Sequence record: KT919972.1
Reading direction: 5' to 3' (one strand)
Length of the DNA stretch: 64,000 nt
Translations under genes and position numbers: made by a program
The notes under the pieces: generated by a model
What the model saw: the letters and a program-made list of their open reading frames with translations, nothing else
Told to the model about the DNA's origin: nothing
The model's database searches: none
Part shown: positions 1-64,000 of the stretch, piece by piece
Layout of the letters: every line of letters begins with the position of its first letter
Numbering within the stretch: the stretch's first letter is position 1

Positions 1-56
1 TTTTTTTTGTATTATATCTACATCGAAACGAGATACGAAAACAAAGAGAGAACATT

Positions 57-383
57 ATGCAACTAACTACTAACATGACTAAAGCTCAAAAAACTAAAGT
101 TGTTGAAGGTTTCAACTTCGAGCGCGAAACAAATCAAGGTCAATATAAGTTTCGTAACGGTTCTTATGCTATGGAAGGTTCAGATGTCGCTCGTCGATTC
201 AATCTAATTTCAACTATCGTGACTGGTAAGCCAGCTATTATCGCTGAAGCGACAGTTGCTGATTTCGACCGCATTATTCTTATGCAAACAATGACAGATC
301 AATTCTTAACAATGAGTGCAGGTGCTGCTTCTCTTGAAGAATCTAACGAATTTGGTAAAAAGGTGCTTGCACACTTCGCTTAA
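57..383 (+). CDS. hypothetical early protein
   Basis: 108-aa ORF with SD-like GAGAG upstream, directly after a promoter-like element; no recognisable motif. Confidence 0.7.
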   Translation: MQLTTNMTKAQKTKVVEGFNFERETNQGQYKFRNGSYAMEGSDVARRFNLISTIVTGKPAIIAEATVADFDRIILMQTMTDQFLTMSAGAASLEESNEFGKKVLAHFA

Positions 384-435
384 TTCAATTAGAATACTTA
401 CATCAACTTAAAATCGCTCAAATGGAGACAAAATA

Positions 436-1665
436 ATGGGTTCATTCAACACAACTTGCGCAATCTCACGTACACCTATTCTAGAAGGTCAGAAAGCGCG
501 TGTGTTCTTCTTAGTCATGGACACGTTTGATCAACATTACAACTTGCGCTCGAAATCGCTCTACAGCAATGTTCTAATGGGAAGTAAGTGTTACCCGTGG
601 GATACGTTTAAAGTCATTGGTTACCCGCTTCTAGCTAAGTATGCTGATTACAACAATTACGAATTCGAAGACGCTGATATGGAATCGTTGACGCTCAAGG
701 CGATTAACAACATTTATATGCCGAATCGTGTTCCAGAAGGGAAGTCGCTTGACGACTACAACGAATATCACGATTACATGGAAATTGATGAAATCGAAGA
801 TATGAATCAGCTTCAAGACATGGAACATAGCGGTGCGTTGCGTGTGAAAACGTGTCATGGCGTTAGTCTGATTGCGAAAATGGCAATTCACGAAGAGATT
901 TATCAGCAGATGATTCTCGATGGTACGTATACTACGGGATGGGGTGAAGACGCGAATACATACACGTTTACAGAAGAAGTTGACGAATTTGTAGCGAAAT
1001 ATTCAAAATCTACATCTGATCTTGAAATGATTTCAGCTCGTGGTAGACTTCAAATCGAACGTGCGCGTATTGAACTTGAAAAAGACGATACGAAAACAGA
1101 AGAAGAGAAGAAAGAAATCATTGATAGTTTAATCGAACTGCAAGTTGACATGGTTAAATTTGATACGCAGTTCGAACGCTCAGAATGGTTGACTGAAACT
1201 CACCCGATTGTTGACATGAAAGAAAACGATTTCGGTCAAAAGATTGCTGAAGCATATATCGGTGGTAAATGGACGTCTCGCTTCTTCTTGGTGAATAACC
1301 TTGAATTTATGCCTGCTATGACTTCTGGTCAATGTCACGACATGTGTGCAGACGCTGAACGTCTTCGTAAAATGGCAGACATCATCGAAGATCTACAACC
1401 AGATTGGTATTTTGAAGAATCAGTTCAACTCAAAGTCGAGCGTACAACTCGCCTGACTCTACGCCGCGAAGACCTGCACGAGAAGTTCAGCGAATGGTAT
1501 GACGAAGATGACCAAGAATATCAAGATTATCTTGCTGCCGTTGAATACATGAATGAACAAAGCAGCTTCACAGTCGGTGATAAGAACTGTAAAATGGCTC
1601 AATTCATCGAAGAATACGATGTGCTACGTGATGTAGACGACGGACAAGTAATTAATTTCAACTAA
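436..1665 (+). CDS. hypothetical acidic protein
   Basis: 409-aa ORF, GGAG SD at about 424-427; no family recognised. Confidence 0.8.
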   Translation: MGSFNTTCAISRTPILEGQKARVFFLVMDTFDQHYNLRSKSLYSNVLMGSKCYPWDTFKVIGYPLLAKYADYNNYEFEDADMESLTLKAINNIYMPNRVPEGKSLDDYNEYHDYMEIDEIEDMNQLQDMEHSGALRVKTCHGVSLIAKMAIHEEIYQQMILDGTYTTGWGEDANTYTFTEEVDEFVAKYSKSTSDLEMISARGRLQIERARIELEKDDTKTEEEKKEIIDSLIELQVDMVKFDTQFERSEWLTETHPIVDMKENDFGQKIAEAYIGGKWTSRFFLVNNLEFMPAMTSGQCHDMCADAERLRKMADIIEDLQPDWYFEESVQLKVERTTRLTLRREDLHEKFSEWYDEDDQEYQDYLAAVEYMNEQSSFTVGDKNCKMAQFIEEYDVLRDVDDGQVINFN

Positions 1666-1669
1666 ATAG

Positions 1670-1698
1670 TTGACAACAACGTTGAGTGGCTGTAATAT
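1670..1698 (+). promoter_or_regulatory. sigma70-type early promoter
   Basis: TTGACA (1670-1675), 17-nt spacer, TAATAT (1693-1698). Confidence 0.75.
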
Positions 1699-1729
1699 GT
1701 CACTCAACAACTAACGAGAGAACAATATC

Positions 1730-1990
1730 ATGAAAGATGAAGTAACTCTTCACATTAAAAATCATTGGCTACATCGACGCGCATATGTAGTGCTTCACCA
1801 AAAGCCAATGAAATTCAGAAAGAAAGCATTAGCAGAGTGGGAAGAAAAACGCAGTGAATTCTGGTACGTTGTTCAGCGTCTTAACCCTGAATTTTTTGCT
1901 CAGTGTCCCGAAGGTATGCAACCGTACTTGACTTGCGTGCCACGAGGAACTAATGGCCCACAATACTTCTACATCAAATTTGACAAATAA
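1730..1990 (+). CDS. hypothetical protein
   Basis: 86-aa ORF with GAGAG SD, behind a promoter. Confidence 0.7.
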   Translation: MKDEVTLHIKNHWLHRRAYVVLHQKPMKFRKKALAEWEEKRSEFWYVVQRLNPEFFAQCPEGMQPYLTCVPRGTNGPQYFYIKFDK

Positions 1991-2001
1991 GAGAGAACAT
2001 C

Positions 2002-2721
2002 ATGAAAAAATTAATTGCAATCGTAGCACTAGCAGCATCAGTAGCAATGACTGGTTGTACTGACACTATTGACACTGCATCAACAGATCGTTTAGACGCG
2101 GCAAAACCCGTGCTATCTCAAACTGAAAAAGACATGCTGAACGTGTTTGCTGCGCCGAGTTTTCTAAGTCGTTATGATAACGTGTACGTTGAAATCGTTA
2201 AGAATCGAGTACATTTCGGTCAAGATCCAACGCCTCGTTCAGATGCTGAAGTACCGTTCTGTGATGTCATTGACTCTGTAATTGCAGCAGAGCGTGAGCA
2301 TGGTATGCTCGAACGAGACTACACGTTGAGCAATCAATGGAAACTGAAGTACGGCATCCCGTTGGTTGAGCAATGTAATAAATCTGACCGCGCTCGAATT
2401 GCAATGCAAATCAAACTTGCGAAAGAAGAAGCCGAAGAAATCAAAGATCGCGTCGTAATCGAAGAACAAGAATTCAGCAAGAAAGAAATCAAAGCTGAAA
2501 AAGTAATTGAAGAGTCTGTAGTGATTAATGACGATGTGCTTCTATCACCTGAGCTTGTTCGTGACCTACGTGGTTCAGTTAAAGACTGTAATCGAGCTAA
2601 GGTGAAACTAATGAGCGTAGTCGATGCTGGTGAACCACTAACAACCAAGCATTATGATGAAGTCAAAGGTCTAGTTCTACAGTGTGAAATGCTCAAGTTA
2701 GAAGTTGAAATCAACAAATAA
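2002..2721 (+). CDS. putative lipoprotein
   Basis: N-terminal MKK + hydrophobic stretch + lipobox-like VAMTGC. Confidence 0.75.
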   Translation: MKKLIAIVALAASVAMTGCTDTIDTASTDRLDAAKPVLSQTEKDMLNVFAAPSFLSRYDNVYVEIVKNRVHFGQDPTPRSDAEVPFCDVIDSVIAAEREHGMLERDYTLSNQWKLKYGIPLVEQCNKSDRARIAMQIKLAKEEAEEIKDRVVIEEQEFSKKEIKAEKVIEESVVINDDVLLSPELVRDLRGSVKDCNRAKVKLMSVVDAGEPLTTKHYDEVKGLVLQCEMLKLEVEINK

Positions 2722-2736
2722 TGTGACTTGAATCAC

Positions 2737-2763
2737 AAAAAGCCCCAATTAAGGGGCTTTTTT
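2737..2763 (+). terminator. Rho-independent terminator (bidirectional)
   Basis: AAAAAGCCCC-AATTAA-GGGGCTTTTTT. Confidence 0.85.
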
Positions 2764-2849
2764 CGTTTTAGTGGTTGCATGACAATCAATAAAACCCTAT
2801 TATTACTACATCGAAACGAGATTACATTTTAATAATTGGAGATTATATT

Positions 2850-3356
2850 ATGTTTTACAAATTTACTAACGAAAAGAAAGTAGTCACTAAAACTCGCCCA
2901 CTACGTGTAAATGATAAAGTTTCAATCGTTTTTGAATCAGGTCGTGTAGACGAAAATATGATTAAAGTCCATAGTGACTCATCTTTAAATTCAGCCACGT
3001 TTGTCTCGACAGATACAGGTCATGCATTGTCTGTAGTTGACGGTCTTACTACCACAGGAGCAGAAGTCTCACATTATCTAACTGAGTGGGGTGGTCGTGA
3101 GTGCATTGTTGATAAAAACACGCTTACGTTCGAATACGAAACTACTAAAAACACGCGAGTTAAAGTTCCCTTTCAATCAGGTGAATTTATCAAAGCATGG
3201 GTTAATGATGAATACGTTGATATGCAAGTTCTGTATGCGTCAGATCGAAAGCTGGTAATCATTGATTTTGAATCTGAAGATGAAGATGTATATGAAATCG
3301 AACCAGATCATATGCCAAGCGGGTTTGAATTTGAATTTGAAGTAACGTATGAATAA
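2850..3356 (+). CDS. hypothetical protein
   Basis: 168-aa ORF with GGAG SD. Confidence 0.75.
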   Translation: MFYKFTNEKKVVTKTRPLRVNDKVSIVFESGRVDENMIKVHSDSSLNSATFVSTDTGHALSVVDGLTTTGAEVSHYLTEWGGRECIVDKNTLTFEYETTKNTRVKVPFQSGEFIKAWVNDEYVDMQVLYASDRKLVIIDFESEDEDVYEIEPDHMPSGFEFEFEVTYE

Positions 3357-3384
3357 AAAAAAGGGAGCGATTAGCTCCCCTTTT
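3355..3384. terminator. bidirectional terminator between convergent genes
   Basis: A-tract, GGGAGC-GATTA-GCTCCC, T-tract. Confidence 0.75.
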
Positions 3385-3601
3385 CGTTCTTTTGCATTAA
3401 AGCATTCAGTGAGTTTAATGATTTGATTTCAGGTGCTTGCGGTCGTAAGTCTTCGAGAATATGAATAACTGACTCAAGTGGTAATTCGTGTTCGACTATT
3501 TCACGCGGTAGTACGTGCTTATACACGCAATCATCACCCCAATCAATGACAACAACTTGTTCCCATTTATCAATTGCGAGAATATTGAAATTTGCTTTCA
3601 T
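3371..3601 (-). CDS. hypothetical protein
   Basis: 76-aa ORF in an otherwise empty gap; GAGAG SD; converges on the terminator. Confidence 0.6.
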   Translation of the reverse strand: MKANFNILAIDKWEQVVVIDWGDDCVYKHVLPREIVEHELPLESVIHILEDLRPQAPEIKSLNSLNALMQKNEKGS

Positions 3602-3669
3602 AAAATGTTGACTCTCAGTGTGTTATTGTGTAAAATATATTTTATCGCAAGTAAGAAAGGTATTAAACA

Positions 3670-3873
3670 ATGCGTCTACTTTCACAAGACTTAGTGCGCT
3701 TGCGTGTTGAAGAACTTCCCTTTGTTAAATTAAGTGTTGAACAGCAGATTAAAATATGCGATTATCTCAACACGCTCGATGACGAGACTATCTATACTTT
3801 AGAGAAGCACACTGAAACATCAGCAGGTGCTCGTAAACTATTAAAATTTCTTTTAAAGAAAATTGGAGATTAA
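3670..3873 (+). CDS. hypothetical protein
   Basis: 67-aa ORF with AAGG SD. Confidence 0.6.
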   Translation: MRLLSQDLVRLRVEELPFVKLSVEQQIKICDYLNTLDDETIYTLEKHTETSAGARKLLKFLLKKIGD

Positions 3874-3876
3874 ATT

Positions 3877-4353
3877 ATGCCATATGAATCAGTTTTTAAC
3901 GGTACGAATCGTTACAAAGTTCTACGTGAAGGTCGTGAATACATCAACAAGGTTGCTCATCGACATGGTGCAGTAGACAAAGGTATTTACGTCACGATGG
4001 ACTATCATGTGATTGATCGAATCATGGATCACTCTTTCCCTGCACGTGTGTTTGAAATTATCGTAGGTCGATTGATTAAAAATCACCAAGATGAAATCTT
4101 AAAAATTGCTAACATGCCTGCAAGCGAAAGACCGAAGCATATCAACGTATACGGTAATAAGCCTGATTCACCGTACATGGTTGGCATTACAATTAATAAA
4201 GCTCAGACAGGCAAAGTTTATGTAAACTTGAGAACGTGTTATAAAGAACGTAACAGCAAATACCGTCAACGAATCATCGAAGCATACAAGATTCGAGTGA
4301 AATCATCTGAAGATCTTGAACAAGCTGAAAGTGAGGTTGATTCAGATCAATAA
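3877..4353 (+). CDS. hypothetical protein
   Basis: 158-aa ORF with GGAG SD, immediately upstream of nrdA. Confidence 0.7.
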   Translation: MPYESVFNGTNRYKVLREGREYINKVAHRHGAVDKGIYVTMDYHVIDRIMDHSFPARVFEIIVGRLIKNHQDEILKIANMPASERPKHINVYGNKPDSPYMVGITINKAQTGKVYVNLRTCYKERNSKYRQRIIEAYKIRVKSSEDLEQAESEVDSDQ

Positions 4354-4385
4354 ATAGAAAACAATTAACAAACGAGGGAATTTTG

Positions 4386-6611
4386 ATGCTTGTAGTGAAG
4401 TCTTCTGGCATTACAGAAGAATTTGAAGAAAGTAAATTGATGCGTGTTTTATCAGATGCATGTGAAAACACCAAAATAAATCCACATCAATTACTTGACC
4501 GCGTTATAGCTCAACTTAGCGACGGTATGACGAGCAAAGACATTCAAAAGGCAGCGATTAAGATCGCTGCCGATAGCATTTCAGTAGACGAGCCAGACTA
4601 TCAATATGTCGCGGCTCGTCTTGCTATGTATGGTCTTCGCAAAGATGTATATGGTCAGTTCGACCCTATCCCATTCAAACAATTAATCGAACGAAACACT
4701 GCGATTGAAGTTTACGACTCTGAGATTCTTCAGAAATGGTCAGATGATGAACTTGAATATCTAGAATCGCAAGTGAAACATGAGCGCGACTTTGAATTTG
4801 CATACGCTGGCGTAATGCAGTTGAAAGAAAAGTACCTATGTAAAAACCGCGGTACGGGCGCAATCTATGAATCACCTCAGTATGCTTACATGCTCATTGC
4901 AATGTGTCTTCATCAAGAAGAGAAATATGACCGCATTAAGCACGTTGTTGACTTCTACAATGCAGTTTCGACTCACAAACTTTCATTACCGACACCGATT
5001 ATGGCTGGCGTTCGTACCCCGACACGACAGTTTAGTTCGTGTGTTAAGATTGAATCAGGCGACTCTTTGCATTCAATCAATGAAGTGGCTAAATCAATTG
5101 TAAGTTACATTAGTAAGCGTGCAGGTATCGGTGTTAATGGCGGTGCGATTCGTGCTGAAGGGGCAGTCGTTCGTTCAGGTGAGATTCGTCACACTGGTGT
5201 AATTCCATTCTGGAAACACTTTCAAACTGCGGTTAAATCGTGTTCTCAAGGTGGTGTACGTGGTGGTGCTGCGACTCTAACTTACCCGATTTGGCACTTA
5301 GAAGTTGAAAAACTGTTAGTTCTGAAGAACAACAAAGGTGTTGAAGAAAACCGTATTCGTCATCTTGACTACAGTGTATCAATCAGTCGATTGATGCTTG
5401 AGCGTCTTGTGAATAACGATTACATCACGCTATTCAGTCCTGACGAACGTCATGGTGCTCTATATGGTGAATATCACACAAACCCAGAGCAATTCGAAAA
5501 ACTTTACCTAGAACTTGAAGCTGACCCGAATGTGCGTAAAAAGCGCATCAAAGCAACTGAGCTATTCAGTATGTTTGGTCAAGAGCGTAACGGCACTGGT
5601 CGTATCTACCCGATCTTTGTTGATAACTTGAATGCTCAATCACCGTACATCGAAGCAATCAAGCAATCAAACTTGTGTATGGAAATCGCTCTTCCTACGT
5701 ACCCGTTAGGTTCAGCAGATGAAGAGATTGCACTGTGTACGCTTGCTGCATACAACTTAGGTGCTATCGAATCGCCTAGTGAGTTTGCTCATCTTGCACC
5801 GATCATCATTCGTGCGCTTGATAATCTACTAGATTACCAAGATTACCCTGTTAAAGCAGCGGAAAAAGCGAAATATCGTCGTGCTCTAGGTGTTGGTATA
5901 ACTAACTTTGCTTATTTCTTAGCGAAGAACTTTGTTGGTTACGATGATTCAGCTAAGTATCTCGTGCATGAGTGGATGGAAGCAATGTCTTACTACAACA
6001 TTCAAGCATCGATGATGTTAGCGAAAGAACGAGGGCCGAACAAGTGGCATCGTAAGACTCGATGGGCTCAAGGTAAATTACCGATTGACTGGTACAATAA
6101 AAATGTTGATAAGCTTGTCAAGCCGAATTATAATTTAGATTGGGAAGCACTTCGCGCTGACGTAATTCGTTACGGTATGCGAAATGACACCACTTCAGCT
6201 TTCATGCCTTGTGAAAGTAGCTCTCAGATTAGCAACAGCACAAACGGGATTGAACCGCCGCGTGCTCTAGTCTCGACTAAGCAATCAAAAGACGGTGTAT
6301 TCAACCAAGTTGTACCTGAAGTTGATTTACTGAAAGATGAATACGGTCTAGCATGGAAAGCATGTGGTAAAGACAACTTCGGTTATTTGACTCTTGTAGC
6401 AATCATGCAGAAGTTTGTAGACCAGAGTATTTCAGCGAATGAATACTACGACCCGTCCCAAGTTGCTAACGGTAAGATCGCAATGGAACGAATCTTCGAA
6501 GAGCTTGCGTTCTGTAGCCACTACGGTATCAAAACGCTTTATTATTCTAACACTCGCGACGGTGCTGACGGCAACGAAGGCGATGAAGACTGTGATGGTT
6601 GTAAAGTTTAA
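4386..6611 (+). CDS. nrdA: ribonucleoside-diphosphate reductase class Ia, alpha subunit
   Basis: N-terminal ATP cone (VVKSSG...YQYVAARL), PTPIMAG, FSSC, SNLCMEI catalytic motif, KTLYY, C-terminal CDGC. Confidence 0.97.
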   Translation: MLVVKSSGITEEFEESKLMRVLSDACENTKINPHQLLDRVIAQLSDGMTSKDIQKAAIKIAADSISVDEPDYQYVAARLAMYGLRKDVYGQFDPIPFKQLIERNTAIEVYDSEILQKWSDDELEYLESQVKHERDFEFAYAGVMQLKEKYLCKNRGTGAIYESPQYAYMLIAMCLHQEEKYDRIKHVVDFYNAVSTHKLSLPTPIMAGVRTPTRQFSSCVKIESGDSLHSINEVAKSIVSYISKRAGIGVNGGAIRAEGAVVRSGEIRHTGVIPFWKHFQTAVKSCSQGGVRGGAATLTYPIWHLEVEKLLVLKNNKGVEENRIRHLDYSVSISRLMLERLVNNDYITLFSPDERHGALYGEYHTNPEQFEKLYLELEADPNVRKKRIKATELFSMFGQERNGTGRIYPIFVDNLNAQSPYIEAIKQSNLCMEIALPTYPLGSADEEIALCTLAAYNLGAIESPSEFAHLAPIIIRALDNLLDYQDYPVKAAEKAKYRRALGVGITNFAYFLAKNFVGYDDSAKYLVHEWMEAMSYYNIQASMMLAKERGPNKWHRKTRWAQGKLPIDWYNKNVDKLVKPNYNLDWEALRADVIRYGMRNDTTSAFMPCESSSQISNSTNGIEPPRALVSTKQSKDGVFNQVVPEVDLLKDEYGLAWKACGKDNFGYLTLVAIMQKFVDQSISANEYYDPSQVANGKIAMERIFEELAFCSHYGIKTLYYSNTRDGADGNEGDEDCDGCKV

Positions 6612-6620
6612 AGGTAGATA

Positions 6621-7745
6621 ATGTCTAAAACGATTTTTAATAAAAACCAGGTTGCTCATCTTGAGCAACCTCTTTTCTTGGGCGATGACCCGAATATTTC
6701 TCGTTTCGAAACTGTAAAACATGCAGTATTCGATCAACTCACTGAAAAACAACTTAGTTTCTTTTGGCGACCAGAAGAAGTTGACTTGACTCGTGACTCA
6801 CAAGATTTTGACCGTATGCCCGAGCATTGGAAGTTTGTCTTCACTCAAAATCTAAAATATCAATCTCTGCTTGACTCAGTTCAAGGTCGCGCACCTAATA
6901 TCGCATTCTTGCCTATCTGTAGCGACAATGCTTTTGAAAACTGGGTAACGACATGGGATTTCAGTGAAACGATTCATAGTCGCTCTTACACGCATATTAT
7001 GCGTAACTTGTATGCAAACCCAAGCGCGGTGTTTGACGAGATTGTTCTCGACGAATCTATCATGGCTCGTGCTAGTGCAGTTACAGAGCATTATGATAAA
7101 CTCATCGCTGAAACACAGAAATTGCAACAGCTCAAAGCAATGAATTGTACTTCGTACATCTTGAGTATTCAAGAAACCGCAGTAAAAGAAGCACTATATC
7201 TGTGTATGCACGCAGTAAACGCACTTGAAGCAATTCGTTTCTATGTATCATTCGCATGTACTTTCAACTTTGCAGAGCAAGGTATCATGGAAGGCAACGC
7301 GAAAGTGATGAAACTCATTGCTCGTGATGAACAACTTCACTTGAAAGGTACACAAGCATTACTCAACATCTGGCATGCAGGTAAAGATGACCCAGAAATG
7401 CTTGAGATTGCTCGTCGTCTTCAACCTGAAGCTGAAAAAATCTTCATGCAAGTTGTTGAGCAAGAGAAAGAATGGGCACATTCTTTGTTCTCTAAAGGCA
7501 CAGTTCCCGGTCTGAATGCTCAGATTCTATGTGAATACGTTGAATATCTTGCTGACAGTCGTATGCGTTCAGTTGGTTTAAACAGTCCATACCCTCGCCG
7601 TAAGCACCCATTACCGTGGATTCGCAAATGGCTAAATAGTGATTCAGTACAAGTAGCAGCACAAGAAGCTGAACTGAGTTCGTATCTTGTTGGTCAGATT
7701 GATTCAACTGTACGCGCTGAATTCCTGAAAACGTTAGAGGTGTAA
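6621..7745 (+). CDS. nrdB: ribonucleoside-diphosphate reductase class Ia, beta subunit
   Basis: FFWRPEEVDL, ETIHSRSY (radical Tyr), EAIRFYVSF, IARDEQLH di-iron motifs; uninterrupted ORF. Confidence 0.97.
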   Translation: MSKTIFNKNQVAHLEQPLFLGDDPNISRFETVKHAVFDQLTEKQLSFFWRPEEVDLTRDSQDFDRMPEHWKFVFTQNLKYQSLLDSVQGRAPNIAFLPICSDNAFENWVTTWDFSETIHSRSYTHIMRNLYANPSAVFDEIVLDESIMARASAVTEHYDKLIAETQKLQQLKAMNCTSYILSIQETAVKEALYLCMHAVNALEAIRFYVSFACTFNFAEQGIMEGNAKVMKLIARDEQLHLKGTQALLNIWHAGKDDPEMLEIARRLQPEAEKIFMQVVEQEKEWAHSLFSKGTVPGLNAQILCEYVEYLADSRMRSVGLNSPYPRRKHPLPWIRKWLNSDSVQVAAQEAELSSYLVGQIDSTVRAEFLKTLEV

Positions 7746-7746
7746 A

Positions 7747-8046
7747 TTGTTAGAAATATTTGGTTGGGACGAAAGCGATTTTCGCTGCGTTCCTTGCTTG
7801 AAAGCAAAACGACTAGCTGAAACACGTGGTTTGATTTTCGATTTCATTCCGCTTGCAAAAGAAAAGGTTACAGACGCACACAAACATAACCGTGAAGAAC
7901 TTGAAAGACGAATGCACGAACTTGGTCAAGAGTTAAAGACTCTACCTCAAGTGTTCTTTGATGGTGTTCATGTTGGTGGGTTTGATGACTTCAAGGCAAA
8001 AATTCATGCACTTGAAGAAGCGCGATGGGAAGCGCGTGCAAAATAA
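7747..8046 (+). CDS. nrdC: glutaredoxin/thioredoxin (T4 NrdC-like)
   Basis: CVPC active site, TLPQVF, GGFDD; TTG start directly after nrdB. Confidence 0.88.
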   Translation: MLEIFGWDESDFRCVPCLKAKRLAETRGLIFDFIPLAKEKVTDAHKHNREELERRMHELGQELKTLPQVFFDGVHVGGFDDFKAKIHALEEARWEARAK

Positions 8047-8120
8047 TTAAAAAAAAAGGGTTGACAGATGTCAGCCCTTTTTTGTATCATTCGTGTGCTA
8101 AATCGACAAAGAGATCAAAT

Positions 8121-8693
8121 ATGAAGAAGTTATTTACGCTGCTTTTAGCAGTGTGTGCATTTAATGCAACTGCAAGCAATCAGTGTCACGTGAAATTTAA
8201 CGGTCAAGAATTGTCTGAAAAGCAATGGCATAATGTACGTGCAGTGTTTGTGAATGGTTGGTTTAATGATTTGAGCTGGTCTCTAGCAGCAATCGCAATT
8301 GTCGAATCAAGTGCGGGTGAGCAGATGATAAACCATAGAACGAAAGACTATGGTTTGATGCAAAACAACATCAAAACAGCAACAACGCGCTTGAAGCGAT
8401 GGGAGAAAGCAGGTCGAGATTTCGGTCCGTATGACCTCAATAACCCTGAAGACGTGAAAACAATCTTGCTTACTGATCGTACCGTATCAGTGCAGCTTGC
8501 AATAGAAGAGCTTGAATATTGGAAAAAGATTCGAGGTCATCACAATTGGCGTGAAGTGTATGCAAGCTACAACGGTGGTTTCTACAAAGGTAAACGTTGG
8601 GAACCTCGTGCTGAGAAGTATGCAAGTAAGATAATCAACACAATGCGCAAGTTAAAAGCTTGCAAACCACAATTAATGAGAGGTCTATACTAA
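8121..8693 (+). CDS. secreted lysozyme-fold / lytic transglycosylase-like protein
   Basis: signal peptide MKKLFTLLLAVCAFNATA; IVESSAG catalytic Glu context, YGLMQ and SYNGG motifs of the SLT/lysozyme superfamily. Confidence 0.75.
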   Translation: MKKLFTLLLAVCAFNATASNQCHVKFNGQELSEKQWHNVRAVFVNGWFNDLSWSLAAIAIVESSAGEQMINHRTKDYGLMQNNIKTATTRLKRWEKAGRDFGPYDLNNPEDVKTILLTDRTVSVQLAIEELEYWKKIRGHHNWREVYASYNGGFYKGKRWEPRAEKYASKIINTMRKLKACKPQLMRGLY

Positions 8694-8878
8694 TGAACAT
8701 GATTATATTTCTGGCAGCAGTTCTATTTTTTGTACTGCAAAACCCATGGCTGAAGAAAATCTTTTGTATGTTTGGTTGGCATACGTGGGAATACAAGAAA
8801 GGTAGCAAGCGAGCGTGTACACATTGCAACAAGCGCCAAAGTTTAATTCGCGTCGGTAATGACACTGATTGGAAATAA
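8693..8878 (+). CDS. small membrane-anchored Cys/His-rich protein
   Basis: N-terminal TM segment, then C-x-FGWH-x-W...CxxC. Confidence 0.6.
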   Translation: MNMIIFLAAVLFFVLQNPWLKKIFCMFGWHTWEYKKGSKRACTHCNKRQSLIRVGNDTDWK

Positions 8879-8979
8879 ATTTAAAAAAAATGCAAAAAGT
8901 GGTTGCGTTGGTCTCAAAAATCATTAATATAGACGGTGTTGAAGAGAACAACGCAACTAACTAAAAGAGAGAACATTAT

Positions 8980-9984
8980 ATGCAAGCTATCATCACAAAC
9001 GGTCTTTTTCGTAAAACTGAAATCAACGGCACTTACACTCTTATCGAACGAGTTTGGAATAGTTCAGATGCCGGTGAGAAAAACGGTCGTATGAAGATTA
9101 TGCTTGATGGTGCAGTACGTACTATTCGCGTAAACAAAGAAGACGTACAGTACGTAGACGAAGCTGACGCATCACAAACAGCAGTACCTGCACTTGCACC
9201 AGTCGTTGAAGCTGAAACTGAAGAACAAATTGCAGAGCGTATCACTGAAGCGTTCGAAGCGATGGACATCTTTACTGTCGGTGCAATCGCGGGTCACGTT
9301 AAATCGCTACTTATCTCAGGTGCAGCGGGTGTGGGTAAGACGTTCACACTTGAACGCGAGTTAAATCAAGCTCAAGAACGCGGTGATATCACATTCAAGA
9401 AAGTTGCAGGTACATGTTCTGGTATCGGTCTGTTCACAAAACTATGGGAATGCCGTCACCCTGATTCAGTTCTTCTTCTAGATGACGTAGACGTTTTCAA
9501 AGATGAAGATCAAATGAACGTTCTAAAAGCAGCACTAGACACTGGTGAAGAGCGTTGGGTTTCATGGGCGAAAGCAAGTTCTTACTTAGAAGAGCAAGGC
9601 ATCGATCAAGAATTCTTGTTTGAAGGTACAGTAATCTTTATCTCAAACAAAGACTTTGACCGTGAACTTGAAGCGAATACTAAACTTTCACCGCACTTCA
9701 GCGCACTGATTTCACGTAGCATCTACCTTGACTTAGGTGTACATACAAAAGAAGAAATCATGGTTCGCATCAAGCAAGTTGTAGCAGCAACTACAATGCT
9801 AGAAGATCTAGGTCTAAACGCAGCACAAATCGCTGACATGATAGCTTGGATTGAGAAACACATGCTTGAACTACGTGCTCTATCGCTTCGTACATGTTTA
9901 CACATTGCTGATATGATGCTAACATCACCGACTAAATGGGAAATGCTTGCTAAGATGACTATGCTATCTAAGAAGCGTAAATAA
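8980..9984 (+). CDS. AAA+ family ATPase
   Basis: Walker A GAAGVGKT, Walker B LLLDD, FISN sensor-like segment, SRS. Confidence 0.85.
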   Translation: MQAIITNGLFRKTEINGTYTLIERVWNSSDAGEKNGRMKIMLDGAVRTIRVNKEDVQYVDEADASQTAVPALAPVVEAETEEQIAERITEAFEAMDIFTVGAIAGHVKSLLISGAAGVGKTFTLERELNQAQERGDITFKKVAGTCSGIGLFTKLWECRHPDSVLLLDDVDVFKDEDQMNVLKAALDTGEERWVSWAKASSYLEEQGIDQEFLFEGTVIFISNKDFDRELEANTKLSPHFSALISRSIYLDLGVHTKEEIMVRIKQVVAATTMLEDLGLNAAQIADMIAWIEKHMLELRALSLRTCLHIADMMLTSPTKWEMLAKMTMLSKKRK

Positions 9985-9993
9985 ACTCTTTGA

Positions 9994-10015
9994 GGGGCTG
10001 TAAAGCCCCGTTTTT
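9994..10015 (+). terminator. Rho-independent terminator
   Basis: GGGGCT-GTAA-AGCCCC followed by GTTTTT. Confidence 0.7.
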
Positions 10016-10029
10016 CATACGAGGGAAAA

Positions 10030-11316
10030 ATGCAACGTACATTATCAAGTATTACAAATGATGAAGCGTTAGAATACGCAATGTATACAATCGAGAATCG
10101 AGCACTGGCTAATGGGATTGATGGTCTCAAGCCAGTGCATCGTTTTGTATTGTATAACGTCATCAAAGACGCTAGTACGTCTTTTGACAAGGTCGCAGCG
10201 TTGGGAAGCTCAGTATCAAAGATTGGTTACAATCACGGCGAGACAGCAGCACAAGACGCTCTAGCGCGTATGGCAGCAGAGTGGACAAACAACGTACCGA
10301 TTGTACAAGGTCGCGGTAACTTTGGTTCTCGCATGGTTAAAGTGTCTGCGTCTGCTCGTTACGTTTATGCAAAGCTACATGAAAACTTTGACAAATATTT
10401 CAAAGATATTCATCTATCACCTGAACATAAAGACGTTGAGCATGTACCACCTCAGTTCTATGTGCCTGTTGTCCCGATGGTTCTACTGAATGGTATTGAG
10501 GGTATTGCAACTGGTTTTGCGTGTAACATTCTACCGCATGACCCAGAATGGGTTAAGAAAGCAGTTGTTGAATATCTTTCGGGTAAAGAGATTAGCGAAC
10601 CCGTTCTGAAGTTCCCTGAATTTCACGGCAAGATCGTTAAACTCGAACACAACAAATACGCTCAGATCGGCAACTTTGAAGTTAGCGGTTTGACGGTAGT
10701 TGTTACTGAAATCCCGACTGGTTTCGACCACACGAAATATATCAAAGAACTTGACAAGCTCGTAGAACAAGGTAAAATCAGTAGCTACGTTGATGAAACA
10801 GGTGAAACATTTCAGTTTCGTGTTCGATTCAAGCGCGGTGCAAAAATGACCGAAGACTTCGTAATCAAAACTCTGAAACTGCAAAGCACATTTACACAGA
10901 ACATCAACGTCATCGACGAGAATTATCAGATTCGTCATTTTGACGACGCACGAGAACTTGTGAAGTGGTTCGTTGACTTTCGTCTATCATTCTTACCTAA
11001 ACGAATTAAAGACTCTTCAGAGCGCACAGAGAAGCGTTCATCACTAGCGATTGCTAAAGTTGAGTTCATCAAGCGTGTTGTGTCTGGTAAAATTGTTCTA
11101 TTCGGTAAGAAGCGTGCTGAAGTAGCAGCAGAGCTTAAAGCAGAAGACGCATTTAAAGATCATGTCAACGATCTTCTAAATATGTCGGTTGATAAAATGA
11201 CCGACGACGAGATTGCACGTCTTGAGAAAGATGCAGCAGCAGCACAAAAAGAACTCTTATATTGGAAGAAAACAACTCCACATAAAGAGTTTATCAAAGA
11301 CTTAAAGGCAATATAA
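10030..11316 (+). CDS. gp52: DNA topoisomerase II, GyrA/ParC-like subunit (T4 gp52)
   Basis: DGLKPVHR, YNHGE, GNFGS, SARY catalytic Tyr, NGIEGIATG. Confidence 0.95.
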   Translation: MQRTLSSITNDEALEYAMYTIENRALANGIDGLKPVHRFVLYNVIKDASTSFDKVAALGSSVSKIGYNHGETAAQDALARMAAEWTNNVPIVQGRGNFGSRMVKVSASARYVYAKLHENFDKYFKDIHLSPEHKDVEHVPPQFYVPVVPMVLLNGIEGIATGFACNILPHDPEWVKKAVVEYLSGKEISEPVLKFPEFHGKIVKLEHNKYAQIGNFEVSGLTVVVTEIPTGFDHTKYIKELDKLVEQGKISSYVDETGETFQFRVRFKRGAKMTEDFVIKTLKLQSTFTQNINVIDENYQIRHFDDARELVKWFVDFRLSFLPKRIKDSSERTEKRSSLAIAKVEFIKRVVSGKIVLFGKKRAEVAAELKAEDAFKDHVNDLLNMSVDKMTDDEIARLEKDAAAAQKELLYWKKTTPHKEFIKDLKAI

Positions 11317-11558
11317 TGAACATTATAGTCGAAAACGGCAACATTCAGCCGAACGACCAAGCGACATTATTTGCGGACGAAGAAGTTGTGAGAGTGCCTA
11401 GCACTTTCACACTTACTGACTTAGTTTGTCATCTTGGTCTATACAAATCAAAATCACAAGCCAGACAAGCGAAACGTGTTGGTGAAATCCCTCACGGTTA
11501 CAATGAATTCAAAGGCAATAAGAAAACGCCTTTGTACGTCTGGAACCCAACAGAGTAA
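11316..11558 (+). CDS. small protein with an S4-like RNA-binding motif
   Basis: LTDLVCHLGLYKSKSQARQ resembles the S4-type helix pair at the TyrRS C-terminus. Confidence 0.5.
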   Translation: MNIIVENGNIQPNDQATLFADEEVVRVPSTFTLTDLVCHLGLYKSKSQARQAKRVGEIPHGYNEFKGNKKTPLYVWNPTE

Positions 11559-11566
11559 GGTAATAT

Positions 11567-12451
11567 ATGCAGGTACGATGGACAGAAATGTTTTACAGCG
11601 TTCAAGGTGAAGGCAAATACACTGGTCAAGCTAGTTTATTCTTTCGGTTCTGGGGTTGTAATTTAGAATGTCACGGCTTCGGTCAAGAAGACCCGACGAA
11701 CAAAGACACATGGGTTTTAGATTTCAAAGATTACGACCCGAAAGCAAACAACGTGACTTCAGTTGAAGATCTACCTGTATGGACTCGTGGTTGTGACTCT
11801 TCATACACGTGGGCTAAAAAGTATGCTCATCTTGCTTCTAAGTCTGAAGTACCAGACGTTTGCGAAGCAATGCTTGACAAACTGCCTAATCGAGAATGGG
11901 GAGAAATTCATTGGGTAATTACGGGCGGTGAGCCTATGATGAACCAATCACAGATCATCGAAATGATGAATTACTTCATCGAAATCGACAATTACCCAAA
12001 ACATATCACGATTGAAACAAACGGTACGCGAGATCTCAAGCCCGAATTTTCAGAACGTTGGGCATTGATTCAATGGAAAGCTCGTTCTGAGAAACCACAG
12101 TTGAGCTTCAGTGTATCGTTTAAGTTATTCAACGTAACAGGTGAAGTTGCAGAGAAAGCAATTAAGCCTAAAGTTGTTAACAAATATGCACGCATCGCAG
12201 ACGTTTGGTTGAAACCAGTTGTCGTAGACAAGGAAGCGTGTTGGGACGAGCTTGATACAACAATTGCGTTGTATAAAGTAGAAAACAACTTACACAATGT
12301 TCCAGTGTATATCATGCCATGTGGTGCTACTCAAGAAGAGCAAGAGCAAGATGGTTATATGGCTTCAATTGCAGGGAAAGCATTGGAGCGTGGTTACAAC
12401 GTTTCTGTTCGTGTACACGTATGGATTTGGGGTAACGCGGTGGGCACATAA
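11567..12451 (+). CDS. queE: 7-carboxy-7-deazaguanine synthase (radical SAM)
   Basis: EMFYSVQGEG, GCNLEC...CDS (CxxxC + displaced third Cys), VITGGEP, IETNGT, VRVHVWIWG. Confidence 0.9.
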   Translation: MQVRWTEMFYSVQGEGKYTGQASLFFRFWGCNLECHGFGQEDPTNKDTWVLDFKDYDPKANNVTSVEDLPVWTRGCDSSYTWAKKYAHLASKSEVPDVCEAMLDKLPNREWGEIHWVITGGEPMMNQSQIIEMMNYFIEIDNYPKHITIETNGTRDLKPEFSERWALIQWKARSEKPQLSFSVSFKLFNVTGEVAEKAIKPKVVNKYARIADVWLKPVVVDKEACWDELDTTIALYKVENNLHNVPVYIMPCGATQEEQEQDGYMASIAGKALERGYNVSVRVHVWIWGNAVGT

Positions 12452-12486
12452 GTGCCCTTTCATTCCCTTTAAAGTGAGAAATTAAT

Positions 12487-12741
12487 ATGATTCTTTTTGG
12501 TCACGTAGTTGGTACTATCGGTATGATTCTAATCTGTCTGGCATTCTGGATGGTGACGAGTGAGAAATATAAGCCTACTGATAATAAGTACTTGTGGACT
12601 AATATGTCGGGTGCTATACTACTTACGATTAGTTTACTAATCAACTTCAACCTAGGTAGCTTCATGATTGAGCTATTCTGGATTTACATCAGTGGTACCG
12701 CACTGTATAAGAACTACAAAAAGACGAAAACAGCTAAATAG
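12487..12741 (+). CDS. small three-helix membrane protein
   Basis: three hydrophobic segments, YLWTNMSGAILL pattern. Confidence 0.7.
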   Translation: MILFGHVVGTIGMILICLAFWMVTSEKYKPTDNKYLWTNMSGAILLTISLLINFNLGSFMIELFWIYISGTALYKNYKKTKTAK

Positions 12742-12806
12742 TAGTTGATAAAAATGTCGATTCGTGTATAATTAATTGCGAATCGACATATAAAATGGAG
12801 AATCTA

Positions 12807-12962
12807 ATGTCTAAAAATAAAGAGAACAACAAACCTCAAAACTTTGTTGCGAAGCACATGAACACTTTCAATCACGCTTCTGTTGAAGAAGATCGAAAGA
12901 AAAAATCGAAACGTTTGACTAAGCGCAAGATGAAACATAAAGGGAAAGCCTATGATGAATAA
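12807..12962 (+). CDS. small basic protein (not in the ORF track)
   Basis: GGAG SD; MSKNKENNKPQNFVAKHMNTFNHASVEEDRKKKSKRLTKRKMKHKGKAYDE* (51 aa), stop overlaps the next start. Confidence 0.7.
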   Translation: MSKNKENNKPQNFVAKHMNTFNHASVEEDRKKKSKRLTKRKMKHKGKAYDE

Positions 12963-13251
12963 TGTTTTAGCTGGTATACCCATGCCACCCCAAAAGCCCA
13001 AGTTCATACCCGAGTCCGACGATCATCAATTCTTTCATGATTGTGAAGGGTTCGATTGGTATCATGAATTCAGTGATTCTCACTCGAAGTGGGAACAGGG
13101 ACGAAAGAATTTGCGAATATTGAAATCTAGAATTTGCAATGAACGTCGTAATGAAATCTTTGATGCGTGGTGTAAGTACATGTTCAGTGGACCGAATTTC
13201 GGTACTGAGCAACTACCTCGACCAACTTGGGATGACTTTAAAGATGCATAA
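12952..13251 (+). CDS. hypothetical protein
   Basis: 99-aa ORF in a translationally coupled run. Confidence 0.7.
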   Translation: MMNNVLAGIPMPPQKPKFIPESDDHQFFHDCEGFDWYHEFSDSHSKWEQGRKNLRILKSRICNERRNEIFDAWCKYMFSGPNFGTEQLPRPTWDDFKDA

Positions 13252-13513
13252 AGATGTGCTCGGCAACGTTATTGAAATGAAAGATATTGTGTTTCGTCTT
13301 TCAAAAGAACGATTGTGCGTCGAGCCATGCATAGTCACGGGTTTTACGCAGTACAAAGTGCTGTTAAATGATGGTCTACAATGCGACCCAAATCGCGTCG
13401 TTGTTGTGACTGAACAGATTCAAAATAACGGTATCGACTTGTGGTCAAACACGCTCGAATACAAATATCGTGAATACATTATCAAAGGCTATAAACGCCT
13501 ACAACAGAAGTGA
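13244..13513 (+). CDS. hypothetical protein
   Basis: likely start MHKDVLG overlapping the previous stop. Confidence 0.65.
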   Translation: MHKDVLGNVIEMKDIVFRLSKERLCVEPCIVTGFTQYKVLLNDGLQCDPNRVVVVTEQIQNNGIDLWSNTLEYKYREYIIKGYKRLQQK

Positions 13514-13520
13514 GAAAAAC

Positions 13521-13793
13521 ATGACATTCTTTCAAAAACTAGTAGCAATCTTTACAAATACTCCACGTCCAACTGAAGACATTCTTGACGACATGAATCA
13601 AAAAGCAAATGAGCTTCGCGCACGTGCTCAGTTCGATCAAGAACAGATTGAAGCAAACGAAGCGGAAGAGCGTCGTGCCCGTGAAGAAGTTGAGCGCCGC
13701 GCACAAGAGCTTGCAGCACAGAACAACGTACATGCACAGTCTAAAGAACGCGCCGAACGAGTTGCGAAGCGAGTTGAAGAATTCACCTCGTAA
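13521..13793 (+). CDS. coiled-coil hypothetical protein
   Basis: GAG SD before MTFFQK; E/R/A-rich heptads. Confidence 0.7.
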   Translation: MTFFQKLVAIFTNTPRPTEDILDDMNQKANELRARAQFDQEQIEANEAEERRAREEVERRAQELAAQNNVHAQSKERAERVAKRVEEFTS

Positions 13794-13809
13794 ACGATGA
13801 CAGTTTCAT

Positions 13810-13834
13810 AAAGCCCCTTAATTGGGGCTTTTTT
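13810..13834 (+). terminator. Rho-independent terminator
   Basis: AAAGCCCC-TTAATT-GGGGCTTTTTT. Confidence 0.85.
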
Positions 13835-13870
13835 GTGTCTGACATAAATACAAGTAAAATGAGGTATTGT

Positions 13871-14980
13871 ATGAAAAATCTAAAATCTTTTATGGAAGAA
13901 CTTCAGTTAGTCACTGAGGTTTTTATTCGCGGCGGGCGACCACGAAACGGCTCAAAAGTACTTGCTAACGGTAAGAATATTTGGGTATGGAATAACGATA
14001 GAGAGTTTGAACGTCTAGTGTCATTCATCAATCGCGAGTTAGGCACTGACTTCGAGGAAGAATACGATCTAGACGAATGGTATAGAGAAGGCGCACAAGC
14101 GGTATACGCGACGATTGAGAACGGCAGACTAGATATGTTCGGGGATTCTGCTTACCGACCGTCTGTAACGTCTGACACGCTTCGTAAGACGATCAAAGCA
14201 CTTAATCTAAACGGTGTAACTCGTCGCACGCAATCATTTAACCCTGATTACGATGAAGTTGAGCACGATTTCGAAACAGATCGATATGAATTCAACAAGA
14301 AACTGTCACAAAAGACGTTTTATCATGGCACATCGACAGCATACATCGAATCAATGTTGAAGTTTGGTCTGAAGCCGAACCCAGGCGAAACTCAATTTGA
14401 TAATATTGAACATGCTGATAAAGTATTCATTACGACTGAACTTGATAAAGCAATGTTTCATGCGACACACTCAGCGAACCGAAACAACTCGTTCCCTGTG
14501 ATAATCGAGATTCGTATACCAGACGAAAGCAAGCTTGTGTCTGATTATGACGTTGTAATTGATGTACTAGGTGCAAATTCAGAAGAAGCAAGCGAACTCG
14601 GTTATGCTGACATATTCTATCAATTACCACATCAACGCGGAGACGGGACGAAGTATCACAAAGATGATATTGAAAGTCGATTCGGCAAACGTCTGGGTGG
14701 GTTGAGTACTCGCATAGGTGTATTCGGGTACAAAGGTCGAATTCCTGCAAGTCATTTCAATTTCATCTACGCTGACGGTGACGTAATTGAAGAATCAATG
14801 CCAGAAATGTATTGGGAAATGGACGGCGAATTTGATATGGCAGAAATGCGCACTGAAACGGTAAACCATCGTTCGTTCGATTACTGGGACCAGTACAAGC
14901 CAGAGAAATTCATTGCTCACTTTGAAGAACTGTGGGATGACCTCGCAGATGAATTCGAAGACGAAGATGACGACTACTAA
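13871..14980 (+). CDS. late protein with an ADP-ribosyltransferase-fold (H-G-T type) domain
   Basis: FYHGTS...GL...VFITT...AMFHA...VIIEIRI; GAGG SD; CATAAATA late promoter at 13843-13850; N-terminus MKNLKSFMEE resembles a capsid-targeting sequence. Confidence 0.65.
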   Translation: MKNLKSFMEELQLVTEVFIRGGRPRNGSKVLANGKNIWVWNNDREFERLVSFINRELGTDFEEEYDLDEWYREGAQAVYATIENGRLDMFGDSAYRPSVTSDTLRKTIKALNLNGVTRRTQSFNPDYDEVEHDFETDRYEFNKKLSQKTFYHGTSTAYIESMLKFGLKPNPGETQFDNIEHADKVFITTELDKAMFHATHSANRNNSFPVIIEIRIPDESKLVSDYDVVIDVLGANSEEASELGYADIFYQLPHQRGDGTKYHKDDIESRFGKRLGGLSTRIGVFGYKGRIPASHFNFIYADGDVIEESMPEMYWEMDGEFDMAEMRTETVNHRSFDYWDQYKPEKFIAHFEELWDDLADEFEDEDDDY

Positions 14981-14986
14981 ATACTA

Positions 14987-15010
14987 GGGAGCAATAACGC
15001 TCCCTTTTTT
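14987..15010 (+). terminator. terminator-like hairpin
   Basis: GGGAGC-AATAAC-GCTCCC-TTTTTT. Confidence 0.7.
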
Positions 15011-15021
15011 AGGACTGAATC

Positions 15022-15507
15022 ATGTATAAATGTAAACACTTTAAAATTCAAGAACTCGTGACACCTCAAATGTATAGAAATTGGGGTGAAAAATGTTGGA
15101 CACTTTTTGATGACCGTCTATTACGCACGCTAGACGCTCTCAGAGAACGATTCGGTCCCTGCACCATAAACGATTGGAGTTGGGGCGGTTCGTTTGATGA
15201 CAGCGGTATGAGAGACGAGAACTTCTATGGTTCCGCTCAAAAATATCTTGCTAGTCGTTCTCAGCACAAATACGGTCGTGCGGCTGATTGTAAATTCAGA
15301 GATATTGCTGCTCATGAAGTGCGTAAATACATCTTAGAGAACCCAGATGAATTCCCATACGTGAAATTCATTGAATGTGGACCGTTGAAGAGTGGTAATG
15401 CGATGACGTGGGTTCACATCGACGTTCGAAACGGCACAGATGTATATTGTTGGTCACCGAAAGAAGGTGTGATTAGTCACAGCGAAGTCATTCGCCGTCA
15501 ACTTTAG
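15022..15507 (+). CDS. peptidase M15 family endolysin
   Basis: SQHKYGRAAD and WVHIDVR Zn-binding motifs. Confidence 0.85.
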   Translation: MYKCKHFKIQELVTPQMYRNWGEKCWTLFDDRLLRTLDALRERFGPCTINDWSWGGSFDDSGMRDENFYGSAQKYLASRSQHKYGRAADCKFRDIAAHEVRKYILENPDEFPYVKFIECGPLKSGNAMTWVHIDVRNGTDVYCWSPKEGVISHSEVIRRQL

Positions 15508-15569
15508 TTTAACATCTAGGTTATTGAAGTTACTATAAAATTGTCAACACACAACAAAAGGTCTACTAC

Positions 15570-16274
15570 ATGGGCAAAAAGAAAAAAGAAGAGCGCATTC
15601 AAGAACGTGTTACACTGAAATCTTTCAATCAAGAGCAATATGCAGATGCGATTTGGGAAGAAGTCGGTGAAGACGGTTCGGGTGCGTTTGTATTTGCGAT
15701 TGGGTCTGCGGGTACCGGTAAGACATGGCTTGCTACTACGTTAGGCGCAGACATGTATTCAGCATTCGAATACGCTCAATTCGTTATCTTGAAACCGACA
15801 CTCTCATGCGGTGAAGAACTTGGTTACCTCCCGGGTACACTCGAAGAAAAAATGGAACCATGGATTCAAACAGTAACACAGCCTTTGAAAGACCGCCTAG
15901 GTGATGATAAGTTCAAGTGTGATTGGGGTAAACGCATTCACGCAGAGCCGATTCAATTCGTGCGCGGGAAGACATTTGACAATTGTTTTATCATCGTTGA
16001 TGAAGCTCAGAACTTAACAAAGACTGAAATTCAGACTATTATGACTCGTATCGGTGAGAATACGAAAATGATTTTCTGTGGCGATTTGAAACAAGACGAT
16101 CACAAGATGATTTATCGCACCGGTCAGAAAGAACTCAGTGGTCTAGCGTGGATGGTTAATGAAATTCGTAACCAACAACGTTCAGGCATTGAAATCATCG
16201 AATTCACTAATAAAGACGTAGTACGTTCTGGCGCTTGTAAAATGGCACTAGATATTATCGACAAGGCTCAGTAA
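15570..16274 (+). CDS. phoH: PhoH family ATPase
   Basis: GSAGTGKT, LGYLPG, FVRGKTF, VDEAQN, TRIGEN, GDLKQ, VVRS. Confidence 0.95.
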   Translation: MGKKKKEERIQERVTLKSFNQEQYADAIWEEVGEDGSGAFVFAIGSAGTGKTWLATTLGADMYSAFEYAQFVILKPTLSCGEELGYLPGTLEEKMEPWIQTVTQPLKDRLGDDKFKCDWGKRIHAEPIQFVRGKTFDNCFIIVDEAQNLTKTEIQTIMTRIGENTKMIFCGDLKQDDHKMIYRTGQKELSGLAWMVNEIRNQQRSGIEIIEFTNKDVVRSGACKMALDIIDKAQ

Positions 16275-16582
16275 TGGCAAAACTTATCGACAACCAAACG
16301 GTTAAAATAATCGATGTCGGTAACTTCAACATTCTAGTCAAGCAATGGTATGAACTTGAGACTAAAGAAATAACCGAAAGTCTTCAGCTCGAAGAAGGTG
16401 AGATTGTGAACATCAAGATCTATGATGACGCAACAGTACCTGGTGGCGTGTATTCATTAGTCACTAAGACCTCAAAGCATTACACAACTGCTTTAGGTTC
16501 TATCATTCATGACCGCAACTCGCCTGACTATGATATGAAGAAAGACCGACATAGAGTTCAGATTACATCGAAACTAAATTAA
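16274..16582 (+). CDS. hypothetical protein
   Basis: 102-aa ORF coupled to phoH. Confidence 0.7.
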   Translation: MAKLIDNQTVKIIDVGNFNILVKQWYELETKEITESLQLEEGEIVNIKIYDDATVPGGVYSLVTKTSKHYTTALGSIIHDRNSPDYDMKKDRHRVQITSKLN

Positions 16583-16583
16583 C

Positions 16584-16607
16584 AAAGCGCCTTCGGGCGC
16601 TTTTTTT
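16584..16607 (+). terminator. Rho-independent terminator
   Basis: AAAGCGCC-TTCG-GGCGCTTTTTTT. Confidence 0.9.
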
Positions 16608-16655
16608 GTTTAGAACTAAGAGGTTTTGACATAAAATAGTTAGACGGAGGTGACG

Positions 16656-16856
16656 ATGAAAGAAAATCAACAATTGAAAGTTCGATGTTCAATTCAAATC
16701 GCAGAGCAGTTACAACAGTTGCCCGAATTTCGTGATATGTCAGTTACGAAAATTTTCCACACACTATCTACAAATTATCTCAACAAGAGTGCGTTTCAGC
16801 ACATCGGGGCGATTAATGGAAAGAACAGAAATCATCATTCCTACGAAGAACGTTAG
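16656..16856 (+). CDS. small hypothetical protein
   Basis: strong GGAGG SD before ATG at 16656. Confidence 0.6.
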   Translation: MKENQQLKVRCSIQIAEQLQQLPEFRDMSVTKIFHTLSTNYLNKSAFQHIGAINGKNRNHHSYEER

Positions 16857-17547
16857 GAATGCGGGGTATGAGTTCGAAGTGATCGACACTAGCAAACTTG
16901 ATCACTATCACGTGCGTTGTGTAACAAACACATTGTACGACAATAGAATCAAAGGGTCGAAATTAGACGGGTTTCGCGCAGAGATAACATTAATGGACGC
17001 TGAATCACTCATCTTTTTAAACTCGATGAATCTATATGCTAATTTCACTGAATCAAACAGAGCCAATAACGGCATGAAACGTATCAAATCAGCAAGATAC
17101 GAGCATCATCATTATTATCAACAGCAAGAAGATTGGTTTAAATCAATATTGCGACAGAACAAAATCAAAGTAAAGTACCCGAACGGAGATACACGTGATA
17201 AATTACCGACGTTTTACACGTGCGGTTTACGTCTTTCTAATGTTCGACGTTCAGCCGATAGAGCATGTGCAATGCTAGTTCTCGACGAGAATCAAAAACC
17301 CAAGCTGTACGCATTTGCAATCGGTAAGTTACGGTATGTAGTAGATGCCTATGACAAGACTCAAAACATCAACTGTCCTGCTCAGATCGGGAAGAAAACG
17401 GTTGACGTTATTGAGTGTTTAGACTATAATGATGAAGACGATTGGAATGACGAAAATGAACTCGAAGAAGTTCATAAAAAATGTGTTATTCCAGATGTAT
17501 CTGATTTAGACAAAGTATTAATGTCGCTAGACGAAGAAGAGTTTTAA
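16816..17547 (+). CDS. hypothetical protein
   Basis: likely start MERTEII; acidic C-terminal tail. Confidence 0.7.
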   Translation: MERTEIIIPTKNVRNAGYEFEVIDTSKLDHYHVRCVTNTLYDNRIKGSKLDGFRAEITLMDAESLIFLNSMNLYANFTESNRANNGMKRIKSARYEHHHYYQQQEDWFKSILRQNKIKVKYPNGDTRDKLPTFYTCGLRLSNVRRSADRACAMLVLDENQKPKLYAFAIGKLRYVVDAYDKTQNINCPAQIGKKTVDVIECLDYNDEDDWNDENELEEVHKKCVIPDVSDLDKVLMSLDEEEF

Positions 17548-17552
17548 TTATT

Positions 17553-17852
17553 ATGAATGAAGTATCAACAACAACTTACAAAAGCACAACACAACTAGCT
17601 CTTGACATTGCAGCATATGCATCACTGTTAGTCAAGATGGGATTTGATGAGTGCGTCACAAATCAAAAACTCTTTGTAGAAATGTGTAACGAAGCTGGGT
17701 TTAGAACTACAACTGGTAAAGAATTCACACAGATGTCATTCAGACAGATGTTTGCTCGATTACCGCACGGTACTAAACGCGAAGTTCGCGAAACATTTTC
17801 ATGGGGGAATATCCCTCAAGGTGAATCAATTTTAGAAAGTATCTACGTATAA
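17553..17852 (+). CDS. hypothetical protein
   Basis: 99-aa ORF in an operon. Confidence 0.7.
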   Translation: MNEVSTTTYKSTTQLALDIAAYASLLVKMGFDECVTNQKLFVEMCNEAGFRTTTGKEFTQMSFRQMFARLPHGTKREVRETFSWGNIPQGESILESIYV

Positions 17853-17861
17853 GGTAAAAAT

Positions 17862-18158
17862 ATGGATTTCGGAAATGCACTAATTTCTTTAAAAGCAGGT
17901 CGCAAGATTTCTCGCGAAGGTTGGAATGGTCAAGGTATGTTTATTGTGTTAATGCCAGCACTTTACTTACCGCCGTTTAACACTCAAGATACAATGCGAA
18001 AAGTCAATGATCGCACTGCTAAACATATCGGTGAAGATACACCGTTAGATAGTCAACCGTATATCGCAATGTTTACGGCTGAACAGAAATGGCAACCAGG
18101 GTGGGTAGCATCTCAAGCAGACATTTTAGCTGAAGATTGGGTCGTCCACGACGAATAA
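17862..18158 (+). CDS. DUF2829 / Thoeris anti-defence Tad2-like nucleotide sponge
   Basis: MDFGNAL..LKAG..ISREGWNGQGMF...W.ASQADILAEDW matches the DUF2829/Tad2 signature (F.EAL..LK.G..V.R.GWNG..MF...W.PSQ.D.LAEDW). Confidence 0.85.
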   Translation: MDFGNALISLKAGRKISREGWNGQGMFIVLMPALYLPPFNTQDTMRKVNDRTAKHIGEDTPLDSQPYIAMFTAEQKWQPGWVASQADILAEDWVVHDE

Positions 18159-18161
18159 ACG

Positions 18162-18189
18162 AAAGGAGAGCAAATGCTCTCCTTTTTTT
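18162..18189. terminator. bidirectional terminator
   Basis: AAAGGAGAGC-AAAT-GCTCTCCTTTTTTT between convergent genes. Confidence 0.85.
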
Positions 18190-18191
18190 GG

Positions 18192-18767
18192 TCACTGTAC
18201 TTTCTTAGTTCGTTTGTCAATCTCATCCACTTTAGTTTCAAGATTATCAATACGATTGTTAAGCATATCACCGTCTTTACCAGTAAAGCGGTCAGACGAA
18301 TCAATGTTTATTAATGTCTCGACTCTGGCTAAATCAGTCTCAATCTTGGAATATCGTGAATGGGTACCATCTATCTTAGATAGAATATCAGTTTGTGAGT
18401 TTTTTAAACTGTTAACTGAATTCACTAGATTTTTGTCGCCCAATTCAGACGTATTCCTCAATGCTCTTACTTCGCTCTCAAGCCTACCATAGTTCACAAG
18501 CACTTCATCTTGTTTCTTAACCAAAAGGGCTTGTGACCCTTCTAAGCTAATCAACTGTTGCGCTTGTGTCGCGTTTGTTAGTTTGATGTCAGTTATTTCT
18601 TGCATGATCTTAGCGTTTTGGGCTACAGCGGTTTTTCCTTGTTCTTGTACAACTTGTAATGCTTCCTGCATTCCGCCGTAGTTTGTCGCCACGCTCATTG
18701 AGGTGATAGCCAGAGGTATAAGAATAGTACCGATAATAGCTAATAACACTTGTGCTATCTTGCTCAT
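18192..18767 (-). CDS. single-TM coiled-coil late protein (possible holin or i-spanin)
   Basis: N-terminal TM segment, long heptad region, canonical TATAAATA late promoter at 18814-18821, downstream of the fibre genes; function is a positional guess. Confidence 0.5.
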   Translation of the reverse strand: MSKIAQVLLAIIGTILIPLAITSMSVATNYGGMQEALQVVQEQGKTAVAQNAKIMQEITDIKLTNATQAQQLISLEGSQALLVKKQDEVLVNYGRLESEVRALRNTSELGDKNLVNSVNSLKNSQTDILSKIDGTHSRYSKIETDLARVETLINIDSSDRFTGKDGDMLNNRIDNLETKVDEIDKRTKKVQ

Positions 18768-18816
18768 AGTATTGGTTCCTATGTTGGTTGTCTTATTCTC
18801 TGACTGTCAGGTGTAT

Positions 18817-21800
18817 TTATAAACGAAGCAACTTCTTCCACCATGGGCGTTTGAGTTCTTGTACTTCGTTCTGAAGCGAATCGACTTTCTCATTAAGCTC
18901 TTTAATAGCTTCAATCAAAAGACCGTTCATGTTACCATACGCCACTGATAGAATATGATCTTCGTCACTTTCCATCACAGCTTCTGGTAGCACCTTTTGC
19001 ACTTCTTGCGCGATTACACCAGTTTCACGAGTAAACTCATCTGAGTCTAATGATTTGCGCTTATCATATGTATACCCGCTTAATTCACCTACCTTATTGA
19101 GTGCATTGTCAATAATCTTGACATTCTCTTTCAAACGTGCATCGGAGTACGCTGTAACGTTACCCTGAGCAGTCAAGCTACCTGCATTAACTTCTACGTA
19201 ATTAGAACGACGGTTAGTGTAGAAACGCATACGACCATCAGAATTTGATAGAATCTGAATACCTGCACGAATGTTACTACTGTTGTAATAAGAAGCAAAT
19301 GCCCAGTGAGCACCGACAGTATCTGGGTTGTTTACACTAAATGCAGCAGTTCCGTTACCGCCCCACGTCGAGTCGTAAAAGTTATCGGCAACTCTAGCTG
19401 ATTTATTCGAGCCAGACCACGAACCTGAAGTGATTTGACCATCTGTACGTAGCAATGAACTACCACAATAAATCCCAGAGCTGAAATCAGCATATGGGTT
19501 CAATCTCAACCACGCGCCTTCATTGTTTCTGAAAGCTCGCTTCCCACCCAATAGAATGTTTTTGTTTAATAATACATCAACATCCGAGGCGAAGTTGAAT
19601 TTACTGTATGAATAGAACCCATTAGTTGCATTAGTCTCCATGTGAGCATATGACGAATTACGACAACCGATCCATGCAGATTTACTATTATTACCGTTGT
19701 AAACAGTTAACACTCTAGTCGAATCATAAGTCAAGTTAATTTTCGATGCCAACTGAACTGTACCACCGTTAGCATACAGATTCCCGCCAACGAACACATT
19801 AGAAGTACCACGAGGGATTGTCAGTGCAGTAGTATCTACATCACTCTGACGTGTACCAATTTTAAATTCATTGGTCGTAGCCCCTAGATAGTGAATAAAC
19901 CCACCATGAGCTGCCCCATCTTCTGACATTCGAATTATAGAATCGTAGTTCGCATCAGTTTCAATTTTAAACAAACCGTGATTTGAACCAGACGCTAAAT
20001 TCATCTCCCCTGTATTCAGCTTGTAACGAGTCGCTGAACTTGATGTATATCTACCAGACTGTGAGAAGTACGCAAACATAGTAGCATTAGTTGCAGCACC
20101 CAATGGATTTGAAATTCCCGCAGGGAAAACTGAACCACCGAAAGAGTAATCTGACGTATACACTTGAGCGCGAGAGTTACTACGCAGATCTATACGTTGA
20201 CCACCACGAACGTAGATAACAACACCCGTGAATCCCTGAGTACCTTCCCATATTGAATGTATGTTTGTTTCTGAATCAACATACTTCTGCATAATCAAGT
20301 CATAATATGCATTGTGGTCTGACCAACCGCCACCACGTGCAACACCTGTTAACGTGTTATTGTTATATGGTGAGCTGCCCTGCCCTGAACCAACAGACAG
20401 TGTGAATTCACACGTATAACCAGCAGTATTGTTCGCATCAAACACGACTGGGTAGAATTTAGTCGAATCTAAACCATCTAGGCTGATTACGTTATTGACT
20501 ACATCATTCGCCGTTGGTTTATTCGCTTCATGGTAAATACTGCGCCTTGTGGAATCGTCTGGGGTACGAACATAAAGTGAATCAACACCCGAGCCGTCCA
20601 TTCCAATGTAACCAGATTTACCAATATCTGTTTGATCAAACAACAAGAACGGGTCAGTACCTTGAATAGACAGACTCGTTGCACCAGTCCCTTCTCTACG
20701 TACAACGGCGCCAGCTCCGCCAACCTCGAACAATCGATTCGATGCTGTTGATAAGTCTGCATTTGTACCAATACCAAACCCTGCACCATTCGTGAACGAA
20801 CCTGCATACCACGATTCACCTAGAGCATTTCCATCAGTACTCTTTCCTTGGAAACGAATATTAACGTTCGGAACTGAAGATTCTTCAACACGATGTACTG
20901 AAAGTGGAGTTGAAGATGATGCATTCAATGCCATTACACCCGACGTGTTAAGCGATGCTGCAAAATCGCTCGATGCATTAGCACTAACGCCCTGTGGACA
21001 TAAGTAAATTGCTCCCAACCCACTTCCACCTAGTCGAGTAGTACCACCACTATACATCAACAGACCTTGTTCTGTGTTTGCATCATTCAACAACGCGCTT
21101 GTATGAATTGCATCTGTAAACACTGTACGATCTGAGTACATTGACATTATGTTTTCAGCAGTAGTCCCATCAGAGGCATTCAAACGAAACTGCAATGAGC
21201 CATCAACTCGATTCCAGTAGATTTTACCACGAGTTTCACCAGTATCATTATTCAACTGAATAGACGGGTTTGATTCACCAACTCGATTGATGTTCAATAC
21301 GTTGTCAATGTGATCGACCGATGCATTTAGAGTAACGTTTGAGCTACCATCGATAGATACTGAACCGCTTAACTCGCCAGCTAGTGATAATGAACGAGCA
21401 GTTGTCCACTTGTCGGCATATGGGTGATAATCTGTGTGATACATATGAACCCAGTCTTCCCACTGACCGCTGTATCGAGTACGCATCGCGATAGTACCAA
21501 CATTACCCAACAACCCATACGAATACGCAACTTGAGTAGTATTACCTGTCGTACCGTAAGACATGTTCTGAACATACCAGTAGCCAGTAAACCCGCTTGG
21601 TCTATTTGTACCTTGTGAAAGTTTATTGTAAAATCCCGGCGTAGTTAGTGTATCCCAATCAACCGACGAATCAACACCTGCAACAGTGCGACCCGTTGCT
21701 ATAAAGTCCGAGTCACTTGAACGCAGTCCAACCTCAGCAAACGTAGGGTAATTATCGATACTCGGAATTGATGCGTTCAACGTAACGTTTGAGCTACCGT

Positions 21801-23016
21801 CAAACGATACAGATCCGCTTAAATCACCACTCAATGATATTGTTCGTGCTGTTGTTAGTTTGTCTGCATTTGGGTGATATGCGTCGTGAAACACACGCTG
21901 ATTAACTTTCGCGAAAATTTCACCTTGCACTTCAAGACCAGCAATCGATGCAGTCGGTCCGTTATCGCGAATAATCAACGCTTGACCGTTACCACCATCA
22001 GTGTTGATGTCAACATCACTAACCTCATGAATTAATTCCAGATTCTGATTCGCACCTGTAATCCAGTTAATACCCGAGTTTTCGGTTGCATAGAGAGTCT
22101 CGTTAAAGCTTAAACGCGCACCTGCTTTGCTGATCGCAACGTTTCCAGTGAATGTATCGCCTGTAACATTTGCAAATCGTGCATCGGATTCTGCTTCAGT
22201 GTAGTATCTACCGTCATGCGTGTGTGAATCGTTCGCTACAGTCGCTGTAACAGTCACAGTCGCGTTAGCCGACCCATCAATAGTCATAGACGCAGAACCG
22301 CTTACATCGCCCGTTAGAGTCGTTGTAAGAGTGCGTGCAGATGTCCATTTGTCTGCATTTGGGTGGTAAGCATCGTTGAATACATTATTCCCTTTATATG
22401 TAAATGCAGAAGAGTTGACACTCATTGTAGAACCAGCATTGCCGATATGCAACGTTCCATCTGTACGTAATAGAGAGCTTCCGTAATAAACCCCAGACGC
22501 AAACTCATTCTGATCATTGATTCTCAACCAATCATCAAACCCACGCAATGCTGTTTTCATGTTGATATCAATACTATCAACAGAAAAGTCGGCAGCAGTA
22601 GCATCAATTCTGAAGCGAGTAGTGACTACATCATTTTCTCGAATACTGAAACTATCAGTCGAGTTCATAATGTACCAGTTTTTTGAGTTGTCGTTGTCGC
22701 GCAACAACAGACGTGGCGACGCTCCGTTGATCTCAATTTCGTTTGCCGTGTTCGTCAATTTACCTGACATTGTATCGCCAGTTTTCTTCACGTAGCCGCC
22801 AGCAGCAATTGGAGCAAAACGAGCATCAGATTCAGCTTTCGTGAATGCAGAAGTCGTTCCACCGTTACCTAATTCGCCTGGTAGTGGTGTATCATGTTCT
22901 GTATAAATTTTGTGGCCTTGGTAGCGAATTGTCTCGCCTTGCGGGTCAAAGCGAAGATTCCCTCCGTGCCAAACTATGTTACCACCAATTGCGGTAGTTG
23001 ATCTTAGTTCTGCCAT
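18817..23016 (-). CDS. long tail fibre subunit with C-terminal intramolecular chaperone (peptidase S74-like)
   Basis: repeated DAYHPNADKWT...L.GD.SG modules, DSHTHDGRY, C-terminal SDARLKENV...GVIAQEV...VAYGNM..LLIEAIKEL. Confidence 0.9.
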   Translation of the reverse strand: MAELRSTTAIGGNIVWHGGNLRFDPQGETIRYQGHKIYTEHDTPLPGELGNGGTTSAFTKAESDARFAPIAAGGYVKKTGDTMSGKLTNTANEIEINGASPRLLLRDNDNSKNWYIMNSTDSFSIRENDVVTTRFRIDATAADFSVDSIDINMKTALRGFDDWLRINDQNEFASGVYYGSSLLRTDGTLHIGNAGSTMSVNSSAFTYKGNNVFNDAYHPNADKWTSARTLTTTLTGDVSGSASMTIDGSANATVTVTATVANDSHTHDGRYYTEAESDARFANVTGDTFTGNVAISKAGARLSFNETLYATENSGINWITGANQNLELIHEVSDVDINTDGGNGQALIIRDNGPTASIAGLEVQGEIFAKVNQRVFHDAYHPNADKLTTARTISLSGDLSGSVSFDGSSNVTLNASIPSIDNYPTFAEVGLRSSDSDFIATGRTVAGVDSSVDWDTLTTPGFYNKLSQGTNRPSGFTGYWYVQNMSYGTTGNTTQVAYSYGLLGNVGTIAMRTRYSGQWEDWVHMYHTDYHPYADKWTTARSLSLAGELSGSVSIDGSSNVTLNASVDHIDNVLNINRVGESNPSIQLNNDTGETRGKIYWNRVDGSLQFRLNASDGTTAENIMSMYSDRTVFTDAIHTSALLNDANTEQGLLMYSGGTTRLGGSGLGAIYLCPQGVSANASSDFAASLNTSGVMALNASSSTPLSVHRVEESSVPNVNIRFQGKSTDGNALGESWYAGSFTNGAGFGIGTNADLSTASNRLFEVGGAGAVVRREGTGATSLSIQGTDPFLLFDQTDIGKSGYIGMDGSGVDSLYVRTPDDSTRRSIYHEANKPTANDVVNNVISLDGLDSTKFYPVVFDANNTAGYTCEFTLSVGSGQGSSPYNNNTLTGVARGGGWSDHNAYYDLIMQKYVDSETNIHSIWEGTQGFTGVVIYVRGGQRIDLRSNSRAQVYTSDYSFGGSVFPAGISNPLGAATNATMFAYFSQSGRYTSSSATRYKLNTGEMNLASGSNHGLFKIETDANYDSIIRMSEDGAAHGGFIHYLGATTNEFKIGTRQSDVDTTALTIPRGTSNVFVGGNLYANGGTVQLASKINLTYDSTRVLTVYNGNNSKSAWIGCRNSSYAHMETNATNGFYSYSKFNFASDVDVLLNKNILLGGKRAFRNNEGAWLRLNPYADFSSGIYCGSSLLRTDGQITSGSWSGSNKSARVADNFYDSTWGGNGTAAFSVNNPDTVGAHWAFASYYNSSNIRAGIQILSNSDGRMRFYTNRRSNYVEVNAGSLTAQGNVTAYSDARLKENVKIIDNALNKVGELSGYTYDKRKSLDSDEFTRETGVIAQEVQKVLPEAVMESDEDHILSVAYGNMNGLLIEAIKELNEKVDSLQNEVQELKRPWWKKLLRL

Positions 23017-23086
23017 GTTATTCTCTCATTGAGTACGTTTTATCATTTATTTATCATGTATAAAAAAAGCTCCCGTAGGAGCCTTT

Positions 23087-24817
23087 TTAGTTAAGTAGTT
23101 TTTCTAGTTTTTCTAGACGTTTTTCAAGTTCTTCGCGTTTTCGTTTCTCTTCTTTAATACCTTCAATCAACAACCCAACCATGTTTCCGTATGAAACAGA
23201 ATACATGTTGTTTTGCTCAACAACTGCTTCTGGCAGAACTTCAATAACTTCTTGAGCAATCACACCAGTTTGACGAGGCCCGTCAATATCAGTACGCTCA
23301 TACGTATAACCATTCAGACTGTCAATTTTTTCAAGAGGGTTTAGAATGCGCTTGATATCAGTTTTTATTCTTATATCAGAATACGCAGTGATATTACCCG
23401 GGGCGGTAAAATTACCGCCCGTAGATAATGTAAACGTCTTCCGACTGCCCCACGACTGAGCATTAGTGTACATGAATATTGTACCATCAGACCCCGCGTG
23501 CAAATCTTCCCCTGTATTTCCTGACAATACTGCATTAGCGCCAGTTGACTCACCAGAACCGATTACTAGATTACCACCGGGTGATAAAATCAAGTTCGTG
23601 CCGTTCACACCACCATCTAATGCTTTAATCGACGCTCCAGCGTGTGAACCTGCTTTTAGTTTCAATTCACCTGTCATCGTATCGCCAGACTTATACACGT
23701 ATCTTGAATTCGACTCTGATTCTGTGTAATAACGACCGTCGTGAGTATGAGAATCGTTAGCAACAGTAACGGTTAAAGTCACGTTCGAACTACCGTTAAT
23801 TGAAACTGAGCCGCTTGCATCGCCATTCAACGACAGCGTACGAGATGTAGTCCAACGGTCTGCATTTGGGTGATAGTTATCTGCAAATACGCGATTCCCT
23901 TGCAGACGCATGATCGCAGTTCCGCTAACTCTGTCAAAGTTCACGCTACTAGACGATGCACTGACATTAATGTAATCAGACCCATCATACCAAGCATGTC
24001 GAAAGTTACTAGTCGCACCCGTGTCTGAACGACCATACCAATGCAATCTAGAGTAATTGGTGTCATCGCTTCTAGCATCAGCCCGCTGTATAGCAGGAGT
24101 TGTACCTACCCTCATCATCAATGCAGAGTTTATATAAACGTCGCCAGTGAACGTATCGCCTGATACATTTGCAAATCGCGCATCAGATTCATCTTCAGTA
24201 TAATATCTACCGTCATGCGTGTGTGAATCGTTGGCAACTGAAGCTGATAACGTGACGTTAGAACTACCATCAATAGATACGGTTCCACTCAAATCACCAC
24301 TCAATGTCAATGTTCGTGCATTAGTCCATTTGTCGGCATTTGGGTGATAGGCATCATTAAAAAGTTTATATACACCACCACTCATGATCCACTCAGGATT
24401 GGTGCTTGTTGCTAATTGTAACCCTGCACGTCCAGTCGAGCCTAGATACGCAGAATCCCCATTAACTTGTAGTAACGGTTTGCCATCTGAGCCGCCAATT
24501 GACCCACTTAGAATATTATCGTTATACGGTTGTGTTTTACTAATATATTGAGTTTCGTGAGTATGTGAGTCGTCTGCTACTGTGACGTTTAATGTAACAT
24601 CTGAGCTACCATCCCATGAGACGCTACCACTCGCGTCGCCGCTTAAATTCAACGTACGAGCGGTAGTCCATTTGTCTGCATTTGGGTGATAGGCATCATG
24701 AAACACCTTTTGCGTGTTTTGTGCAAAAAGCTCAGTATCAACAACTAGACTCCCGACTTGTGCCATTGACGATACGTTCAACGTACCGAAAATGTTAGTA
24801 GGACCTAATTTTGCCAT
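23087..24817 (-). CDS. tail fibre protein with C-terminal intramolecular chaperone (peptidase S74-like)
   Basis: same fibre repeats; SDIRIKTDI...GVIAQEV...SVSYGNMVGLLIE. Confidence 0.9.
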   Translation of the reverse strand: MAKLGPTNIFGTLNVSSMAQVGSLVVDTELFAQNTQKVFHDAYHPNADKWTTARTLNLSGDASGSVSWDGSSDVTLNVTVADDSHTHETQYISKTQPYNDNILSGSIGGSDGKPLLQVNGDSAYLGSTGRAGLQLATSTNPEWIMSGGVYKLFNDAYHPNADKWTNARTLTLSGDLSGTVSIDGSSNVTLSASVANDSHTHDGRYYTEDESDARFANVSGDTFTGDVYINSALMMRVGTTPAIQRADARSDDTNYSRLHWYGRSDTGATSNFRHAWYDGSDYINVSASSSSVNFDRVSGTAIMRLQGNRVFADNYHPNADRWTTSRTLSLNGDASGSVSINGSSNVTLTVTVANDSHTHDGRYYTESESNSRYVYKSGDTMTGELKLKAGSHAGASIKALDGGVNGTNLILSPGGNLVIGSGESTGANAVLSGNTGEDLHAGSDGTIFMYTNAQSWGSRKTFTLSTGGNFTAPGNITAYSDIRIKTDIKRILNPLEKIDSLNGYTYERTDIDGPRQTGVIAQEVIEVLPEAVVEQNNMYSVSYGNMVGLLIEGIKEEKRKREELEKRLEKLEKLLN

Positions 24818-24847
24818 TTCATATTCCTATTAGTTGTTTTATAATAT

Positions 24848-27800
24848 TTATGACTCACTCAATGACACAACAGACACTGCACCATTTTTATTGAAACTCG
24901 CAGACTCAAGCAAAAGCTTGTGTTCGCGCTCAATTTCAATATCACTTAATGCCTTTGTGTGCAATTTACCTTTATGAGTCACACCATTAAAGCGAAAATC
25001 TTCACTCGTTGATGAGTTATACCCAAATGTAATGTCATGATCAGATTTAAATTCTATGAAATCGTCATCTAGTGTCGCAGTATCTAGTAATGAACCATTC
25101 ACATACAATCTAAACAGTTTCGCTTTTTTAACGAGCGATATAGCAGTTATCTCGTTCACTGTATGCGGGATACCTGCAAGAGTATACCACCGATCACCAG
25201 ATGTCTCAGATACTGAAATACGAGCGTCATATCGACCGTTATTTGCAACGATACCAGTATGAAAACCCCTACTCGCCATGATTAACGATTCGGTATCTTG
25301 AGTCTCAGATAGTGCAGTACACAGAACAGTCATCGTAAACTCACTCGTATCCCAATCTGCATCACTAAAAGTAACATCTAGTGAATTATCAATAAGTACA
25401 CCACCATTAGCAGCTAATGTACCATCAGTGTACAACCCACCTTTATCAATCAACGGGTTATTGAATTGAGTGATTGACGTTCTTGACATCGATTTGTCTG
25501 TAAACGGCTCAATGTCAGTAAAATCAAGATATGCATATAGTGAATCGGTATTACCGACTTCATCAAACACGCCTGCATATGTTGTACCATCTTTATTGAC
25601 ATTTGGCTTATTGAAACTACCGCGCAAGAAAGATGTACGAGTGTAGTTAATACGTTCACCTAGTTCGTTATAACGGCGACCTTCTTTTTCTTCGAGAAGC
25701 TTTTGACCGTTTTTAAACCCAATCAACGACCACGTACCGCGAGTGATAATTTCACTCGGACCATAATCAGCACTGAAGTACGTTTTGAAATACTCATCGA
25801 GTGTACCATCTTGCGCAGAAGAAGCATCACAACGCGCAATACTCAATAACCAACCATCTTCCATCTTATCAATAGCGTGCTTAACCCAGTTGTGCGCGTC
25901 TTGTGCGTCTGTAACTTCAGAACCCGTAGAAATGTATACGTCACCGTCAAACTCGTAGTACTGAGAGACTACAGTCCCTGCGTATGTGTCGAGGTTACCA
26001 AATGCACGCAAGTTCATCCCGTGGTCGAAAATACAGAAATTTAACCCGCGTCTCGATAAAGGAGTCCCTTGTTTAACACCGTCAATGAACGTAGCTGTAC
26101 CATCATCAAATGACTCAGAACTCGAACGAATCTGAATTTCTGTTTCAGCAGAGTCATCCCACCCCTCGACTAAACGCGAGCTATTAAGCTGACCTTTATT
26201 GTCGATACTTGTTTTTACGTTCATCAACTCTTGAATTTCCGATTGTTCAAGAGCTTTCGCATAAATCTTATAATCAGCAACGCCACCGTAGAAGCCTTCA
26301 CTAATAGAATCTCTAAACGCACCAGTATTGAGAACTTTAAGATACCCGACACCAAGACCGATGTCACGCGGGCTTCCGTTGTGAGTTTTAGTCACAACCC
26401 CATTAACATACCATTTTGTAATACCAGTTTCACCATCGAATACTACAGCACAATGTCTCCATTCATTAAGAGTACCTGGCAAACCGTCAGAGCCGCCCGA
26501 AGATACACGCTCACCCGCAATACCTGCGTAGTTCGAATCTCCCCAACCATAGCCGATTTCGAACCCACTTGATGTATCCCAGCCATCACCACAAGATACC
26601 AGAACTGAGTCACGAGAACGTTGATTGCGTTTATTGATCCATGCCATCCACGTAAAACTATCTTCAGGTGGCACGTAACCGTCAACAACCCACGCACAAG
26701 GAGTTCCTTGAGTTCGTTCATAGCCATTAGAACTATACCATATTGCGTCACTTCCCGGTGACCAGTATGTAGTATGACCGACAGGAGATGGTTTTATATC
26801 TCGCTCGCTGAAAAGATAATATACAGATGGCTGTTTCGTGTTATTAATCGACATATGAGAATAAGAAACTGAAGTGTAATCTCTAGCCTCAACATCGGGG
26901 TGATTGATATACTCAGCGTCATGATTAAAACCAGATGCGTCGTGTAGATTATACTGAGCTGGGTTAATGAAACGACCTGTAGTATTTGATACCTTGTAAT
27001 CATTTGCACGGTCAGTCATCAATTCAAGCTGAACATTCTTGAAGTACTTCGGACCCGTTGGCCCATAATGTCCATAAAAGTAAATCGTTGCGCTTGAATT
27101 AGAACTCCAATCCCACTGAGCGTCGATCTCAAATTCGACTTGAATTCGTTCCCATGCTTTTGAGCGAGTCGGTCTTACGTACATACGCTTCGCAAACGAA
27201 CGATTACCGCCAATCACTGGTCTATATAACCCGATATCCCAATACGGAATACCACTCCCAACATCTTCAGTGTAAACGTCAAGAGATAAAATCATCTTAC
27301 GACCGATACGACGATCATTAGGTGAACCATTTGGGTCAGTTTCTAAACCTGGGTCTAGTAATTCATTATTAAGAGTCGTGTGTGTTAAACCAAGCCAGCC
27401 ACCATCTATGTTATTCGCATACCCGACAGTTTCACCTTGAAATTCTTTAAAGTGTGCATGAATTCGATCATTATCAGGGTCTGAACCACCATTCCAACCA
27501 CTAGACCATCCCGGTACGATTAGCGCGTCTTTATGCAGATCGGGATTCCACCCAATGTTGGTATGCACTAACGGGTCAAACGGAACTGCACCTAGCAATG
27601 AGCTATTCACAATTCGATTTTCAAATCCCGGTTCTATGTCGTCAAACGTATAATGCACCTGAAGACCACGAGCAAGTTCTTTGATTTCAGCAGTTGAAAG
27701 CGCGTGATCGTATACACGCACGTCATTCAACTTACACGTCGGGCGATAATTACTCGCGCCTAGGTATGTAGTAGACCATGCAAACAGTGCGATATAGTCT

Positions 27801-28306
27801 TCTTGATATGCCATGTCATAAGAGAAAGTTCTCTCAACTACCCCATCAACCCACAGCGTCACAACACCGTCATTATATCTCATAACACAGTGATGCCATT
27901 TCAAGTGCATATTAGTCGTACCGTAGTACGTGTGATATGTACGAGACGTACCATTGCCTGTATTACAACTCAATAGAGCCGAAGTAACACTGTCACATTT
28001 AAGTGTCAACCCAGGTCCCGTGTCGTCGGAGTGACTGTGCAGAGTAACTAGACCGTTAGCCGTTGAAAGATGATAATTACCCATTGGCTTAACCCATGCA
28101 GTCAACGTAAAGTCTTTTGTTAATTTTACCTTACGCTCACTGCGTAGATGATCAATAGTATTATATACCGTGCGCTCTTGGCACATACCCAATTTACCTT
28201 GACCTTCTTCAAGCGCACCAGTATCGTTATAAAGACTCAAGTGATTTTCATTACCACTCCAGTCTTTAAGATCTTTATGTAAAGGGTACCATGCAATTAA
28301 TGCCAT
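24848..28306 (-). CDS. large multi-LamG (concanavalin-like) tail-associated protein
   Basis: LamG motifs (FTLTAWVK...WHHCVMRY...LWVDG...LNDVRVYDHALS; FTWMAWI...WRHCAVVFDG...WYVNG...ADYKIYAKAL) plus a GLNFCIFD...NLDTY segment. Confidence 0.8.
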   Translation of the reverse strand: MALIAWYPLHKDLKDWSGNENHLSLYNDTGALEEGQGKLGMCQERTVYNTIDHLRSERKVKLTKDFTLTAWVKPMGNYHLSTANGLVTLHSHSDDTGPGLTLKCDSVTSALLSCNTGNGTSRTYHTYYGTTNMHLKWHHCVMRYNDGVVTLWVDGVVERTFSYDMAYQEDYIALFAWSTTYLGASNYRPTCKLNDVRVYDHALSTAEIKELARGLQVHYTFDDIEPGFENRIVNSSLLGAVPFDPLVHTNIGWNPDLHKDALIVPGWSSGWNGGSDPDNDRIHAHFKEFQGETVGYANNIDGGWLGLTHTTLNNELLDPGLETDPNGSPNDRRIGRKMILSLDVYTEDVGSGIPYWDIGLYRPVIGGNRSFAKRMYVRPTRSKAWERIQVEFEIDAQWDWSSNSSATIYFYGHYGPTGPKYFKNVQLELMTDRANDYKVSNTTGRFINPAQYNLHDASGFNHDAEYINHPDVEARDYTSVSYSHMSINNTKQPSVYYLFSERDIKPSPVGHTTYWSPGSDAIWYSSNGYERTQGTPCAWVVDGYVPPEDSFTWMAWINKRNQRSRDSVLVSCGDGWDTSSGFEIGYGWGDSNYAGIAGERVSSGGSDGLPGTLNEWRHCAVVFDGETGITKWYVNGVVTKTHNGSPRDIGLGVGYLKVLNTGAFRDSISEGFYGGVADYKIYAKALEQSEIQELMNVKTSIDNKGQLNSSRLVEGWDDSAETEIQIRSSSESFDDGTATFIDGVKQGTPLSRRGLNFCIFDHGMNLRAFGNLDTYAGTVVSQYYEFDGDVYISTGSEVTDAQDAHNWVKHAIDKMEDGWLLSIARCDASSAQDGTLDEYFKTYFSADYGPSEIITRGTWSLIGFKNGQKLLEEKEGRRYNELGERINYTRTSFLRGSFNKPNVNKDGTTYAGVFDEVGNTDSLYAYLDFTDIEPFTDKSMSRTSITQFNNPLIDKGGLYTDGTLAANGGVLIDNSLDVTFSDADWDTSEFTMTVLCTALSETQDTESLIMASRGFHTGIVANNGRYDARISVSETSGDRWYTLAGIPHTVNEITAISLVKKAKLFRLYVNGSLLDTATLDDDFIEFKSDHDITFGYNSSTSEDFRFNGVTHKGKLHTKALSDIEIEREHKLLLESASFNKNGAVSVVSLSES

Positions 28307-28317
28307 ATGAATTCACC

Positions 28318-29856
28318 TTATGAGAAAATAAAGTCGATTGATTCACTCGTTGAGTTATACACAATCGACGCCACACCATCGTCGAATTTCATTTCACTTC
28401 GACCGTCGTGCTGAACCACGCTACCGTTATACGTTATATTGTCTGTATGCGTCGCAGCAGCGTTTGATTTAACTTTTAATACGTTTACACCCGCCTCGAC
28501 GTTAACCGCTTCTACAGTGCTATTAGAGTCGGTATCCGCTGAAATGAACACACTCGAAGGTGTAACCAATTCAGCATTACCGCTTAACTTCAAGTATCTA
28601 CTCGTCGATGAACCGTAAATGAGATTTTCATTTATCGTCAGATTTCCAGTCATCGAGTCGCCAGCGGCGTTTACGTAACGACCATCTAGATTTGTCGTGT
28701 AGTTTCCTGTGTGTAGTACAGTATTAGAATTGAACTTTAATGCACTTGCACTGTTCTGAGCACCACCATCAATAGTCAACGAGTTTAACCCAGCAATCAA
28801 GTTCAAATGACGAGTCGTTTCATTGTCGTTTGAGTCAGCTTCAATTGTAATGTCACCAATAGATGACATGTGAATATCAGTACTATTGAAATCTAAGAAG
28901 TACTCGCTTGTTCGACGAATACCAAATCCCACATCAAACAATAAATGCCCAGACATCGTATCACCTGATTTAAGAACACGAGTATTCGCGTTATCATTTG
29001 CTGTCTTAGCGGCAGTCGCAGATGCATATACAGTCGAGCTTGTTGTGCTAACCGAGTCAGTGATGTTTCTGTTATTTGGGCTGAATACTCGATTACCTCG
29101 TTCCCTCAATTCACGTTCAGCGTCCACATATGAATTTGCACCAACACCAACTGTCAATGCAGTTATCTGACTACTATCTTCGATTTTGAATGCTTTGTCG
29201 GTACTTTCACTTGAAAGATATAACACCGCCCCAGCACCGATACCGCGAGTCTGAAAGTTCCACGGTCTAGATGAAGGGAAACGAAGTTGTCTAGACCCTT
29301 CGTTAGTCTCTGCCGCAGTTAACGTATTGAAAACACCCGTCATTGAATCACCAGACGCATTTATAAATCGAGCGTCAAGTAAAGACTGATTCCCGGTATG
29401 CAGCATAGTTCGATGAGTTGAACCATCGTAATATTCCATATTACCTAGATGATCAAACGACCAGTATCTACCTGATTGATCAGATTCAATCATGAATTCG
29501 TTGCCGTCATTGCCAGATGAAGTACCACGATATTTCAAATTCCACGCATATGCATTATTACCTATATAAATCCATGCGTCAGCGCCCCCAAGATTGTCAC
29601 CTTGACCATCCGAGTAACCACCATCAAATCTCATTACTTCGCCGAGTGCATTAACTTTCAATTCACCCGACATTGAATCACCAGCACGCTTAACAACAGA
29701 TTCGGTTAAATCGGTATGCGGGTCTGGCTTGTCATGTTCTGTATAAATTTTGTAGCCGTTGTAAAGAACAGTTTCACCTTGTGGGTCAAATCGTAAATTA
29801 CCTCCGTGCCAAACTAGTTTACCGCCGATTGCGGTAGTTGATCTTAATTCTGCCAT
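28318..29856 (-). CDS. tail fibre subunit
   Basis: repeated V...GDSMSG/GDTMSG fibre motifs; N-terminus nearly identical to that of the 1399-aa fibre. Confidence 0.8.
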   Translation of the reverse strand: MAELRSTTAIGGKLVWHGGNLRFDPQGETVLYNGYKIYTEHDKPDPHTDLTESVVKRAGDSMSGELKVNALGEVMRFDGGYSDGQGDNLGGADAWIYIGNNAYAWNLKYRGTSSGNDGNEFMIESDQSGRYWSFDHLGNMEYYDGSTHRTMLHTGNQSLLDARFINASGDSMTGVFNTLTAAETNEGSRQLRFPSSRPWNFQTRGIGAGAVLYLSSESTDKAFKIEDSSQITALTVGVGANSYVDAERELRERGNRVFSPNNRNITDSVSTTSSTVYASATAAKTANDNANTRVLKSGDTMSGHLLFDVGFGIRRTSEYFLDFNSTDIHMSSIGDITIEADSNDNETTRHLNLIAGLNSLTIDGGAQNSASALKFNSNTVLHTGNYTTNLDGRYVNAAGDSMTGNLTINENLIYGSSTSRYLKLSGNAELVTPSSVFISADTDSNSTVEAVNVEAGVNVLKVKSNAAATHTDNITYNGSVVQHDGRSEMKFDDGVASIVYNSTSESIDFIFS

Positions 29857-29912
29857 TAGCGTTATTCCATGTATGTGAAATTAGAATATATGACAGTATT
29901 TAGTATAGCCGT

Positions 29913-29940
29913 AAAAAAGGGCGCTATTTGCGCCCTTTTG
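29913..29940 (-). terminator. Rho-independent terminator
   Basis: AAAAAAGGGCGC-TATTT-GCGCCCTTTT (+ strand view). Confidence 0.8.
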
Positions 29941-30454
29941 TTTTTTGTTTCTTTGCTTTTCGTTTAGCTCGTCTAAGTTCTTTTCGTTTAGCGATTTTAT
30001 CTGCTCTTCGAACTGCGTCGTAATCAGCAGCACAAGACGCAGCAAACGCATCAGGTTTGAACACGGGCTCTTGACCAACATATCCCAATATAGTACCTTT
30101 AGCTTCGTTATAGGCAACGTGAGATTTGTGTGTGGGGTCAGGGTTGATGTCAACGTGAACTTCAAAGCCTCTAGTACCGCACATTGGCTTAACCATTAGT
30201 GCAGTTTCACCCGCTTTGTATACTTCATTCATCAATCGACTTCTGATACCATCTTTACATGATAAGTATGCAGGTTCAGTCTCAACTGCTTTAAACACTT
30301 GAGCACCTTTACTACCTTCAAGATGAATTATGATCACAGTCGCGTAACTAATCATGTCACTTTTACGCTTACTATCACACCCAACGTATATTGTGCTATT
30401 TGGATGACTGTTATTGATAGCTGTTTCTATCGCTTCCCAATCGAACATTTTCAC
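29924..30454 (-). CDS. RNase H-fold protein, YkuK/DUF458-like
   Basis: IYVGCDS...YATVIIIH...SRLMNEV...EVHVDIN...KP.AFAAS.AAD; basic C-terminal tail. Confidence 0.75.
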   Translation of the reverse strand: MKMFDWEAIETAINNSHPNSTIYVGCDSKRKSDMISYATVIIIHLEGSKGAQVFKAVETEPAYLSCKDGIRSRLMNEVYKAGETALMVKPMCGTRGFEVHVDINPDPTHKSHVAYNEAKGTILGYVGQEPVFKPDAFAASCAADYDAVRRADKIAKRKELRRAKRKAKKQKTKGRK

Positions 30455-30461
30455 CTCTTAC

Positions 30462-30488
30462 AAAAAAGGGCAGCACAATGCCGCCCTT
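30462..30488 (-). terminator. terminator after the DUF2828 gene
   Basis: - strand: AAGGGCGGCA-TTG-TGCTGCCCTTTTTT. Confidence 0.75.
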
Positions 30489-30497
30489 ATCACTTAT

Positions 30498-31934
30498 TTA
30501 AAAACTGTAGCGTTCGACGCCTACAGTTTTCATCATGATCTTGATTGGCTCAAGCTCACCACCCAACAGTGAAGTCAAGATAGATGGGCTACAACCAGAT
30601 ACCAGTGCAGTACCCGCTTCACCAGCTTTAACCGGAACGTTGCCAAGACGACCACGAATGTTCCAGAAGACCAGTTGTGGCATTTCATAACCAGCACGTG
30701 CGTACTTGGCTTTGATTGCATCGAAGTTCGCAGGTTCACCGCGACCGTACCAACCACCACCAGTGTTTGCTTGATCGAATTCCATGTCACTCATGATAAG
30801 CAACTTGGTTGGCATATCTTCTTGTGAAAGATTTGCACGCTTCGCACGCTCTAGCAGAACATCAAAGCACTTACCGATGTTCGTACTCATGTCTTCGCCT
30901 GAACGATTCATGTTATCAAGACGCTCTTTCAATGAGCTACCGCGCAACTGGTGGAAGTGCGGGTCGCTTGAGAACGAAATGAATTGATCTTTGAAGATGC
31001 CTTCATTGCGTTCAGCAACATAAATCCCAAGAGACATTGCAACTTGCTTACAAGTCACACCTGAATGGTCTGTACCTGCGTTGATTGGCGTGCTCATAGA
31101 GCCAGACACGTCAACAACAGGGATGATGCGTTCATCAGAACCTTCCATGTAGTTTGGCAGAGCTTTCCATTGCTCGTTCGCTACAGACGCATTACCGTGA
31201 CTAACGCTCTTAACGACATCGTATGGGAACAATGCGCCAGCGTTGATCTTCGCTTCACCTTTTTGAAGTGACTCGATGTAGCTTGTGTAACGAGCTGAAG
31301 CGTTACGACCGAATGCTTGTTGATAACGAGCAGACGCTACAGAAGGCAACTTACCGAAGTCGATTGCATCCCATTTTTGCGCACACATCTTCTGCTCAAC
31401 AGTGTCAGACAGAAGCGACAGAATCTTACGCCACTGCTTCGCAGTCACGCCAAGAGACTTGATTGTGCGCTTGAACACATGACCGTTTTTGCTGTTTTCA
31501 CGTGGGAACCACTTCGCAGCAAGACCATTCTTGTCATTGACAATTGCGTTCGACCACATTGTAATCGCATCTTTTTCAAGACGTGTACCGAAAGCAGAAA
31601 TCAAGTCATCGTAACGACCTAGTTCTGGAATTTTCGACATTACAGCACGAGCTACGTCAGGCTGTTCATTACAAAGTTTAGTGAATAGAGTACGGAAAGT
31701 ACCACGTTCACCCGCACCACCTCGAACATCACGAGACCACAAAAGAATGCGAGTCGCTAGTTCTGGGTTTTCTGCAAACGCACGACCGAACAGTGTTTTA
31801 GACTGATCGTTGCCACGCATAGCAGCAATACCGAAGAACAAGTTTAGACACTCGTTACCTGAAGTGCTGTGAGTAACTGCACCGTTTGCTGTGCGTGAAT
31901 CGTTTGTTTGCATTGCGTTCATAAATACTGACAT
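30498..31934 (-). CDS. DUF2828 family helical-domain + vWA protein (Ro60/TROVE-like architecture)
   Basis: RDVRGGAGER, GRYDDL, AAKWFPRE in the helical part; vWA MIDAS DVSGSM, LLIMSDMEFD, LVFWN. Confidence 0.88.
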   Translation of the reverse strand: MSVFMNAMQTNDSRTANGAVTHSTSGNECLNLFFGIAAMRGNDQSKTLFGRAFAENPELATRILLWSRDVRGGAGERGTFRTLFTKLCNEQPDVARAVMSKIPELGRYDDLISAFGTRLEKDAITMWSNAIVNDKNGLAAKWFPRENSKNGHVFKRTIKSLGVTAKQWRKILSLLSDTVEQKMCAQKWDAIDFGKLPSVASARYQQAFGRNASARYTSYIESLQKGEAKINAGALFPYDVVKSVSHGNASVANEQWKALPNYMEGSDERIIPVVDVSGSMSTPINAGTDHSGVTCKQVAMSLGIYVAERNEGIFKDQFISFSSDPHFHQLRGSSLKERLDNMNRSGEDMSTNIGKCFDVLLERAKRANLSQEDMPTKLLIMSDMEFDQANTGGGWYGRGEPANFDAIKAKYARAGYEMPQLVFWNIRGRLGNVPVKAGEAGTALVSGCSPSILTSLLGGELEPIKIMMKTVGVERYSF

Positions 31935-31970
31935 TGTTCATTTCCTCATAATTAATTGCTGTAAAATGTC
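31930..31970 (-). promoter_or_regulatory. 5'-leader hairpin covering the DUF2828 start codon
   Basis: GACATT-TTACAGCAA-TTAATTATGAGGAAATGAAC-AATGTC; the 3' strand contains the ATG; T4-type early promoter GTTTACA..TATAAT (-10 at 31983-31988) just upstream. Confidence 0.6.
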
Positions 31971-32024
31971 TTTGATGAAGTGATTATACGCGAATTTTAA
32001 TGCATGTAAACACTTTTTTTTAAT

Positions 32025-32339
32025 TTATCGATAATGACGACTGATATTCGTACCATTTTTGAATATTTCAACAGATACATAACCACCAGATTCATAGCAA
32101 GTGCGTAAATTTCGGTAGCCATGCTGTTCGAAGAATGCACGAATGAAACCAGAACCTTTCTTATCACAGTCACTAATGTGAATTGGTACTTTGATTTTAA
32201 TCGGGAAAAAAGCCCCGTTTTCAACTGCATGTGTGAATTCTTTTTCACACTCGCCATTATAATGTTCGCTAAGAACTTTACGAGCTATTTGCTCTCGTTG
32301 ATTAATTTGTTTTGAAAGTTCGTCATGACTAAGCATCAT
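32025..32339 (-). CDS. hypothetical protein (paralogue of the neighbour)
   Basis: FPIKIKV...CD...G.RN pattern shared with 32336-32671. Confidence 0.7.
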   Translation of the reverse strand: MMLSHDELSKQINQREQIARKVLSEHYNGECEKEFTHAVENGAFFPIKIKVPIHISDCDKKGSGFIRAFFEQHGYRNLRTCYESGGYVSVEIFKNGTNISRHYR

Positions 32340-32671
32340 TGAAACCCCGCTTGTTTATTTTCTCGAATTGTCAATTTCACAAAAGAATATGAATAGTCTC
32401 TCACATCACGAGGGTCGCCAGAATAATGACCGAACTGTGCATCGAAATTGTGAAATCCCTCACGTCGCATGACACTCTTGATGAGAGTCATCATTTCATC
32501 ACAACATTCATTTCGTTCAAGATTAACTTGAATCGTAATCGGGAACTGAAATCCCGAAACACCACCGATCTTACGCTCAATTGATTTACGCATTTCAACG
32601 ACGAACAATTCTTCGCGTTTTGAACGATTCTGCTTGACTCGTTGAGTTAAAATATCATATAGATTGCTCAT
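32336..32671 (-). CDS. hypothetical protein (paralogue of the neighbour)
   Basis: FPITIQV...CD...G.HN; overlapping start/stop. Confidence 0.7.
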   Translation of the reverse strand: MSNLYDILTQRVKQNRSKREELFVVEMRKSIERKIGGVSGFQFPITIQVNLERNECCDEMMTLIKSVMRREGFHNFDAQFGHYSGDPRDVRDYSYSFVKLTIRENKQAGFQ

Positions 32672-33033
32672 AGATATTCCTTAATTGGTTTTGAAAAATG
32701 TCGAATGCATGAACTATCGAGACGAGGACGACCATCACCGTCAATATCTGGTAGCGTGTACCCATCATTGAATGGTTGACCGCTTTCTTTCGCGAGTTCA
32801 TAAGCATCAGCGCGATTGAAGTATTCACCACAATAATTGATGAATCCCTGCCCACGATCACCAAGTTCGCTTCGATGTTCATATGTACAGCCAAGTTCTT
32901 TCAATAGCTTAAACACGCCTTGCATGTTTCGACCAAAATGGCAGCTATCTGCAACAACAATATCCCTCTCTTCGCCATTTGGTAAAGTGACTCTAATTGC
33001 ATTTGCAGCAGCAGAAATTACGTTTAAGTGCAT
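32668..33033 (-). CDS. conserved-looking phage hypothetical protein
   Basis: QGFIN..GEYFNR.DAYELA..SGQ pattern; coupled to neighbours. Confidence 0.65.
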   Translation of the reverse strand: MHLNVISAAANAIRVTLPNGEERDIVVADSCHFGRNMQGVFKLLKELGCTYEHRSELGDRGQGFINYCGEYFNRADAYELAKESGQPFNDGYTLPDIDGDGRPRLDSSCIRHFSKPIKEYL

Positions 33034-33371
33034 GTATCTTGCCTCATAAAGATAGAACCCACACGTTTATATTGAAGTGTACTCATCAACATCATAGTCA
33101 TCTTAGAGTGAGCAACAGGGTTACTCGTTACTAGAACAACTGTGCGTGGGAAGTTACGATGATCAATTGCATGAGAGAGAATATCATATCCCTCATGACC
33201 AAGAGCACCGCCTAGATCATTGTCCATGAATAAAGTAATATCTGTAAGATTCGTATGTTTGACGAATTTCATACCGTCTTCATACGTACGCAAAACAAGC
33301 TTCTGATCTGCGGAAATTTCAGGCGCAGTGAAATTATCGATATCACGCATATCATCAATCATTACAAACAT
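33024..33371 (-). CDS. cyclic-phosphate-processing receiver-like domain protein
   Basis: MIDDMR...LFMDNDLG...EGYDIL...LVTSNP..H..M matches the xxDDxR / DHDLG / GYD / HS.NP signature. Confidence 0.7.
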   Translation of the reverse strand: MFVMIDDMRDIDNFTAPEISADQKLVLRTYEDGMKFVKHTNLTDITLFMDNDLGGALGHEGYDILSHAIDHRNFPRTVVLVTSNPVAHSKMTMMLMSTLQYKRVGSIFMRQDTCT

Positions 33372-33436
33372 AGTAAATTCTCGTTAGTTATTTCCGATAA
33401 ATACATGATACAGGTTTAACAACAGGAAGTCAACAC

Positions 33437-33808
33437 ATGAATGACGAAAAAATAAAATCTTTTGAAGAGTACCTAAACGAAGGTTGGTTTGAAAGACAAT
33501 GGTCTAGATACAAAGCAGGGGCTGACTCGCGCAGCATTAAGAAACTAGCCAAGATGCACACTAAATTGTTGCATATCGAACAGAAAGCCAAGCAAAACAA
33601 ATATCGATATGAAGCAGTGCGATATAATTACGAACACATCAAGATGAACGTGTTAGACGCGAAGAGGCTGATCAATAAGCTACGCTATAAGAAAGGTATT
33701 AGTGATGAACTAAGAATGGCAATGGACAAGTTAGATGTCGAGCTAGATAGGCTGAATGATTTTGCAGTTGAAGGTTTACATGAGCTAATGATTCAACATA
33801 AGCTATAA
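33437..33808 (+). CDS. late protein with a capsid-targeting-like N-terminus
   Basis: GATAAATA late-type promoter about 33396-33403; KIKSFEEYLNE. Confidence 0.7.
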   Translation: MNDEKIKSFEEYLNEGWFERQWSRYKAGADSRSIKKLAKMHTKLLHIEQKAKQNKYRYEAVRYNYEHIKMNVLDAKRLINKLRYKKGISDELRMAMDKLDVELDRLNDFAVEGLHELMIQHKL

Positions 33809-33812
33809 AAAT

Positions 33813-33838
33813 AAAAGCCCCAATTAAGGGGCTTTTTT
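33813..33838. terminator. bidirectional terminator
   Basis: AAAAGCCCC-AATTAA-GGGGCTTTTTT, same hairpin as at 2737. Confidence 0.85.
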
Positions 33839-33839
33839 G

Positions 33840-34052
33840 TTAGTGTGAATGGCGTAACTTTTTTTCGATCATTCGATCTACAATCGTGGAGTACATAAGA
33901 TGTTCTTTATAATATTTCTCATCAACTCGGTTACATTGAAAGTCTCGAAAATCTTTGCGCAGACGTGCAATAAATTTATTAAGCGTTTTGCGTACTTTGC
34001 AAACTTCAGACAATTCCATGCTTTTTAGTGTTTCTTCAGAAAGTATTTCCAT
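33840..34052 (-). CDS. hypothetical protein
   Basis: GAGG SD, 70 aa. Confidence 0.65.
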   Translation of the reverse strand: MEILSEETLKSMELSEVCKVRKTLNKFIARLRKDFRDFQCNRVDEKYYKEHLMYSTIVDRMIEKKLRHSH

Positions 34053-34080
34053 GATTGCTCACCTCTTAGTTAATAGAATA

Positions 34081-34126
34081 CGGGAGACACAGGAATCGAA
34101 CCTATTGCCTTGACCACATATCTCCC
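34081..34126 (-). ncRNA. miniature tRNA-like element (acceptor stem + T arm only)
   Basis: GGGAGAT-ATGTGGTCAAGGCA-ATAGG-TTCGATT-CCTGT-GTCTCCC-G. Confidence 0.55.
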
Positions 34127-34150
34127 ACTGAGAAGTTACGCCAATTCAGA

Positions 34151-34378
34151 TTAATGCGCTATGCTTTGTAAACGGCGCATACGCTCACGCTGCGATAACT
34201 CATCGAGATTGGGTTTATCAATCTCTTCGTCTTTCTCTGCGGCTTCTGCTTCCTTTTTAATCTTTTCAGCATTGGGACCAATGTTCTTCCAAAGAGGTGC
34301 GTTGCGCCAATTTTCATTATGCCCGTTACCCGAACCACGCCCTTCACGAGCATGAGACTTTTGGTGAATGTTCTTCAT
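34151..34378 (-). CDS. small hypothetical protein
   Basis: 75 aa, coupled to the upstream ORF. Confidence 0.6.
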   Translation of the reverse strand: MKNIHQKSHAREGRGSGNGHNENWRNAPLWKNIGPNAEKIKKEAEAAEKDEEIDKPNLDELSQRERMRRLQSIAH

Positions 34379-34584
34379 TATTCGTTAGATTTCTTTGTTA
34401 CTTGAGTTGCAAGACCTACCGCAGCAGCACCAGCGGCTACTTTAGCGCCTGTTTTCGCAGCTTTACCCGCTTTCTTTGCACCAGACTTGACACGATCTTT
34501 TACTGAACGTTTCTTTTTCTTTTTATCTTCTGGCTGTTGTTCTTGTAGTTCAGACATGAACTTATCGAATGTTTTATCACTCAT
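34378..34584 (-). CDS. small basic protein with a capsid-targeting-like N-terminus
   Basis: GGAG SD, TAAATA upstream (about 34616-34621), MSDKTFDKFMSE, K/A-rich tail. Confidence 0.7.
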   Translation of the reverse strand: MSDKTFDKFMSELQEQQPEDKKKKKRSVKDRVKSGAKKAGKAAKTGAKVAAGAAAVGLATQVTKKSNE

Positions 34585-34689
34585 GACATTTCTCCAATTG
34601 ATTTGAGTTCATCTGTATTTAGAAGATATTTCACATCATTCACTCTATGATGATAAATACGTAAAGTAAACAATAAAAGAGAATCGACA

Positions 34690-35028
34690 ATGGCATTCAC
34701 TAAGATCGAACTCCCTGCAAAGAGAAGCAGAAGAAGCATTTATATACCTGCGGGTCAGTACTATGCAGATCTAGACATGACACATCCACAGCAGCGTGAT
34801 GGGAATTATTTTTCAGTTCTTGCAACGTTTGGGGATGTGCAGATTGCATTCGGCGGGAGATGGTATGACAAGAAAAACCCACAAGACCCCGATGACCCAT
34901 TGCCTTTATTCCCAGAAGATTTCATTTTAGTTTCGTATAATGGACATTATGAAGCACAAGGCAATTTATTCAACACGAGCACTAGAATTTGGTTTAGTTC
35001 GATTTCTGGTTGCACACTACTATATTAA
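34690..35028 (+). CDS. late hypothetical protein
   Basis: GATAAATA upstream (about 34652), GAG SD. Confidence 0.7.
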   Translation: MAFTKIELPAKRSRRSIYIPAGQYYADLDMTHPQQRDGNYFSVLATFGDVQIAFGGRWYDKKNPQDPDDPLPLFPEDFILVSYNGHYEAQGNLFNTSTRIWFSSISGCTLLY

Positions 35029-35037
35029 GGACACAAA

Positions 35038-36753
35038 ATGAGTTCTATTAATTTACCTGGCGGAGGACAACCTCTACCAAAATACGTCGAAGAAGCGCCT
35101 GTAAATGGGTTACTATACGGTCGTAAAGATGAAGCATGGGAGCCAATCCCTGAAGATTCACTAACACCGTTTCCATTAGGAACGACACCTAATTCATTCG
35201 ATGCAGAGACTGGCGACAGAGCCGCAGCAATCGCTCTAAGAGACGCTTATGCATCAGCAAACCCGTCATGGGTTGCGTTTTATGTAAACAACCCGACATC
35301 TGCGATTGACCTTGTATATGAAGACATTTCTGTTGGCGGGACAGTTGCTGAAAGACAAACGTATACAGGAACACAATGGATTTCACAGCGTATTGTTGAA
35401 GGGATACCCGGGCCAATCGGGCCATCAGGTGAAGGGTCAATCCCTCCATTCGCGTCGATTGCTGAACGCGATTCTTTCTTCGCGTCATCAGGGAATAAAT
35501 CACTATTGAAAAAAGGATTACCTGTATTCGTTCAGGAATTTGAAGGTCGAGCAAGCTCATATTATTGGAGAGGCGAGACAAACCCAAATACGTACGATGC
35601 TTCTAAGTTCTCACTAGCCGCAGTTCAATCAGGGAACGGTGATTTATACTTAGCAAATGCGCATAAGATATCTTCGTCAGGTCAGAATATAGCAATAACC
35701 AATATTATCGACAACGTGAGCTTTCACCCCGTATGGCAGACATACGAAGAAGGGAATACTGCAACGGTACGTGTGCGTTCCATCGAGTCTGTTAATGAAT
35801 ATTCTGATAAATCAGCACAGATAACTAACCCGCGTTGGGAACTAGTGCAGATGCCAAACAACAGAACGTTATACTCAGTTGTGGTTGATTTTGTCAATGC
35901 ATACGATGAAATTGATGTTGTCGTTTATAAAAACACAGATGAATATTACCAAACTAAAATATTCGATATTACACCGGGCGAAGTTGATGTATTAATCGAA
36001 CCACCGTTTGACATTCGTTCAATGGACGTGCTTGAGCTTGAGTTGCGCAACCCGAACTTAGATGTTGTAGTATGGGGTAACTTATCAACAGGAATCCCAT
36101 GGAATAAACCAACAACACGTGATTTTACCGATGAGACTGTTGTGATTCAACCTGATTTAGATGCAGTCGAAACAAGAGTAAGTGACATCGAAGCAAACGC
36201 GATTGTCACTGGGGATAATGTTTCTGAACTGACAAATGACGCGGGATATATTAGCGACAAAGACATCATTTTCCAGAAGAGCAATAATACTGGAACTAAC
36301 GTGTTAACGCTAAACGGGACAGGTGAGGAGGGTACTATCCCACTATCGCAAACCGATGAAAATGGGGTGTTATTCGAATACTCGTCAACTACTGATAATT
36401 TCAGACCACTTGAAGATAAACCAATGCACATCAAACTTAGAATAAGTATTGATCGTTCTGGTGGCGGGTCAGACCCTGAGATTATAACGTGGGTTGAATC
36501 AGCAGCGACAGACACAACAGTTCCTAATGCATTTACACAAGAAACATCAGCATTTCGAATGGTTGATCTGCAAACCGACCGTACATTATTTTTAATCGAT
36601 ACGATTTTAAATATGGACTCAAGTCGTTATTATCGCATAAGACTTCGTAATTTAAACGGCGACAATTTTGATGTTGATACATTCGGCCCGTTTACAACAA
36701 GTTCGGGTAATGATATTTTTGCACCCGCAGTTGAGTTTATGCTTAGTCGATAA
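35038..36753 (+). CDS. putative trimeric virion appendage protein with an N-terminal foldon-like motif
   Basis: [22 protein letters not shown] resembles the fibritin foldon [33 protein letters not shown] fibre-type motif. Confidence 0.6.
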   Translation: [571 protein letters not shown]

Positions 36754-36778
36754 AAGAGCCGAAAGGCTCTTTTTTTAT
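36754..36778 (+). terminator. Rho-independent terminator
   Basis: AAAAGAGCC-GAAA-GGCTCTTTTTTT. Confidence 0.9.
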
Positions 36779-36789
36779 TTTGAAGAAAC

Positions 36790-36814
36790 AAAAAAACCTG
36801 CTCAAGGCAGGTTT
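36790..36814 (-). terminator. terminator ending the tRNA/ncRNA transcript
   Basis: - strand: AAACCTGC-CTTGA-GCAGGTTTTTTT. Confidence 0.8.
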
Positions 36815-36829
36815 AGATGTGCAATACAC

Positions 36830-37073
36830 AGACATTCGAGAAGTGTTTTATCGTCTTTCCTTAAATCTCATTTGACTATAACGATGTTTCTCATCGGAAA
36901 AATACCCATGATTCGGCATGAGTCCTATTTCGTTTGACAGTACGAACACCGTCTTAATGGTCATTTCCTACCATGAGAATGCGTCAGGCTCACGTCATCA
37001 CTGAGAAAGCAGCTAGTGCGCCTCATTACTATTAAAGTTTGCTTTGATTTGTAATGATTGCTGTACAATGTCT
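36830..37073 (-). ncRNA. structured ncRNA A (244 nt, helix+ACAGCAA family)
   Basis: ends pair (AGACATT/AATGTCT); ACAGCAA follows the 5' strand; 39-nt 3' block shared with ncRNA B. Confidence 0.65.
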
Positions 37074-37084
37074 TATTGCGAATT

Positions 37085-37173
37085 TGGCGGAGATACTGAG
37101 ATTCGAACTCAGAGAACGCTATTAACGTCCGACACCTTAGCAGGGTGCTGTCATACCTTTAGACCATATCTCC
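37085..37173 (-). tRNA. tRNA-Ser(GCT)
   Basis: cloverleaf, long variable arm, loop CT-GCT-AA, encoded CCA. Confidence 0.93.
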
Positions 37174-37178
37174 GTAGA

Positions 37179-37358
37179 TCATTTCTTACCACGCTCTGCT
37201 TTGCTAATCTCGACAGCAGCGATTTGCGCGTTGGCTTCTTTCTCAGTGTCATGAGTACCAAGTACTCGACCTTTAAATGAAAGAGCAACCCATTTGTCGC
37301 CACGCTTCTCGACTTTCTCAACAAGCTTGTGATATTCATCAAATGTTTTAAGTTTCAT
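37179..37358 (-). CDS. small late protein with a capsid-targeting-like N-terminus (not in the ORF track)
   Basis: MKLKTFDEYHKLVEKVEKRGDKWVALSFKGRVLGTHDTEKEANAQIAAVEISKAERGKK* (59 aa); GAGGG SD; TATAAATA at 37384-37391. Confidence 0.8.
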   Translation of the reverse strand: MKLKTFDEYHKLVEKVEKRGDKWVALSFKGRVLGTHDTEKEANAQIAAVEISKAERGKK

Positions 37359-37410
37359 GTGTCATCCCTCAGTTATTTTATTGTATTTATAACTGAACGA
37401 CTTTTAAACA

Positions 37411-37606
37411 GTGGCATGCTGCTCCCATGCTCAGACACATATTTGCTCTTAATGCAGGCGTGTGCCACGCGCAGCGCAGATCCCATTCGATAGTTTAACG
37501 ACCAGCGGGACTCTTAGCAGGTCTACACATAGCCTTTCAGCTATATCTTCTTTCAAGACCATAGTGTCGTACGGTCTATTCACTCTCTTTCGATTCGCGT
37601 TGCTAA
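37411..37606 (-). ncRNA. unidentified structured RNA
   Basis: several hairpins and no coherent ORF, directly 3' of tRNA-Leu(CAA). Confidence 0.45.
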
Positions 37607-37613
37607 GTGAATT

Positions 37614-37690
37614 TGGTGCCCAACCCGAGATTCGAACTCGGAACTCCTAGTGTTTGAAACTAGTGCCTCTGCCAATTGGACTAGTTGGGC
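37614..37690 (-). tRNA. tRNA-Leu(CAA), short variable loop
   Basis: cloverleaf, CTAGT-TTCAAAC-ACTAG, CCA. Confidence 0.9.
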
Positions 37691-37701
37691 TTGAATAAAC
37701 T

Positions 37702-37793
37702 GCCGCGACTCTTTAATCCCTAACACCTGTCAGCTTTCGCTCGGCTGAGACCGTTTTTCAACGGCGGTAGTCTAGCTTCGTATAGAACGCGGC
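37702..37793 (-). ncRNA. unidentified four-way-junction-like RNA
   Basis: closing GCCGCG/CGCGGC with three internal hairpins. Confidence 0.5.
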
Positions 37794-37806
37794 TTATGCT
37801 AGAATT

Positions 37807-37883
37807 TGGTACGCACGGGCGGATTCGAACCGCCATCCCTGAGATTTTAAGCCTCATGCCTCTGCCAATTGGACCAAGTGCGC
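37807..37883 (-). tRNA. tRNA-Leu(TAA), short variable loop
   Basis: TGAGG-CTTAAAA-TCTCA, CCA. Confidence 0.92.
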
Positions 37884-37885
37884 AT

Positions 37886-37959
37886 TGGAGCTCGAACAGG
37901 GAATCGAACCCTGACCTGCGGATTTGCAATCCGTCATACTTCCATTATACGATTCGAGC
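37886..37959 (-). tRNA. tRNA-Cys(GCA)
   Basis: loop TT-GCA-AA, U73, CCA. Confidence 0.92.
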
Positions 37960-37971
37960 ATAAATGTACTT

Positions 37972-38048
37972 TGGGGTGACAGACGGGGATCGAACCCGCA
38001 TCTTCCGGAATCACAACCCGGGGGTATTTCCACTTCACCCACTGCCAC
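37972..38048 (-). tRNA. tRNA-His(GTG)
   Basis: loop TT-GTG-AT, C73, CCA; the encoded -1 base is T rather than G. Confidence 0.88.
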
Positions 38049-38174
38049 ACCAAAGTACACTTAAAAGTTTGCATTATGTCTTGGAGAAATAGATAAATCT
38101 ACTAGCAACACCGCCGTCGCTACCTGCAATACTTTGGGATGTTTACGACATCAAACGAATGCGCTTCCTGTGCA

Positions 38175-38414
38175 TTAATCAGTTTTCTTTAAGTAGATTC
38201 TATCAGGCGATAGTTCTCTTGTAAACATGTTTTTGAAATAAATTTCGATATCTGCTTCAGTCGTTGAAGACTCAATTTCAAGAGCACGCTCAAGAATCTT
38301 GTTACGCTTAAACCCAGCGCGCCAACAGTCAAACATAAGTCTGTCCATGCGTTGAAGCTTTTCAATTTGATTCGGGTTTACGTATTCGTGAGTTTCAAGT
38401 AATACAGGAGTCAT
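38175..38414 (-). CDS. hypothetical protein
   Basis: 79 aa, GAG SD. Confidence 0.7.
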   Translation of the reverse strand: MTPVLLETHEYVNPNQIEKLQRMDRLMFDCWRAGFKRNKILERALEIESSTTEADIEIYFKNMFTRELSPDRIYLKKTD

Positions 38415-38439
38415 AATTTATTTCTCATCATATAAAGAA

Positions 38440-38513
38440 TGGTAGTCCCTAGTGGAATCGAGCCACTTCTTTCTCTGTGTAAAAGAGACGTACTGCCATT
38501 ATACTAAGGGACC
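38440..38513 (-). tRNA. tRNA-Val(TAC)
   Basis: TCTCT-TTTACAC-AGAGA; T loop CTCGA variant; CCA. Confidence 0.88.
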
Positions 38514-38519
38514 AAAATT

Positions 38520-38593
38520 TGGAGCGGGTACACGGACTCGAACCGAGACGAACGACTTGGAAGGACGTCATGCTACCATTACATCATACCCGC
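38520..38593 (-). tRNA. tRNA-Gly(TCC)
   Basis: loop CT-TCC-AA, GCG acceptor, U73, CCA. Confidence 0.9.
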
Positions 38594-38782
38594 ATTGTTA
38601 ATCTGAAGCGTCGAACAAATCACGTATTGCACGTAAATTCGTAAGCTCTACAGTAAGTGTTCTAATATAGAACGGGTTGGTCTCATTCGCGAGACATTTT
38701 TCAACATATCGAATTTTATCGCGTATGTTGCCCTTGCTTAGTGTAAAGTAGTCATGCTTCGTAACCTCTTTGTTTTTGAATT

Positions 38783-38858
38783 TGGAGGTGACACCGATAC
38801 TCGAAATCGGATCTTACGCCGTATGAAAGCGTTGCTCTGCCACTTGAGCTACATCACC
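38783..38858 (-). tRNA. tRNA with CAT anticodon (Met or Ile2)
   Basis: ACGCT-TTCATAC-GGCGT, CCA; identity ambiguous. Confidence 0.8.
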
Positions 38859-39091
38859 AATTGCAGTAATTAACTCATTTAATCGCACACTGGCTGACAC
38901 CATATATTCATGGTCTGAGTGAGGAACCACATAGTGGGTACTGTTACCTCTGCTTAGTTTTGATTGTTTTACATGACGATAACTAGAAACGTTCATAATA
39001 ATGCCACGCGATACATCCTATATCGCTACTAACATCTAAGTTAGCGTATCTTGCCTTTCGGCTGTAGTGTCGTTTCCGACGAATTAAGTAC

Positions 39092-39319
39092 AGACAATAC
39101 CGAAGTGTTTTTTCGTCTTTTGCATAAATCGGAGTTGACTAGCTTATTGTTTCTCAACAAGCAAATATCGTCTGTTTCAGCGACGCGCCTATCTGACTAT
39201 TTCTAGACAGAGAGAATCTTTCCTTTCAAGCTGCGCCTAAGCAAGCTCAGGTTAAAATCAGCCCAGGTTAAGATCATCACTTCTTTTAAGTAATTTCAAT
39301 TGTTTGCTGTATATTGTCT
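39092..39319 (-). ncRNA. structured ncRNA B (228 nt, helix+ACAGCAA family)
   Basis: ends pair (AGACAATA/TATTGTCT); ACAGCAA follows the 5' strand; 3' block shared with ncRNA A. Confidence 0.65.
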
Positions 39320-39382
39320 CTCTCACCATGCTCGTGATATGCCGAAGCAAAGTATCATTTGTCGCATGATAAGAGCTTAATA

Positions 39383-39458
39383 TGGCACGCCGTATGAGAT
39401 TCGAACTCATAACCCCATCCTTAGAAGGGACGTGCTCTTCCAATTGAGCTAACAGCGC
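39383..39458 (-). tRNA. tRNA-Arg(TCT)
   Basis: loop CT-TCT-AA, CCA. Confidence 0.92.
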
Positions 39459-39532
39459 ATTGAAAAGATTCGAACCATGAACTAGTGTAGACGATGGTAG
39501 TAAAGAGAGTCTACGCTCATGTGTTCGAAATT

Positions 39533-39607
39533 TGGTGGACACGCAGGGAGTCGAACCCTATCTTCCTCATTGCAAGTGAGGCGCTTTCCCAATTAAGCTA
39601 ACGGCCC
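39533..39607 (-). tRNA. tRNA-Ala(TGC)
   Basis: CCTCA-CTTGCAA-TGAGG, G3:U70; irregular lower acceptor stem. Confidence 0.82.
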
Positions 39608-39615
39608 ATATTTTT

Positions 39616-39828
39616 TTACAACTGTGTGATTGAAATATATTCCCAACCGTATAAACCTTCAAGTTCTTCAATCGGCTCACCAACAATGTCAGAAATATAT
39701 TCAGCAACTTTTGCTTCAACTTCTTCATTAGATAATTCTTCACTAACGGAAAAAACATCTTCGTTATTGTTGCCACCGAAATCCCCACCAATGTCATATT
39801 CACACCATACAGAAATATATACCATTAC
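39616..39828 (-). CDS. small acidic hypothetical protein
   Basis: ORF between a tRNA and a late gene. Confidence 0.6.
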   Translation of the reverse strand, partial: VMVYISVWCEYDIGGDFGGNNNEDVFSVSEELSNEEVEAKVAEYISDIVGEPIEELEGLYGWEYISITQL

Positions 39829-39840
39829 AATCACCAATTT

Positions 39841-40116
39841 TTACATATATTCAATAATATCAAAGTTGCCATGAAGCATGAAATTAGTTGCTTCTTGATC
39901 AAGCTCTGAGAAGAACTTTCGTACTTTATCTCGTGTAGAAAGCTTCAATTCACCGTTCGAATCAAGCTTCATACCTATTGACGATACGAAATCAGCAAAT
40001 GCAGCAGCGTCTTTACTGTCAGCGTATACATACGGAATCTTACCGTCATGAGTGTCTACGCCAGACCCACGATGCTTTGCTTCGTTAAGATATTCAGAAA
40101 ATGTTTTAATAGACAT
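39841..40116 (-). CDS. late protein with a capsid-targeting-like N-terminus
   Basis: MSIKTFSEYLNEA; GAGG SD; TATAAATA at 40147-40154. Confidence 0.8.
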   Translation of the reverse strand: MSIKTFSEYLNEAKHRGSGVDTHDGKIPYVYADSKDAAAFADFVSSIGMKLDSNGELKLSTRDKVRKFFSELDQEATNFMLHGNFDIIEYM

Positions 40117-40179
40117 GTTATTACCTCTAAAATGTAGTTACATGACTATTTATATCATGATAACACTTTCTAATCAATA

Positions 40180-40254
40180 TGGTGCTCCCGTTCGGAATCG
40201 AACCGAATTCTGCGGTTTACAAGACCGCTGCATCGCCATCAATGCTTCAGGAGC
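40180..40254 (-). tRNA. tRNA-Thr(TGT)
   Basis: GCGGT-CTTGTAA-ACCGC, CCA. Confidence 0.93.
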
Positions 40255-40260
40255 GTAACT

Positions 40261-40375
40261 GAGTGTTATTACTAGCGTCGTCCAGACCAGTGATACCGAC
40301 ACTGAAGAGGAATCGAACCTCGAACTTTTCTTTTCATCAGAAGAATATTAGTAAATTGTTTGCTGAAAACACTCT
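40261..40375 (-). ncRNA. circularly permuted tRNA-mimic (YrlA-like) RNA
   Basis: closing GAGTGTT/AACACTC + TCAGCAA; then T arm GAGG-TTCGATT-CCTC, looped acceptor-like stem CAGTG/CACTG, GG-containing D-like hairpin. Confidence 0.65.
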
Positions 40376-40383
40376 ATGGTATT

Positions 40384-40457
40384 TGGCTGGGGATAACAGA
40401 TTCGAACTGATACCAACGCATTCAAAGTACGTTATGCTGCCTTTACACCAATCCCCA
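40384..40457 (-). tRNA. tRNA-Gln(TTG)
   Basis: T1-A72, loop CT-TTG-AA, G73, CCA. Confidence 0.92.
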
Positions 40458-40476
40458 ATTGTTCTTAAATTATCTT

Positions 40477-40552
40477 TGGCGGAACCGACGGGTTTCGAAC
40501 CCGCTACCTTCTCCGTGACAGGGAGACATGCAACCTTTTACACCTCGGCTCC
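40477..40552 (-). tRNA. tRNA-Asp(GTC)
   Basis: TCTCC-CTGTCAC-GGAGA, G73, CCA. Confidence 0.93.
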
Positions 40553-40621
40553 CCAAAGACAACTTAAATTAGTTGCTTTGTTTTTTCAAGTTCACACTTA
40601 ACGGTAGTGACTCTCCGAATT

Positions 40622-40697
40622 TGGCGCTTCATGTTGGACTCGAACCAACGACTCTCTGATTAACAGTCAGACACTCTACCAACTGAGTTAATGAAGC
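40622..40697 (-). tRNA. tRNA-Asn(GTT)
   Basis: TCTGA-CTGTTAA-TCAGA, G73, CCA. Confidence 0.93.
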
Positions 40698-40698
40698 G

Positions 40699-40773
40699 TG
40701 GCGGGCGTGGAGAATTTCGAAATCTCGACTTGCAAGTTAACAGCTTGCTACTCTGCCTCTGAGTTACACACCC
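40699..40773 (-). tRNA. tRNA-Asn(GTT), second copy
   Basis: GCAAG-CTGTTAA-CTTGC, G73, CCA. Confidence 0.88.
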
Positions 40774-40785
40774 TTGAATTTAAAC

Positions 40786-40843
40786 AGTAATCCTTTTTGC
40801 TTTTTCCAAATAAAAGTTTTGTATTGTTTGCTGTAAGATTACT
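40786..40843 (-). ncRNA. minimal helix+ACAGCAA RNA (58 nt)
   Basis: AGTAATCT/GGATTACT closing helix, TACAGCAA, internal CTTTT-ATTTGGA-AAAAG hairpin. Confidence 0.55.
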
Positions 40844-40848
40844 TAAAC

Positions 40849-40922
40849 TGGCAGGGGCATAGAGATTCGAACTCTAACGAACGGGTTTGGAATCCGTCAT
40901 GCTGCCTTTACATCATGCCCCT
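40849..40922 (-). tRNA. tRNA-Trp(CCA)
   Basis: loop TT-CCA-AA, G73, CCA. Confidence 0.9.
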
Positions 40923-40928
40923 AAAATT

Positions 40929-41002
40929 TGGTAGTCCCTAAGAGAATCGAACTCTTACCAAGCGATTATCGGTCGCACGCTCTACCGTTGAGCTAAGGGA
41001 CT
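40929..41002 (-). tRNA. tRNA-Ile(GAT)
   Basis: loop CC-GAT-AA, CCA. Confidence 0.9.
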
Positions 41003-41065
41003 AAAGTGTGCGCATTTCAGCGCACTGTTAATCGGTTAAGTGACTAAACTTCCCGGTTAACTAAT

Positions 41066-41164
41066 TGGCGGAAGACTAGGGATTCGAACCCTAACATCAC
41101 CTCCCGGTGACCGACGGTTTTCAAGACCGTTGCCGCTACCCAGAATCTTTCGGCTAAGCCTTCC
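41066..41164 (-). tRNA. tRNA-Ser(TGA), enlarged D loop
   Basis: ACGGT-CTTGAAA-ACCGT, long variable arm, 99 nt, CCA. Confidence 0.9.
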
Positions 41165-41171
41165 ATTAATT

Positions 41172-41248
41172 TGGTTGCGTGGGGCTGGATTCGAACCAAC
41201 GACCTTGAGCTTATGAAACTCACGAGCTGACCACTGCTCTACCCCGCA
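41172..41248 (-). tRNA. tRNA-Met(CAT), initiator-like body
   Basis: (T)GCGGGG-TA-GAGC..., loop TT-CAT-AA, ACCA; one extra base in the acceptor 3' strand, and the GGG/CCC anticodon-stem triplet is absent. Confidence 0.8.
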
Positions 41249-41258
41249 ATTATTCAAC

Positions 41259-41345
41259 AGCTTGCGTTCTTTGGTCTGTTTATCGCTGTCTGAACTGAGT
41301 TCGTCGAGTGATCAATAGATTAAGTTGAATTGCAGTATGCAAGCT
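41259..41345 (-). ncRNA. small helix+ACTGCAA RNA (87 nt)
   Basis: AGCTTGC/GCAAGCT closing helix followed by AT-ACTGCAA. Confidence 0.55.
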
Positions 41346-41350
41346 AAAAC

Positions 41351-41436
41351 TGGTGGAGCGTAGAGGAATCGAACCTCTCTACCCGTTAAGGGTCAGGGAT
41401 TTACAGTCCCCTGTCTCACCTTGAGACGTACGCTCC
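41351..41436 (-). tRNA. tRNA-Tyr(GTA)
   Basis: loop CT-GTA-AA, long variable arm, CCA. Confidence 0.93.
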
Positions 41437-41442
41437 AGAATT

Positions 41443-41517
41443 TGGTTCTCCCGACGAGATTCGAACTCGCGCACTTCACCTTGAAAGGGTGATGACCTAC
41501 CGTTAGTCCACGGGAGA
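41443..41517 (-). tRNA. tRNA-Glu(TTC)
   Basis: TCACC-CTTTCAA-GGTGA, CCA. Confidence 0.92.
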
Positions 41518-41580
41518 ATTAAATTGTATATTGATTTGCAAGCTAATCAACTCGCAAAGCGATACACAATGTATCTAATT

Positions 41581-41657
41581 TGGTACGCCGCCCTGGACTC
41601 GAACCAGACACCTGAGAGTTAAAAGCTCCCTGCTCTTCCATGATGAGCTACCGACGC
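41581..41657 (-). tRNA. tRNA-Lys(TTT)
   Basis: GGGAG-CTTTTAA-CTCTC, CCA. Confidence 0.92.
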
Positions 41658-41668
41658 ATTATAAAATC

Positions 41669-41742
41669 TGGTGGGTCCACAGAGATTCGAACTCTAACTG
41701 AGGGATTAAAAGTCCCATATGCTACCGTTACATCATAGACCC
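41669..41742 (-). tRNA. tRNA-Lys(TTT), second copy
   Basis: loop CT-TTT-AA, different body, CCA. Confidence 0.9.
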
Positions 41743-41748
41743 AGAATG

Positions 41749-41823
41749 TGGTGCACCCCCTCGGAATCGAACCGAGCACTGCGGGACTTCAATCCGCCGC
41801 TTTTCCTGATAAGCTAAGGGTGC
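41749..41823 (-). tRNA. tRNA-Phe(GAA)
   Basis: loop TT-GAA-GT (G37), CCA. Confidence 0.88.
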
Positions 41824-41824
41824 A

Positions 41825-41902
41825 TGGTACGCAAGAAGAGATTCGAACTCTTAACTTCTGGTTTCTAAGACCAGTGCCTCTGCCAGATTGGGCTACTTGC
41901 GC
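41825..41902 (-). tRNA. tRNA-Leu(TAG), short variable loop
   Basis: CTGGT-CTTAGAA-ACCAG, CCA. Confidence 0.92.
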
Positions 41903-42111
41903 ATTAATTCGTTTTCATCGATTACGGAAATTTCTATTGATGACGGAATAACAATTGAGTTAGTAATTCCCGCTTCTTTCAATAAATCGACTAAATTTTG
42001 TATATACTGATTAGCTTTCGATGCTGGTAAATCACCGACATCAACTCTAAACACTACACGTTCGTTTTCTTTCAGTGTCAATTTTGACACATCTTTAATT
42101 ATGTCATTCAT
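41893..42111 (-). CDS. small protein resembling a segment of the T4-type portal (gp20)
   Basis: RVVFRVDVGDLPASKANQYIQNL; AGAAG SD; downstream of tandem early promoters; stop overlaps the tRNA-Leu 5' end. Confidence 0.65.
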   Translation of the reverse strand: MNDIIKDVSKLTLKENERVVFRVDVGDLPASKANQYIQNLVDLLKEAGITNSIVIPSSIEISVIDENELMRK

Positions 42112-42115
42112 GTTC

Positions 42116-42244
42116 TTCTCTATTGTACATGATGTTTATATCGTTGTAAACATCTTTTTGAAAAAACTTTTCATTCAGCTTTGAATGATATTTCGCTTTT
42201 CTCTATTGTACATGATGTTTTCGTCATTGTAAACATCTTTTTTG
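42116..42244 (-). promoter_or_regulatory. two tandem T4-type early promoters (direct repeat)
   Basis: AAAAAGATGTTTACAA...CATCATGTACAATAGAGAA occurs at about 42116-42160 and 42199-42244. Confidence 0.8.
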
Positions 42245-42448
42245 AATTTATTTTGAAGAACTTAACGTTTTCATTTTCTATGTGTTAATATTAACACTCG
42301 CTCAAGACATCATAAACACTAATTTATGAAAAGTTCGCTAAATTCTATCATCTCGACAGTACTTAACGAGATACGGTCCTAAGCGTATCAATTCGTAGAA
42401 GCAGTTTCGGGAATGTGCGAAAGCGAGCTTCAATCAAACAACACTAAC

Positions 42449-42524
42449 TGGCACCCAATACAAGATTCGAACTTGTAACCTTCGCCTTCGTAGGGCGCTG
42501 CTCTTCCAATTGAGCTAATCGGGC
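42449..42524 (-). tRNA. tRNA-Arg(ACG)
   Basis: loop CT-ACG-AA, CCA. Confidence 0.92.
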
Positions 42525-42532
42525 ATTAAAAC

Positions 42533-42609
42533 TGGTCCGTGACAAGCGATTCGAACGCTTAACTTCTCCGCCCCAAACGGAGTACTCTACCAGATTGAGC
42601 TAGTCACGG
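42533..42609 (-). tRNA. tRNA-Pro(TGG)
   Basis: CTCCG-TTTGGGG-CGGAG, C1-G72, A73, CCA. Confidence 0.93.
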
Positions 42610-42618
42610 ATTTTAAAT

Positions 42619-42692
42619 TGGTCGGGACGAAGAGACTCGAACTCTTACCACATGCTCCCAAAGCATGAACGCTACCTTTACGCCACGTCCCG
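42619..42692 (-). tRNA. tRNA-Pro(TGG), second copy
   Basis: CATGC-TTTGGGA-GCATG, C1-G72, A73, CCA. Confidence 0.92.
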
Positions 42693-42769
42693 TTTGTTCT
42701 TTAACTTTGTTTATCATACTCTGTAATCAAAGTACGTTAAACAAAATTTCTTAACTTTCTTACGCCCAT

Positions 42770-42793
42770 AAAAAAAGGACGCTATTTGCGTCC
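42770..42793 (-). terminator. Rho-independent terminator
   Basis: - strand: AGGACGC-AAATA-GCGTCCTTTTTTT. Confidence 0.8.
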
Positions 42794-43064
42794 TCAAGTA
42801 TACTTCTATGTTATACTATCGGACTACAAGAGGGTATCCCACTTCTGGTTCGCAATCGGATTCGCTAGATACACGAATTCTGAGCGCAGAAAATCGCTGC
42901 GTAATGTCTCAGATGAATGTGTAAACGAATGCGTCATTGAATGCTCTCTTGAAATAAAAATTAAAATTTGTTTTGTTTCTTTATAGTACTTATAACACTA
43001 AATCTGACGATTTGCGGTATTTTCGCAGAAAATTGAAAAAAAATTTCAACTTTCTGCGATTTTA

Positions 43065-43301
43065 TTAACCTAAGTGTTTTCGCTTGTTCATTTCAACAAG
43101 AATTTCGTCGTTATAGTGCTTATTAAGCTCAACGAATTTCTTGTGTTGATCTGAAGTCAATTCGTTTGTATCGTTCAGATGCTTCAAAAAACCAAGAGGC
43201 TTACGAAACGACTTGCGATATTCATTTAGACGCTCATCTGTTAGATTGCGCAATTGTTTCGGAGTCAGTAACGTTTTGTTGATATTAAATGTTCCGCTCA
43301 T
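43065..43301 (-). CDS. hypothetical protein
   Basis: GAGG SD before MSGTFNINK. Confidence 0.7.
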   Translation of the reverse strand: MSGTFNINKTLLTPKQLRNLTDERLNEYRKSFRKPLGFLKHLNDTNELTSDQHKKFVELNKHYNDEILVEMNKRKHLG

Positions 43302-43327
43302 GTTATACCTCACTAGTTTATCAAAAA

Positions 43328-43443
43328 TGGTAGTCGGGGCTGGATTCGAACCAGCGACCACGTGCTTAACAGGCAATTGAAGGAGTGCTGGAGCGATACT
43401 TGTCAGTATCATTCTTCGTGCTCTACCACTGAGCTACCCGACT
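43328..43443 (-). ncRNA. tRNA-Asn(GTT) body with a 41-nt structured insertion at position 28/29
   Basis: removing 43376-43416 gives a regular 75-nt cloverleaf with CGTGC-CTGTTAA-GCACG and CCA. Confidence 0.8.
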
Positions 43444-43448
43444 ATAAA

Positions 43449-43745
43449 TTATTTGTCTTGCAATTGAGTGTAGTCACCTTTCATGAACGCATCCATGAAT
43501 TCACGTGTACTACTAAACTCTTTGAAATCACGCGGGCCATCATATTTCGTAATATAACGAACTTTCCCATCTCTAACCGTGATTTTACCATGACCCCAAT
43601 TCACAGAATCAGTTTTCTTACTAATTTGAACTTGCTTCTTCTGCAACCTGCGAACAAGTTCTTCTAAAAATCTACTGTCATCAGCAGCGCCAGATTGAAA
43701 TCCGCCGCCACCAAATTCAATTAGGAATTCACCAAACGTTTTCAT
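43449..43745 (-). CDS. late protein with a capsid-targeting-like N-terminus
   Basis: MKTFGEFLIE; GAGG SD; CATAAATA at about 43774-43781. Confidence 0.8.
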   Translation of the reverse strand: MKTFGEFLIEFGGGGFQSGAADDSRFLEELVRRLQKKQVQISKKTDSVNWGHGKITVRDGKVRYITKYDGPRDFKEFSSTREFMDAFMKGDYTQLQDK

Positions 43746-43776
43746 ACTTCTTCCTCTAAACTCTAAAAGAAAGTAT

Positions 43777-44301
43777 TTATGATTTCGTTTTGAACTTCAA
43801 ATTTCGATATTCAAAGTTTCGTTTGTCTTTTTTATTGTAATACGTATCCCAATCAATAGAAACAGGACAGTTCTTACTACCCACACGAGATAAGAAAACG
43901 TCGTGAGTGTCTTTGTAAGCTTCTCTGAGAGACTTTACTTGTTTCTCATGATGAGTTATGTACTCAGCACACGCTTTGTTGTACTCAGCTTTAGAGAAGC
44001 GATCATCGCCCGTGAAATTACCGTTTAGATACGGTCGAATAACACGAACACGTTCTTTAGACCATCCCATACTAAAACTATTTTCAATTCGACCGATGAT
44101 TTCACCAGTCTTTTTACATCGTGCAAGAATAACCCAGCAACGCTCTCTTCGAAAGTCTTTTCGAGTGAATACATTGATGTACTTATCAACATACTCTTGA
44201 TAGCGTTCGTTATATATTTTACGAAGTCTGCTACGTTCTTCAATCGTCATAGCAGCACGTTCTTCTTTAGAGAACGCTTCAACGAACTTCAATGGTTTCA
44301 T
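43777..44301 (-). CDS. hypothetical basic protein
   Basis: GAGG SD before MKPLKF. Confidence 0.75.
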   Translation of the reverse strand: MKPLKFVEAFSKEERAAMTIEERSRLRKIYNERYQEYVDKYINVFTRKDFRRERCWVILARCKKTGEIIGRIENSFSMGWSKERVRVIRPYLNGNFTGDDRFSKAEYNKACAEYITHHEKQVKSLREAYKDTHDVFLSRVGSKNCPVSIDWDTYYNKKDKRNFEYRNLKFKTKS

Positions 44302-44314
44302 TATAATTTCCTCT

Positions 44315-44419
44315 TGGCGCCGCTCGTGTGAATCGAACACACGTCAAACACAACACCTCTTCCACCCAATTAGAGTTTCGAAGTAAGAGCTAATCAGCAT
44401 TTCAGAGCAGCCGAGCGTT
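44315..44419 (-). ncRNA. atypical tRNA-like RNA
   Basis: T arm GTGTG-TTCGATT-CACAC, partial acceptor CGCTC/GAGCG, 3' GCCA; interior does not form a normal D/anticodon arm. Confidence 0.55.
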
Positions 44420-44559
44420 ATTTCTACATACAAGACTTCGACATCTCACATGCACTTTCTACTCGGTCCCAGTGATTCGGTACCAACGTAGGTTGCGAGC
44501 CTACGTCTGCACTAATGTTGGGAATACACTGTGTATTGTACGCCAGTTAGCGGCATTTT

Positions 44560-44790
44560 TTAAAGATAGCTGTCAAAAACATCATCACTGACTTCTTCAA
44601 TCTTGATGTCAGCGTAACATTCGTTCGCAACTGCTCGAATTTCATCTATTGAAACTGTACCTGAGTACAAAACAACAGAGTCGTTCGGAATCACAACATC
44701 ACACATGTATCTGTCAAACATTTCAGTTCTGAAATCGTAATCGACGTAGCAACCGTGCATTGATGTGATAACTAGCAATTTATGTGACAT
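44560..44790 (-). CDS. hypothetical protein
   Basis: GAGG SD; promoter TTGACA at about 44845-44850 upstream. Confidence 0.7.
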   Translation of the reverse strand: MSHKLLVITSMHGCYVDYDFRTEMFDRYMCDVVIPNDSVVLYSGTVSIDEIRAVANECYADIKIEEVSDDVFDSYL

Positions 44791-44868
44791 AATGTTTTCC
44801 TCGTGTAGTTGATAATGTGTATACTACACGTTGATGAAACGTCTGTCAACAACTTTTTCAATTTATTT

Positions 44869-44946
44869 TGGTGACCCCAACAGGACTCGAACCTGTAACC
44901 TACCGATTATGAGTCGGTTGCTCTAACCGTGTTGAGCTATAGGGCC
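44869..44946 (-). tRNA. tRNA-Ile2(CAT, lysidine type)
   Basis: GGCCCTA acceptor, ACCGA-CTCATAA-TCGGT; body resembles bacterial ileX. Confidence 0.88.
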
Positions 44947-44947
44947 A

Positions 44948-45316
44948 TCATTTCTCCAGAAATCGACCAACTTTCGCAGCGAAGATGTTTGCTTCTTCTG
45001 TAATACGAGCAGTCGATTTAATTTGATGAAAAGCGTCTTGTTGATGTAGCTCATCGAGCTTATCTGCACATTTCATCAATTCTTTTATAGTTTGCATAAT
45101 CTCAATATTATCAAACTGACTTGTATCAGGGTGATAATTTAGATTGTCTAATATCGGCAGAACTTGTTGATAGCAACCCATGCCAATGAAGTTTATCATA
45201 AGTCTATACTGCATTTCAACAGCAAATGTACAATATTTTCGAAGATTGCGCTTTACAATCTCACAACGATGCAATATACAATCAAGTTCGTCATTTATGT
45301 CATTAAACTTATTCAT
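44948..45316 (-). CDS. hypothetical protein
   Basis: GAGGG SD before MNKFND. Confidence 0.7.
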   Translation of the reverse strand: MNKFNDINDELDCILHRCEIVKRNLRKYCTFAVEMQYRLMINFIGMGCYQQVLPILDNLNYHPDTSQFDNIEIMQTIKELMKCADKLDELHQQDAFHQIKSTARITEEANIFAAKVGRFLEK

Positions 45317-45330
45317 AAACCCTCGAAAAT

Positions 45331-45455
45331 TGGAGGAGAGTACGGGATTTGAACCACGTGACAAAAAGATTTACCTAGTTATTAAGGTTTGCAGCATGAA
45401 TGCTTGTCAGTATTCTTTAACATTCTTTTGCTCTACCAGACTGAGCTAACTCTCC
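45331..45455 (-). ncRNA. tRNA body with the anticodon loop replaced by a ~54-nt module
   Basis: GGAGAGT acceptor, D arm, AAAGA/TCTTT stem enclosing GAATACT-GACA-AGCATTC-ATGCTGCAAA, T arm, TCCA. Confidence 0.7.
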
Positions 45456-45461
45456 AGAATT

Positions 45462-45580
45462 TGAAGGTGAAGTGCAGGACTCGAACCTGCGACCTCCGGC
45501 GTGCATGTGAATGCAGAATGAAATCTTATCAGACTTCGTTTTTTTTGGCCGGCATTCTAACCAACTGAACTAACTTCACC
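45462..45580 (-). ncRNA. Asp-like tRNA body with the anticodon loop replaced by a ~47-nt module
   Basis: D arm GTTC-AGTTGGTTA-GAAT, CCGGC/GCCGG stem enclosing GAAGTCT-GATA-AGATTTC-ATTCTGCAT; no CCA. Confidence 0.7.
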
Positions 45581-45594
45581 AATGTAAAAACATA

Positions 45595-45719
45595 TTGAGC
45601 AGGGTGCAGGATTCGAACCTGCGTCACGATCTTGGAAATGATATGCTAAATTGATTGCAGAATACAAACTTAACAGCTTGCGTTTATGCTACGTGTGCTA
45701 GCCACTACACCAACCCTGC
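45595..45719 (-). ncRNA. Gly-like tRNA body with a 49-nt insertion at position 28/29
   Basis: GCAGGGT acceptor, U73, residual loop ATTTCCAA; insert holds a hairpin + ATTCTGCAA; 17-bp extended acceptor duplex. Confidence 0.75.
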
Positions 45720-45793
45720 TCAATATGTTCTTGAGAGTGCTTGTGATTAACCACAAGCACCAAAAATCCTCTAGTTATATTTGCCTTAGCTAA

Positions 45794-45952
45794 TCAACAC
45801 AACCTGAAATCGTGCGCTTTATTTACGGGATGAATGACCCGTTCGCATATGATTAGCGCAAAAGTATGAATGCGCACCTTTTCTTCTTCAATGTCCAAGG
45901 CAAAGAGGACGATGAATACTAGTGCGAGAAGATATACAATCAAATTGTTCAC
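45794..45952 (-). CDS. possible small membrane protein
   Basis: GAG SD + GTG start, hydrophobic N-terminus. Confidence 0.4.
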   Translation of the reverse strand: MNNLIVYLLALVFIVLFALDIEEEKVRIHTFALIICERVIHPVNKAHDFRLC

Positions 45953-45976
45953 CTCGCTTGATAAGTGAGAGTACAT

Positions 45977-46099
45977 TGGTCGAGTGTAACGGAATCGAAC
46001 CGTTCCCACGATCTCCCTATGATATGCGTAAATTGGTTGCTGAATATAATCATGTCTGATTACAGTATGCTACGTGTGCTGCCACTACACCAACACTCG
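45977..46099 (-). ncRNA. Pro-like tRNA body (AGG) with a 49-nt insertion at position 28/29
   Basis: C1-G72, A73, CCA; loop AT-AGG-GA; insert holds a hairpin + ATTCAGCAA; 21-bp extended acceptor duplex. Confidence 0.75.
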
Positions 46100-46120
46100 A
46101 CCAATGTACTCTCGATATTT

Positions 46121-46259
46121 TAAATGTGCGCTACTTGCACGCCGACTGAGCGAATTTTAACTCAGCTAGTTTTTGATTGAGAATTCGTCCGCTAAGAGTA
46201 TCCCTGCACGCCAGAACGTATACTGGCTCCATGTATTCATTGCGGCTAACGCACATTTA
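46121..46259 (-). ncRNA. structured RNA with a long closing helix (variant GCCGCAA)
   Basis: TAAATGTGCGTTA/TAGCGCACATTTA, then GCCGCAA and two internal hairpins. Confidence 0.55.
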
Positions 46260-46266
46260 AAATATT

Positions 46267-46371
46267 ACTCATCTTCAGAGAAGAGGCAGAAACGATGAGT
46301 TTAGTCTGCTTAATCAATATTGTTCATCTTCAATAAGAGGCGAGAACGATGAACTTAGCTCGCTTAATCAA
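46267..46371 (-). repeat. tandem pair of ~50-nt pseudoknot-forming repeats
   Basis: two copies with compensatory stem changes, at the 5' end of the RNA-gene transcript. Confidence 0.75.
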
Positions 46372-46377
46372 CTGTGT

Positions 46378-46512
46378 TAATCTTAACATCATTTCAGTGT
46401 AAGTCAACAACTTTTTTTTCAAATATTTCATCGAGTTGAAAGTTTGTGTTCTGTCTCTCGACTCGATGAAATACATTCTACATGCTTTTCAGAATAAGTC
46501 AACAACTTTTTG
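46378..46512 (-). promoter_or_regulatory. tandem sigma70 promoters for the RNA-gene cluster
   Basis: two copies of AAAAAGTTGTTGACTTA followed by TAGAAT and TAAGAT -10 boxes, separated by a 13-bp inverted repeat (TATTTCATCGAGT/ACTCGATGAAATA). Confidence 0.75.
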
Positions 46513-46519
46513 AAAGTTT

Positions 46520-46774
46520 TTATACTGAAAGAATGATACCGCTTTCTGTCTCACCTCGTTCAAGCGCAGCGTGCTTGATTTGAAGCTGAGATACAGCTTG
46601 CTGAAGCTCAGTGATAGCTTTATCGTAAAGTTTGTTGTTCTCTTTAAGTAAAGCAATCTGATCGGTCTGCATACCGATGATATACGTCAATAATACAACG
46701 TTCTCTTCAGTAGTTAGAGTTTCGGGAGCTTCATTGTACTTCTTTAATACTGCTTCAGTAGATAAATCAGTCAT
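46520..46774 (-). CDS. coiled-coil hypothetical protein
   Basis: start overlaps the gp57B stop. Confidence 0.7.
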   Translation of the reverse strand: MTDLSTEAVLKKYNEAPETLTTEENVVLLTYIIGMQTDQIALLKENNKLYDKAITELQQAVSQLQIKHAALERGETESGIILSV

Positions 46775-47222
46775 TACTATCAACCCAATTTAAATCAAGT
46801 GGTTCAAGATATTCATCAACAAGCCGAACTTCAGCGTTGACGGACATAGGTGTGATCGCGTCGTCATAAGACAACGTAACGTGAGGGGTATAGTCAGGGT
46901 AGTCGTGAGTACCACCGATAGAGATAAGATCATCGTGACGTTCTACAAGTTCTGGACATACCATCTTAGCAACAACTGCATATTTGCCGTCTTGCGTTTT
47001 CCAACAGTCGATATGTTCAACAGTAGCAACGAAAGTGGTATCGACAACAGGTACATCAATTTGCTTACGACTATAAAGCACAGTCACGTGAAATTTATCT
47101 GGTTCTAACGGATTTTTTAGACGAAGCGTTTTCTGCAATCGAACTAACTCTTGCTTACTCGCCTCGTCTAATCTGATACCAACGTAAGTTCCCTGACTTT
47201 CAAGGAACTTAGATAGTTTCAT
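46767..47222 (-). CDS. acb1: 2H-phosphoesterase, T4 gp57B / anti-CBASS nuclease Acb1
   Basis: two HxT motifs (KFHVTVLYSR, YTPHVTLSY), WKTQDG and THDYPDY as in T4 57B; synteny 1-57A-57B. Confidence 0.9.
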   Translation of the reverse strand: MKLSKFLESQGTYVGIRLDEASKQELVRLQKTLRLKNPLEPDKFHVTVLYSRKQIDVPVVDTTFVATVEHIDCWKTQDGKYAVVAKMVCPELVERHDDLISIGGTHDYPDYTPHVTLSYDDAITPMSVNAEVRLVDEYLEPLDLNWVDSND

Positions 47223-47488
47223 TATTCAGCGTCTTTTTCTTGTTCGCCGTCGCCTTCAGCAGGACGTTCAGCTTTACCGGTTAGAATTGCGATTTCGTCA
47301 ACGTAGTTCTGTAGAGAACTTGCTTGCGTCTGATCGAAATCGAGTAGTTGAGCTAGTACACCCACGAACTGACCAAAAGAATTGCGCTCTTCTTGAAGAG
47401 TCTCTTGTAGGTCAAAGGTACGCACTTTAAGATCTTTGATTTGTGCGTCTTTCTGTTCGATTACTTGTTCAGCAGTTTGTTGTGACAT
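47222..47488 (-). CDS. gp57A: tail-fibre assembly chaperone
   Basis: LKVRTFD..E coiled coil; position between gp1 and 57B. Confidence 0.8.
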   Translation of the reverse strand: MSQQTAEQVIEQKDAQIKDLKVRTFDLQETLQEERNSFGQFVGVLAQLLDFDQTQASSLQNYVDEIAILTGKAERPAEGDGEQEKDAE

Positions 47489-47492
47489 GTTT

Positions 47493-48137
47493 TCACCTTA
47501 AATTTAAATTATCAATTTGTTCATACAGTTCTTCAAGAGAACCGTTATTGTCTATTTGAATAGCGTCTTCAATAAAACCCAATTCGGTATCGCTAATGTG
47601 ATTAGATGCCAGAGAACCTTCTCGGTTAACTTGTAACATCGTGCCACCAAGCTCATATACTAAATTCATTTCGTTTTCAAAACGAACATCAGTAATTATA
47701 AAGAGCAAGTCGGGGTTGTTAAACACTAACTGATTGTATTTATCACGTGCATAATTGATCCAATGCTGATCGTTAAGAGAACGTGCAACATCAGTACCTG
47801 TCATTTGTAAGAGATCTCGAATACTAAAAAGACCAGTGTGTGGAAGTAGAGTAAAGTATACGTAATCATAATCAGCATCTACGTTTGCGTAGTCACAGCA
47901 CTTCAATACAAGTTCAATTGCTTCGTCTAACGTAAATACTGGAACTTCGCGGTCACAATCTGTTTGACCGTCTATGTCTGCATAATCATAGCCATATTCT
48001 TTTAACCCAATGAACAACCCTTCTTTAATCGGGTCGGCAAATTTGTAAATGTAAGTGCTATCACTATGAGATTTTTTAATGGCAGCAGCAAGGGTATCTT
48101 TCCCTGAACGCTTTTGTCCATTGATTCCTATAATCAT
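47493..48137 (-). CDS. gp1: deoxynucleoside monophosphate kinase
   Basis: IIGINGQKRSGKDT, FADPIK, RDLLQMTGTD, ITDVRFENE, HISD. Confidence 0.93.
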   Translation of the reverse strand: MIIGINGQKRSGKDTLAAAIKKSHSDSTYIYKFADPIKEGLFIGLKEYGYDYADIDGQTDCDREVPVFTLDEAIELVLKCCDYANVDADYDYVYFTLLPHTGLFSIRDLLQMTGTDVARSLNDQHWINYARDKYNQLVFNNPDLLFIITDVRFENEMNLVYELGGTMLQVNREGSLASNHISDTELGFIEDAIQIDNNGSLEELYEQIDNLNLR

Positions 48138-48220
48138 AATGAGTTACCTATTAATAGTGTGTTTCGTCTCACGATTATACGACAGATCTGGTGGTTTCTA
48201 AACAATGCGACAAGGTGCCT

Positions 48221-48274
48221 ATTCTCTAATATTACTAATACCTCTAACTTCACTAAAACTACTAATACTACTAA
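48221..48274. repeat. six tandem 9-bp units sharing CTAA/TTAG
   Basis: ATTCTCTAA TATTACTAA TACCTCTAA CTTCACTAA AACTACTAA TACTACTAA. Confidence 0.7.
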
Positions 48275-48335
48275 GATGATGCCCAATTTTTGGGCCTCAC
48301 ACCAAATTCTGCCGCTTCGCTCTAGATTCAGATAC

Positions 48336-48358
48336 AAAAAAGCCCCGAAAGGGGCTTA
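48336..48358 (-). terminator. Rho-independent terminator
   Basis: - strand: AAGCCCC-TTTC-GGGGCTTTTTT. Confidence 0.85.
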
Positions 48359-48366
48359 ATTGCTTT

Positions 48367-48903
48367 CTATGAACCCATATAGGGTGTTATTACTTCTTCT
48401 TTGCCATCGACTTTATGAATCATTTCAAAATATGAATATTCAAACTCGACATCACAAGTTACGACTTCAACATCACCAGATTCAGTATAGTTCCATTCTA
48501 CAGCACTGAGTGACTTTGGGAATGCATTGACAAAACGATATGTTGCTACAATTTTATCTTTGTTGTTGTCTAGAACATGTAGAAGCATAGTAACTGGAAC
48601 AATCCCGTCACTTGTACTAGCACCTGTTGGGTTGTTCATTGTGATCAACCATCTATACAGCTCTGCATACGTACGCATTTCTTCATCGACTAGGAATTGG
48701 ATCGAAAGATCGTCATATGATGTACCAGAACCTGCAACATGGTTATTTGCTAGTTTGGCATACTTCGGACCACGAGTAATGCTTGCAATTTCCATCGTAA
48801 CACCCGGGATAGTGGCAGTTTGTATCTGCCACTGAAACGTTTGAGTTGCGTTATTATCAGGAATGTCGATTCGGAAATTATTCTTCATCGTTAAGTTTTT
48901 CAT
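48367..48903 (-). CDS. gp3: tail tube terminator / sheath stabiliser
   Basis: Q.ATIPG, YDDLSIQFLVDEEM..Y..LY.W, LHVLDNNK, F.NAFP..LS.VE, F.YSYF. Confidence 0.88.
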   Translation of the reverse strand: MKNLTMKNNFRIDIPDNNATQTFQWQIQTATIPGVTMEIASITRGPKYAKLANNHVAGSGTSYDDLSIQFLVDEEMRTYAELYRWLITMNNPTGASTSDGIVPVTMLLHVLDNNKDKIVATYRFVNAFPKSLSAVEWNYTESGDVEVVTCDVEFEYSYFEMIHKVDGKEEVITPYMGS

Positions 48904-50876
48904 TAATTCACCGTTCTTCTATTTGGTGAAGGCACTTTCGCTTCACTGTTTACGCTTAACGGTCTATTGAAGTTCGTTGTATTCTGAACTGAATTGACCG
49001 CATTGTTCACGAAGTTAGTTCCAACCTCTTTCGTTTGCTGTGCTGCTCGGAATGCTGCTTCTCGCGCTGCGACAGCTTCTAAGATGATTGAACGCTTAAC
49101 TTCTTGCATTGGCTTAATGATCCCCTCATTGATCATACGTTGACGTTCAGCCGCTACAATTGCGTCTTCTGCTATTTGCTTCTTCTCAACTTCAGCTTGC
49201 AAGAACTTGTCAAGAGATTCGGCAGACGTTGCTAAATTCTTAGCAGGGTCTTTGATAGCATCAGCAGCGTTCTTAGCACCGTCTATAACCGCTTGTGCTG
49301 TATTCTTAGCCCCATCAACGATCATATCCCCAGCTTTGCCTAGATAGTCTGTTTGATAACGCGCATTGAGTCTTTCACGAACTTCAGCTTTGTCAGCATC
49401 TAGTTTCGCTCTTTTACCTTCAATGTCAGCATCGGCTATGAACTTGTCCATGCCTTCTGAACGCATCCAGTCTGGTAATGCATTTAATGCATCAACTACA
49501 AATGATTTAACGTTTAACATCAAGTCATCTATTGCTAACATAAGCAATCTAAACGAATCAGGAATTGATAACCAACCAGCTATGATTTTGTTAATTGCAT
49601 TAACGTACATTCGGAAAGCTTTCTTAACGAAAGATACCACTGCATTGAAGCCAGATACAATTCCATCAACTGCACCTTCTGGTACTGCTTCTTGAATATT
49701 TTCACTGACAATACCGAACCATTCTCCGATACCTCGAACCATATCGCTAAACCAATTCGACACTATATTAAACAACATTTCCCGTTTTTCGGGGTCGCTG
49801 AAAATACTTTTCAATGCAACGAAGATTCGGTCGATTTCTTCTTCGAATAGCTTGTAAATACCATAACCTGCAAGCATACCTGCTAGTGCGAGTGGGTTTA
49901 GCATGATTGAAATCATACGACCTAGTCCTAAGAATGTTTGACGAACAACTGCCCACATCCATTTTTTGACCGTACCTCTCATGTCAGTTGCAAGGTCTTT
50001 GATGATTCCACCCGTCCCTTGACTAAACTTACCAAACCCTAATAGAATGCTTGAAGCAATACGACCTAGTCTACCGAATTTACTAGCCGTTGATGCAGCA
50101 TCTGCCATAGATGTTGAAAACTTTACTAATTGACCGCCTAGCATTATTAGACCTACACCAACTAGTCTGAACAACTTGGCAATCCACCCTAGCTTTTCAC
50201 CTGTTAAGTGATTCGCGATTCGACGTAGATCACTCGCTTGGTTGCGTTGTACTTTCATGTTTTCTTTGTAACGAAATTGCTCAGTTTTACGAGCACGAGT
50301 ATCAGTAACGACTTGATATGCAAATATCTTCTTGTATAACGCGCTTATAAAGCCCACAGTAAGCGGAGAGTTGTTACCCGCACCGTTCGTCAAGAAACTA
50401 TTTAAATCGTCGGCAGTCGTCTTCTGAAGCCCGATTATTCGCTTCATGTCATTGACTCTGAAGATCAGTCGTTCAAACCATCGAGTAAACCCCTCCTGCA
50501 TACGAGCAAACTGCATTTTTGCAGTCAATCGCATCTCTTGAATACCGCGATCAATTCTAGACAAGTGACCTTTGAAATCTAAAGTAGTTTTGATGATATC
50601 AGTTAGTGATATAATCGAAGCGCGGACTCTGTTTGATGTCTGTTCGAAGTTTTCAATGACGCGCTGAAATAGATTTTTCTGTTGTGCAACTGCCTTTTCG
50701 TTAGTTTTGAAGACCGATTGCATTGTTTCGAGCATCGTTGACGTTGTTATATCAATGTTGTTGATATGACGAGCCACACGCTGCATCGTGTAAACTTCAG
50801 GTCGGTCTTCTTGTTGGAGAATCAAATGATCTAATCTTCCGATTATCTCATTCATCTTTTTTTCATCAGCCGCCAT
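48903..50876 (-). CDS. tape measure / baseplate hub subunit (gp29-like)
   Basis: 657-aa helical A/G-rich protein with central hydrophobic segments, next to gp51/gp26. Confidence 0.6.
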   Translation of the reverse strand: MAADEKKMNEIIGRLDHLILQQEDRPEVYTMQRVARHINNIDITTSTMLETMQSVFKTNEKAVAQQKNLFQRVIENFEQTSNRVRASIISLTDIIKTTLDFKGHLSRIDRGIQEMRLTAKMQFARMQEGFTRWFERLIFRVNDMKRIIGLQKTTADDLNSFLTNGAGNNSPLTVGFISALYKKIFAYQVVTDTRARKTEQFRYKENMKVQRNQASDLRRIANHLTGEKLGWIAKLFRLVGVGLIMLGGQLVKFSTSMADAASTASKFGRLGRIASSILLGFGKFSQGTGGIIKDLATDMRGTVKKWMWAVVRQTFLGLGRMISIMLNPLALAGMLAGYGIYKLFEEEIDRIFVALKSIFSDPEKREMLFNIVSNWFSDMVRGIGEWFGIVSENIQEAVPEGAVDGIVSGFNAVVSFVKKAFRMYVNAINKIIAGWLSIPDSFRLLMLAIDDLMLNVKSFVVDALNALPDWMRSEGMDKFIADADIEGKRAKLDADKAEVRERLNARYQTDYLGKAGDMIVDGAKNTAQAVIDGAKNAADAIKDPAKNLATSAESLDKFLQAEVEKKQIAEDAIVAAERQRMINEGIIKPMQEVKRSIILEAVAAREAAFRAAQQTKEVGTNFVNNAVNSVQNTTNFNRPLSVNSEAKVPSPNRRTVN

Positions 50877-51043
50877 TATTGTTGTTCCTTATTCTTTTCT
50901 TTGATGTGATGTATAAGCTGTGCGGCATAGATTTCGCGCTCGAATAGAACCATTGTCTCTAAATCGTATAGCGAAAAATTGCCATGAGTGATCATGGCAA
51001 AGTTTTCTTTGTAATACTCTTCGAGTGAGTATCTACCGAGCAT
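50876..51043 (-). CDS. baseplate hub assembly protein (gp51-like; not in the ORF track)
   Basis: MLGRYSLEEYYKENFAMITHGNFSLYDLETMVLFEREIYAAQLIHHIKEKNKEQQ* (55 aa). Confidence 0.75.
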   Translation of the reverse strand: MLGRYSLEEYYKENFAMITHGNFSLYDLETMVLFEREIYAAQLIHHIKEKNKEQQ

Positions 51044-51891
51044 TATACGAAAAAATCTTCGATGCCTCGTAGAGTTACTTTCTCTGCGTTACCACACTTA
51101 GGACATTTAACGTCAACATAAGTGGTGATTCGCGGCACTGCATCGACGAAAGTTTGAACTTTCTTGAATGCAGCAGTGTCTAGTTCACCCATGATATTGA
51201 TCAACTGACCTTGTGCGGCAAGCTCTTCTTTGCTGTACACAGTATCACCAACGTGAACTTCTTTGATCGATTCAACAGCAATATTGAACAGACCTTCAGG
51301 AGTGTTAGGGTCGTTGTTCTCATACACGCGAATATTCGGGTGTTGGAGTTTGATTAATACTTGTTTGTTAACACGAACTGTATCTTCACCAGTGAATGCA
51401 GGCACAAACGCAGCGTTTAGGTCTATATTTGCCGTGATTCGTTCACCGCATAGACGCTTGTCAGGTGCGAATACTGCTTCGATTGCCTCTTCGTTTGATT
51501 GATTAACAATCTCTGCGAACAAGTCATCGGCAGATTTCTCAAGTTCAGCTTCTTCTTGTGCGTCTAGCTGTTTGAGTTCTTCTTCTGGCTTATCTGCACA
51601 GCAGTTGTATTCCGCTTGAATTTCAGTTACGCCATTGCTGTTCATATACATGTGCATGAACAAGTATTCAGCATCACCAACCGTTAGATCTTCCATCTTG
51701 ATGTCTGAAACAATACAGTTTTCAAGACATTGCTCGATTGCATCAACCTTTTCATCTGATTCGTTAGCGATCAACAGTGTTTTATGCTCTTTTGCAAGCA
51801 TGGCACGTAACTTGATCTCTTCGCCAGTAGATGGTAGTTTTACAGTATATTGAGGCGCAGCAAGTACGCTCAAATCAAATGGTTTTGTCAT
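51043..51891 (-). CDS. gp26: baseplate hub subunit
   Basis: YTVKLPSTGEEIKLRAMLAKEHKTLL, D.EYLF, C-terminal CPKC...LRGIEDFF. Confidence 0.88.
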   Translation of the reverse strand: MTKPFDLSVLAAPQYTVKLPSTGEEIKLRAMLAKEHKTLLIANESDEKVDAIEQCLENCIVSDIKMEDLTVGDAEYLFMHMYMNSNGVTEIQAEYNCCADKPEEELKQLDAQEEAELEKSADDLFAEIVNQSNEEAIEAVFAPDKRLCGERITANIDLNAAFVPAFTGEDTVRVNKQVLIKLQHPNIRVYENNDPNTPEGLFNIAVESIKEVHVGDTVYSKEELAAQGQLINIMGELDTAAFKKVQTFVDAVPRITTYVDVKCPKCGNAEKVTLRGIEDFFV

Positions 51892-51903
51892 GATATTTTT
51901 GCC

Positions 51904-52650
51904 TTAAAATAAGTTTGGGAATGTTTCTGCCGCAGTATTGTAAATGCTGTTATATGTTTTTTCGAAATTCTGTGTTATATCTAACGTGTCTGCGATTGTG
52001 CTAGATAAATCTTCAGTCATGTACGTTGCACTTTCGTAAACAAATTCAACCTCGAATTCGGCAACTGCATTGCTATTTTCATAGCCCAACTGAACTCCAC
52101 CGACTCGAATAGGAAACGCATTTTTTAAACTGGTCATAGTAACCATGTTCGCGTTGCGGTCGTACGTGTAAATCTCGATAGTGCGTGCGTAATTCGAGAA
52201 GAACCCGACTTGCGCAGAATCGTTTGAATAAATCTGTTTGAACCAACCTAATAGCATTTTACGCTCAGGGTGTGAGGGTGAAAGATACAGCGACATCGTT
52301 ACCGTTTCATCAGTTTTCGTTTTGATTACATGATGCGGACGTCTTCTCGATCTATCAATATCTGTTTCGTATGATGACCCAGGTATATTTACTGATTTAA
52401 CCATCATCCCGATGTTTCGCTCGAATTCAAACCCACTACCGAATAACGCAGCAGTCGAGGCTAATGCATCTTTAACCCCGATACCGTTTACTCTAGTCGA
52501 TGCAGCATTCGAGAACGTTTCACCAGTGTTCATTAACTGCTTTGCTGTATCTTGCAGCGATGCAAAACGCACCGCATACAAGTTTTGTCTTGCTAAATCG
52601 TTCTTATTGATCTGAGATAAGAACTTTTTAACGTCAATACCGATTGCCAT
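51904..52650 (-). CDS. gp54: baseplate-tail tube initiator
   Basis: D.ARQNLY.V.F, MVKSVNIPG, IEI..YDRN, N.FP..VGGVQL.YE...EFEVEF.Y. Confidence 0.82.
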   Translation of the reverse strand: MAIGIDVKKFLSQINKNDLARQNLYAVRFASLQDTAKQLMNTGETFSNAASTRVNGIGVKDALASTAALFGSGFEFERNIGMMVKSVNIPGSSYETDIDRSRRRPHHVIKTKTDETVTMSLYLSPSHPERKMLLGWFKQIYSNDSAQVGFFSNYARTIEIYTYDRNANMVTMTSLKNAFPIRVGGVQLGYENSNAVAEFEVEFVYESATYMTEDLSSTIADTLDITQNFEKTYNSIYNTAAETFPNLF

Positions 52651-52653
52651 TCG

Positions 52654-53250
52654 TTATCTCCTTCTATAACGATCATCGTACGCACGAACAGCAGAAATGT
52701 TACGACCATTTTTAGCAACGAATTGCTGTAGTGGCATGTGAATAACATTGTACCAATCATGTGGTTTGACTTCTTCAAGTGAACCTTTAATTCGCTTTAG
52801 AATGTACAATTTAACCATATGTTTACTGAACTTGATGTTTTTCACTCGACCCCAATCAACCGATAGTCGAGTTGTGTTACTTACTGTTTTTGTAGTTGCG
52901 TATCGTAGTAAAATTGTTAAAAACTTCTCGCGATCTTTCGGTGGGATGTAGTGCAAGTTCAAGCCTAACATATATCCCTTTTCGACCCCGAGACAGATAA
53001 TACACGGGAATTTATCCCAATACGGAAGTTTGTCTTTGTGTTTAGCATCATATGCGAATACATACATGTTGCCTTTGTGTGGTCGCTGTACTTTTCGACT
53101 ACGTATTGCATCATGAACACGCTTTTTGAACCATGCTAATGATTTGCGTTGATTCTTCGCGATTGGTTGACGACCAAGCTCGTGCGTTTGAGCTTTGAAG
53201 CTATCAAGCAAACTTTCTTTTTTCTTCTTTGCTCGTTCTGGTCTAGCCAT
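52654..53250 (-). CDS. gp2: DNA end protector protein
   Basis: G.MY.F.YDAKHKDKLPYWDKFP, GLNLHYIP, K.Y. Confidence 0.93.
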   Translation of the reverse strand: MARPERAKKKKESLLDSFKAQTHELGRQPIAKNQRKSLAWFKKRVHDAIRSRKVQRPHKGNMYVFAYDAKHKDKLPYWDKFPCIICLGVEKGYMLGLNLHYIPPKDREKFLTILLRYATTKTVSNTTRLSVDWGRVKNIKFSKHMVKLYILKRIKGSLEEVKPHDWYNVIHMPLQQFVAKNGRNISAVRAYDDRYRRR

Positions 53251-53253
53251 TAA

Positions 53254-53646
53254 TTACCCCTTGTTGTGCTTGCGTCTGCAACTCGGCTCGTGCTGAGCCA
53301 TATTTGGTTTGGCGTATGATTTACCGCAATGTGGGCAAGGTGTTTTTGGTCGAGAACTTGCAGCCTTTCTATAAGCAGCTTTTGCTTCATCCGTGCGCTT
53401 CTTACCGCGATTTCCTTTACTGATCTTTTGCTTATATTCTTCTGTCTGCATGTATTCTGCACGACGTTCTATTTGATAATTTTTGTAGTCATCGTCAGCC
53501 CACATTTCAACTGCTTGTTCAGATGAAATTCCCGCTGGTTTGTTTACACCGTTTTGCTTCGCATAATCAAGTGTTAATGACAAGTCCGCTTCAGGTACAT
53601 AATATGCACGCTCTTCGACCCACGATTCATCAAGGTGTTCGTTCAT
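53254..53646 (-). CDS. NUMOD3 + Zn-finger protein (homing-endonuclease remnant?)
   Basis: KISKGNRGKKRTDEAK, CPHC...H...C; no GIY-YIG or HNH core seen. Confidence 0.6.
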   Translation of the reverse strand: MNEHLDESWVEERAYYVPEADLSLTLDYAKQNGVNKPAGISSEQAVEMWADDDYKNYQIERRAEYMQTEEYKQKISKGNRGKKRTDEAKAAYRKAASSRPKTPCPHCGKSYAKPNMAQHEPSCRRKHNKG

Positions 53647-54098
53647 ACTCTCAACCCTATCAATTTTCTCAATCCGTGCTCGGTGAGCACTTTAAAAATC
53701 CACCCCTTCTGCTTTGCGAATTTGATCGCGGCAGTCCACTTATCTTGATTCACTTGAAACGTGTAAACTTCTTTTAAAAGACGTTTCTTTGCTTTCTCTG
53801 TGAGTCTTTTTGGTTTCTCGGGTGGCATCGTTTCTTTGTGTGGTTTAATCTCAAAAATAAACTTTCTACCGTCAGATAGTTCTACAAAAAAGTCCATGAA
53901 ATATCTACGTTTTTTCCCGCCGTCGGCAGAACTAACATACGGGATTACAATCTCTTCAGAATTCCAGCGAACTACGTGTGGGTTGTTGTCACACCAACGC
54001 ATAAACGACAATTCCCATGAGCTTCTATACTCAATCTTTTGATAATTGCCTTTGTATTTTGACTTGTTCGACGGAACAAATTTTCCAGAATATGCCAT
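53643..54098 (-). CDS. gp4: head completion nuclease
   Basis: YSGKF.P.N..KY.G, YRSSWE..FM.WCD.NP....WNSEE, RRYFMDF, EIKP, KW.AA. Confidence 0.95.
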   Translation of the reverse strand: MAYSGKFVPSNKSKYKGNYQKIEYRSSWELSFMRWCDNNPHVVRWNSEEIVIPYVSSADGGKKRRYFMDFFVELSDGRKFIFEIKPHKETMPPEKPKRLTEKAKKRLLKEVYTFQVNQDKWTAAIKFAKQKGWIFKVLTEHGLRKLIGLRV

Positions 54099-54166
54099 GT
54101 AGCGCCTCCTTTCATATATTTAGTATCGCATCTAAATACAGATATATATTTTTAAAAAAGGAGATC

Positions 54167-55303
54167 ATGAAAATGAATCTTACTAGTACAATCGCTGCAA
54201 AAAGTAGCACTCTAGTAGAAACAATATCAGGAGGAGTTCAAAGTACTACACAAGAGCTTTCGACAGGTGAAGATGTTACTAAACTCGGTCGTGACTCGAA
54301 TAATGTAGCATTGACATACCCGCTTAATTTAGGGGCTGAGTCTGGACACCCGAATTTCTTTATTTTTAGAGCGTATGACTTGGCACACACAACAAAACAA
54401 CACTATACGGACATGCGTAGTTCGTTTACTGCCGCGCAAACTGAAAATGAACAATCTGGTGAAGTTCCTAGCGAACTGAAGGCTACACTTGCACTTTACG
54501 CGCCTAATATCGTTGAAGAAGTGTCTCACGAATATGATAAAACACCGACTTCAGTGTTAAATGACTTTCTTGCTAGTGCAGCTTCAGCAGCGGGTTCAGA
54601 TACAGTGTCTGAGGGTGTTGATCGCGGTAAACGAGCAGTCGCGACAGCAGCAGGTGCAACACTAGCTCAGATTAAACGTTCATTCATTCAATCGAATGCA
54701 GCAGGGCAGTTGGAGAAGAACAGCAGCGTCGTAACAGACAACGTAACTGTAACTGCGTATAAAGGTACAGCGCAGCGTACACAAACAATGGTATATCAAT
54801 TCCACCCTAAGTCGTTAGACGAACTGAAAGTAGTTGCAGAGATTATAAAGACGTTCTATGGGCTATCGTTGCCAGTGAAAGGTCAGATTGATTCGCAGTT
54901 ATTAGATACAGGGACAGCAAATTTAGGCTCGGGTTTTGCAGCAGGTTTTGCGAAATACGCGACGTTATTGAAAACTCCGCCTGTATGGATGATTGAAGAA
55001 GTGTCAGACACAGACGCGACGCGATACACACCTCGCTTTATTTTCGGTCCAGCGGGTATCACATCTGTGAAGTTAAATCGTACACCCGATCAGTACTGGC
55101 GCACATTTAGAGGTACGGCTGGTGACCCAGCGGGTATTGAACTTGAGATTACATTTAGCGAACTTATCCCACTTGATCGTGCTATGTATCAACGCGACCT
55201 TAACAGTAATGTTCGAGGTTATGACAGTGGAACGAAAACGGCTAGTGGTAGTAATACAAACTCTGGTTCGTTCTTTGGTGATATTGAGGGATTGATTAAA
55301 TGA
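54167..55303 (+). CDS. gp48: baseplate tail tube cap
   Basis: YPL...F.FRAYD, LY.P...E..SH.Y, W.IE, ITSV..N, LEITF.E; TAAATA late promoter at about 54133. Confidence 0.8.
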   Translation: MKMNLTSTIAAKSSTLVETISGGVQSTTQELSTGEDVTKLGRDSNNVALTYPLNLGAESGHPNFFIFRAYDLAHTTKQHYTDMRSSFTAAQTENEQSGEVPSELKATLALYAPNIVEEVSHEYDKTPTSVLNDFLASAASAAGSDTVSEGVDRGKRAVATAAGATLAQIKRSFIQSNAAGQLEKNSSVVTDNVTVTAYKGTAQRTQTMVYQFHPKSLDELKVVAEIIKTFYGLSLPVKGQIDSQLLDTGTANLGSGFAAGFAKYATLLKTPPVWMIEEVSDTDATRYTPRFIFGPAGITSVKLNRTPDQYWRTFRGTAGDPAGIELEITFSELIPLDRAMYQRDLNSNVRGYDSGTKTASGSNTNSGSFFGDIEGLIK

Positions 55304-55878
55304 TTTTTTCGATATTTGAAAAGACTGATTATCAAGGGGTTGAAACTGCGGACATATTCAAGAATTTGAATTATTATCATAAGCAGATCATCCCGTCGTT
55401 TACGACGATTCAGTATAAAATCAGGGGCGATTATCGCCCTGAACAAATTGCATATGAATTGTACGGTGACACGTCGTTGTATTGGTTGATATTACTTCTC
55501 AATCAGCGCGTTGACCCGTTTTATGATTGGGTTCAGCCCAATGAATCTGTAGCTGAGAATGCTATTTATCGTTATCAATATATTGGTGGGAATGAGCAAG
55601 TTCATCATCACGTCGATGAACAAGGTCGTTGGTGGTTTGATATGATTGAAGACCCTGAAAACCCGCGTAATTGGTATAACAAGTTCGACTGGGAAAATAA
55701 TGTCCCTGAAGAAGGTCAGGAAGATTTTCGAGAACTGTTGTATCACGGCGTTATGATTCCAGTATCAGTTGATGAATTTGAGTTCAATAAGAATGAAACG
55801 AATCGCGTGATTAACATTCTTTCGCGTGACGATATTAGTACATACATCAGCACGTTTATGAAATTAGCAGGGGTATAA
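55300..55878 (+). CDS. gp53: baseplate wedge subunit (LysM-like)
   Basis: RPEQIAYELYGDTSLYWLILLLNQRVDPFYDW, HHHVDE.G. Confidence 0.9.
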   Translation: MIFSIFEKTDYQGVETADIFKNLNYYHKQIIPSFTTIQYKIRGDYRPEQIAYELYGDTSLYWLILLLNQRVDPFYDWVQPNESVAENAIYRYQYIGGNEQVHHHVDEQGRWWFDMIEDPENPRNWYNKFDWENNVPEEGQEDFRELLYHGVMIPVSVDEFEFNKNETNRVINILSRDDISTYISTFMKLAGV

Positions 55879-55879
55879 C

Positions 55880-57151
55880 ATGTTTGAAATGCGCTCCGCT
55901 AACCCAATTGAGAACTTTGTGGTTAGCAAAATTCACATTCGTGGTGTTGATTTCGCCTCGGCTGTTGAAAATGAAATCACACACATGGAAATTTATGAGT
56001 CGCTTGACGGGTTAGTTTCGGGCATGTTCATGTTCACAGATTCAGTCGGAATCGTTGACACTGTTCGAATGACGGGGTTTGAAGCTATCGATGTTGATTT
56101 TGCTTCATATGTCGGGGAGCAAGCAAACAAGGTATATCGAAAAACGTTTCGTGCGACTGGTATATCAAGAATGCCGTCAACGACTGGTGGGTTCGAAACT
56201 ATAATTGTTCGTTTTACTAATAACCTATTGACATTGAATGATTACGTTAAACGCCCGTATGTGTTCAAGAAAACTAGTATATCGAACATAATCAAAACGA
56301 TTTTAGACAATTTGGGTGATGAGAAGCCCGTGTATGAAATTGAATCTTCTCTTTATCAACGTGATTACGTGACCCAGATCGGTAAACCTTACGACATCAT
56401 CAGCAGTCTTGTAGACCATGCAAGTACTGACGTGAATAACAGTTGTAAGTTCATGTTTTACGAAGATCGGGACTCGGTTAAATTCACGTCTCTTGGTACG
56501 ATCAGAAACAAAGATTACGATTATATAATTCGTAAAGGTGCTGATACAGGTGACGGTAAATGGACATCTGGTCGCGGTAAAACAATCACAGCATTGCGCG
56601 TTGTGGTGAAAGAACAGTCTAATATGCATGAGATTTCTAGTGGTTTATTCGGTTCTAGAACATATTCTCATAGTTTAATTCGCAAAAAGTTGACGACTAA
56701 AGATGTTCGTCGTGGTGATTATATTGAAAAGGTTGGGATTTTAAATGACAAAGCTCATATGTACACGAGCGAATCAGAATTTCCTAGTGAAGTTCCAGTA
56801 ACAGAACAACCGTTGAATAGCATTCAATTGATATCAAACGATGGCTTTTACGAGCATGACAATAAACACCCTCTAGGGTCTGTTCATGGCGTTTCATTAA
56901 TGGAAGAAACGTACTTGAATGCAAAACAGATACTTGTAGAAATACCAGGTAATACGAACATTACAGTTGGTGATGTTGTGTTTCTTGACTATCACGCAGT
57001 AACTGGTGACAACCATTCGAGTCTTGATGTGTCAGGGAAATGGATTGTTCATGAATTGAAGCATCGCGTTGAGCCTAATTCATTCATTACTACGCTTGAA
57101 TTATCAAGTGATTCGTCGATGAATGTAGCAGTTGCGGGGAGCAAGAAATAA
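55880..57151 (+). CDS. gp27: baseplate hub subunit
   Basis: VgrG/gp27-like beta-rich pattern, IPGN..I.VGD.V.L, G.W.V.EL.H; position before gp5. Confidence 0.72.
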   Translation: MFEMRSANPIENFVVSKIHIRGVDFASAVENEITHMEIYESLDGLVSGMFMFTDSVGIVDTVRMTGFEAIDVDFASYVGEQANKVYRKTFRATGISRMPSTTGGFETIIVRFTNNLLTLNDYVKRPYVFKKTSISNIIKTILDNLGDEKPVYEIESSLYQRDYVTQIGKPYDIISSLVDHASTDVNNSCKFMFYEDRDSVKFTSLGTIRNKDYDYIIRKGADTGDGKWTSGRGKTITALRVVVKEQSNMHEISSGLFGSRTYSHSLIRKKLTTKDVRRGDYIEKVGILNDKAHMYTSESEFPSEVPVTEQPLNSIQLISNDGFYEHDNKHPLGSVHGVSLMEETYLNAKQILVEIPGNTNITVGDVVFLDYHAVTGDNHSSLDVSGKWIVHELKHRVEPNSFITTLELSSDSSMNVAVAGSKK

Positions 57152-58368
57152 TGTTTATGGGATTAGATGGGTTTGATTGGTGGACTGGGGTCGTTGAAGA
57201 TAGAACAAGCGACCCACTCAAACTCGGTAGAATTAAAGTCAGAATGATTGGGTTTCACCCCGAGAAGAAAAGTTCAAATCAAGGTATTCGAACTGAAGAA
57301 CTTCTTTGGGTTCACCCTATGCAGTCGCTTGATAACGCTGCGATGAACGGGATTGGTAATACACCAATAGGGGTAGTTGAAGGTACATGGGTATTCGGCT
57401 TTTTTAGAGATAAGTTGCATCAAGATGCAATTGCGATGGGTGTTTTGCCTGGTATACCTGAAGAATTAGCTAACGGCAGTAAGGGGTTTAATGACCCAAA
57501 CGAAAAATACCCGTTAGCTGATAAACTTAATGAGCCCGATACAAACCGTTTAGCTCGAAACGATGTAGATCCCGATGTGTATGATGAAAATCAATCTCAG
57601 AGCGATTTTGATAGTGGCGATGCGCCTTATGTGTATAGACCACATGAAATAATCGCTAGTAAACGCGCAGCCGAAGAGAAAGACATTCCGATTGCGGGAT
57701 ATAATCAAAACGGTCCCGTTTATAACGAGAAAGAGACGCCGTACGCAGCGCAGTACCCGTTCAATCATGTACACGAGTCTGAATCTGGGCACATCAGAGA
57801 GGTTGATGACACTGTGGGTGCAGAGCGTTTACATACGTATCATCGAACAGGTACATTTGAAGAAATTCATCCTGACGGCAGTAAAGTTACAAAGATTGTT
57901 GGTGATGATTTTGAGATTGTTCAAAAAGATCAGAATGTCTTTATCAAAGGGAACTTGAATATAACCGTTGTCGGTGACGCGACGTTCTATTGCCAGCAAA
58001 ATGTCACGCAGCAAGTTGATGGTGATTTGAAGCAGCATGTTAAGGGTAATGTTGATCAGCATGTTGAAATGAATGTTACTCAAACAGTTGATAAAGATGT
58101 TAGTCAGACAGTGCATCAGAACGTCACACAGAACGTTGACGGGAATGTTAATCAAACTGTGGGCGGGAATGTTCAAAGTAACGTCACGGGCGATTACACG
58201 CAGAATATCAGCGGTAATTACACAATAACAGTCGGTGGCTCGATGTCAGAAAGCGTTAGTTCGTCTTATACACGTTCGGCGTCATCAATTAGTGATGACG
58301 GTGGTGGCGCAACGCTTAGTCTCGCAGGAGCTGCGGCATTAGACGGTTCAACAGTGAGCCTAGGGTAA
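57151..58368 (+). CDS. gp5: baseplate central spike (no lysozyme domain)
   Basis: OB fold WWTGVVEDR.DPLKLGRIKVR, YPFNHV.ESESGH..E.DDT.G.ER, C-terminal 8-residue V.GN beta-helix repeats. Confidence 0.93.
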   Translation: MFMGLDGFDWWTGVVEDRTSDPLKLGRIKVRMIGFHPEKKSSNQGIRTEELLWVHPMQSLDNAAMNGIGNTPIGVVEGTWVFGFFRDKLHQDAIAMGVLPGIPEELANGSKGFNDPNEKYPLADKLNEPDTNRLARNDVDPDVYDENQSQSDFDSGDAPYVYRPHEIIASKRAAEEKDIPIAGYNQNGPVYNEKETPYAAQYPFNHVHESESGHIREVDDTVGAERLHTYHRTGTFEEIHPDGSKVTKIVGDDFEIVQKDQNVFIKGNLNITVVGDATFYCQQNVTQQVDGDLKQHVKGNVDQHVEMNVTQTVDKDVSQTVHQNVTQNVDGNVNQTVGGNVQSNVTGDYTQNISGNYTITVGGSMSESVSSSYTRSASSISDDGGGATLSLAGAAALDGSTVSLG

Positions 58369-58372
58369 TTGA

Positions 58373-58858
58373 ATGGCTAGTATTACACCAATCACTTTAC
58401 CGATCATTGCAGAAGGGGAGAACGTCGATGTGACGTTCTCCGCTGTCATGGACGAAGGTGAGACACTTGTTCAGATATCAATAACTGACCATCGAGCGAA
58501 TGCGGGTATTAGTGTCTCAGGCGCAAGATATTACGGTCAGTATCAAGATTCGTTTGATCTGGGACCTAGTGGTCTGAAATACAGAGATACACGAGACAAT
58601 AGCTATCATGAAGTGAGTAGATTTAGCGATCTACCGAACAACCCTGAACATGGTCACGTGTATCGATTCGAAGCGCCGAGCGTGTTATCAACTGACTACA
58701 CATATACAGTTACAGTTGATTACGAATACGAAGACCCGCTTGTACCGGGAGTAATTGAAGAGCGCCAGCTCGTTGAATCATTCACTCAGAACGTTAAAGG
58801 TAAGTGGGATACATGGGCGCAGCAACTTAGAGATTATATAGCAGCAGGAGGTAACTAA
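58373..58858 (+). CDS. gp5.1: gp5.1-like protein
   Basis: position after gp5; C-terminal W..W..QLRDYI. Confidence 0.7.
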   Translation: MASITPITLPIIAEGENVDVTFSAVMDEGETLVQISITDHRANAGISVSGARYYGQYQDSFDLGPSGLKYRDTRDNSYHEVSRFSDLPNNPEHGHVYRFEAPSVLSTDYTYTVTVDYEYEDPLVPGVIEERQLVESFTQNVKGKWDTWAQQLRDYIAAGGN

Positions 58859-59154
58859 TGCCAGCTTTAGCAGGTGCAGATGAACCAACAACAGGTCATG
58901 GGACATACCCGCCAACAGTAGTAACGGGTGGGAGTGGGAAAGTAACAGTACAAGGTAAACCTGCGTTGTCTAAAGATAACTTAGTTCACGTAACGCACTG
59001 TAATACAGTACCTAACTATGATTGTCATGCAGGTAGCGCAGCATCGTTCAGTTCGAAAGTGTTTATCGAGGGGAGCAATGCAATCCGTATCGGTGACACG
59101 TTAACATGCGGCGATACGGTTGCTGGTGGTGCAGGGAAGGTTACTAGCTCTTAG
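58858..59154 (+). CDS. gp5.4: PAAR-type spike tip
   Basis: TTGHGTYPPT, H.TH, IGD.L.CGD.V..G..KV. Confidence 0.88.
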   Translation: MPALAGADEPTTGHGTYPPTVVTGGSGKVTVQGKPALSKDNLVHVTHCNTVPNYDCHAGSAASFSSKVFIEGSNAIRIGDTLTCGDTVAGGAGKVTSS

Positions 59155-59500
59155 AGTGTTCTTTGATTCGCTCTTCGTTGTCTAGTGTAGTAACGTCAAC
59201 ATCTTCAGCCTTAAATGATTTATCCTCAAGTACAGGCGCTTCAAGCTCGGTGAATGCGTCTACTTTATACTTGTCAGTGTCATTAATCGCCTCGTTTACA
59301 GTAGGTCGAGTAATCGGTGATGTTGCAATTTTAAAACCACTCGCAGCAACTGTAAGTAGAAGCGCAGCAGTGATGATTTTACCGTAAGGTAGTTTGATGT
59401 CTAGCTTGAAAATCTTCGCCATGGAGAAAGACACTGCTAGAATTAGAAGTAAGATTACAAACATGCCAATTATTGGCAAAACAGGTAGAAGAAATTCCAT
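59144..59500 (-). CDS. two-TM membrane protein
   Basis: two hydrophobic helices; downstream of the SPFH gene. Confidence 0.7.
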   Translation of the reverse strand: MEFLLPVLPIIGMFVILLLILAVSFSMAKIFKLDIKLPYGKIITAALLLTVAASGFKIATSPITRPTVNEAINDTDKYKVDAFTELEAPVLEDKSFKAEDVDVTTLDNEERIKEHSKS

Positions 59501-59551
59501 TACGTTTCCTTTTTTTAAAGAAGGGCAGTGATTTACTGCCCTTTGTGGTTA

Positions 59552-60427
59552 TTACTTGATTGGTGTTTGTACTGCGATATCATCAAGCATTTTCGTCGGC
59601 ACGAACACTTTGTTGTTTGACTTCGCAAGCTCACGTAGAGTTTTTTGCTCTTCGATGAATCGTACGTTAGAGTTCATCAGTTTGTCAGCCACTAGCTTTT
59701 TGGTTTCAGCTTCGTATAGCTCGATCTCACGCTGACGCTTTGATACTTCTTCACGGGTTGCGATTTGTAGTAAGTCTAGCTTACGTTGTGCTTTAACTGT
59801 GTCTTCTTCTTGACGACGTTCAGCAGATTTGATTTGTGCGTCTGTGATTGTCTTAGGGTAATCTACGTTAGTAACACCTACGACTTTAAGAACGAACGGC
59901 GTATCTTTCAGCTCTTGATTCAAGCGATTAAGAACGAACGAGTTCAGTTTTTGACGTTCAGACGCAACCTGTTTGATGCTGTATTCAGCTACAATACTAG
60001 GTACAATCGTATTCAGTTTAGCTTTCGCATAACGTTTAAACACGTCTTTCTGATCAATTACACCTAGCTGATCTGTCTGTGCTCGGAACGGTACTTTAGC
60101 GAATACGAAGTTGTACTTCGCAGGGTCAATCGCCATCGTCATTTCGACTGAGTAAGCAAGCATAAGCTCATCTTTTGGCATGAACGTGTTGAAGTTCATT
60201 TGGTAGAAGCTGTCAGATACGTCAAGAAGTACTAGACGATCTGGGTAGCGCCATGCCCAATCGAGACGAAATTTAGACGGTTGTCGCGGCTCTGCTTCTA
60301 AATTGAAGCCATTAGGCGTTTGAATCTTACCGACGAAACCCGTTGGGATTTCAGCAGGTGTGCCACAGCCTACAAGTGCTAGACCTAGCGCAGATACTGA
60401 TAATAGTTTTGCAAGTTTCTTAAACAT
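59552..60427 (-). CDS. SPFH / band-7 domain lipoprotein
   Basis: lipobox LVGC; V.V..VDYP..I..A...AE coiled-coil tail. Confidence 0.78.
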   Translation of the reverse strand: MFKKLAKLLSVSALGLALVGCGTPAEIPTGFVGKIQTPNGFNLEAEPRQPSKFRLDWAWRYPDRLVLLDVSDSFYQMNFNTFMPKDELMLAYSVEMTMAIDPAKYNFVFAKVPFRAQTDQLGVIDQKDVFKRYAKAKLNTIVPSIVAEYSIKQVASERQKLNSFVLNRLNQELKDTPFVLKVVGVTNVDYPKTITDAQIKSAERRQEEDTVKAQRKLDLLQIATREEVSKRQREIELYEAETKKLVADKLMNSNVRFIEEQKTLRELAKSNNKVFVPTKMLDDIAVQTPIK

Positions 60428-60538
60428 GTTTTGCTCTCTTAGTTAATGAAGTTAATATCACAATCTATTTTGTTTGTGCGCTTCGTTGCGCTGAGGAGTA
60501 CATAATAGGTAAATAAGATATGCCTGTCAACACTTTTC

Positions 60539-60546
60539 TATAAATA
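60539..60546 (+). promoter_or_regulatory. T4 late promoter
   Basis: TATAAATA upstream of gp25. Confidence 0.8.
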
Positions 60547-60569
60547 AATTTAAAATCGGAGAAAAAACT

Positions 60570-60989
60570 ATGGCAATTGCAGAGTTGAACACGTTAAAGC
60601 CAGGGAGTTTCTATTTCAGTGACATCCCTGCAAACTTTAATAAAAGTGTTGTAAACAATGACTTGAGCGCATCGTATGACTTAAAAGCAATACAAGAATC
60701 TATCGTAGGTATCGTGAGTACGAATAAGGGAGAACGACCGTTCAACCCTGAATTCGGCTGTGACATTAACAATCAATTGTTTGAGAATATTTCTCCAGCA
60801 AGCGCGTTCTCAATCAAATATAGTATTGAAAACGCGATTTCAAGATGGGAACCTCGTGTTGCTATTCAGCGAATTGATGTCATCCCTGTATATGATGAAA
60901 ACACGTATGACGTGTCTATACAGTATCACTTGAAAACTAACTTCGATAGATTGTTTGCCTTGTCAACTAGACTAGTAAATCGTCTATAA
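60570..60989 (+). CDS. gp25: baseplate wedge subunit
   Basis: AIQESIVGIVSTNKGERPFNPEFGC, I..AISRWEPRV. Confidence 0.93.
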   Translation: MAIAELNTLKPGSFYFSDIPANFNKSVVNNDLSASYDLKAIQESIVGIVSTNKGERPFNPEFGCDINNQLFENISPASAFSIKYSIENAISRWEPRVAIQRIDVIPVYDENTYDVSIQYHLKTNFDRLFALSTRLVNRL

Positions 60990-61074
60990 ACGATAGCCCG
61001 CTCATTGAGTGGGCTTTTTTGTATATTAAATATAAGAAACGAAATTTACATAATTTTACCAACAGGGGAATAAC

Positions 61075-63033
61075 ATGACAACTAACTCGAATTTGCCTGT
61101 TAGTTCTGGCTCGTTTGAGACAATCAAGCAAGACCTTATTCAATATCTGAAAGGTCAAGATGAGTTCAAGGATTATGACTTCAAGGGAAGTCGTCTGAAC
61201 GTACTAACAGATTTGCTTGCATACAGCACAATGTACATGCAGCACTACTCGAATGCAGCATTGTTCGAGAGTTTTATTCGCACTGCTCAAAAACACAGCA
61301 GTGTAGTTCAGCACGCTCAAGATATGGGTTACGCGCCTAGTTCTTTATCGGCAGCAACACATACAATCGGTATCAAAGCGTATCACGCTGAAAACCCAGT
61401 TGAAATTACGCTAGGTACGGGTACTCGTTTCAGTGCTGACGTTGACGGGGTTGATTACTACAGCTACATCGTGTGGGAACCTCACATTCTAATCGGTGCA
61501 AAGCAGGACCCATTAGACCCACAAAGCCCGCTTGTATATCAAGACCAGATAGACCTCGTTCAAGGCACTCTAGGTCGATATGAGGCGCTATTTAGTGAAA
61601 CCGAATCGATTACGATCAAAGACCCAGATTTAGATCGAAACTATGTGCGTGTGTTCGTTGATAACACGGAATGGACTAACTGGACAGACAAATCGATAGT
61701 CAATGTAACAGGCGGTTCAAACGTATTCTATCTGCGTGAAACTGTAGATGGTTACACTGAGGTTTACTTCGGTGAAGGCGAACTAACTGACTTTGTAGAA
61801 AGTGGTGGTGCTTACGACCCGGGTTATATCGGCGGTCTGCGTCCAATCGAAGGTCAGCGCATTCGTGTTCAATATGTGAAAACACAGGGACCAGTTGCGA
61901 ACGGCTCAAAACGATTCACATGGGCAGATGACATTCCTAACTTCCAGTTAGATGATAAAAACATCGACGATAACCCGAATAACGATGAAAACTTTGTTGG
62001 TTCGATTGGTGGTGGTTATGCTGAAGGCACGGAGCGTATTCGCGAACTAGCCCCTATTTTCAGAGAGTCGCAGCGTCGTTGTGTTACTAAACTTGACTAT
62101 GAAACATTTGTTTCTCAGAAGTTCGGTAACATCGTTCAGTCTGTTCAGGCGTTTGGAAGCTCAGATAAGCCAGGTTATGTGTTTATCTCGATTAAGCCGA
62201 AGAGCGGGTTGACACTTCCACAAGTAGCGCGACAAGACATCGAAGAATATTTGAAAGAATTCAATATTGTTACAGTGACGCCTAAAGTTGTTGACCCCGA
62301 TTACTTGTATGTAAAACACAATCTAAGAATCAACTACCGTACAGGTTCATTGGCTGAAGGTGCTGATTATTTGAAAGCTCAAATTATCAATGCGATTTCA
62401 GATTATTACTACAATGATGTTGAGATCTTCAATGCATCGTTCCATGTTTCTAAAATGTTGAGCTATGTTGATGAAGCTCACCCGTCAATTCTAGGTTCTA
62501 GATGTGACATCAGTTTAATTCGTGAATTAGCGAATTTTGCTCAAACGCCTATGAGTGGCTATAGTTTCTTAAACCCGATTACTGAGCGTTCTGTAAAATC
62601 AGAAGATATCATGTTCACACCGGGCGGTTATGACGTGCAGATCAGAACGACAGCCGCACGAACTGCACCGACCGAAGAAGATATCGGTACGATGTTATTG
62701 GGTCCATTTGCACCCGGTGATATTACAAACCCGCTAGACCCAGAAACTGGCTTGCCTACGGGTGCTTATACTGATAACGACTTTGATCGTGAAGTAATCG
62801 GCTCGCGCAGCTTATACTACCGAATTGGTACTATCAACTACGCATCAGGTATGATGGACTATGATTTCATCAACTTGGGGATAAACTCAGCAGATTGGGA
62901 TGTGACTGGTAATTTGATTGTATCAGCTTCGCCTACACGATCTAATATATACACAGATGACGGTAGCTTGATCGTATATGAGAACGAGCTTCGTCCTCAA
63001 TACACAGATATCGTTCTTGAGGGTATTTCTTAA
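61075..63033 (+). CDS. gp6: baseplate wedge subunit
   Basis: FKDYDF.GSRLNVL.DLLAY, ESF..TA...SSVVQ.AQ..GY.P, E..ERIRELAP...Q.RCVT..DY. Confidence 0.95.
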   Translation: MTTNSNLPVSSGSFETIKQDLIQYLKGQDEFKDYDFKGSRLNVLTDLLAYSTMYMQHYSNAALFESFIRTAQKHSSVVQHAQDMGYAPSSLSAATHTIGIKAYHAENPVEITLGTGTRFSADVDGVDYYSYIVWEPHILIGAKQDPLDPQSPLVYQDQIDLVQGTLGRYEALFSETESITIKDPDLDRNYVRVFVDNTEWTNWTDKSIVNVTGGSNVFYLRETVDGYTEVYFGEGELTDFVESGGAYDPGYIGGLRPIEGQRIRVQYVKTQGPVANGSKRFTWADDIPNFQLDDKNIDDNPNNDENFVGSIGGGYAEGTERIRELAPIFRESQRRCVTKLDYETFVSQKFGNIVQSVQAFGSSDKPGYVFISIKPKSGLTLPQVARQDIEEYLKEFNIVTVTPKVVDPDYLYVKHNLRINYRTGSLAEGADYLKAQIINAISDYYYNDVEIFNASFHVSKMLSYVDEAHPSILGSRCDISLIRELANFAQTPMSGYSFLNPITERSVKSEDIMFTPGGYDVQIRTTAARTAPTEEDIGTMLLGPFAPGDITNPLDPETGLPTGAYTDNDFDREVIGSRSLYYRIGTINYASGMMDYDFINLGINSADWDVTGNLIVSASPTRSNIYTDDGSLIVYENELRPQYTDIVLEGIS

Positions 63034-64000
63034 TGGCAAACGTATTACAAGCACCTCCAATTATGGGGGTGTCTATTGACAAATTGACGCGAAACTATGC
63101 GGAACTTTCATGGTCAACCGTGGGCGAAAACTTTCGCTACGAGATTCATGTTCGTTCGGCTGTTAGTGCAGAAATTCTTCTAACACAAAGTTTCACAGCG
63201 TTATACCCTAACCCGTTTACTAGCGAAACGAGGTTGTTTACGAATATTAACAGTTCTGTTCGTTATTATCAATGGAGAATTCGTTCTGTTTACAAGGGTT
63301 TTGAACCGAGTGAGTGGGTTACATCTGATATCGGGTATACGTCGGACACAAACGATTACGACATCACGACTCAAGACGAATTCATTCCCGCATCTTCATT
63401 CATTGAAGAGCGTTTGAATAACGACAACGACCAATACCTAAACAGTCGCAACAACCTGCAAGCTACCCTAGTACGACCAGGTTTTGAATTTGACCCTAAT
63501 ATGTTTAACGTCGAATCAGCGGCATATTGGTTTGTTACAAATCCCGGTTTTAGTGCAAATTATGGCAAAGTCCCAACTGTATGTCAGAACGTTGATCGCG
63601 TAATCCCTGTTGTTATAGACGATGTTATATATGCGTTCGAACGCTGGCAACAAGTTTGTAAAGTGTCTAACGACGGCGGTAGAACATGGCAGACATATAA
63701 AGCAACGAACTCAAGACTAGGGAACCCAGTCTATGATTGCATCTGTAAGCAGTCTAACGCATTTAGTTACCTACTAGGGTATGATTACCTTATTCAAGGC
63801 GTACAATCGAATGACGTTGATTACTCGCACGATAATGGGCTTGAATATTCACATGCATCGGTTGATTTGACGTTCGATAAACTAGACTTCGACTTAGGGT
63901 TTGGGTTCGATGTTGAGCGTTTCAAAGATTTGGCTATATTACCACCACAAGTGCGTAACAAAGCAGACGCTTTCGGCGTTGATGATGTAATGTCCGTTGT
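63033..64000 (+). CDS. gp7: baseplate wedge initiator, N-terminal part (runs off the window)
   Basis: ATG overlapping the gp6 stop; MANVLQAPPIMGVSIDKLTRNYAELSWSTVGENFRYE resembles the T4 gp7 N-terminus; open to the window end. Confidence 0.85.
   Translation, partial: MANVLQAPPIMGVSIDKLTRNYAELSWSTVGENFRYEIHVRSAVSAEILLTQSFTALYPNPFTSETRLFTNINSSVRYYQWRIRSVYKGFEPSEWVTSDIGYTSDTNDYDITTQDEFIPASSFIEERLNNDNDQYLNSRNNLQATLVRPGFEFDPNMFNVESAAYWFVTNPGFSANYGKVPTVCQNVDRVIPVVIDDVIYAFERWQQVCKVSNDGGRTWQTYKATNSRLGNPVYDCICKQSNAFSYLLGYDYLIQGVQSNDVDYSHDNGLEYSHASVDLTFDKLDFDLGFGFDVERFKDLAILPPQVRNKADAFGVDDVMSV

What the first reader, a model, noticed from the sequence alone, without database searches (positions are those of the whole stretch)
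45589..46113. Two paralogous tRNA chimeras (Gly-like, Pro-like) with 49-nt inserts at the same 28/29 position and long flanking duplexes
Seen: 45595-45719 and 45977-46099 share TGGTGTAGTGGC(T)AGCACACG|TAGCATA-[hairpin]-ATTC(T/A)GCAA-(T/C)CAATTT..GCAT|ATC-loop-GATCGTG. Both inserts are 49 nt and split the anticodon stem CG|ATC at the same point as in the Asn case. The hairpins differ in sequence (GCAAGC-TGTTAA-GTTTGT versus GTAATC-AGACAT-GATTAT) but both pair. The bodies keep identity elements: G1/C2/U73 with an 8-nt loop containing TCC (Gly-like, 3' end TCAA), and C1-G72/A73/CCA with loop AT-AGG-GA (Pro-like; A34 is unusual in bacteria). The acceptor stems extend into perfect duplexes of 17 bp (45589-605/45713-729) and 21 bp (45967-987/46093-113). 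Inference: conserved insertion site and length argue for selection rather than decay; the long duplexes could be RNase III-type processing signals or could block RNase P and CCA maturation.
Basis: partly seen in the sequence, partly recalled or inferred. Interest (0 to 1): 0.8.

Follow-up and report, generated by a model that had tools for sequence, protein, structure and literature searches.

The report
Phage tRNA-shaped RNAs with grafted hairpin
Two genes annotated as broken tRNAs in a Vibrio phage are conserved, non-decoding tRNA-shaped RNAs with a sealed acceptor end and a hairpin module in the anticodon stem; relatives occur in many large phages, often near a Ro60-like RNA-binding protein gene, so they may be a new kind of viral Y RNA.

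Summary
The window is Vibrio phage phi-Grn1, a relative of KVP40. On the minus strand, 45586-45732 (E1) and 45967-46113 (E2) are tRNA cloverleaves. Each has a 49-nt insert between tRNA positions 28 and 29, and an acceptor stem extended to a 20- or 21-bp duplex.

In 8-10 diverged orthologues, 94-99% of the modelled base pairs are kept. Just over half of the pairs show compensatory changes, so these are not decaying pseudogenes. The anticodon loops and the 1-72 pair drift between orthologues, so they are not ordinary decoders either.

The insert is a conserved module: an A-rich leader, a 7-bp hairpin with a GNNA loop, and a CNGCAA tail. It sits in the anticodon arm of tRNA-like genes in cyanophage, Aeromonas phages, a 735-kb megaphage and about 40 metagenomic lineages. 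In some copies it replaces the anticodon loop outright.

Every genome that could be tested also encodes a DUF2828 protein, whose predicted fold is Ro60-like. The gene is often 0.1-4 kb away on the same strand.

My best reading (about 0.4) is that these are Y-RNA-like tRNA mimics partnered with the phage Ro60-like protein. The main rival is a new kind of protein-processed tRNA intron. Nothing has been tested at the RNA level.

The parts
45586..45732 (-). E1: complete tRNA-shaped RNA, including its 20-bp terminal duplex
   Evidence: Fold; inverted repeat I2; covariation
45713..45732 (-). E1 5' arm of the terminal duplex (acceptor strand plus 13-nt extension)
   Evidence: The helix is 100% paired in 10 orthologues and 13 of its 20 pairs show compensatory changes
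45586..45605 (-). E1 3' arm of the terminal duplex. It covers the discriminator and the place where CCA would be
45643..45691 (-). E1 49-nt insert between tRNA positions 28 and 29. The hairpin is 45664-45681 and the tail AUUCUGCAAUCAA is 45651-45663
   Evidence: The hairpin covaries (helix 4)
45627..45642 (-). E1 lower anticodon stem and its 8-nt loop AUUUCCAA
   Evidence: The loop drifts among orthologues
45967..46113 (-). E2: complete tRNA-shaped RNA, including its 21-bp perfect terminal duplex (arms 46093-46113 and 45967-45987)
   Evidence: (I1)
46024..46072 (-). E2 49-nt insert at 28/29. The hairpin is 46046-46063 (A-U closing pair plus GACA loop) and the tail AUUCAGCAACCAA is 46033-46045
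46009..46023 (-). E2 lower anticodon stem and its 7-nt loop AUAGGGA
   Evidence: The loop is AUUAGGA in phages F86 and D482
43331..43443 (-). Third module-bearing tRNA-like gene: an Asn(GUU) body with the insert at 28/29 (annotated tRNA-Val)
   Evidence: 86.5 bits with model R1
45334..45455 (-). Fourth: an Asn(GUU)-like body with the module inserted after loop position 38
45466..45579 (-). Fifth: a tRNA scaffold in which the module replaces the anticodon loop (annotated tRNA-Phe)
46115..46265 (-). E3: a non-tRNA structured RNA with a 19-bp terminal duplex, directly upstream of E2
   Evidence: (I3). 98% of pair cells are kept and 8 of 36 pairs are compensatory
30498..31934 (-). Ro60-like protein gene (Pfam DUF2828 plus DUF7788). 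It is on the same strand, 11-14 kb downstream of the module RNAs
   Evidence: Pfam; AlphaFold model with pLDDT 81.5; Foldseek top hits are phage, frog, human and Deinococcus Ro60, E 1e-8 to 1e-5, over the full length
46380..46502 (-). Two sigma-70-like promoter matches (TTGACT, 16 nt, TAGAAT; and TTGACT, 16 nt, TAAGAT) inside a repeated 25-nt box upstream of E3, E2 and E1
   Evidence: repeat D2. The number of matches is no higher than in shuffled sequence, so this is weak evidence

Best explanation
E1 and E2 are expressed, structured, non-decoding RNAs built on Gly-type and Pro-type tRNA bodies.

Two features take them out of translation. The acceptor end is buried in a 20-21-bp duplex. A 49-nt module splits the anticodon stem at 28/29; it consists of an A-rich leader, a 7-bp hairpin closed by a U-A or A-U pair with a GNNA loop, and a conserved NNNCNGCAAYC tail.

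They belong to a widespread phage family of module-bearing tRNA mimics. I propose that these act as Y-RNA-like partners of the phage's Ro60-like protein (window 30498-31934). In this model the module that projects from the anticodon arm, possibly together with the long terminal stem, is the protein-binding platform. The L-shaped tRNA body is the second module, which tethers or mimics. By analogy with bacterial Ro60/Y RNA/PNPase complexes and the Thermus phage phiLo Ro60-Yrl complex, it could engage host PNPase or tRNA-binding factors.

Topologically this would be a circular permutation of YrlA. In YrlA the Ro-binding helix leaves the tRNA-like domain at the anticodon-stem position and the acceptor end is closed.

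Shown here: the structure, its conservation, the drift of the anticodon, the family's distribution, the Ro60 fold of the protein, and the gene neighbourhoods. Inferred: transcription, stability, binding to the Ro60-like protein, and any downstream function.
For: 1. Structure under selection. E1 keeps 99% of pair cells and 23 of 40 pairs are compensatory. E2 keeps 93.9% and 21 of 41 are compensatory. No shuffle of 500 matches either. G-U pairs are kept on the tRNA-sense strand.

2. Not decoders. The anticodon loops vary in length and sequence among orthologues, and the 1-72 pair flips. Sister elements in the window and in L160 have the module in place of the anticodon loop, so no splicing could yield a tRNA.

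3. The same module is found in Synechococcus phage BUCT-ZZ01, Aeromonas phage Ahp1, locus L160, megaphage LR756501 and about 40 distinct metagenomic sequences. RNAalifold on 19 diverse members gives a cloverleaf plus a covarying 7-bp hairpin.

4. The DUF2828 protein has a full-length Ro60 fold, with best PDB matches 9kop/9l5y (phage phiLo Ro60), 2i91/1yvp and 2nvo.

5. Neighbourhood (all same strand).
- BUCT-ZZ01: the Ro60-like gene is followed by a tRNA and then two module RNAs, with gaps under 100 nt.
- L090: about 100 nt away.
- Ahp1: 3 kb away.
- L160: 2.6 kb away, and separate from that phage's ordinary tRNA cluster.
- L076: 7.5 kb away.
- This window: 11-14 kb away.
- The megaphage has both, but far apart.
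Only 711 of 50,697 phage records have the protein.

6. Precedent. Bacterial and phage Y RNAs are tRNA mimics encoded within 4 kb of the Ro60 gene on the same strand (PMC4201824). Phage phiLo Ro60 binds two phage-encoded Y-like RNAs and host PNPase (PMC12135203).
Against: - There is no RNA or binding data of any kind.
- In this window the Ro60-like gene is 11-14 kb away, outside the 4-kb rule.
- The GNCGAAN0-1G/CGAA Ro-binding motif and a bulged terminal helix are absent. The terminal duplexes are perfect.
- Rfam's YrlA model hits only the junction of a T arm and the next gene's D arm, which is an artefact.
- Model R1 found module RNAs only in L097 (KVP40) and L160 among the 80 IMG/VR DUF2828 loci, so the association runs one way only.
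- Rumen-type loci with 10-15 kb held (L045, L062, L080, L092) show no Ro60-like gene nearby.
- Several lineages that do show linkage are T4-like phages, so part of it may be inherited gene order.
- Many family members keep perfect 7-nt anticodon loops (CUGUUAA for Asn in five lineages) and an encoded CCA. That fits introns or anticodon-dependent recognition better.
- E1 is missing from phage TCU-VP03-AIR1 and no E2 was found in the 6-kb locus held for phage 1.081.O, so single copies are dispensable.
Confidence: 0.4

Rival explanations
1. They are genuine intron-containing tRNA genes of a new, protein-dependent kind. The long duplex would be cut (by an RNase III type enzyme) to release the precursor. 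The module would then be excised from the 5' strand of the anticodon stem. The resulting nick, splinted by the 3' strand, would be sealed by a phage RNA ligase. KVP40-type phages encode the nick-sealing ligase Rnl2 (from memory, Shuman laboratory). The products would be tRNAs, some with 8-nt loops.
For: - The exons always rebuild a covarying 5-bp anticodon stem.
- The 5' junction is conserved: all inserts at 28/29 in the table begin UA, and all but one begin UAG.
- The insert content varies from 39 to 55 nt among the tRNA-like hits. In L087 the conserved 5' half and junction are followed by what looks like a complete tRNA.
- Many members have canonical loops, U33, a purine at 37 and an encoded CCA.
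- Lak megaphage tRNAs have 'enigmatic introns', and intron-less alleles exist there (PMC6784885).
Against: - E1 and E2 anticodons and identity elements drift while everything else is conserved.
- Sister elements have no anticodon loop at all.
- No intron-less allele was found in IMG/VR.
- There is no bulge-helix-bulge geometry, the insert is far too small for group I or II, and no ribozyme family matches.
- No endonuclease candidate was identified. The neighbouring 'RNA ligase' annotation is really Acb1.
- A strongly conserved intron sequence is not expected for structure-guided splicing.
Confidence: 0.25
2. They are decoys or sponges for tRNA-directed host factors, acting without the Ro60-like protein. 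Targets could include anticodon nucleases, tRNA-cleaving defence systems, modification enzymes or synthetases. The module and the closed acceptor end would keep them out of translation or make them resistant to cleavage.
For: - The tRNA core is well preserved (T loop, D arm, L-shape nucleotides).
- Anticodon loops in the family often match tRNAs known to be nuclease targets, such as Asn, Asp and His (GUN), Arg and Met.
- The phage already carries 28 ordinary tRNAs, including two normal Asn genes, so these extra copies are not needed for decoding.
Against: - Anticodon drift in E1 and E2 argues against anticodon-specific decoys.
- This reading does not explain the conserved module sequence or the link to the Ro60-like gene.
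Confidence: 0.15
3. They are mainly processing or stability elements of the early tRNA-cluster transcript. The long terminal duplexes of E3, E2 and E1 would be RNase III sites or shields against exonucleases. The tRNA bodies would be exapted relics carrying a once-mobile insertion.
For: - Three consecutive units at the head of the cluster all have covarying 19-21-bp terminal duplexes, and one of them (E3) is not a tRNA.
- Promoter-like sites lie just upstream.
- A homing endonuclease gene replaces E1 and two neighbouring elements in one isolate.
Against: - It does not explain why the D arm, T arm, split anticodon stem and module hairpin are all kept by compensatory change.
- It does not explain why the same module recurs in unrelated phages that lack the long duplex.
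Confidence: 0.12
4. They are ordinary tRNA pseudogenes, as in the KVP40, phi-pp2 and phi-Grn1 annotations.
For: tRNAscan labels them pseudo or low-scoring (PMC5107563, PMC3468402). The anticodon loops are abnormal.
Against: Compensatory substitutions occur in every helix across lineages that are only 71-90% identical.
Confidence: 0.03

Closest known systems
YrlA-type bacterial and phage Y RNAs (Rfam RF02553), partners of Ro60/Rsr
   Same: Both are tRNA-mimicking non-coding RNAs of about 100-150 nt with a long stem formed by the 5' and 3' ends. Both have a helix leaving the tRNA-like domain at the anticodon-stem position. Both occur in genomes that encode a Ro60-fold protein, often close by on the same strand (PMC4201824).
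   Different: - The topology is permuted. Here the RNA ends are at the acceptor side and the extra helix is a closed hairpin.
- There is no GNCGAA/CGAA motif and no bulged stem.
- There is no real match to the Rfam model.
- The protein belongs to the DUF2828 branch, not Pfam TROVE.
- In this window the gene is 11-14 kb away.
Thermus phage phiLo Ro60 with Yrl1 and Yrl2 (PMC12135203; PDB 9kop, 9l5y)
   Same: A phage-encoded Ro60-fold protein with more than one phage-encoded partner RNA. It is the best structural match to the window protein.
   Different: Yrl1 and Yrl2 are stem-bulge-stem RNAs with CGAA motifs immediately upstream of the gene. They are not tRNA cloverleaves carrying an inserted module.
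'Enigmatic introns' in Lak megaphage tRNAs (PMC6784885)
   Same: Both are oversized phage tRNA genes called pseudo by bacterial tRNA finders, with inserts that are highly conserved. Lak phages also carry a DUF2828 homologue (Lak-B9).
   Different: I did not compare the Lak insert sequences or positions with this module. Lak has intron-less alleles, and none was found here.
Archaeal and eukaryotic protein-spliced tRNA introns, and bacterial group I tRNA introns
   Same: An intervening sequence in the anticodon arm, with exons that can rebuild the arm.
   Different: There is no bulge-helix-bulge motif. At 49 nt the insert is too small for group I or II. The position is in the stem (28/29). The insert has a conserved internal sequence. 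Some copies lack an anticodon loop.
Phage T4 stable RNAs species 1 and 2 (rnaC, rnaD)
   Same: Stable RNAs of about 120-140 nt and unknown function, encoded in the syntenic tRNA cluster downstream of gene 57B. rnaC has a T arm.
   Different: No clear homology. The only resemblance is that rnaD contains a hairpin followed by ACAGCAGAAAC, and this was not tested.

Membership tests
Canonical decoding tRNA | Cloverleaf with D, T and acceptor helices and conserved T-loop and D-loop nucleotides | tested here: met
Canonical decoding tRNA | Uninterrupted 5-bp anticodon stem with a 7-nt loop | tested here: not met
   A 49-nt insert lies at 28/29 in both. The E1 loop is 8 nt. ARAGORN and the Rfam tRNA model miss both
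Canonical decoding tRNA | Anticodon and identity elements conserved among orthologues | tested here: not met
   The E1 loop has six variants. E2 switches between AGG and UAG. The 1-72 pair switches between G-C and U-A
Canonical decoding tRNA | Single-stranded 3' end available for CCA addition and aminoacylation | tested here: not met
   As encoded, the discriminator and the following bases are paired inside a 20-21-bp duplex. Whether processing frees the end cannot be tested here
Y RNA (YrlA type) | Bound by a Ro60-family protein | not testable with these tools
   Needs pull-down or gel-shift experiments
Y RNA (YrlA type) | The genome encodes a Ro60-fold protein | tested here: met
   Window 30498-31934: Pfam DUF2828 plus DUF7788; Foldseek matches to Ro60 at E 1e-8 to 1e-5
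Y RNA (YrlA type) | Encoded within about 4 kb of the Ro60 gene on the same strand | tested here: inconclusive
   Same strand, but 11-14 kb away in this window. The criterion is met for homologous module RNAs in BUCT-ZZ01, L090, Ahp1 and L160
Y RNA (YrlA type) | Terminal stem formed by the 5' and 3' ends, plus a tRNA-like domain | tested here: met
Y RNA (YrlA type) | Ro-binding motif (GNCGAAN0-1G or CGAA in a bulged helix) and a match to the family model | tested here: not met
   The motif is absent from the stems and the module. The Rfam YrlA hits (32 and 17 bits against a threshold of 69) span two adjacent genes
Group I self-splicing tRNA intron | Conserved catalytic core, size of about 200 nt or more, insertion in the anticodon loop | tested here: not met
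   The insert is 49 nt and sits in the stem. No Rfam intron hit at E up to 10
Bulge-helix-bulge (archaeal type) tRNA intron | Two 3-nt bulges separated by a 4-bp helix at the splice sites | tested here: not met
   Both junctions abut one continuous helix, and no pairing of the required kind was found on reading the sequence
Any tRNA intron | The insert is removed and the exons are joined in vivo | not testable with these tools
   No transcript data available. No intron-less alleles in IMG/VR
tRNA pseudogene | Neutral decay of helices among orthologues | tested here: not met

The most novel reading that the evidence does not exclude
A previously unrecognised class of viral Y RNA, spread across T4-like vibriophages, Aeromonas phages, cyanophages and megaphages. 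Each is a complete tRNA mimic with a Ro60-binding hairpin module grafted into the anticodon arm and, in some lineages, a sealed acceptor end. It would be a circular permutation of bacterial YrlA. Phage Ro60-like proteins would use it to capture host RNA-decay or tRNA-directed machinery during infection. This would also explain the 'pseudo-tRNAs' of KVP40 and perhaps some 'enigmatic introns' of huge phages.
Probability: 0.35. Interest if true: 0.85.

Novelty: new variant of a known kind. Interest (0 to 1): 0.72.

Why it matters
These loci have been in GenBank since the KVP40 genome of 2003, labelled as tRNA pseudogenes or left unannotated. Huge-phage papers call similar inserts enigmatic.

Showing that they are selected, non-decoding tRNA mimics with a shared module turns an annotation oddity into a defined RNA family. 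The family now has a covariance model, about 50 members and a concrete candidate protein partner.

If the Ro60 link holds, it gives a tractable system for asking what phage Ro60 complexes do. KVP40-type phages grow on laboratory Vibrio strains. It would also extend the idea of Y RNAs as tRNA mimics to a new architecture.

If the intron reading holds instead, it would be the first protein-dependent tRNA splicing in bacterial viruses, and a natural substrate for the nick-sealing ligase Rnl2, whose role in phage is unknown. Either way, tRNA counts for these phages should be corrected.

Tried and rejected
- Rfam, at gathering threshold and at E up to 10, over 42.6-46.6 kb. Nothing matched except tRNA. 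The YrlA hits are artefacts that span a T arm and the next gene's D arm. No ribozyme, riboswitch or intron family matched.
- Group I, group II and bulge-helix-bulge introns. Rejected on size, junctions and geometry.
- Hairpin, hammerhead and pistol ribozyme resemblance. I considered these only from memory of their consensus sequences and saw no convincing match. Not pursued.
- A target-site duplication (UAGCAU at both ends of the insert). Removing one copy does not give a valid anticodon arm.
- gp57B (46767-47222), annotated 'RNA ligase' in relatives, as a splicing ligase. Pfam shows it is the anti-CBASS protein Acb1.
- A generic module pattern scanned against IMG/VR. It gave mostly chance hits in coding DNA. 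Patterns anchored on the D arm and junction worked.
- Intron-less alleles. There were no hits for one pattern, and one chance coding hit for the other.
- A PDB sequence search with the DUF2828 protein. It found only designed repeat proteins. The fold search was needed.
- A literature search for DUF2828 found nothing relevant. The KVP40 genome paper is not held.
- Pairing between the module leader and tail, or between the hairpin loop and other regions. I looked by eye and found nothing conserved.
Full report
**Identity of the window.** The window is identical to Vibrio phage phi-Grn1 (KT919972.1) at the same coordinates. This is a T4-like Schizotequatrovirus related to KVP40. All tRNA genes lie on the minus strand. 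ARAGORN finds 28 ordinary tRNAs. The Rfam tRNA model finds three more with inserts of 46-54 nt in the anticodon arm, at 43331-43443, 45334-45455 and 45466-45579. Both tools miss the two elements of the finding. GenBank labels them tRNA-Cys and pseudo tRNA-OTHER. KVP40 leaves them unannotated and calls the other three tRNA-Pseudo-3, -4 and -5. The phi-Grn1 and phi-pp2 papers mention only 'pseudo-forms' (PMC5107563, PMC3468402).

**Checking the observation.** Read on the minus strand, E1 (45598-45719) and E2 (45980-46099) are cloverleaves. A 49-nt insert separates C27-G28 from A29-U30-C31 in each: 45643-45691 in E1 and 46024-46072 in E2. The acceptor helices continue into inverted repeats of 20 nt (45586-45605/45713-45732, 95% complementary) and 21 nt (45967-45987/46093-46113, perfect). 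The folds are well below shuffled controls, with z of -6.2 and -7.5.

**Selection.** About 50 related Vibrio phage records hold the region, with identity down to about 71%. I fetched ten lineages and aligned the orthologues.
- E1: 99% of pair cells form standard pairs and 23 of 40 pairs have changes on both sides. The 20-bp terminal helix is 100% paired, with 13 compensatory pairs. No shuffle of 500 reaches these values, and slid-partner controls pair 32-51%.
- E2: 93.9% paired, 21 of 41 pairs compensatory.
- The insert hairpin changes completely between lineages (CAAGC/GUUUG, GAUUC/GAAUC, AUCUU/AAGAU) and still pairs.

Decay is therefore excluded.

**Not decoders.** The parts that matter for decoding are not conserved. 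Among orthologues the E1 loop reads AUUUCCAA, AUUUCAA, AUUCUAA, AUUCAUAA, CUUCAAA or AUUUCCA. The E2 loop is AUAGGGA or AUUAGGA. The first acceptor pair flips between G-C and U-A.

**The insert is a module.** All five insert-bearing genes of the window share an A-rich leader, a hairpin, and a tail NNNCNGCAAYC at a fixed distance. On 19 diverse members RNAalifold returns the cloverleaf plus a 7-bp hairpin. Its last pair covaries (U-A in most, A-U in E2), leaving a GNNA tetraloop. The module sits at 28/29 in three window genes. It sits after loop position 38 in 45334-45455. In 45466-45579 it replaces the anticodon loop.

**Distribution.** The same module, in the 5' strand of the anticodon stem at 27/28, 28/29 or 29/30, occurs in:
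- Synechococcus phage BUCT-ZZ01: a CAU body and an Asn body, both with CCA.
- Aeromonas phage Ahp1: an Asn body with an extended acceptor duplex.
- The 735-kb megaphage LR756501: an Arg(UCU) body.
- IMG/VR contigs, including a tandem Gly(UCC), CAU and Pro(UGG) trio.
- About 40 distinct metagenomic sequences.

One bacterial MAG contig also has it; the other two genome hits are chance. A second insert class carries CUUAC in place of CAGCAA. Loops of 8 nt recur in unrelated lineages: AUUCAUAA, ACUCAUAA, AUCAUCAA. Some loops have A33 or C33. No intron-less allele turned up in IMG/VR.

A covariance model built from 37 members (R1) scores the five window elements at 114.6, 104.4, 86.5, 55.1 and 53.1 bits. 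Ordinary tRNAs score below 50.

**The Ro60-like protein.** Window 30498-31934 (minus strand) matches Pfam DUF2828 plus DUF7788 and is followed by an RNase H-like DUF458 gene. An AlphaFold model (mean pLDDT 81.5, pTM 0.80) matches Ro60 proteins over its whole length: Thermus phage phiLo (9kop, 9l5y), Xenopus (2i91, 1yvp), Deinococcus (2nvo) and human. E-values run from 1e-8 to 2e-5 and TM-scores from about 0.5 to 0.6. All other hits cover only the vWA domain. Homologues exist in 711 of 50,697 phage records, and some are annotated 'Ro-like RNA binding protein'.

**Neighbourhood.** A local tblastn against all held loci placed this gene close to module RNAs, always on the same strand:
- BUCT-ZZ01: the gene is followed by a tRNA and then two module RNAs, with gaps under 100 nt.
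- L090: about 100 nt away.
- Ahp1: 3 kb away.
- L076: 7.5 kb away.

I then scanned 80 IMG/VR DUF2828 loci with R1. Apart from the KVP40-type genomes, one more case appeared: L160. This is a 233,234-bp isolate genome that I take, from memory of its length, to be Aeromonas phage Aeh1. Two module RNAs lie 2.6 kb downstream of the gene on the same strand, on the opposite side from that phage's ordinary tRNA cluster. One is an Asn body with an 18-bp extended acceptor duplex. The other is a scaffold with no anticodon loop.

So every lineage I could test has the protein, usually nearby. The converse fails: none of the other 78 DUF2828 loci gave an R1 hit with an insert. Rumen-type loci held at 10-15 kb show no such gene either.

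**Interpretation.** Bacterial and phage Y RNAs are tRNA mimics encoded within 4 kb of the Ro60 gene on the same strand (PMC4201824). The phage phiLo Ro60 binds two adjacent phage RNAs and host PNPase (PMC12135203).

E1 and E2 fit the general plan: a terminal stem, a tRNA-like domain and a helix projecting from the anticodon arm. The topology is permuted relative to YrlA and the known Ro-binding motif is missing. I therefore rank 'Y-RNA-like partner of the phage Ro60-like protein' first, at about 0.4. I am far more confident (about 0.85) in the narrower claim that these are selected, non-decoding structured RNAs.

The main rival is a new protein-dependent tRNA intron. Canonical loops, an encoded CCA in several lineages, variable insert content and a conserved junction all speak for it. 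Against it stand the anticodon drift in E1 and E2, the copies with no loop, and the lack of any identified endonuclease. The neighbouring 'RNA ligase' annotation is really Acb1. Decoy and processing-element readings remain open.

Single copies are dispensable. TCU-VP03-AIR1 lacks E1 and two sister elements and has a homing endonuclease gene in their place. No E2 was found in the 6-kb locus held for phage 1.081.O.

**A third long-stem RNA.** Directly upstream of E2, 46115-46265 (minus strand) folds with a 19-bp terminal duplex around a branched interior. It is conserved in seven lineages. 98% of pair cells are kept and 8 of 36 pairs are compensatory. It is not tRNA-like. Three consecutive units with sealed ends at the head of the cluster suggest that the duplexes have a common role in processing or protection, whatever the RNAs do afterwards.

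**Novelty.** I found no paper that treats these KVP40-group elements as anything other than pseudo-tRNAs. None describes the module or links it to Ro60-like genes. The nearest published remarks are the 'enigmatic introns' of Lak megaphage tRNAs and a note that some jumbo phages carry a ROT/TROVE protein that works with a tRNA-like partner in cells (PMC7824862).

Noticed in passing
window 46115-46265 (minus strand): A third conserved structured RNA, not tRNA-like, lies immediately upstream of E2. It has a covarying 19-bp terminal duplex and two conserved internal hairpins.
   Followed up: partly
window 46261-46527: This stretch holds tandem repeats of about 54 bp (46281-46384) and two copies of a 25-nt box (46392-46416, 46487-46511). 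On the minus strand each box carries a TTGACT promoter-like match. A 19-nt inverted repeat lies at 46424-46473. These may be early promoters or operators for the RNA cluster.
   Followed up: partly
window 43331-43443, 45334-45455, 45466-45579: Three more module-bearing tRNA-like genes are mis-annotated as tRNA-Val, tRNA-Asn and tRNA-Phe. The first two are Asn(GUU) bodies. The third has no anticodon loop at all.
   Followed up: yes
window 40255-40384 (minus strand), between tRNA-Gln and tRNA-Thr: This looks like a degenerate module followed by a T arm: hairpin AAAUAC/GUGUUU, then UCAGCAAAC, then GAGGUUCGAUUCCUC. Model R1 does not detect it.
   Followed up: no
window 46767-47222 (minus strand): The gp57B homologue is annotated 'RNA ligase' in several relatives and in T4. 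It matches Pfam Acb1 (anti-CBASS phosphodiesterase) at E 7e-46.
   Followed up: yes
window 29924-30448 (minus strand): An RNase H-like DUF458 gene lies directly downstream of the Ro60-like gene. No homologue was seen next to the Ro60-like genes in the other loci held.
   Followed up: partly
window 13871-14980 (plus strand): A 369-aa protein has a weak match to the PARP catalytic domain, below the Pfam threshold (E 1e-4).
   Followed up: no
L011 (Vibrio phage TCU-VP03-AIR1) 1971-2624: A homing endonuclease gene occupies the place of E1 and the 'Phe' and 'Asn38' elements. Only E2 and the Asn 28/29 element remain.
   Followed up: partly
L087 (metagenome) and L090 958-1747: In L087 the conserved 5' half and its CG|UAG junction are followed by what looks like a whole second tRNA. 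In L090 a truncated 5' half lies next to the Ro60-like gene, followed by a TTGACA/TATATA promoter-like stretch.
   Followed up: no
L076 1785-2202: A phage-encoded permuted tmRNA (Rfam, 127 bits) lies 1 kb from the Ro60-like gene, in a contig that also has a module tRNA.
   Followed up: no
L048 (phage T4) 1409-1672: T4's stable RNAs of unknown function, rnaC and rnaD, lie in the syntenic tRNA cluster. rnaD contains a hairpin followed by ACAGCAGAAAC, which faintly resembles the module tail.
   Followed up: no
window 45794-46009 (minus strand): A 71-codon ORF fills the spacer between E2 and E1 and overlaps the 3' side of E2. KVP40 annotates a CDS in this spacer (KVP40.0319). I did not test whether it is a real gene.
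   Followed up: no

What the first reader, a model, noticed from the sequence alone, without database searches (positions are those of the whole stretch)
46267..46371. Tandem covarying pseudoknots at the very 5' end of the RNA-gene transcript
Seen (- strand, just after the promoter near 46378-46410): TTGATTAA-GCGAG-CTAA-GTTCATC-GTT-CTCGC-CTCTT-ATTG-AAGATGAAC, then TTGATTAA-GCAGA-CTAA-ACTCATC-GTT-TCTGC-CTCTT-CTCTG-AAGATGAGT. Stem 1 covaries (GCGAG/CTCGC versus GCAGA/TCTGC), the loop-to-tail pairing covaries (GTTCATC/GATGAAC versus ACTCATC/GATGAGT), and the linkers CTAA, GTT and TCTT..AAGA are invariant. This is the pattern expected of a functional RNA fold. The topology (stem, loop pairing with a distal strand beyond a small hairpin) recalls preQ1-II riboswitches, and the phage encodes QueE, but the preQ1-II consensus nucleotides are not clearly present and no ORF follows. 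Inference: an unknown tandem aptamer, small ribozyme or nuclease-blocking element.
Basis: partly seen in the sequence, partly recalled or inferred. Interest (0 to 1): 0.66.

Follow-up and report, generated by a model that had tools for sequence, protein, structure and literature searches.

The report
Tandem pseudoknot RNAs opening phage RNA operon
Two back-to-back 54/55-base RNA pseudoknots at the start of a KVP40-like Vibrio phage's tRNA/non-coding-RNA operon are real, strongly conserved and match no described RNA family; they look most like the RNA antidotes of bacterial suicide toxins, but their job is untested.

Summary
On the minus strand, unit A (46371-46318) and unit B (46317-46263) follow a conserved sigma-70-type promoter. 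Each folds as an H-type pseudoknot with a 5-bp stem 1 and a 7-bp stem 2.

Across 19 distinct units from KVP40-like phages and one unrelated marine contig, every scored pair is canonical. Seven of the 12 pairs show double (compensatory) changes. About 26 loop and tail positions never vary.

No Rfam family matches, including preQ1-I/II/III, ToxI, tmRNA and the small ribozymes. No ORF, terminator or toxin gene follows.

A new result is a single-copy relative 9 nt upstream of a tRNA-Asn in a marine contig. That contig shares only two proteins with KVP40.

The function is not shown. My best guess (about 0.3) is a processed protein-binding decoy RNA. The closest model is an orphan type III (TenpI-like) antitoxin array: the repeat length, copy number, fold, single-stranded tails and promoter placement all fit. 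No cognate toxin or host copy was found.

The rivals are a cis-acting leader element, a small-molecule aptamer and a self-cleaving ribozyme.

The scan had already noted this element on related phage DNA (s1-158642, s1-159132), with the same cautious reading.

The parts
46380..46407 (-). Promoter P2: -35 TTGACT (46407-46402), 16-nt spacer, -10 TAAGAT (46385-46380). The predicted start is an A near 46373-46375.
   Evidence: Consensus scan. The hexamers are conserved while the spacer varies in six phages. The transcription start itself is inferred; there is no RNA data.
46318..46371 (-). Pseudoknot unit A, 54 nt. 5' tail UUGAUUAA; S1 GCGAG/CUCGC; L1 CUAA; S2 GUUCAUC/GAUGAAC; L2 GUU; L3 CUCUUAUUGAA; 3' tail AAUA.
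   Evidence: Sequence; covariation; CM scores of 77 and 73.6 bits.
46263..46317 (-). Pseudoknot unit B, 55 nt. 5' tail UUGAUUAA; S1 GCAGA/UCUGC; L1 CUAA; S2 ACUCAUC/GAUGAGU; L2 GUU; L3 CUCUUCUCUGAA; 3' tail AAUA.
   Evidence: Sequence; covariation; CM scores of 81.4 and 81.2 bits.
46475..46502 (-). Upstream promoter P1 (TTGACT-16-TAGAAT). Transcripts from it would also read through both units.
   Evidence: invariant in six phages.
46424..46473 (-). A 19-bp hairpin between P1 and P2. It shares UUCAUCG/CGAUGAA with stem 2 of unit A.
   Evidence: Inverted repeat I3; conserved, with some paired changes in D480 and 1.081.O. Any link to the pseudoknots is not shown.
46115..46265 (-). The next RNA module. 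It is closed by a 19-bp stem that begins 1-2 nt after unit B's tail.
   Evidence: Inverted repeat I2. It shows that the units are followed by structured RNA, not by a gene or a terminator.

Best explanation
Each 54/55-nt unit is a self-contained H-type RNA pseudoknot. It holds about 26 invariant nucleotides in three loops and a single-stranded 5' tail, on a scaffold of 12 covarying base pairs. Two units are made head to tail as the first ~110 nt of the early, untranslated tRNA/ncRNA transcript.

I think they are most likely released at the A/U-rich linkers and act in trans as small protein-binding decoy RNAs. The best-precedented version is an orphan type III (TenpI-like) antitoxin array. Made early in infection, it would keep a host abortive-infection endoribonuclease inhibited, as the pseudo-ToxI repeats of phage phiTE do.

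Shown: the fold, its conservation, the promoter motif, and the absence of an ORF, terminator or toxin. Inferred: transcription, processing, binding, and the identity of the partner.
For: The fold and purifying selection on the loops are shown.

The architecture matches published type III antitoxin arrays:
- tenpIN repeats are 39-57 nt (mean 50.9) in 1.9-3.0 copies, and occur in Vibrionales. The promoter sits at the start of the array (PMC3401426).
- All solved type III antitoxins are pseudoknots with single-stranded 5' and 3' ends, and CptI is a classic H-type pseudoknot (PMC4627078).
- A phage-encoded antitoxin mimic has precedent (PMC3475682).

Here there are 54 + 55 nt in two copies, plus the retained AAUAUU junction after unit B. 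Both units have a conserved 5' tail, and a strong early promoter lies 2-4 nt upstream.

The same module has moved into a contig that shares only two of its 115 ORFs with KVP40. One of the two belongs to a family seen only in Vibrio phages. That fits a mobile accessory or anti-defence cassette.

Copy number varies from 1 to 2.
Against: No terminator or toxin gene follows. No ToxN, PemK/MazF or Abi_2 homologue is present in KVP40, 1.081.O or the marine MAG.

No bacterial copy of the motif was found in one genome per 185,579 species, in 241 million metagenome records, or in PLSDB plasmids. The known phage mimic closely resembles its host antitoxin.

Units A and B are only 76% identical and have stayed distinct across the clade. 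ToxI's repeats in a bacterial array are near-identical.

Rfam ToxI gives no match. There is no RNA-seq to show processing. I could not obtain a TenpN or TenpI sequence or a Vibrio genome to compare.
Confidence: 0.3

Rival explanations
1. Cis-acting leader element. The nascent pseudoknots act on the transcribing RNA polymerase or the processing machinery, for example processive antitermination of the put/EAR/boxA kind. This would let several kilobases of untranslated RNA genes be transcribed and matured.
For: The units lie at the head of an untranslated array that runs to the terminator at 42795-42775. In the marine contig the unit lies in the leader, 9 nt before the first tRNA. The invariant CUCUU of L3 equals the core of boxA (my own knowledge of the boxA consensus), and the D480-type B unit reads UGCUCUUUA.
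Against: Other candidate promoters inside the same RNA cluster lack the unit. The boxA-like stretch overlaps paired S1, carries an extra C in most units and varies after CUCUU. Structured RNA is a poor Rho substrate anyway. One copy should be enough.
Confidence: 0.17
2. Tandem small-molecule aptamers: a new riboswitch-like class, with ligand unknown. 7-deazaguanine or NAD-related metabolites are candidates, because the phage makes them.
For: The pattern of conserved loops and junctions with covarying stems, in tandem copies, is the classic riboswitch signature. KVP40-like phages encode QueC. Both proteins shared with the marine contig are NAD-linked: Sir2, and a small protein next to the NMN adenylyltransferase gene.
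Against: There is no expression platform, no downstream gene, and no terminator or sequestered Shine-Dalgarno sequence. No known aptamer model matches. The marine contig has no QueC. Distribution is very narrow for a metabolite sensor.
Confidence: 0.14
3. A new small self-cleaving ribozyme that cuts the polycistronic RNA precursor into modules.
For: The size (54 nt) and pseudoknot complexity resemble pistol and twister (my own knowledge). The setting is non-coding, phage-borne and tandem, always directly upstream of another structured RNA. A 2H-phosphoesterase gene (57B), which could handle cyclic-phosphate ends, lies two genes upstream.
Against: No ribozyme model matches. Only two helices and three loops are present, with no P2/P3-type elements. 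57B occupies the same position in T4-like phages generally, so it says little.
Confidence: 0.12
4. A passive structural element: a stabiliser, a folding insulator or spacer between RNA modules, or a block to exonucleases.
For: It lies at the 5' end in KVP40-like phages and between structured modules elsewhere.
Against: About 10-12 unpaired nucleotides would precede the fold, too many for 5'-end protection (established E. coli work, my own knowledge). Near-invariant loops across two otherwise unrelated elements are not expected of a mere spacer. Gammaproteobacteria lack 5'-3' exonucleases (my own knowledge).
Confidence: 0.08
5. A DNA-level element (iterons, origin or operator) and not an RNA.
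For: Direct repeats sit next to strong promoters in an A+T-rich stretch.
Against: Two interleaved inverted repeats, both kept by compensatory changes, point to a single-strand fold. So do the different stem sequences in the two copies of one phage. A G.U pair in 1.081.O works only on the transcribed strand.
Confidence: 0.03

Closest known systems
Type III antitoxin arrays (ToxI, CptI, TenpI) and the phage phiTE pseudo-ToxI decoy
   Same: Tandem head-to-tail repeats of about 50 nt in about two copies. Each repeat is an H-type pseudoknot with single-stranded tails. The promoter is placed at the start of the array. The tenpIN family is known in Vibrionales, and a phage-borne mimic has precedent.
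   Different: No terminator or toxin gene follows, and no toxin homologue occurs in the phage. No similar host array was found. The two repeats are only 76% identical, with diverged stems. The array is fused to a long RNA-gene operon.
preQ1-II and preQ1-I riboswitches
   Same: A small pseudoknot with a 5-bp first stem, and a possible small hairpin in the long loop. The phage has queuosine-precursor genes.
   Different: No model match even at E <= 10. The third loop is pyrimidine-rich, not A-rich. No regulated gene or Shine-Dalgarno sequence follows. Stem 2 is 7 bp.
T4-type gene 32 mRNA leader pseudoknot
   Same: An H-type pseudoknot of similar size (5-6 + 7 bp) at the 5' end of a T4-family transcript, followed by A/U-rich UUAA-type sequence (PMC3014915).
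   Different: It is not upstream of gene 32 or of any ORF. The loops are much longer (4, 3 and 11-12 nt). It is tandem.
Pistol self-cleaving ribozyme
   Same: About 50 nt. A 5-bp hairpin whose loop pairs with downstream sequence over 6-7 bp. Phage-associated (my own knowledge).
   Different: No P2/P3 helices and no match to the Rfam model.
boxA/nut and put/EAR antitermination RNAs
   Same: Promoter-proximal position at the head of an untranslated operon. The CUCUU core matches.
   Different: The full boxA consensus is present in only one sub-lineage. The stretch is partly base-paired. No boxB-type hairpin is present.

Membership tests
preQ1-II riboswitch (RF01054) | Match to the family covariance model | tested here: not met
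   No hit at gathering score or at E <= 10 on 701 nt and 126 nt.
preQ1-II riboswitch (RF01054) | Lies in the 5' UTR of a queT-type gene, with the Shine-Dalgarno sequence in the pseudoknot | tested here: not met
   No credible ORF or Shine-Dalgarno sequence lies downstream. Structured RNA follows.
preQ1-I riboswitch (RF00522) | Model match and an A-rich 3' tail docking in stem 1 | tested here: not met
   No hit. L3 is CUCUU..UGAA.
Type III antitoxin array (ToxI/CptI/TenpI) | Tandem direct repeats of 31-62 nt in about 1.9-5.6 copies | tested here: met
   54 + 55 nt, two copies, head to tail. Ranges are from PMC3401426.
Type III antitoxin array (ToxI/CptI/TenpI) | Each repeat folds as a pseudoknot with single-stranded 5' and 3' ends | tested here: met
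   Covariation for both stems. The 8-nt 5' tail and 4-nt 3' tail are unpaired.
Type III antitoxin array (ToxI/CptI/TenpI) | Promoter positioned at the start of the repeats | tested here: met
   The -10 hexamer ends 8 nt before unit A. This is a consensus match only; no start-site data exist.
Type III antitoxin array (ToxI/CptI/TenpI) | A terminator and then a toxin endoribonuclease gene directly downstream | tested here: not met
   No terminator or ORF follows. No ToxN, PemK or Abi_2 occurs in KVP40, 1.081.O or G002. A TenpN/CptN model was not available to me.
Type III antitoxin array (ToxI/CptI/TenpI) | Cleaved by, and inhibits, the cognate toxin | not testable with these tools
   Needs co-expression and RNA end mapping.
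Phage antitoxin mimic (pseudo-ToxI type) | Sequence resemblance to a host antitoxin | tested here: not met
   The loop-pattern scans of genome contigs and metagenome contigs found only a phage-like marine contig. PLSDB blastn found nothing. Limits: one genome per species and a strict pattern.
Small self-cleaving ribozymes (pistol, twister, hatchet, HDV-like, hammerhead) | Match to the Rfam models or the core helices | tested here: not met
   No hits at E <= 10. Only two helices are present.
tmRNA pseudoknot domain | Model match above threshold, in a tmRNA context | tested here: not met
   10.3 bits against a gathering score of 47, over part of the model only. The hit was absent on re-search. 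ARAGORN finds no tmRNA.
boxA antitermination site | Single-stranded GCUCUUUA-type consensus | tested here: inconclusive
   CUCUU is invariant. The full UGCUCUUUA occurs only in D480/F86 B units. Elsewhere there is an extra C and variable 3' positions, and the GC is paired in S1.

The most novel reading that the evidence does not exclude
KVP40-like vibriophages, and at least one unrelated marine phage-like element, carry a fixed, horizontally mobile RNA-only counter-defence. It would be an orphan pseudoknot antitoxin, made at the very start of infection, that disarms a host abortive-infection RNase. This would be the first natural, conserved RNA antitoxin decoy outside laboratory-selected phiTE escapes. 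My evidence equally allows a new self-cleaving ribozyme class or a new aptamer class.
Probability: 0.22. Interest if true: 0.8.

Novelty: new variant of a known kind. Interest (0 to 1): 0.55.

Why it matters
This is a compact RNA fold with unusually clean covariation and no match in Rfam. It sits at the head of the RNA-gene island of a well-studied phage group. If it is an antitoxin decoy, it would show that phages keep RNA-only anti-defence genes as stable genome features. It would also point to a matching, still unseen toxin system in marine Vibrio. If it is a ribozyme or aptamer, it would add a new small class. In each case it gives a 54-nt object that can be tested directly with standard RNA biochemistry.

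Tried and rejected
- **Rfam.** The gathering-score search of the whole window found only tRNAs. Permissive searches of 701 nt and 126 nt found nothing relevant; a 10-bit tmRNA fragment did not recur.
- **Nested MFE folding.** It is not better than shuffles, which says little for a pseudoknot.
- **Extra copies.** Covariance models R1 and R2 find none in the window, the whole KVP40 and 1.081.O records, or the 75-kb marine contig.
- **Pattern scans of IMG/VR.** Five scans returned only KVP40-like phages plus chance hits with at most 7 of 12 pairs.
- **blastn of the marine locus against phages.** It hit only the tRNA.
- **RNA-seq.** No RNA run holds the region.
- **Ro60-like link.** DUF2828 is present in KVP40 and 1.081.O but not detected in the marine MAG, so no association is shown.
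- **Candidate partner protein.** The small protein shared with the marine contig (phrog_21038/19361) also occurs in Vibrio siphophages that lack the pseudoknot. I rejected it as an obligate partner.
- **gp57B synteny search.** It gave no new loci.
- **Data I could not get.** The direct comparison with Vibrio tenpIN was therefore not done.
- **Mini-ORF reading** (AUG in stem 2 of unit A). Rejected: the AUG is lost in F86-type and marine units, and 1-nt indels break any frame.

Full report
**What is there.** The window is a KVP40-like T4-family Vibrio phage. The stretch is 100% identical to phi-Grn1 at the same coordinates, and about 50 Schizotequatrovirus/Mylasvirus records carry it. On the minus strand, a sigma-70-type promoter (TTGACT-16-TAAGAT, 46407-46380) is followed within a few bases by two head-to-tail units. 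Unit A is 46371-46318 and unit B is 46317-46263. Each reads:

5' tail UUGAUUAA / S1 (5 nt) / L1 CUAA / S2 (7 nt) / L2 GUU / S1' / L3 CUCUU-N2-3-UGAA / S2' / tail AAUA

The stems interleave, which makes an H-type pseudoknot. No credible ORF overlaps or follows. Unit B abuts the 19-bp closing stem of the next structured RNA. The first strong terminator on this strand is at 42795-42775. The units therefore open a multi-kilobase untranslated tRNA/ncRNA transcript (28 tRNAs).

**Is the fold real?** I collected units from 15 phage records, two IMG/VR contigs and one other lineage, giving 19 distinct sequences.
- All 225 scored cells are standard pairs.
- Four of the 5 S1 pairs and 3 of the 7 S2 pairs show changes on both sides.
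- None of 500 shuffles reaches the covariation score, and registers slid by 1-3 columns pair only 25-56% of cells.

- S1 G-C to A-U in the A units of nt-1, F86 and D480.
- S1 G-C to A-U in the B units of KVP40, VS1 and nt-1.
- Two S2 pairs changed in the F86/D480/K566 B units.
- A G.U pair in 1.081.O, which works only on the minus-strand RNA.

One nuance: a 1-nt deletion at the S1/L3 border in the F86/D480/K566 B units leaves the terminal S1 pair ambiguous. It reads as A.C in F86/D480 and A-U in K566.

About 26 positions, almost all in the loops, the 5' tail and the inner three S2 pairs, are invariant. The promoter spacer next door varies freely. Each stem is stable on its own (about -4.5 and -7.8 kcal/mol). 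Nested folding alone is unremarkable. One-nucleotide indels in L1 and L3 rule out coding.

**Distribution.** Covariance models with either stem paired find only these two copies in the window. They find two copies in the whole KVP40 genome and one in phage 1.081.O, which has a single unit at the same promoter-proximal place. Pattern scans of IMG/VR return only KVP40-like phages.

Scans of 185,579 species genomes and 241 million metagenome records found one more lineage. It consists of two Tara contigs and a 75-kb contig binned into a Chloroflexota MAG. There, a single unit with new compensatory stems (GCACA/UGUGC; GAUUAUC/GAUAAUC) but identical loops lies about 130 nt after a promoter-like site, behind another closed RNA module and 9 nt upstream of tRNA-Asn.

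That contig has 13 tRNAs. Its ten largest ORFs match no PHROG, and a set of ten ORFs on the related contig L140 gave no Pfam hit above threshold. Only two of its 115 ORFs resemble KVP40 proteins: a Sir2, and a small protein next to the NMN-adenylyltransferase gene. The small protein family occurs only in Vibrio phages, including siphophages without the pseudoknot. It is therefore not an obligate partner, but it suggests a shared gene pool.

**What it is not.** It matches no Rfam family. That includes preQ1-I/II/III, ToxI, tmRNA (a 10-bit fragment did not recur), pistol, twister, hatchet and HDV-like ribozymes, and the NAD or SAM pseudoknot aptamers. The preQ1 idea has only circumstantial support: QueC occurs in KVP40-like phages but not on the marine contig. 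No regulated gene follows.

**How it probably works.** The design looks like a recognition module: covarying scaffold, invariant loops and single-stranded tails, tandem copies with deliberately different stems, and transfer as a cassette between otherwise unrelated elements. Its closest published architecture is the type III antitoxin array:
- tenpIN repeats are 39-57 nt in 1.9-3.0 copies, and the family occurs in Vibrionales.
- The promoter is placed at the array start (PMC3401426).
- All solved antitoxins are pseudoknots with single-stranded ends (CptI a classic H-type one) and are cut out by the toxin (PMC4627078).
- Phage phiTE escapes ToxIN with pseudo-ToxI repeats (PMC3475682).

An early-expressed orphan array would fit a decoy that keeps a host abortive-infection RNase inhibited. 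Several things count against this:
- No terminator or toxin follows, and the phages have no ToxN, PemK or Abi_2 homologue.
- No host-borne copy was found in genomes, metagenomes or plasmids.
- The two repeats are only 76% identical.

I could not fetch a TenpN/TenpI sequence or a Vibrio genome to compare. I therefore put the decoy reading at about 0.3, of which the type III mimic is about 0.2.

The rivals are:
- a cis-acting leader, such as antitermination or processing (0.17). The CUCUU of L3 equals the boxA core, and one sub-lineage reads UGCUCUUUA. But the stretch is partly paired and variable, and other promoters in the cluster lack it;
- a small-molecule aptamer without a recognisable expression platform (0.14);
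- a new self-cleaving ribozyme that dices the precursor (0.12);
- a passive stabiliser or spacer (0.08). This is disfavoured by the roughly 10 unpaired 5' nucleotides and by the loop invariance;
- a DNA-level repeat (0.03).

**Earlier notes.** Two earlier notes of this scan, on related phage DNA (s1-158642, s1-159132), reached the same fold and the same cautious antitoxin-like reading. They are not independent evidence. Other notes describe Ro60-like protein and Y-RNA-like genes in the same cluster. I confirmed DUF2828 in KVP40 and 1.081.O but not in the marine MAG, so no link to the pseudoknot is shown.

**Verdict.** This is a real, conserved, undescribed pseudoknot RNA motif. The function is unproven, and it is testable with simple assays.

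Noticed in passing
L151-L154 (G002:C11, 75,369 bp); also L140 and L141: A marine contig binned in a Chloroflexota MAG looks like an unknown phage or mobile element. It has 13 tRNAs, with repeated Arg-tct, Leu-taa and Met-cat sets and one CUA-anticodon (suppressor-type) tRNA. Its ten largest ORFs have no PHROG hit. Open-frame lengths give no sign of stop-codon recoding.
   Followed up: partly
window 46424-46502 (-): A second conserved promoter (P1) drives a 19-bp hairpin just upstream of P2. The hairpin shares UUCAUCG/CGAUGAA with stem 2 of unit A, so P1 transcripts could form alternative pairings with the first pseudoknot.
   Followed up: partly
L222:789-1130 (KVP40.0210) and L151:19637-19981(-): A small protein family (phrog_21038/19361) occurs only in Vibrio phages (54 of 54 records) and on the marine contig. 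In KVP40-like phages it directly precedes the NMN-adenylyltransferase (nadR/natV) gene. Its function is unknown. The KVP40 start codon looks mis-annotated, because the match begins 42 nt upstream.
   Followed up: partly
L003:398-622 (KVP40.0320); L005:444-752 (QD01_350-353); L007/L008 small CDS: Several records annotate short hypothetical ORFs across the promoters and pseudoknots. These are almost certainly spurious calls on non-coding RNA DNA.
   Followed up: no
W02 (1.081.O) 155312-155881; W01 (KVP40) 73684-74325: KVP40-like phages carry a strong QueC homologue. 1.081.O has a second QueC-like frame with an in-frame TAG.
   Followed up: no
window 46115-46265 and 45967-46113 (-): Directly after the pseudoknots come two RNA modules, each closed by a 19-21-bp perfect or near-perfect stem. 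The second contains a tRNA-like body. Other notes of the scan treat these as Y-RNA-like partners of a Ro60-like protein.
   Followed up: no
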